Source: a virus (taxonomy: Duplodnaviria; Heunggongvirae; Uroviricota; Caudoviricetes). From it: 5,680 bases of DNA. Made by a program: the position numbers and the translations under genes. The stretch is taken from the IMG/VR virus record IMGVR_UViG_2740892041_000010, positions 1 through 5,680 of that record; one strand, written 5' to 3'. Below the pieces are notes generated by a model, which was not told where the DNA came from, searched no databases, and was given only the letters and a program-made list of their open reading frames with translations. Shown here piece by piece: positions 1 through 5,680 of the stretch. Position 1 is the first letter of the stretch, and each line of letters begins with the position of its first letter.

Positions 1-34
1 GCTTCCGTGGCGCATAGCACTGCCAGCTGAATAA

Positions 35-190
35 CACATCCCCGTCAATACGGCCCTCGCTGTACGCTTACTTTTTTGGCGCCCGCCTGGTATTAACAGA
101 AAAATCAGAGTGGTGTGTCGAACGTGGTCAGCGACAGAACATATCACCTATACCGATTTTTCGTGTCAGTTTGACGAAGTGGTGATCTGA
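35..190 (+). pseudogene. 3' remnant of a tail-tip protein M-like gene, apparently disrupted or truncated
   Basis: The frame ending at TGA 188..190 overlaps the L start (TGATG), as the M-L junction does in lambda. Its last ~39 codons (LFWRPPGINRKIRVVCRTWSATEHITYTDFSCQFDEVVI) resemble my recollection of the lambda M C-terminus only loosely (about a third of positions). There is an in-frame TAA at 32..34 and no ATG or TTG between 35 and 188, only GTG at 110 and 113. All three + frames have stops within the first 34 nt. Confidence 0.35.
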
Positions 191-888
191 TGCAGGACAT
201 ACAACAGGAAACGCTGAATGAATGCATTCGTGCGGAGCAGTCGGCCAGCGTGGTGCTCTGGGAAATCGACCTGACCGAGGTAGGCGGGGATCGCTACTTT
301 TTCTGCAATGAGCAGAACGAGAAAGGAGAGTCTGTCACCTGGCAGAGTCGGCAGTATCAGGCCTATCCCATTCAGGGGAGTGGATTTGAGATGAACGGCA
401 AAGGTGCCAGTGCAAGGCCAACGCTGAAAGTCTCTAATCTGCACGGCATGGTCACCGGGATGGCGGAAGACCTGCAGAGTCTGGTCGGCGGAACGGTGGT
501 CAGGCGTAAGGTTTACGCCCGTTTTCTGGATGCGGTGAACTTCGTCAACGGAAACAGTGACGCCGATCCGGAGCAGGAGGTGATCAGCCGCTGGCGTATT
601 GAGCAGTGCAGCGAACTGAGCGCGGTCAGTGCCTCCTTTGTACTGTCCACGCCGACGGAAACGGACGGCGCTGTTTTTCCGGGGCGCATCATGCTTGCTA
701 ATACCTGCACCTGGACCTATCGCGGTGATGAGTGCGGTTATCACGGTCCGGCGGTCGCGGATGAATATGACCAGCCGACATCCGAAATCACGAAGGATAA
801 ATGCAGCAAATGCCTGAGTGGCTGTAAGTTCCGCAATAATGTCGGCAACTTTGGCGGCTTCCTTTCCATTAACAAACTTTCGCAGTAA
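190..888 (+). CDS. L: Tail tip protein L (lambda gpL family, putative Fe-S cluster-binding tail tip component)
   Basis: Complete 232-codon ORF, ATG 190 to TAA 886..888. The translation (MQDIQQETLNEC...FGGFLSINKLSQ) matches lambda gpL over its full length as I recall it. It has a C-terminal cysteine cluster (C173, C182, C205, C208, C212) and its start overlaps the upstream stop (TGATG). Confidence 0.93.
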   Translation: MQDIQQETLNECIRAEQSASVVLWEIDLTEVGGDRYFFCNEQNEKGESVTWQSRQYQAYPIQGSGFEMNGKGASARPTLKVSNLHGMVTGMAEDLQSLVGGTVVRRKVYARFLDAVNFVNGNSDADPEQEVISRWRIEQCSELSAVSASFVLSTPTETDGAVFPGRIMLANTCTWTYRGDECGYHGPAVADEYDQPTSEITKDKCSKCLSGCKFRNNVGNFGGFLSINKLSQ

Positions 889-893
889 ATCCC

Positions 894-1637
894 ATGACAG
901 AGACAGAATCAGCGATTCTGGCGCACGCCCGGCGATGTGCGCCAGCGGAGTCGTGCGGCTTCGTGGTGAGAACGTCGGAAGGGGAAAGATATTTTCCCTG
1001 CGTGAATATCTCCGGTGAGCCGGAGGAGTATTTCCGGATGTCGCCGGAGGACTGGCTGCGGGCAGAGATGCAGGGTGAGATTGTGGCGCTGGTCCACAGC
1101 CACCCCGGTGGTATGCCCTGGCTGAGTGAGACCGACCGGCGGCTGCAGGTGCAGAGTGATTTGCCGTGGTGGCTGGTTTGCCGGGGAGCGATTCACAAGT
1201 TCCGCTGTGTGCCACATCTTTCCGGGCGGCGCTTTGAGCACGGGGTGACGGACTGTTACACGCTGTTCCGGGATGCTTACCATCTGGCGGGGATTGAGAT
1301 GCCGGATTTTCATCGCGGGGATGACTGGTGGCGTCACGGTCAGAATCTCTATCTGGATAATCTGGAGGCCACAGGGCTGTATCAGGTGCCGTTGTCAGCG
1401 GCGCAGCCGGGCGATGTGCTGCTGTGCTGTTTTGGTTCATCGGTGCCGAATCATGCCGCCATTTACTGTGGTGACAGCGAGCTGCTGCACCATATTCCTG
1501 AACAACTGAGTAAACGAGAGAGGTACACCGACAAATGGCAGCGACGCACACACTCCCTCTGGCGTCACCGGGCATGGCACGCATCTGCCTTTACGGGGAT
1601 TTACAACGATTTGGCCGCCGCATCGACCTTCGAGTGA
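894..1637 (+). CDS. K: Tail assembly protein K, two-domain peptidase (N-terminal JAB/MPN/JAMM metalloprotease-like, C-terminal NlpC/P60 cysteine peptidase-like)
   Basis: 247-codon ORF, ATG 894 to TGA 1635..1637, starting 6 nt after the L stop. JAMM signature H-S-H-x7-S-x2-D at 1095..1136 with an upstream Glu in an AESCG strand (948..950). NlpC/P60-like Cys in DCYTLF (1254..1256) and His in PNHAAIY (1452..1454). An alternative internal start at ATG 1038 would give 199 aa; the 5' boundary is uncertain. Confidence 0.9.
   Translation: MTETESAILAHARRCAPAESCGFVVRTSEGERYFPCVNISGEPEEYFRMSPEDWLRAEMQGEIVALVHSHPGGMPWLSETDRRLQVQSDLPWWLVCRGAIHKFRCVPHLSGRRFEHGVTDCYTLFRDAYHLAGIEMPDFHRGDDWWRHGQNLYLDNLEATGLYQVPLSAAQPGDVLLCCFGSSVPNHAAIYCGDSELLHHIPEQLSKRERYTDKWQRRTHSLWRHRAWHASAFTGIYNDLAAASTFE
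1022..1028 (+). promoter_or_regulatory. Strong SD-like motif upstream of the internal in-frame ATG (1038) of K
   Basis: GGAGGAG with a 9-nt spacer to ATG 1038..1040. It could drive an internal initiation product of K, or simply encode the E-E residues of the long form. Confidence 0.3.
1516..1524 (+). promoter_or_regulatory. Shine-Dalgarno-like element for I, embedded in K coding sequence
   Basis: GAGAGAGGT ending 11 nt upstream of ATG 1535. Confidence 0.4.
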
Positions 1638-2182
1638 AAACGGGGTCCGAAGCCATCCGGGCGCTGGCCATGCAGATCCCGGCGTTTCGTCAGAAACTGA
1701 GCGACGGCTGGTATCAGGTACGCATTGCCGGGCGTGATGCAGGTGAAACTGAATTATCAGCCCGTCTTAATGAACCGCTGGCAAATGGTGCCGTGATCCA
1801 CATTGTGCCGCGTCTGGCGGGAGCCAAAAGTGGCGGTCTTTTTCAGGCTGTGCTGGGGGCGGCGCTGATTGCGGTGGCATGGTGGAACCCTGCAGGTTGG
1901 TTGGGGGCTGCCGCAATTACAGGAATGTATGGTGCGGGGGCCAGTATGGTGCTCGGTGGTGTGGCGCAGATGCTGGCACCGAAAGCCAGAACTCCCCGTA
2001 CACAGACAACGGATAACGGCAAACAGAACACCTATTTCTCCTCACTGGATAACATGGTTGCCCAGGGCAATGTTCTGCCGGTTCTGTACGGTGAAATGCG
2101 CGTGGGGTCACGGGTGATTTCGCAGGAGATCAGCACGGCAGATGAAGGAGATGGTGGTCAGGTTGTGGTGATTGGTCGTTGA
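1535..2182 (+). CDS. I: Tail assembly protein I (lambda gpI family; N-terminal domain followed by Gly-Gly and a Gly/Ala-rich hydrophobic segment)
   Basis: 215-codon ORF, ATG 1535 to TGA 2180..2182, in the -1 frame relative to K and overlapping its 3' end by 103 nt, as in lambda. SD-like GAGAGAGGT at 1516..1524. The translation matches lambda gpI at both ends as I recall it, with a variable hydrophobic middle. Confidence 0.88.
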   Translation: MAATHTLPLASPGMARICLYGDLQRFGRRIDLRVKTGSEAIRALAMQIPAFRQKLSDGWYQVRIAGRDAGETELSARLNEPLANGAVIHIVPRLAGAKSGGLFQAVLGAALIAVAWWNPAGWLGAAAITGMYGAGASMVLGGVAQMLAPKARTPRTQTTDNGKQNTYFSSLDNMVAQGNVLPVLYGEMRVGSRVISQEISTADEGDGGQVVVIGR

Positions 2183-2200
2183 TGCAGAATGTTTTGTGTG

Positions 2201-2230
2201 AAACCGCCTCAGGGCGGTTTTGTCGTTTCT
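2201..2230 (+). terminator. Intrinsic-terminator-like hairpin in the I-J intergenic spacer (function unverified)
   Basis: Perfect 8-bp inverted repeat AAACCGCC (2201..2208) / GGCGGTTT (2213..2220) with a 4-nt loop TCAG, followed by the T-rich TGTCGTTTCT. It sits between the I stop (2182) and the J SD. Confidence 0.3.
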
Positions 2231-2234
2231 GGAG
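2231..2234 (+). promoter_or_regulatory. Shine-Dalgarno for J
   Basis: GGAG 8 nt upstream of ATG 2243. A second purine-rich GAGGA abuts the ATG. Confidence 0.5.
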
Positions 2235-2242
2235 CGTGAGGA

Positions 2243-5200
2243 ATGGGTAAAGGCAGCAGTAAGGGGCATATCCCGCGCGAAGCGAAGGACAACCTGAAAT
2301 CATCCCAGATGCTGAGCGTGATAGACGCCATCAGTGAAGGGCCGATTGAAGGTCCGGTGGATGGATTAAAAAGCGTGCTGCTGAACAGTACGCCGGTGCT
2401 GGACAGTGAGGGGAATACCAATATCTCCGGCGTCACGGTGGTGTTCCGGGCAGGTGAGCAGGAGCAGTCACCGCCGGAGGGATTTGAATCCTCCGGTTCC
2501 GAGACGGTGCTGGGTACGGAAGTGAAATATGAAACGCCGATCACCCGGACCATCACGTCGGCAAACATCGACCGTCTGCGCTTTACCTTCGGTGTACAGG
2601 CACTGGTGGAAACCACCTCAAAGGGAGACAGGAATCCGTCGGAAGTCCGCCTGCTGGTTCAGATACAGCGTAACGGTGGCTGGGTGACGGAAAAAGACAT
2701 CACCATTAAGGGCAAAACCACCTCGCAGTATCTGGCCTCGGTGGTGGTGGGTAACCTGCCGCCGCGCCCGTTTAATATCCGGATGCGCAGGATGACGCCG
2801 GACAGCACCACAGACCAGCTGCAGAACAAAACGCTCTGGTCGTCATACACCGAGATCATCGATGTGAAACAGTGCTACCCGAACACGGCACTGGTCGGCG
2901 TACAGGTGGACTCGGAGCAGTTCGGCAGCCAGCAGGTGAGCCGTAATTATCATCTTCGCGGGCGCATTCTGCAGGTGCCGTCGAACTATAACCCGCAGAC
3001 GCGGCAATACAGCGGTATCTGGGACGGAACGTTAAAACCAGCATACAGCAACAACATGGCCTGGTGTCTGTGGGATATGCTGACCCACCCGCGCTACGGC
3101 ATGGGGAAACGTCTTGGTGCGGCGGATGTGGACAAATGGGCGCTGTATGTCATCGGCCAGTACTGCGACCAGTCAGTGCCGGACGGCTTTGGCGGCACGG
3201 AGCCGCGCATCACCTGTAATGCGTACCTGACCACACAGCGCAAGGCGTGGGATGTGCTCAGTGATTTCTGCTCGGCGATGCGCTGTATGCCGGTATGGAA
3301 CGGGCAGACGCTGACGTTCGTGCAGGACCGACAGTCGGATAAGGTGTGGACCTATAACCGCAGTAATGTGGTGATGCCGGATGATGGCGCGCCGTTCCGC
3401 TACAGCTTCAGCGCCCTGAAGGACCGCCATAATGCCGTTGAGGTGAACTGGATTGACCCGAACAACGGCTGGGAGACGGCGACAGAGCTTGTTGAAGATA
3501 CGCAGGCCATTGCCCGTTACGGTCGTAATGTCACGAAGATGGATGCCTTTGGCTGTACCAGCCGGGGGCAGGCACACCGCGCCGGGCTGTGGCTGATTAA
3601 AACGGAACTGCTGGAAACGCAGACCGTGGATTTCAGCGTGGGCGCAGAAGGGCTTCGCCATGTGCCGGGCGATGTTATTGAAATCTGCGATGATGACTAT
3701 GCCGGTATCAGCACCGGTGGTCGCGTGTTGGCGGTGAACAGCCAGACCCGGACGCTGACGCTCGACCGTGAAATCACGCTGCCATCCTCCGGTACCACGC
3801 TGATAAGCCTGGTTGACGGAAGTGGCAATCCGGTCAGCGTGGAGGTTCAGTCCGTCACCGACGGACTTAAGGTGAAAGTGAATCGGGTTCCTGACGGCGT
3901 TGCAGAATACAGTGTGTGGGGGCTGAAGTTGCCGACGTTGCGTCAGCGCCTGTTCCGCTGTGTGAGTATCCGTGAGAACGATGACGGCACGTATGCCATC
4001 ACTGCCGTGCAGCATGTACCGGAAAAAGAAGCCATCGTGGATAACGGGGCGCACTTTGACGGCGACCAGAGCGGCACGGTGAATGGTGTCACGCCGCCAG
4101 CGGTGCAGCACCTGACCGCCGAAGTCACCGCAGACAGCGGGGAATACCAGGTGCTGGCGCGCTGGGATACGCCGAAGGTGGTGAAGGGCGTGAGCTTTAT
4201 GCTTCGCCTGACCGTGGCAGCGGATGACGGCAGTGAGCGGCTGGTCAGCACGGCCCGGACGACGGAAACCACATACCGCTTCACGCAACTGGCGCCAGGG
4301 AACTACAGGCTGACAGTCCGGGCGGCAAATGCCTGGGGGCAGCAGGGCGATCCGGCATCGGTATCGTTCCGTATTGCCGCACCGGCAGCGCCGTCGCGGA
4401 TTGAGCTGACGCCGGGCTATTTTCAGATAACCGCCACGCCCCATCTTGCCGTTTATGATCCGACGGTACAGTTTGAGTTCTGGTTCTCGGAAAAGCGGAT
4501 TGCGGATATCAGGCAGGTTGAAACCACAGCCCGCTATCTTGGCACGGCGCTGTACTGGATAGCTGCCAGTATCAATATCAAACCGGGCCATGATTATTAT
4601 TTTTACATCCGCAGTGTGAACACCGTTGGCAAATCGGCATTTGTGGAGGCTGTTGGCCAGCCGAGTGATGATGCATCCGGCTATCTGGATTTTTTCAAAG
4701 GAGAGATAGGGAAAACCCATCTGGCTCAGGAGCTGTGGACGCAGATTGATAACGGTCAGCTTGCGCCTGACCTGGCTGAAATCAGGACGTCCATTACGGA
4801 TGTCAGCAATGAAATCACGCAGACCGTCAATAAGAAACTGGAAGACCAGAGTGCGGCAATTCAGCAGATACAGAAGGTTCAGGTTGATACAAATAATAAC
4901 CTGAACAGCATGTGGGCTGTGAAGCTGCAGCAGATGCAGGACGGACGCCTTTATATCGCGGGTATTGGTGCCGGTATTGAGAACACCCCTGACGGCATGC
5001 AGAGTCAGGTGCTGCTGGCGGCGGACAGGATTGCGATGGTTAATCCTGCGAATGGCAACACAAAGCCGATGTTTGTTGGTCAGGGCGATCAGATATTCAT
5101 GAACGAAGTGTTCCTGAAATATCTGACGGCTCCCACCATTACCAGCGGCGGTAATCCTCCGGCATTTTCCCTGACACCGGACGGGCGGCTGACGGCGAAA

Positions 5201-5680
5201 AATGCCGATATCAGCGGTAGCGTGAATGCGAACTCCGGGACGCTCAACAACGTCACGATTAACGAGAACTGTCGGGTTCTGGGAAAACTGTCCGCGAACC
5301 AGATTGAAGGCGATCTCGTTAAAACAGTGGGCAAAGCTTTCCCCCGGGACTCCCGTGCACCGGAGCGGTGGCCATCAGGAACCATTACCGTCAGGGTTTA
5401 TGACGATCAGCCGTTTGACCGGCAAATTGTTATTCCAGCGGTGGCTTTCAGCGGTGCCAGACATGAACGGGAGAATAGCGATACTTATTCGTCATGCCGC
5501 CTGATAGTGAAGAAAAACGGGGCTGAAATTTATAACCGAACGGCTCTGGATAATACTCTGATTTACACGGGTGTTATTGATATGCCTGCAGGCAGTGGCG
5601 TAATGACACTGGAGTTTTCTGTATCAGCATGGTGGGTAAATGGCTGGTATCCCACAGCAAGTATCAGCGATTTGCTGGTT
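2243..5680 (+). CDS. J: Central tail fibre / host specificity protein J (tail tip attachment protein), 3' end beyond window
   Basis: Open frame from ATG 2243 (GGAG at 2231..2234, 8 nt spacer) to the window end: 1146 codons with no stop. It is absent from the ORF track presumably because it is not terminated within the window. The N-terminal ~815 codons (MGKGSSKGH...YLDFFKG) are near-identical to lambda J as I recall it. The distal part diverges from lambda but keeps recognisable J motifs ([34 protein letters not shown]). Confidence 0.93.
4088..4680 (+). other. Two tandem fibronectin type III-like modules within J
   Basis: Two consecutive ~100-aa segments with an FN3-like pattern (conserved Trp/Tyr, hydrophobic alternation, ...[13 protein letters not shown]... 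and ...[14 protein letters not shown]...). Lambda-type J proteins are known to carry FN3 repeats. Boundaries are approximate. Confidence 0.45.

What the first reader, a model, noticed from the sequence alone, without database searches (positions are those of the whole stretch)
894..2182. K/I pair reads as a ubiquitin-like processing module: JAB/JAMM plus NlpC/P60 peptidase beside a protein with Gly-Gly after its N-terminal domain
Seen in sequence: K has an intact JAMM metal-binding signature H68-S-H70-x7-S78-x2-D81 (1095..1136) with an upstream Glu19 in an A-E-S-C-G strand (948..950), preceded by an ILAHARR helix-like stretch typical of bacterial JAB proteins. It then has a papain-like Cys121 in DCYTLF (1254..1256), His187 (1452..1454) and a polar H199/H200 pair (1488..1493), consistent with an NlpC/P60 triad. 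I has a ~100-residue N-terminal domain ending ...RLAGAKS-G100-G101 (1832..1837), directly followed by a Gly/Ala-rich hydrophobic segment. Established knowledge: comparative-genomic studies of prokaryotic ubiquitin-like systems predicted lambda-type I proteins to carry a ubiquitin-like beta-grasp domain and K to combine JAB and NlpC/P60 domains. To my knowledge the substrate and cleavage event are not firmly established biochemically. Inference: K may cleave I after the Gly-Gly, or process another tail-tip component, during tip assembly.
Basis: partly seen in the sequence, partly recalled or inferred. Interest (0 to 1): 0.6.

Follow-up and report, generated by a model that had tools for sequence, protein, structure and literature searches.

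The report
Lambda-type K/I tail-tip processing module
These are the K and I tail-tip assembly genes of a lambda-like E. coli phage: K is a two-domain peptidase and I carries a ubiquitin-like domain that is removed during tail-tip assembly, a module predicted in 2006 and recently reported as confirmed, so it is real but ordinary.

Summary
The window is the L-K-I-J tail-tip block of a lambdoid coliphage, about 95% identical in DNA to known phages. K (894..1637) scores as Prok-JAB plus NlpC/P60. The N-terminus of I (residues 14-97) is a confident beta-grasp domain whose closest solved folds are MoaD, CysO, Urm1, ThiS and ubiquitin.

[quoted passage not shown] Cryo-EM and mass spectrometry of lambda and F-pyocin find only the C-terminal plug of I in mature particles.

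One refinement: Gly100-Gly101 is not the conserved feature (G100 in 33 of 77 homologs, absent in F-pyocin PA0640). Gly96 (74/77), followed by Ala/Ser, aligns with the terminal Gly-Gly of MoaD-type proteins and ubiquitin. The scissile bond is more likely at 96-98, but this is untested.

The role of the invariant NlpC/P60 triad remains open. Verdict: already known, low interest.

The parts
894..1637 (+). Gene K, tail tip assembly protein, 247 aa (JAB + NlpC/P60)
   Evidence: ORF; Pfam; 98% identical cluster P0126 named phage tail protein / C40 peptidase; synteny L-K-I-J as in lambda
903..1187 (+). JAB/MPN+ metallopeptidase domain, K residues 4-98
   Evidence: PF14464, E 2.1e-14. The AF2 model matches P. 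furiosus JAMM1 (5ld9; 5lda with SAMP2), Rpn11, CSN5 and AMSH. NCBIfam desampylase scores below its cut-off.
948..950 (+). JAMM catalytic Glu19 (A-E-S-C-G)
   Evidence: Coordinates; invariant in 16 K proteins of 27-52% identity
1095..1136 (+). JAMM motif H68-S-H70-x7-S78-x2-D81
   Evidence: H68, S69, H70, S78 and D81 are all invariant; also intact in the F-pyocin K homolog
1224..1565 (+). NlpC/P60 (C40) papain-like peptidase domain, K residues 111-224
   Evidence: PF00877, E 5.4e-12. The model matches MepS, a C. difficile autolysin and other NlpC/P60 hydrolases.
1254..1256 (+). NlpC/P60 nucleophile Cys121 (D-C-Y)
   Evidence: D120 and C121 invariant
1452..1454 (+). NlpC/P60 His187
   Evidence: invariant
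1488..1493 (+). His199/His200; H199 is the likely third triad residue, 12 residues after H187
   Evidence: both invariant
1535..1637 (+). 103-nt K/I overlap (I is in the +2 frame relative to K), coding in both frames
   Evidence: The K C-terminal tail motif (FTGIYNDL) is kept in Mannheimia and Salmonella S137 K; in the Mannheimia phage K and I do not overlap at all, so there the tail is conserved for its own sake. The beta-1 strand of the I domain starts at 1574.
1535..2182 (+). Gene I, tail tip assembly / plug protein, 215 aa from ATG 1535 (202 aa from ATG 1574)
   Evidence: ORF; E 9e-109 to lambda gpI chains 8iyk/8iyl/8k35/8xcg; PF06805
1574..1825 (+). Ubiquitin-like beta-grasp domain of I, residues 14-97
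   Evidence: PF06805 on residues 14-97. AF2 pLDDT is 92-98 with a beta-beta-alpha-beta-beta-alpha-beta layout. Foldseek top hits are MoaD (TM-score 0.75 normalised to MoaD length), CysO, Urm1, ThiS and ubiquitin.
1811..1837 (+). Exposed tail/linker R93-L-A-G96-A97-K-S-G100-G101, the probable cleavage region
   Evidence: Low-confidence coil between the last strand (V87-P92) and the first hydrophobic helix. In homologs: P92 76/77, G96 74/77, position 97 Ala 59/Ser 10/Gly 3 of 77, G101 59/77, G100 33/77. G96-A97 aligns with the GG of the MoaD-related protein 1v8c.
1832..1975 (+). Gly/Ala-rich hydrophobic helical hairpin, I residues 100-147
   Evidence: Hydropathy; predicted helices 100-117 and 125-147. 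The lambda papers describe strongly predicted transmembrane segments (PMC12617516) and note that the start of the resolved part of gpI (lambda residues 137-152) is highly hydrophobic (PMC10721106).
1913..2179 (+). C-terminal plug domain of I, residues about 127-215 (lambda gpI 135-223), the part retained in the virion
   Evidence: Matches chain 9e7m_Ia and the residues modelled in lambda tail tips (PMC10721106; PMC12617516)

Best explanation
K and I form the lambda-type tail-tip maturation module.

I is made as a precursor with three parts: an N-terminal ubiquitin-like beta-grasp domain (residues 14-97), a Gly/Ala-rich hydrophobic helical hairpin (about 100-147) and a C-terminal plug domain (about 127-215). 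The precursor docks into the J/L tip complex.

K is a non-structural enzyme. It recognises the beta-grasp domain with its JAB/MPN+ zinc metallopeptidase domain (E19, H68, H70, S78, D81) and cuts in the short exposed tail R93-G101. The most likely position is at or just after Gly96-Ala97, which corresponds to the ubiquitin/MoaD C-terminal Gly-Gly.

The ubiquitin-like domain and K then leave. The C-terminal part of I stays as the trimeric plug that holds the C-terminus of the tape measure protein. Cleavage therefore acts as an assembly checkpoint.

What is shown here: the domain identities, the intact and invariant catalytic residues, the beta-grasp fold and the conservation pattern of the tail. 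What is taken from the literature: that cleavage happens, that it depends on K, and that only the C-terminal part of I is in particles. What is inferred: that the JAB domain rather than the NlpC/P60 domain cuts, the exact bond, and the checkpoint logic.
For: - **Pfam.** K = Prok-JAB + NLPC_P60; I = Lambda_tail_I.
- **Residues.** All named residues verified.
- **Architecture.** 10 of 10 diverse phage K proteins keep both domains.
- **Invariant residues.** E19, H68, S69, H70, S78, D81 and D120, C121, H187, H199, H200 are invariant in 16 K proteins of 27-52% identity.
- **I fold.** The I model has pLDDT 92-98 for residues 14-93. Foldseek places it with MoaD, CysO, Urm1, ThiS and ubiquitin.
- **K fold.** The N-half of the K model matches PfJAMM1, including its complex with the ubiquitin-like SAMP2, and Rpn11/CSN5/AMSH. 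NCBIfam gives a sub-threshold desampylase match.
- **Gene fusions.** phrog_35166 joins JAB to I, and phrog_28576 joins K to I.
- **Particles.** Lambda virions show only gpI 134/135-223 and no gpK. The single gpI peptide in the virion mass spectrometry covers 9.87% of the protein. That equals the 22-residue C-terminal tryptic peptide and no other tryptic peptide.
- **F-pyocin.** The N-terminus of PA0640 is absent from mature particles but present in stalled tips, and the K homolog PA0639 is required. The K homolog in a P. paraeruginosa F-pyocin-type locus, whose I homolog matches the PA0640 fragment at 100%, has an intact JAMM motif and NlpC/P60 triad.
- **Prior statements.** The prediction is in PMC1779556. 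[quoted passage not shown]
Against: - No biochemical data were generated or readable here. The only direct statement for lambda is a meeting summary, and no full paper was found.
- The F-pyocin preprint says the protease for PA0640 is not identified, and that recombinant PA0640 expressed alone in E. coli loses its N-terminus to unknown host proteases. Removal could therefore be non-specific.
- The model gives no role to the invariant NlpC/P60 triad.
- The scissile bond is unknown. The tail of the I model is low confidence (block pLDDT 61).
- The sequence link to MoaD is weak (E 0.094).
Confidence: 0.8

Rival explanations
1. The papain-like NlpC/P60 domain of K (C121/H187/H199), not the JAB domain, removes the ubiquitin-like domain of I, as papain-fold deubiquitinases do. 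In this reading JAB only binds the beta-grasp domain or acts on something else.
For: The triad and its neighbours D120 and H200 are invariant in 16 diverse K proteins. [quoted passage not shown]
Against: The JAMM residues are equally invariant. JAB is the domain repeatedly linked to ThiS/MoaD-like proteins across prokaryotes. A phage family fuses JAB, not NlpC/P60, directly to I (phrog_35166). The closest solved folds of the C-terminal half are peptidoglycan hydrolases such as MepS and autolysins, not deubiquitinases. The meeting summary speaks of gpK's 'deubiquitinating domain'.
Confidence: 0.1
2. The NlpC/P60 half of K is a peptidoglycan peptidase used for cell-wall penetration or another wall-related step, independent of I. 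On this reading the K/I adjacency reflects tail-gene order only for that domain.
For: RcGTA g14, described in that paper as a 150-residue tail peptidoglycan peptidase, degrades R. capsulatus peptidoglycan and is needed for tailed particles. That g14 is an NlpC/P60-only counterpart of K is my own knowledge, not tested here. The best structural matches are MepS and autolysins. There is a sub-threshold match to TIGR02219, 'putative phage cell wall peptidase'.
Against: gpK is not detected in lambda virions by mass spectrometry or cryo-EM. Lambda virions are reported to carry no peptidoglycan hydrolase. An enzyme absent from the particle cannot act at entry. This rival does not explain the JAB domain or the ubiquitin-like domain, so at most it complements the main explanation.
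Confidence: 0.1
3. There is no specific processing. The ubiquitin-like domain of I is kept on a flexible linker and is simply invisible to cryo-EM, or it is lost through non-specific proteolysis. K acts only as a chaperone.
For: Cryo-EM cannot tell a disordered region from an absent one. PA0640 expressed alone in E. coli loses its N-terminus to host proteases.
Against: N-terminal peptides of PA0640 are detected in stalled tips but not in mature F-pyocin. The only lambda gpI peptide seen in virions is C-terminal, although several N-terminal tryptic peptides of 9, 10 and 26 residues would be expected to be detectable. Two complete catalytic sets are invariant over wide divergence. The meeting summary reports K-dependent cleavage.
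Confidence: 0.05
4. The released ubiquitin-like domain, with its exposed C-terminal Gly, is then conjugated to a target or thiocarboxylated, as ubiquitin, SAMP, ThiS and MoaD are.
For: The fold is closest to sulfur carriers and modifiers. A near-invariant Gly sits at the equivalent C-terminal position. Iyer et al. raised the possibility.
Against: No E1-like or E2-like gene lies in the window or in any of the 16 related phage loci inspected, which hold only tape measure, M, L, K, I, J and small unannotated ORFs. The residue after G96 is Ala, Ser, Arg or Asn rather than Gly.
Confidence: 0.02

Closest known systems
Bacteriophage lambda gpK / gpI (tail tip assembly proteins K and I)
   Same: Same gene order L-K-I-J and the same K/I overlap. 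I matches lambda gpI over its full length with E 9e-109. The K region is about 95-98% identical in DNA to lambda-group phages. The domains and motifs are the same. This is a member of the same family.
   Different: I here is 215 aa against 223 aa, through indels in the Gly/Ala-rich hydrophobic segment. There are minor substitutions. The lambda reference record annotates K as only 199 aa because of a missing base.
Prokaryotic JAB + ThiS/MoaD-like ubiquitin-like pairs (Iyer, Burroughs and Aravind 2006). Examples recalled from my own knowledge: Mec+/CysO, QbsD/QbsE, HvJAMM1/SAMP, PfJAMM1/SAMP2.
   Same: A JAMM metallopeptidase is encoded next to a beta-grasp protein with a conserved C-terminal Gly. 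The predicted action is a cut right after the ubiquitin-like domain to free it. CysO (3dwg_C) and PfJAMM1 with SAMP2 (5lda) are among the top structural matches.
   Different: Here the ubiquitin-like domain is the N-terminal part of a structural precursor, and it is the discarded product. There is no E1/E2 or sulfur-transfer partner. The Gly-Gly is replaced by Gly-Ala/Ser. The peptidase carries an additional NlpC/P60 domain.
Pseudomonas aeruginosa F-pyocin PA0639 / PA0640
   Same: These are homologs of K and I. The N-terminus of PA0640 is missing from mature particles and present in stalled tips, and the PA0639 deletion makes tip-less tubes. The K homolog in the P. paraeruginosa F-pyocin-type locus has the same JAMM motif and NlpC/P60 triad.
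   Different: It is a tailocin, not a phage. The tail of PA0640 reads G-S-K-Q-S-G, with no Gly-Gly. The genes do not overlap in the lambda manner.
RcGTA g14 (tail peptidoglycan peptidase)
   Same: It is required for tail formation and shown to degrade peptidoglycan. That it is an NlpC/P60 relative of the C-terminal half of K, at the equivalent position in a tail-tip gene block, is from my own knowledge.
   Different: It is 150 residues long, too short to hold a JAB domain as well. To my knowledge it has no partner with a ubiquitin-like domain. It is possibly present inside the particle, whereas gpK is not detected in lambda virions.
Phage T5 pb3 plug domain
   Same: A trimeric plug closes the tail tip lumen at the position of the gpI tripod and holds the tape measure C-terminus.
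   Different: The plug is an insertion domain of the hub protein itself. No ubiquitin-like pro-domain or K-like peptidase is involved.

Membership tests
JAB/JAMM (MPN+) metallopeptidase, Pfam PF14464 Prok-JAB | Profile match above the curated threshold | tested here: met
   53.8 bits against a cut-off of 25, E 2.1e-14, K residues 4-98
JAB/JAMM (MPN+) metallopeptidase, Pfam PF14464 Prok-JAB | Complete JAMM motif: upstream Glu plus H-x-H-x7-S-x2-D | tested here: met
   E19, H68, H70, S78 and D81 present and invariant in 16 diverse K proteins
JAB/JAMM (MPN+) metallopeptidase, Pfam PF14464 Prok-JAB | MPN fold | tested here: met
   The AF2 model matches PfJAMM1 5ld9 (E 9e-6, TM-score 0.61 normalised to target length), DSY2949, Rpn11, CSN5 and AMSH
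JAB/JAMM (MPN+) metallopeptidase, Pfam PF14464 Prok-JAB | Zinc-dependent cleavage after the C-terminus of a ubiquitin-like domain | not testable with these tools
   Reported for lambda gpK only in a meeting summary (PMC12908700)
NlpC/P60 (MEROPS C40) papain-like peptidase, Pfam PF00877 | Profile match above the curated threshold | tested here: met
   46.1 bits against a cut-off of 23, E 5.4e-12, K residues 111-224
NlpC/P60 (MEROPS C40) papain-like peptidase, Pfam PF00877 | Cys-His-polar catalytic triad | tested here: met
   C121, H187 and H199 present and invariant. The 12-residue His-to-third-residue spacing matches MepS-type enzymes (my own knowledge).
NlpC/P60 (MEROPS C40) papain-like peptidase, Pfam PF00877 | Papain-like NlpC/P60 fold | tested here: met
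   Foldseek matches to MepS (8xup), C. difficile autolysin (9ubf) and 7v6t/7v6u
NlpC/P60 (MEROPS C40) papain-like peptidase, Pfam PF00877 | Known substrate (peptidoglycan stem peptide or a protein) | not testable with these tools
   Unknown for K. RcGTA g14 degrades peptidoglycan.
Ubiquitin-like beta-grasp, ThiS/MoaD type (Pfam PF06805 Lambda_tail_I) | Profile match above the curated threshold | tested here: met
   83.3 bits against a cut-off of 23.8, I residues 14-97
Ubiquitin-like beta-grasp, ThiS/MoaD type (Pfam PF06805 Lambda_tail_I) | Beta-grasp fold | tested here: met
   pLDDT 92-98. Top PDB matches are MoaD 1fm0_D (TM-score 0.75 normalised to MoaD length, rmsd 2.1), CysO, the MoaD-related protein 1v8c, Urm1, ThiS, ubiquitin, SUMO and NEDD8.
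Ubiquitin-like beta-grasp, ThiS/MoaD type (Pfam PF06805 Lambda_tail_I) | [quoted passage not shown] | tested here: inconclusive
   A single near-invariant Gly96 (74/77) followed by Ala, Ser or Gly sits at the position of the GG of 1v8c. The literal Gly100-Gly101 lies four residues further on, and G100 is present in only 33 of 77 homologs.
Ubiquitin-like conjugation or sulfur-carrier system | E1-like adenylating enzyme (and E2 or sulfurtransferase) encoded with the ubiquitin-like protein | tested here: not met
   The window holds only L, K, I and J. The 16 related phage loci hold only tail genes and small unannotated ORFs. This is a processing module, not a conjugation system.
Lambda gpK/gpI tail-tip assembly module | Synteny L-K-I-J with close sequence similarity to lambda | tested here: met
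Lambda gpK/gpI tail-tip assembly module | C-terminal plug domain of I homologous to the part resolved in the virion tip | tested here: met
   Query residues 129-214 match chain 9e7m_Ia with E 4e-46. Lambda residues 135-223 are modelled.
Lambda gpK/gpI tail-tip assembly module | K-dependent removal of the ubiquitin-like domain of I during assembly | not testable with these tools
   Literature only

The most novel reading that the evidence does not exclude
K is a dual-protease maturation factor. The JAB domain removes the ubiquitin-like domain of I. The equally invariant NlpC/P60 triad carries out a second, so far unassigned proteolytic event in tail maturation. [quoted passage not shown]
Probability: 0.12. 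Interest if true: 0.6.

Novelty: already known. Interest (0 to 1): 0.2.

Why it matters
The K/I pair is a clear prokaryotic/viral case of a JAB peptidase working on a ubiquitin-like domain. Here the domain serves as a removable pro-domain that gates stepwise assembly of a siphophage or tailocin tail tip.

This has been predicted since 2006 and is now reported as shown, so finding it again in a lambdoid window adds nothing new in kind.

- The conserved determinant is P-x-x-x-G-[A/S] (Gly96), not the Gly-Gly, which should guide mutagenesis and mass-spectrometry searches.
- Common database annotations hide the module. These are the 199-aa lambda K, caused by a one-base gap in the reference, and the 182- to 190-aa versions of I.
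- The invariant NlpC/P60 triad still has no assigned substrate.

Tried and rejected
- **Related loci with alignments.** The search for related loci with alignments of diverse I proteins (A1 with 58 sequences, A2 with 14) failed because no stretch was conserved enough. With the single protein it returned only relatives of 92-98% identity. I used tblastn against annotated phages with spread rows instead.
- **K structure prediction.** A shallower alignment, A5, was used, so the K model is only moderate (mean pLDDT 76).
- **Programmed frameshift from K into I.** I considered a -1 frameshift within the 103-nt overlap, prompted by K-I fused database proteins (P0135, P0156, P0217, P0236). By eye I found no X-XXY-YYZ slippery heptamer in the K frame of the overlap. 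The fused entries are singletons or near-singletons and are most simply indel artefacts or pseudogenes. This was not pursued.
- **Literal Gly-Gly as the cleavage signal.** Rejected as the best candidate on conservation, the F-pyocin sequence and the alignment to MoaD. It is not excluded.
- **Terminator scan.** The consensus scan found nothing between I and J, although a 9-bp hairpin is there.
- **Literature.** Three searches for a full paper on gpK-gpI cleavage found only the meeting summary.
- **K-I complex prediction.** Not attempted. The tool returns no coordinates or contacts, so the position of the tail relative to either active site could not be read out.
Full report
**What the window is**

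The 5680-base window carries four same-strand genes: L (190..888), K (894..1637, 247 aa), I (1535..2182, 215 aa) and the first 1146 codons of J (from 2243). Pfam names them:
- Phage_tail_L
- Prok-JAB + NLPC_P60
- Lambda_tail_I
- the full set of gpJ domains

The DNA is about 95% identical to E. coli lambdoid phages whose records label these genes tail tip assembly proteins L, K, I and host specificity protein J. I matches the lambda gpI chains of PDB entries 8iyk, 8iyl, 8k35 and 8xcg with E 9e-109. This is therefore the lambda tail-tip block.

**Checking the observation**

| Protein | Residue | Window coordinates |
|---|---|---|
| K | E19 | 948..950 |
| K | H68-S-H70-x7-S78-x2-D81 | 1095..1136 |
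| K | C121 | 1254..1256 |
| K | H187 | 1452..1454 |
| K | H199/H200 | 1488..1493 |
| I | G100/G101 | 1832..1837 |

The domain calls are well above the curated thresholds. Prok-JAB scores 53.8 bits against 25. NLPC_P60 scores 46.1 against 23. Lambda_tail_I scores 83.3 against 23.8.

Two details need adjusting.
- The ubiquitin-like domain is residues 14-97. 47 of 77 diverse full-length homologs begin at the position of Met14, so the first 13 codons are a lambda-group extension of uncertain status.
- A Gly-Gly dipeptide carries no statistical weight here. The protein is 12.6% glycine, with 3 GG observed against 3.4 expected.

**K in comparison**

I took 16 phage loci spread across the tblastn ranking of I. 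Their hosts include Ralstonia, Mannheimia, Pseudomonas, Pectobacterium, Edwardsiella, Moraxella, Acinetobacter and Vibrio, and the set includes HK97-like, T1-like, Dhillonvirus and other coliphages.
- All ten K proteins scanned have both Prok-JAB and NLPC_P60.
- In an alignment of 16 K proteins at 27-52% identity to the window's K, the invariant columns include the whole JAMM set (E19, H68, S69, H70, S78, D81). They also include the whole NlpC/P60 set (D120, C121, H187, H199, H200).

Both active sites are therefore under selection.

An AlphaFold2 model of K (mean pLDDT 76) gives two kinds of Foldseek hit.
- N-terminal half: Pyrococcus JAMM1 (also in complex with the ubiquitin-like SAMP2), DSY2949, Rpn11, CSN5, AMSH.
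- C-terminal half: MepS, a C. difficile autolysin and other NlpC/P60 cell-wall hydrolases.

NCBIfam gives sub-threshold matches to 'desampylase' and to 'putative phage cell wall peptidase, NlpC/P60'.

**I in comparison**

The AlphaFold2 model of I, built with 58 sequences, has three regions.

| Region | Residues | Model |
|---|---|---|
| Beta-grasp domain | 14-93 | pLDDT 92-98, beta-beta-alpha-beta-beta-alpha-beta layout, last strand V87-P92 |
| Coil | R93-S99 | low confidence |
| Hydrophobic helices | 100-117 and 125-147 | two helices |
| C-terminus | from about 148 | poorly predicted as a monomer |

Foldseek against the PDB puts the N-domain with MoaD (1fm0_D, TM-score 0.75 normalised to MoaD length, rmsd 2.1 Å). 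Next come CysO (3dwg_C), a Thermus MoaD-related protein, Urm1 and ThiS, then ubiquitin, SUMO and NEDD8.

**Which glycine**

In 77 full-length homologs drawn from representatives at 50% identity, the conserved tail is P92-x-x-x-G96-[A/S/G]97.

| Position | Conservation in 77 homologs |
|---|---|
| P92 | 76 |
| G96 | 74 |
| 97 | Ala 59, Ser 10, Gly 3 |
| G100 | 33 (20 sequences have a gap) |
| G101 | 59 |
| G108 | 76 |

Four further observations bear on this.
- Among the 16 I proteins that sit beside a confirmed JAB+NlpC/P60 K, G96 is invariant. Position 100 is G, S, A, E, Q or N.
- F-pyocin PA0640 reads ...IVPLVIGSKQSGLFQ, with no Gly-Gly. Its N-terminal region is nevertheless missing from mature particles.
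- A profile of the I N-domain aligns 'IVPvvaGAk' with 'LFPPVAGGG' of the MoaD-related protein 1v8c. That places G96-A97 on the carrier's Gly-Gly. The match is weak (E 0.094) but agrees with the fold search.
- By eye, and from my own knowledge of the ubiquitin sequence, 'IHIVPRLAGA' (88-97) lines up with ubiquitin 'LHLVLRLRGG' (67-76).

In the model, G100-G101 begin the first hydrophobic helix rather than ending the tail.

I conclude that G96(-A97) is the homolog of the ubiquitin-like C-terminal diglycine and the more likely cleavage position. This is an inference. Nothing accessible states the real bond.

**What is already known**

*The prediction.* Iyer, Burroughs and Aravind (2006, PMC1779556) found the ubiquitin-like domain in lambda/T1 'TAPI' proteins. 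They noted its conserved C-terminal glycine and a C-terminal domain joined by a glycine-rich linker. They also found the flanking 'TAPK' with JAB and NlpC/P60 domains.

*Lambda particles.* Cryo-EM of lambda resolves only gpI 135-223 (or 134-222), as a trimeric plug holding the C-terminus of gpH. gpK is absent by mass spectrometry and cryo-EM (PMC10721106, PMC12617516). In the virion mass spectrometry of PMC10721106, gpI gave one peptide with 9.87% coverage. That equals 22 residues, the length of the C-terminal tryptic peptide 202-223 and of no other tryptic peptide. This is weak support for loss of the N-terminus.

*F-pyocin.* The preprint 10.64898/2026.02.24.707460 shows that N-terminal peptides of PA0640 are present in stalled tips and absent from mature particles. 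It also shows that deletion of PA0639, the K homolog, gives tip-less tubes, and it leaves the protease unidentified. I fetched a P. paraeruginosa locus whose I homolog matches the PA0640 fragment at 100%. Its K homolog has an intact JAMM motif and NlpC/P60 triad.

*Lambda cleavage.* A report of the October 2025 bacteriophage conference (PMC12908700) summarises a talk by A. Davidson. [quoted passage not shown] I found no full paper.

**Mechanism I commit to**

I is a precursor whose ubiquitin-like pro-domain is removed by K once I has docked in the J/L tip. The JAB domain is the likely scissor, acting in the R93-G101 tail and probably at G96-A97/K98. K and the freed domain are not incorporated. 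The remainder of I is the plug that holds the tape measure C-terminus. Gene-fusion families support the JAB-I link (phrog_35166 joins JAB to I; phrog_28576 joins K to I).

| Claim | Confidence |
|---|---|
| The module as a whole | about 0.8 |
| JAB is the acting domain | about 0.7 |
| The site is at residues 96-98 | about 0.5 |

**What stays unexplained**

The NlpC/P60 triad is as invariant as the JAMM motif, but the model gives it no job.
- It may be the real or a second protease for I (rival 1).
- It may be a peptidoglycan peptidase, as reported for RcGTA g14 (PMC7296036). This fits poorly with the absence of gpK from virions.
- It may perform another maturation cleavage, such as gpH to gpH*. 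The protease and site for that step are explicitly unknown.

The last option is the most novel reading I cannot exclude. I give it about 0.12.

**Verdict**

The finding is real, correctly located and correctly interpreted. It is a re-discovery of a published prediction that is now reported as experimentally confirmed, in a phage 95% identical to known ones.

- Novelty: already known.
- Interest: 0.2.

Noticed in passing
window about 1028; L001 1267/1268 (NC_001416 about 14,266): The lambda reference sequence (J02459/NC_001416) lacks one base (GGAGGC-TATTTCC) relative to this window and to ON470612. This puts a stop upstream of the annotated K start, so K is annotated as 199 aa and loses the first 48 residues of the JAB domain, including Glu19. 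Other lambda-group records (lambda PV340536, LC730321, KT232076; DE3 EU078592; lambda imm21/imm434 hybrids) span 802 rather than 801 bases over this region. PV340536 annotates K as 247 aa. Goulet et al. 2020 (PMC7291167) analysed the 199-aa form and saw only 'a peptidase domain'. This is probably an error in the original lambda sequence.
   Followed up: partly
window 1535, 1574, 1634: Database records use three different starts for I. ATG 1535 gives 215 aa (223 aa in lambda), ATG 1574 gives 200-202 aa, and GTG 1634 gives 182-190 aa (ON470612, PV340536). The GTG start removes the first strand and helix of the beta-grasp domain. 47 of 77 distant homologs start at the position of Met14 (1574). 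ATG 1535 has the better Shine-Dalgarno-like sequence (GAGAGG, 11 nt upstream).
   Followed up: partly
window 1535..1637: K and I overlap by 103 nt in different frames (I is +2 relative to K). The K C-terminal tail (…FTGIYNDLAAASTFE) is conserved in Mannheimia and Salmonella S137 K proteins. In the Mannheimia phage K and I do not overlap, so both frames appear to be truly coding. In most other phages the overlap is only 0-20 nt.
   Followed up: partly
proteins P0135, P0156, P0217, P0236; phrog_28576 and phrog_35166: Single ORFs fusing K, or only its JAB domain, to I exist in databases, and a J-type family (phrog_31) overlaps I residues 82-201. Some may be indel artefacts within the overlap, others genuine fusions as noted by Iyer et al. 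2006. I saw no slippery heptamer for a programmed -1 shift in the overlap.
   Followed up: partly
window 2200..2221: A perfect 9-bp GC-rich hairpin (GAAACCGCC-UCAG-GGCGGUUUU) followed by GUCGUUUCU lies in the 60-nt I-J spacer. Folding the spacer gives z = -2.5 against shuffles. The consensus terminator scan did not report it. It could be a weak intra-operon terminator or an RNA stability element.
   Followed up: partly
PMC10721106, S2 Table (lambda virion mass spectrometry): gpI was identified from a single peptide with 9.87% coverage. That equals 22 of 223 residues and fits only the C-terminal tryptic peptide 202-223. No N-terminal (ubiquitin-like domain) peptide was reported, although several tryptic peptides of suitable size exist there.
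   Followed up: yes
window about 5272..5680: Many lambda-group phages match the window only up to about 5272-5342, while a few (vB_EcoS-640R1, PhiR55_1) match to the end. This indicates the usual mosaic exchange of the C-terminal receptor-binding part of J.
   Followed up: no
window 166..1584 (-) and 3173..4720 (-): Long antisense ORFs of 472 and 515 aa run opposite L/K and J. Their translations are low-complexity and rich in Arg, Pro and Ala, and they look like by-products of the codon bias of the sense genes. No evidence of coding was sought.
   Followed up: no

Follow-up and report, generated by a model that had tools for sequence, protein, structure and literature searches.

The tail tip assembly protein K (TAPK) of phage lambda, gpK, has a published architecture that combines a JAB domain with an NlpC/P60 domain (PMC300881; PMC1779556). 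The protein is required for tail assembly (PMC12617516) and was not detected in virions by mass spectrometry (PMC10721106). Iyer et al. (2006) predicted that its JAB domain releases the ubiquitin-like domain of gpI by cutting after the C-terminal glycine of that domain, and the substrate proposed for K is a protein and not peptidoglycan (PMC1779556). In the virion tail tip only residues 135-223 of gpI are resolved (PMC10721106), and only residues 127-200 are resolved in PA0640, the F-pyocin homologue; both ranges are consistent with the predicted removal of the ubiquitin-like domain, without proving it. A literature search found no report of an enzymatic activity of gpK, and we infer, following the prediction, that its enzymatic role would be the processing of the gpI ubiquitin-like domain.

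The stand-alone JAMM/MPN+ proteins (P. furiosus JAMM1, 5LD9/5LDA; 2KKS; 2KCQ; AfJAMM, 1R5X) share with the JAB part of K the same fold and the motif E...HSH-x7-S-xx-D, and the N-terminus of K coincides with theirs. The JAMM1 structure 5lda holds the ubiquitin-like SAMP2, which parallels the predicted pairing of K with gpI. Unlike these stand-alone proteins, K has its JAB domain fused to NlpC/P60, and its activity is predicted only. At the other end of the protein, E. coli MepS/Spr (C40) has the same Cys-His-His triad and the same fold as the C-terminal domain of K; unlike MepS/Spr, K presents no evident signal peptide or lipobox, and acts in cytoplasmic tail assembly. Lambda also carries two nested in-frame gene pairs, C/Nu3 and S107/S105, in which an internal ATG has its own SD and both products are documented.

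The window (the whole stretch of 5,680 nt analysed here) comes from a lambda-like prophage of E. coli and covers its tail-tip operon, with genes L, K and I and the first part of J. Many lambdoid phages match it at 91-99% identity, and a prophage in E. coli LH85-a (NZ_CP100486) matches it at 99.9%; in the latter, RefSeq/PGAP places a 247-aa K, named 'C40 family peptidase', at identical coordinates. Pfam searches identified Phage_tail_L upstream of K and Lambda_tail_I downstream, with J next, so that the window has the TAPK-type neighbourhood L - K - I (ubiquitin-like) - J of siphovirus tail operons. Lambda gpK is the orthologue of the window K (94% protein identity), and lambda shares with the window the L-K-I-J order, the overlap with I and the L/K junction sequence. 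The start of gene I overlaps the final 103 nt of K and is preceded by an SD with a pairing energy of -9.3 kcal/mol. The genes are as follows.

190..888, + strand: gene L (minor tail protein L, 232 aa), from the ORF, Pfam Phage_tail_L (327 bits) and the RefSeq annotation of the 99.9% identical prophage.
894..1637, + strand: gene K, long form (247 aa, 28.4 kDa), with N-terminal JAB/JAMM and C-terminal NlpC/P60 domains, from the ORF, Pfam, AlphaFold2 and PGAP (NZ_CP100486).
1535..2182, + strand: gene I (215 aa, ubiquitin-like N-terminal domain), from the ORF and Pfam Lambda_tail_I; predicted substrate of K (PMC1779556).

Two in-frame ATG codons compete as the start of K. The frame is open from ATG 894 to the stop codon at 1635-1637, giving the 247-aa product, and five nucleotides (ATCCC) separate this ATG from the TAA of L at 886-888. 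An internal ATG at 1038 would give a product of 199 aa (23.0 kDa), and the GGAGGAG run upstream of it is placed at a 9-nt spacer.

894..896, + strand: proposed true start codon of K, without an SD, weakly folded and just past the L stop.
1022..1028, + strand: SD-like GGAGGAG within the coding sequence, overlapping the codons of E42-P43-E44-E45 (anti-SD pairing -9.5 kcal/mol).
1038..1040, + strand: internal in-frame ATG (Met49), from which the lambda reference record begins its 199-aa K.

The upstream start lacks any anti-SD pairing (+0.7 kcal/mol). The earlier note had seen no obvious SD there, and its account of both ATG codons, with their products and the internal SD-like run, agreed with our data. 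The mRNA around ATG 894 is unusually open: a folding energy of -7.8 kcal/mol places the surrounding 60 nt in the least structured 6% of segments of the L-K-I region, and the unpaired probability is 0.59 as compared with a background of 0.35 +/- 0.10. In all, 296 related loci were collected, with three single-protein scans among the sources, and 216 of them hold unique, intact K genes. A further 38 loci were excluded, being cut off by contig ends, copies in decayed prophages, or genes so distant that they align from residue 10-11. The weak folding of the start region was observed in every identity band of this collection, and in 216/216 loci an ATG lies no more than three codons from the M1 alignment column. 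L was located in 194 loci, and in 189 of these the K start falls between -4 and +11 nt from the L stop, some of them overlapping. In more distant clades a weak AAGG precedes the K start; the lambda clade has nothing recognisable at this place.

This anatomy suggests that initiation of K may be coupled to termination of L 5 nt upstream (termination-reinitiation), within an unusually unstructured stretch of mRNA, and we consider such coupling the probable initiation mechanism, with room left for doubt. Reinitiation without an SD is usually inefficient, and a coupled start of this kind would be expected to keep K expression low, which would fit a non-structural assembly enzyme.

The part of K that the two starts do not share was then compared with the JAB family. 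The relevant features of the protein, including the C-terminal domain, are these.

894..1037, + strand: codons 1-48, encoding helix 3-15 and strands 21-27 and 30-36 of the JAB fold (conservation, AlphaFold2 model).
948..950, + strand: GAG codon of Glu19, the catalytic Glu of the JAMM motif E-x(n)-HSH-x7-S-xx-D (conservation, alignment to solved JAMM proteins).
1095..1136, + strand: zinc-binding part of the JAMM motif, HSHPGGMPWLSETD, residues 68-81 (sequence, conservation).
1224..1565, + strand: NlpC/P60 domain, residues 111-224, with C121/H187/H199 (Pfam PF00877, conservation, fold matches).

Against Prok-JAB (PF14464; curated cut-off 25 bits), the long form aligned over residues 4-98 with 53.8 bits, covering profile positions 4-103 of 114, while the short form covered only positions 63-103, with 23.6 bits, and failed the cut-off; codons 1-48 contribute 30 of the 54 bits. 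Residues 8-25 of K read ILAHARRCAPAESCGFVV and include Glu19. With this residue the JAMM motif, defined as E-x(n)-H-S/T-H-x7-S-x2-D (PMC300881), is complete in the long form as E19 and H68-S69-H70-x7-S78-x2-D81. The C-terminal domain matched the full PF00877 profile (positions 1-105 of 105) with 46.1 bits, the cut-off being 23, and its fold matches were MepS and other NlpC/P60 enzymes. K may thus be described as a predicted two-domain peptidase, with JAB/JAMM (Glu19, His68, His70, Ser78, Asp81) followed by NlpC/P60 (Cys121, His187, His199).

A scan of 1.84 billion representative proteins returned 2,831 relatives. Nearly all full-length ones of 34-58% identity align from query residues 2-15; 85 of these were placed in an alignment, and most homologue N-termini lie within a few residues of M1. 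Glu19 is present in 84/85 of these distant homologues and in 216/216 loci; G22 and N38 are invariant in the 85 and P17, C21 and F47 are kept in at least 90%. In the remainder of the two active sites, H68, H70 and D81 are invariant, S69 and S78 are kept in at least 90%, and C121, H187 and H199 each in 84/85; for the JAMM motif as a whole the figure is 84-85 of 85. Averaged by column, residues 9-48 carry 1.92 bits as compared with 2.05 for residues 49-98, so that the two stretches are conserved to nearly the same degree. A homologue restricted to the short form would have sequence available upstream but no N-terminal homology there, and none of this kind occurs among the 296 loci.

We also estimated omega over sets of disjoint sequence pairs. 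For codons 2-48 it was 0.29 (bootstrap 0.25-0.34) in close pairs and 0.22 (0.18-0.25) in mid-distance pairs, and for codons 50-213 it was 0.11-0.13; codons 2-24 taken separately gave 0.35-0.47, above the rest of the gene. The substitution pattern, for which the earlier note had asked, indicates that codons 1-48 are under purifying selection at the protein level.

Structural comparisons gave the same picture for the N-terminal segment. For 2kks and 2kcq, both stand-alone JAMM proteins, the alignment places position 2-4 of the family profile at residue 4-5, and the profile segment 'prEaCG', which contains Glu19, falls on the catalytic Glu of solved JAMM proteins ('EaCG'); 5lda was also matched. 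The AlphaFold2 model of K has a mean pLDDT of 97.3, and P. furiosus JAMM1 (5ld9/5lda) fits its JAB part with an rmsd of 2.5-2.6 Å over 107-109 columns and a TM-score of 0.67 (target-normalised, Foldseek). Rpn11, CSN5 and AMSH were further Foldseek matches, so the predicted structure has an MPN fold. Since the model puts the catalytic Glu, helix 1 and two core strands within residues 1-48, a protein starting at Met49 would be without them. The earlier proposals that the first 48 codons are needed for a complete JAB domain and that they hold the conserved JAMM Glu are thus borne out. Taken together, conservation, selection, structure and start-site context argue for the long form as the functional enzyme, and the 247-aa protein from ATG 894 is very likely both the functional and the principal product of K.

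The lambda reference record gives K as 199 aa, the length at which the earlier note, with some doubt, had put lambda K, and we traced this annotation to a single missing base; it does not constitute evidence for a short protein. In NC_001416 the counterpart of ATG 894 is at 14133; a translation begun there is correct for 45 residues (MTQTES...GEPEA), after which the frame slips and a stop follows after 76 codons. About 10 nt before ATG 14276, other sequences have GGAGGCGTATTTCCGTATG and the reference has GGAGGC-TATTTCCGTATG, so NC_001416/J02459 is without one G, and codons 1-45 are out of frame with the remainder. The base in question lies near 14266; both the window and resequenced lambda have the ORF intact. 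When seven lambda-derived contigs, present as contaminants in unrelated bacterial assemblies, were compared with NC_001416, each showed 0 mismatches and exactly this one gap over 2,701 nt. The 501-nt spacing of the reference occurs in only four records of the phage collection (J02459, NC_001416, OR474059 and OR974322), the last two being very similar in length to J02459/NC_001416. The spacing is 502 nt in PV340536, KT232076, LC730321, DE3, lambda imm21/imm434 and HK629/630, which are independently sequenced lambda and derivatives, and an intact 247-codon ORF was found in 5/5 of those checked (PV340536, KT232076, lambda imm21, DE3 and phage 434). A commercial supplier's notes on its lambda sequence reportedly list an inserted G at 14266 relative to J02459.

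The 199-aa annotation of lambda K therefore exists because the base missing from J02459/NC_001416 breaks the long ORF; the annotators of 1982 were unable to see that ORF and took the first ATG past the apparent frame break. The legacy call was then copied onto intact sequences, with 199 aa in DE3 and lambda imm21 and 211 aa from a GTG in KT232076, while PV340536 and phage 434 (GenBank) carry 247 aa. A full-text literature search found no discussion of the K start or of the gap in the reference sequence. The long start of K is essentially already known, and what is at issue is a matter of annotation and not new biology.

With regard to the internal site, GGAGG alone occurs 11 times in the window (11.7 expected), and GGAGG-N(4-11)-ATG occurs once, as compared with about 2.0 expected, with at least one occurrence in 179/200 shuffles; the frequency of an internal SD with an ATG is not above chance. 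Codon 49 is ATG in 137/216 loci and ATA, ATC, ATT, CTG, GTT or TTA in the others, and the family consensus at residue 49 is Ile (57/85 homologues). Even close relatives differ: the codon is CTG in a 95%-identical E. ruysiae prophage and ATC in an E. albertii prophage. The SD-like run, which encodes Glu-Pro-Glu, is confined to relatives of at least 80% identity (the lambda clade), and only the closest members of that clade have it together with ATG49. The internal AUG and the run also fall within a predicted hairpin.

1010..1049, + strand: predicted stable RNA hairpin enclosing the SD-like run and the internal AUG (folding; lambda-clade-specific).

Positions 1005-1060 (56 nt) fold at -25.4 kcal/mol (z = -2.8), and the 60 nt centred on 1038, at -30.2 kcal/mol, are the most stable of all such segments across L-K-I. 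As a thermodynamic prediction that is specific to one clade, the hairpin serves as supporting evidence only. It was considered as a conserved RNA element and rejected, since strong folding of the region is limited to relatives with 80% identity or more, and we treat it as a probable clade-specific by-product of the repeated CCGGAGG sequence.

The presence of a strong internal SD (-9.5 kcal/mol) at a 9-nt spacer raises the question of whether K, like C/Nu3, gives two products, the 247-aa protein from ATG 894 and a nested K' of 199 aa from ATG 1038, composed of NlpC/P60 and a remnant of the JAB domain. Retention of ATG49 in 120/125 relatives of at least 90% identity would allow some internal initiation within the clade, and phage versions of K with an NlpC/P60 domain only have been reported (Iyer et al., PMC1779556). 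However, ATG49 is kept in only 5/18 loci of the 80-90% band (missing in 13/18), in 10/19 of the 60-80% band, where the SD is gone, and in 0/49 of the 45-60% band (missing in 49/49), so the internal start and its SD are not conserved among relatives, and the internal start of K is not conserved even among close ones. Synonymous (third-codon-position) diversity around 1016-1063 is ordinary, the SD and AUG lie in the most stable local hairpin predicted, the motif occurs at chance frequency, and the short form would begin with an unfoldable half of a JAB domain. We consider two products improbable. A variant restricted to the lambda clade, in which a K' with NlpC/P60 as its only complete domain would be regulated by the hairpin at AUG 1038, opened only by ribosomes arriving from 894, so that its amount would be tied to upstream translation as in C/Nu3, appears slightly more improbable, and the evidence argues against selection for such a K'. 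A minor internal product in the lambda clade, arising by low-level adventitious initiation, is possible but comparably unlikely. Most likely, GGAGGAG and ATG 1038 would be a by-product of coding (Glu-Pro-Glu-Glu ... Met) with no selected second product. Of the two alternatives that the earlier note left standing, that the long form is functional is strongly upheld, and that both forms are made found no comparative support.

Two further readings dispense with ATG 894 altogether. If only the 199-aa protein were made, the upstream 144 nt would be an untranslated L-K spacer; the RefSeq/GenBank records of lambda, DE3 and lambda imm21 give 199 aa, and the internal site has the stronger RBS. But all intact relatives examined keep the frame open through this supposed spacer, whose protein sequence is under purifying selection and includes the conserved catalytic Glu and JAB core elements, while the reference annotation is explained by the 1-nt gap. 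A simple scan of positions 800-2300 found no sigma-70-like promoter, and so no separate source of a short-form transcript. We rejected this reading, because the spacer is coding and conserved and the gap accounts for the annotation, and it retains almost no probability. Starts at GTG 963, GTG 966 or GTG 1002 were rejected as well and are hardly more credible: they are preceded by weak to moderate purine runs (-6.1 to -7.9 kcal/mol), and KT232076 (lambda) annotates its 211-aa K from the equivalent of GTG 1002, but the spacers are long (11-16 nt), all three starts remove the conserved Glu19 and helix 1, and homologue N-termini cluster at the M1 column. We conclude that K is an ordinary gene start without an SD, beside an internal SD and ATG that arose by chance.

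The practical value of this result lies in the correct annotation of a paradigm phage, since the RefSeq/GenBank records of lambda and its derivatives DE3 and lambda imm21 still carry the 199-aa K. The short version has entered later work: a 2020 review treated gpK as '199 in total' and gave only the peptidase domain at residues 52-182 (PMC7291167), and the protein list of J02459 was the basis of the lambda ORFeome with which two-hybrid mapping was done (PMC3224144). A 199-aa construct would be without the catalytic Glu and three JAB core elements and could mislead through negative results, and the predicted removal of the gpI ubiquitin-like domain by JAB is testable only with the 247-aa protein. 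For others, the use of our analysis is that the lambda discrepancy is explained and that work on gpK should employ the 247-aa protein. In the window itself, PGAP already gives the long form, and the annotation needs no change.

In the lambda reference (NC_001416 13000-15700, locus L003) one G is absent at record position ~14266/14267 (locus position ~1267), to be compared with the following site of the window:

Window 1027-1029: equivalent, by sequence comparison, of the missing-G site of the lambda reference

This one-G gap breaks the long K ORF in the reference record, and K of lambda is annotated there as a 199-aa product because of this interruption. The same G was present in seven lambda contigs, which were completely identical to the reference except for this extra base, and also in resequenced lambda, DE3, imm21 and HK629/630. 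Assemblies labelled as Neobacillus, Pseudomonas, Shewanella, Chromatium and Bradyrhizobium, among others, contained lambda DNA in contigs of low coverage (L008, L010-L014, L016, L018-L022, L026 and L027, in addition to other genome-contig matches), some of them ~48.4-48.5 kb long, which evidently represent laboratory lambda contamination. The record 'Campylobacter phage CJLB-4' (48,361 bp) likewise matched lambda at 99.8%.

The internal SD-like run and the internal AUG of K are both predicted to lie within a hairpin made of CUCCGG/CCGGAG repeats, which was limited to relatives of at least 80% identity:

Window 1010-1049: hairpin predicted to be stable, at -25.4 kcal/mol with z = -2.8

Among 132 close relatives, the minimum of nucleotide diversity was located at the L/K junction together with K codons 1-24 (window 872-967), where third-position diversity was 0.062, as compared with 0.10-0.27 in the rest of K, and the dS of codons 2-24 was approximately half of that determined for the remaining codons. 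This low diversity could result from selection on the initiation region or from a shared recombination block. In three K copies from cryptic prophages (L052, L054 and L056; E. coli ECMA0423 and Shigella flexneri SFBU1023) the gene has decayed, with frameshifts or stop codons in the first 50-150 codons.

A second start discrepancy, beside that of K, was observed for gene I, whose start is annotated differently among records, and involves the region where both genes overlap:

Window 1535-1637: K/I overlap, compared with loci L002 (mEp460), L302 and L303

The long I start, an ATG located 103 nt inside K and preceded by a good SD (-9.3 kcal/mol), is used in lambda, by PGAP and in the window, while a shorter I, starting at the K stop with an ATGA overlap, is annotated in mEp460, PV340536 and KT232076. 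Since in the long product the Pfam Lambda_tail_I domain already starts from residue 14, the long start seems to be right. For K codons 214-247, close pairs gave a dS of 0.017 and an omega of ~1.5, which agrees with the expectation for an overlap in which the I frame dominates.

Three further features were observed in the window:

Window ~2196-2230: GC-rich inverted repeat and, after it, a T-rich run (GAAACCGCCTCAGGGCGGTTTTGTCGTTTC), between the I stop (2182) and the J start (2243)
Window 166-1584, minus strand: long open frame of 472 aa, antisense to L/K
Window 3173-4720, minus strand: long open frame of 515 aa, antisense to J

The inverted repeat was not flagged by a simple terminator scan; the phage 434 record carries an annotated terminator at the equivalent site. 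A GC-driven artefact is the probable origin of both antisense frames, which are of low complexity with abundant Pro, Arg and Ala.

Follow-up and report, generated by a model that had tools for sequence, protein, structure and literature searches.

J proteins of lambdoid phages

The J protein of phage lambda (gpJ, P03749; PDB 8iyk, 8xck, 8xcj) binds LamB, and its domain names and trigger mechanism have been taken from a cryo-EM study of lambda with LamB (PMC11101478). It has already been published that the specificity region of J is modular (PMC6646904). Among natural relatives, gpJ-1A2 is the C-terminus of gpJ from an E. coli prophage, which Brodel et al. (Nature 2024) grafted on lambda J at aa 964; it came from a selection in a lamB deletion strain and is OmpC-dependent (PMC11338833). 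The anti-O157 particle EB003 has it as its tail tip, and DNA delivery by gpJ-1A2 into K-12 cells deleted for lamB and ompC was obtained only when the OmpC of EDL933 was supplied (PMC11338833; bioRxiv 10.1101/2025.02.28.640725). Another OmpC binder, gpJ-A8, is represented by PDB entries 9wca and 9wcb ('A8 gpJ 713').

The window analyzed in the current study is a stretch of 5,680 nucleotides that contains most of a J gene. It is probable that the distal region of this gene belongs to an intact, modular gene of a lambda-like E. coli prophage, encoding the central tail fibre gpJ (TipJ), with an origin by recombination and a product that probably binds OmpC.

Gene J and its genomic context

J lies on the plus strand (2243-5680) and is open at the window end, with 1146 codons without a stop. 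Comparison with near-identical genomic copies, in which full-length J has 1159 aa, showed that the last 13 codons lie beyond the window. The original prediction that this protein is longer than lambda J (1132 aa, NC_001416 15505-18903) was therefore correct.

Three ORFs precede J on the plus strand. Gene L (190..888, 232 aa; Pfam Phage_tail_L, E = 4.5e-98) encodes minor tail protein L, is annotated as L in the matching phages and genomes, and represents the upstream context of a lambda-type tail-tip module. Gene K (894..1637, 247 aa; Pfam Prok-JAB and NLPC_P60) encodes a JAB/NlpC-P60 tail assembly protein, annotated in relatives as K or C40 peptidase. The start of gene I (1535..2182, 215 aa; Pfam Lambda_tail_I), encoding tail assembly protein I, overlaps the end of K as it does in lambda, and the product shares 79% identity with lambda I and lacks 8 aa in its hydrophobic middle. 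The gene order in the window is L-K-I-J, and in genomic copies that are 99.9% identical J is followed by lom and a side tail fibre gene (stf). Lambda and the window have in common the gene position (M-L-K-I-J) and the order of the Pfam domains in J; the six families found in window J all scored above the curated cut-offs. By domain order, gene order and homology, window J can be assigned to the lambda-type gpJ (TipJ) central tail fibres. Two other ORFs inside J, one on the minus strand (5089-5385) and one out of frame on the plus strand (5226-5504), were regarded as incidental to the J reading frame.

A pseudogene was ruled out by the 1146 open codons and by the match to RefSeq protein WP_001551065.1 (1144/1146 identical); for WP_094338816.1 the value was 1129/1146. 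Both are E. coli prophage proteins of 1159 aa, annotated as 'phage attachment tail tip protein J', and their genes are followed by lom and stf. They show essentially no difference from the window allele, which is real, was read correctly by the original prediction and is already known and annotated; it is nothing new in kind.

Some carriers of this region are defective, since the tape-measure gene of one near-identical prophage has an internal stop and is a pseudogene; in VT1-Sakai, moreover, J is split by mutation. A reading of the distal region as the decaying relic of a defective prophage, with no current function, is nevertheless very improbable, given the open reading frame, its 99.9% conservation at the DNA level in many genomes, and the presence of the same allele in phages recorded with propagation hosts. 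The same J architecture was found in three such phages, 640R1, PhiR46_1 and PhiR55_1, at 94-95% DNA identity.

Modules of J and identity to lambda

The proximal part of J (aa 1-820; 2243..4702, plus strand) comprises the hub and two Ig/FNIII domains, with Pfam matches to FNIII-A_GpJ (86-207), Phage-tail_3 (330-498), Ig_J (610-714) and Ig_J_second (716-818). It ends with YLDFFKG, in which the DFFKG motif represents aa 816-820 (nt 4688-4702), the position given in the original prediction. Identity to lambda was 97% over aa 1-818, in agreement with the prediction that J is lambda-like up to about codon 820. Exactly at the end of Ig_J_second it fell from 97% to 32%, as expected for the non-lambda distal allele that had been proposed.

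Sliding-window comparisons with lambda showed abrupt steps of identity in both protein and DNA. Protein identity in windows of 40 aa was 0.92-1.00 up to aa 800, 0.55 at aa 801-840 and 0.12 at aa 841-880, rose to 0.45 and 0.70 after aa 880 and to 0.98 at aa 961-1000, and was then 0.23-0.50 to the end. DNA identity stayed near 95% as far as nt ~4650 and was 0-60% at 4710-5040, 83-93% at 5070-5250 and 50-57% from 5250. One mosaic junction, after DFFKG, had been predicted; a junction is present there, but it is one of three (~4650-4710, ~5040-5070 and ~5250), and divergence from lambda begins about 40 nt upstream of the motif (GQPSDDAS vs GRASDDAE). In this first junction zone, at the FNIII-2/shaft boundary (4650..4710, plus strand), DNA identity dropped from 0.93-0.97 (4560-4649) through 0.67-0.83 (4650-4709) to 0.0-0.6 (4710-4769). 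Distal J is composed of three independently assorting modules and is not one block.

The first of these is a long-shaft module (aa 821-935; 4703..5047, plus strand), corresponding to the alpha-helical shaft and the upper beta-prism of the fibre. It shares 32% identity with lambda and 98-100% with Chlobot, 1H12 and cdtI, whose RBDs (receptor-binding domains) are of other types. No Pfam model covers aa 819-871, and Phage_Tail_Tip begins at 872. The module contains 28 residues more than lambda, at aa 836-856 and aa 860-866 (QTVNKKL; 4748..4840, plus strand), which appear in the alignment as gaps in lambda, PhiR47_1, 2G7b and h434. The extra length of J does not come from the C-terminus, where the RBD has one residue fewer than in lambda; the 28 aa inserted in the shaft account for all of the excess. 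A single-sequence AlphaFold2 model of aa 801-1146, which was poor overall (mean pLDDT 45) and was used for the shaft helix call only, placed helices at aa 812-821, 826-836 and 841-885 (pLDDT 50-72). The heptad-periodicity score of the shaft was weak (0.52 vs a background of 0.37), and no canonical coiled coil is claimed; with this score and this model, the insertion can be called helical with low confidence.

The conserved island (aa 936-1003; 5048..5251, plus strand) corresponds to the lower beta-prism and showed 78-94% identity among all the J types in the comparison. Against lambda it showed 88% protein identity and 83-93% DNA identity. Short conserved islands had been predicted in distal J, and all of them, including NANSGTL, PFDRQIV and VIDMPAG, were found in the alignment. 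The point at which gpJ-1A2 was fused to lambda (aa 964) lies inside this island, and is known as a natural and engineering fusion point.

The third module is an RBD of the 1A2 type (aa 1004-1146; 5252..5680, plus strand), the last 13 aa of which lie beyond the window. It was 42-46% identical to the lambda RBD and belongs to the same Ig-like fold family, Ig_GpJ_C (match at aa 1029-1146, E = 7.7e-31). When the distal 346 aa were compared with PDB, the best match was A8 gpJ (9wca, E = 4e-119), followed by lambda gpJ (8xcj, E = 4e-102; 8iyk, E ~1e-101).

Probable recombination between lambdoid phages

The modules of J showed different relationships when other phages were compared. Percent identities to the window for the proximal part, shaft, island and RBD were 97/32/88/42 in lambda, 97/32/90/99 in PhiR47_1, 98/32/93/94 in 2G7b, 97/100/94/57 in Chlobot, 98/99/94/39 in cdtI and 97/33/85/39 in h434. 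The shaft and RBD alleles assort independently, in the manner of a checkerboard, which indicates that J is a recombining modular gene. In cdtI the sequence at the first junction zone is hybrid, and junction positions therefore vary between phages.

From this checkerboard, the allele combination in the window would have been formed by homologous recombination between lambdoid phages or prophages. Sites for crossover may have been provided by conserved flanks, one where FNIII-2 ends with DFFKG, one in the island and one in the C-terminal strand and lom; through its homology the island would then connect the shaft module to the RBD module. Diversifying selection on distal J is known (PMC6646904), and gradual divergence under such selection could in principle give a distal region unlike that of lambda. 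It is extremely improbable that this happened without recombination: the steps are abrupt, with identity falling from 95% to below 50% within ~60 nt, and every shaft/RBD combination examined was found in some phage.

Prediction of the receptor

The window RBD was 99% identical to that of PhiR47_1 and 93-94% identical to those of 640R1, 2G7b and Stx2a phages. With the 1A2 type (the RBD of the 640R1 type) it shared 93% identity with no internal gaps and equal loop lengths, and gpJ-1A2 resembles the window in its RBD (~92-93% identical), indel pattern and C-terminal tail. Over the segment grafted in 1A2, 133 of 154 residues were identical; the 1A2 sequence was a machine-read text with errors, and at least 9 of the mismatches are reading artefacts. 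For the phages with a 1A2-type RBD the propagation host was ECOR13 or E. coli C and not K-12, which is weak evidence in the same direction, as it fits the failure of 1A2 on K-12 OmpC. A8 and Chlobot differ more strongly from the window, with RBDs that are 57-59% identical and whose loops differ in length, 4 aa being deleted and 5 aa inserted. The homology to lambda (42-46%) and to the 1A2 type (93%) thus supports the original prediction of a probable change of receptor.

There are also differences from 1A2. The window RBD differs from the 1A2 subtype by 12 substitutions, which cluster at positions equivalent to lambda 1045-1053, 1090-1092 and 1103-1106; these are hot-spot loops adjoining the known receptor-switch residues 1048/1049 and 1107. 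In addition, the shaft on which 1A2 was tested is the short one of lambda, and that of the window is long. Use of OmpC has been demonstrated for 1A2 and is predicted here for the window allele from its sequence; OmpC is the most likely receptor of window J, but not a certain one.

The J protein of phi21 (1160 aa) has the long shaft and an RBD identical to that of phage 1H12 (shaft 98% identical to the window); this RBD is non-lambda, being 48% identical to that of lambda, and yet the native receptor is LamB, with OmpC use gained by a single J mutation (PMC11336670). The RBDs of phi21 (LamB) and A8 (OmpC) are 81% identical, and together with the single-mutation switch this means that the receptor class can shift with few substitutions. 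By analogy, divergence from lambda need not mean a change of receptor, and the window RBD could still use LamB, alone or with OmpC, particularly as its 12 differences from the OmpC-validated 1A2 subtype sit at host-range hot spots. This is unlikely, since the window RBD is 62% identical to phi21 and 46% to lambda but 93% to the 1A2 type, for which selection in a lamB deletion strain and OmpC dependence argue against LamB. Lambda S1012 is aligned with P and lambda D1107 with W in the window, and the domain fell short of the close similarity to the lambda specificity region (aa 960-1132) that a LamB-type RBD would show; lambda binds LamB and the window allele probably does not.

The concentration of subtype differences in likely receptor-contact loops may also be read as a sign of another outer-membrane protein, e.g. 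OmpF, a different porin or a protein particular to some strains, or of a narrow set of OmpC alleles that 1A2 does not cover. There are precedents, in that A8 and 1A2 differ in the OmpC alleles they accept (PMC11338833) and Gifsy-1 J binds OmpC, OmpX and BtuB (PMC12312913). The chance of such a receptor is rather small, as the data contain nothing that points toward one and both the 93% identity and the indel pattern are shared with the 1A2 type. A literature search for experimental receptor assignments in the PhiR panel, for phages with the window RBD, found none in the papers covered, and a search on the origin of the Lambda_2G7b, 1H12 and ev records yielded nothing of relevance. The SNIPE paper, which used this panel, reported ManYZ dependence and not outer-membrane receptors, and a receptor-prediction preprint of 2026 is concerned with GpJ of the Drexlerviridae type and left out the lambda C-terminal domain.

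Proposed mechanism and the longer shaft

The full gpJ would consist of the hub and two FNIII domains (1-820), the long shaft and upper prism (821-935), the island (936-1003) and the 1A2-type RBD (1004-1159). A trimeric tail-tip assembly with receptor-triggered opening may be assumed by analogy with lambda (PMC11101478). As in the lambda gpJ-LamB structures, the trimeric RBD would push its bottom loops into a trimeric porin, most probably OmpC and not LamB, and the spreading of the RBD would be relayed up the prism and shaft. The shaft would then flip and partly refold, the FNIII strings would fall away and the hub would open, leading to DNA ejection.

The longer shaft was seen in an earlier alignment study, in which it was left unexplained, and is probably the 'nested indel' of PMC6646904. 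It probably makes the fibre only a few nanometres longer and has no tie to a particular receptor. In lambda, aa 841-861 refold from helix to beta-strand during receptor-triggered opening, and the shaft could for this reason affect reach or triggering. It is a tentative possibility, somewhat doubtful at present, that the 28 additional residues are non-neutral and alter the reach through O-antigen or capsule, or the trigger threshold for DNA ejection, independently of the receptor domain.

Prevalence in E. coli genomes

The textbook lambda J is an unrepresentative allele, and most natural lambdoid prophages of E. coli have the long shaft together with a receptor domain of the OmpC type or of another type. 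In annotation, distal J should be split into shaft, conserved island and receptor domain, with receptor prediction based on the last ~155 residues only, and made cautiously because receptor class can change at more than 80% identity. The RBD subtype in the window is a natural 1A2 variant, which could widen or shift the OmpC-allele coverage of engineered lambda delivery particles, in which the 1A2 domain is in use.

Among 5,426 complete E. coli genomes, the long shaft was covered to at least 80% in 3,559 (about two-thirds). The whole distal region was covered to the same extent in 2,837, and that of lambda in 95; the window type is the majority form of distal J in natural E. coli, and lambda's own is a rarity.

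Organization of the tail-tip module

ORF and Pfam analysis showed that the window carries a tail-tip module from a lambda-like prophage, with genes L (190-888), K (894-1637), I (1535-2182) and J, which starts at 2243 and stays open for 1146 codons as far as the end of the sequence. All four lie on the plus strand and are confirmed by Pfam. The complete domain architecture of lambda J was recovered, comprising FNIII-A (aa 86-207), Phage-tail_3 (aa 330-498), Ig_J (aa 610-714), Ig_J_second (aa 716-818), Phage_Tail_Tip (aa 872-1000) and the Ig_GpJ_C receptor-binding domain (aa 1029-1146); no Pfam model matched aa 819-871 in this search.

Modular structure of distal J

Protein identity to lambda J (NC_001416 15505-18903, 1132 aa), scored per 40 aa, was 92-100% in all intervals to aa 800, fell to 55%, 12%, 45% and 70% in the successive intervals past this point, reached 98% at aa 961-1000, and was 23-50% in the remaining C-terminal intervals. 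DNA identity was ~95% as far as nt ~4650, 0-60% across nt 4710-5040, 83-93% across nt 5070-5250 and 50-57% beyond. The first junction falls where the second Ig/FNIII domain ends, and the departure from lambda starts ~40 nt 5' of the DFFKG motif (nt 4688-4702, as originally located), where the window has GQPSDDAS and lambda GRASDDAE. These drops in identity confirm the original observation that J is lambda-like up to DFFKG and largely non-lambda distal to it, and the distal part resolves into three modules rather than a single block.

Eleven J proteins were aligned, and percent identity to the window was scored for the proximal part (aa 1-818), shaft (aa 821-935), island (aa 936-1003) and receptor-binding domain (RBD, aa 1004-1146). 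In this order the values were 97, 32, 88 and 42 for lambda; 97, 32, 90 and 99 for PhiR47_1 (1131 aa); 98, 32, 93 and 94 for 2G7b (1131 aa); 73, 59, 78 and 93 for Stx2a_JNE090861; 97, 100, 94 and 57 for Chlobot; 98, 98, 94 and 61 for 1H12; 98, 99, 94 and 39 for cdtI; and 97, 33, 85 and 39 for lambda h434. The short shaft was seen combined with receptor domains of the lambda, 434 and window types, and the long shaft with window-, A8-, phi21- and 434-like ones. The alignment indicates that distal J is composed of three independently assorting modules. This checkerboard of alleles and the abrupt identity steps argue for homologous recombination at conserved flanks and rule out gradual divergence; the checkerboard also means that the shaft allele is independent of any particular receptor.

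The conserved island is the crossover point in natural and engineered proteins alike. Brodel et al. (Nature 2024, PMC11338833) grafted the gpJ C-termini of E. coli prophages (A8 and 1A2) onto lambda J at aa 964, which corresponds to window aa 992, within the island. The "specificity region" of lambda J (aa 960-1132) is modular across 1,207 natural homologues (PMC6646904), and a nested indel outside this region, mentioned there unexplained, is probably the long-shaft insertion.

Length of J and the helical shaft

Many complete E. coli genomes hold prophages that match nt 72-5680 at 99.9% identity and carry lom and the side-tail-fibre genes 3' of J in lambda-like order. The J product in strain NMBU_W05E18 (WP_001551065.1, 1159 aa) is identical to the window protein at 1144 of 1146 positions; judged by its C-terminus, the window J lacks the last 13 codons. 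As had been proposed, the protein is longer than lambda J (1159 aa in this near-identical copy vs 1132 aa). The net excess of 27 aa consists of 28 aa gained in the shaft, namely a 21-residue stretch and QTVNKKL (window aa 836-866), and one lost from the receptor domain.

The distal 346 aa matched "A8 gpJ 713" (9wca/9wcb, E = 4e-119) and LamB-bound lambda gpJ fragments (8xcj/8xck, E about 1e-102) in the PDB. In lambda gpJ, FNIII-2 is followed by an alpha-helical shaft, a beta-prism central straight fibre and an Ig-like receptor domain, four bottom loops of which enter LamB; binding separates the receptor domains and the prism twists, the shaft then flips, residues 841-861 turning into beta-strands, the FNIII strings drop off and the hub opens (PMC11101478). 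By homology, the window J would follow the same triggering sequence. Single-sequence AlphaFold2, overall poor (mean pLDDT 45), predicted helices at aa 812-821, 826-836 and 841-885 (pLDDT 50-72), consistent with a helical shaft lengthened by the 28 additional residues.

Receptor specificity

Chimeras carrying A8 or 1A2 deliver DNA through OmpC into lamB-deleted cells, and 1A2 is active with EDL933 OmpC and hardly with K-12 OmpC (PMC11338833). 1A2 also serves as tail tip in EB003, a particle directed against O157 (bioRxiv 10.1101/2025.02.28.640725). As the supplementary A8 and 1A2 DNA was machine-read with errors, a frameshift-aware alignment was used, in which window aa 992-1146 were identical to A8 at 92/154 positions and to 1A2 at 133/154, with at least 9 of the latter mismatches being reading artefacts (corrected identity ~92-93%). 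From clean sequences, RBD identity to the window was 93% for the 640R1 type, which represents the 1A2 subtype, 59% for Chlobot, 46% for lambda, 45% for h434 and 62% for phi21, whose receptor domain (L013 6575-7078) is identical to that of "Lambda_1H12" (L010 4468-4971). The Chlobot RBD equals the A8 PDB sequence at 154/155 positions, so that a natural phage carries the counterpart of the engineered A8 domain.

The expectation that the receptor is probably changed gains support, the RBD being 42-46% identical to lambda vs 93% to the OmpC-using 1A2 subtype. On this similarity OmpC is the likely receptor. Phages with the window-type RBD have ECOR13 or E. coli C as propagation hosts, not K-12, which weakly suggests 1A2-like behaviour. 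The main alternatives to OmpC use as in 1A2 are that the range of accepted OmpC alleles has shifted, that LamB is still used, or that another porin is recognized. Phi21, whose native receptor is LamB, acquires OmpC use by a single J mutation (PMC11336670), and it shares 81% RBD identity with A8, which uses OmpC. Furthermore, 12 substitutions separate the window from the 1A2 subtype (positions 993, 998, 1073, 1078, 1079, 1081, 1090, 1109, 1118, 1120, 1131 and 1134). The majority map to sites corresponding to lambda 1045-1053, 1090-1092 and 1103-1106, which adjoin residues 1048/1049 and 1107, known hot spots of receptor switching (PMC6646904). Given the phi21/A8 comparison and these differences, OmpC is rated as likely but not certain.

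Frequency in E. coli

Among 5,426 complete E. coli genomes, at least 80% of the query was covered in 2,837 for window 4703-5680, in 3,559 for the long shaft alone (4703-5068), and in 95 for lambda's own distal J, for which the best 8 matches listed were laboratory strains, e.g. K-12 and DE3 derivatives. The window allele is therefore the usual one in nature, the majority form. It is known and already annotated by PGAP as gpJ, and all findings here lie within existing publications and annotation. The widespread long shaft may have a functional consequence.

Additional observations

In the Stx1 prophage VT1-Sakai (L003 2542-6014) distal J is of the window type (93% DNA identity), and the annotation splits J into two overlapping fragments, described as "truncated by a mutation". 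The annotation of the NMBU_W05E18 prophage (L012 1555-4788), which shares 99.9% identity with the window, lists the tape-measure gene as a pseudogene interrupted by an internal stop; some prophages with the window J allele, at least, may therefore be defective.

The 48.4-kb record MW057783.1 ("Campylobacter phage CJLB-4", 18350-18727, H133), labelled a Campylobacter jejuni phage, matched the J receptor domain with 45.2% identity and 114 bits, equal to lambda's own statistics, which suggests that it is lambda or lambda contamination. In cdtI and lambda h434 imm21 (L007 7414-9346, L009 7485-9399), the region beyond the tail-fibre genes, 3' of J, lom and stf, carries genes for type III effectors (cif, nleH-like, nleB, nleC) as cargo.

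Window 1-240 (M end/L start) has just 41-67% DNA identity to lambda; nt 1-120 are just 65% identical to the prophage of strain TUM14771, near-identical elsewhere, and the 99.9% genome matches begin at nt 72. Window 3841-3960 (J aa ~534-573), within the conserved proximal part, has 87-88% DNA identity to both lambda and the TUM14771 copy, with flanks at 98-100%, and looks like a short gene-conversion tract. A second mosaic patch lies in gene I (1681-1920, aa ~50-130), where DNA identity to lambda falls to 55-73%. The I protein is 79% identical to lambda I overall, with 8 aa deleted in its hydrophobic middle (aa ~100-140), a region roughly matching helices H1/H2 of lambda gpI, for which membrane activity has been proposed (PMC11101478).
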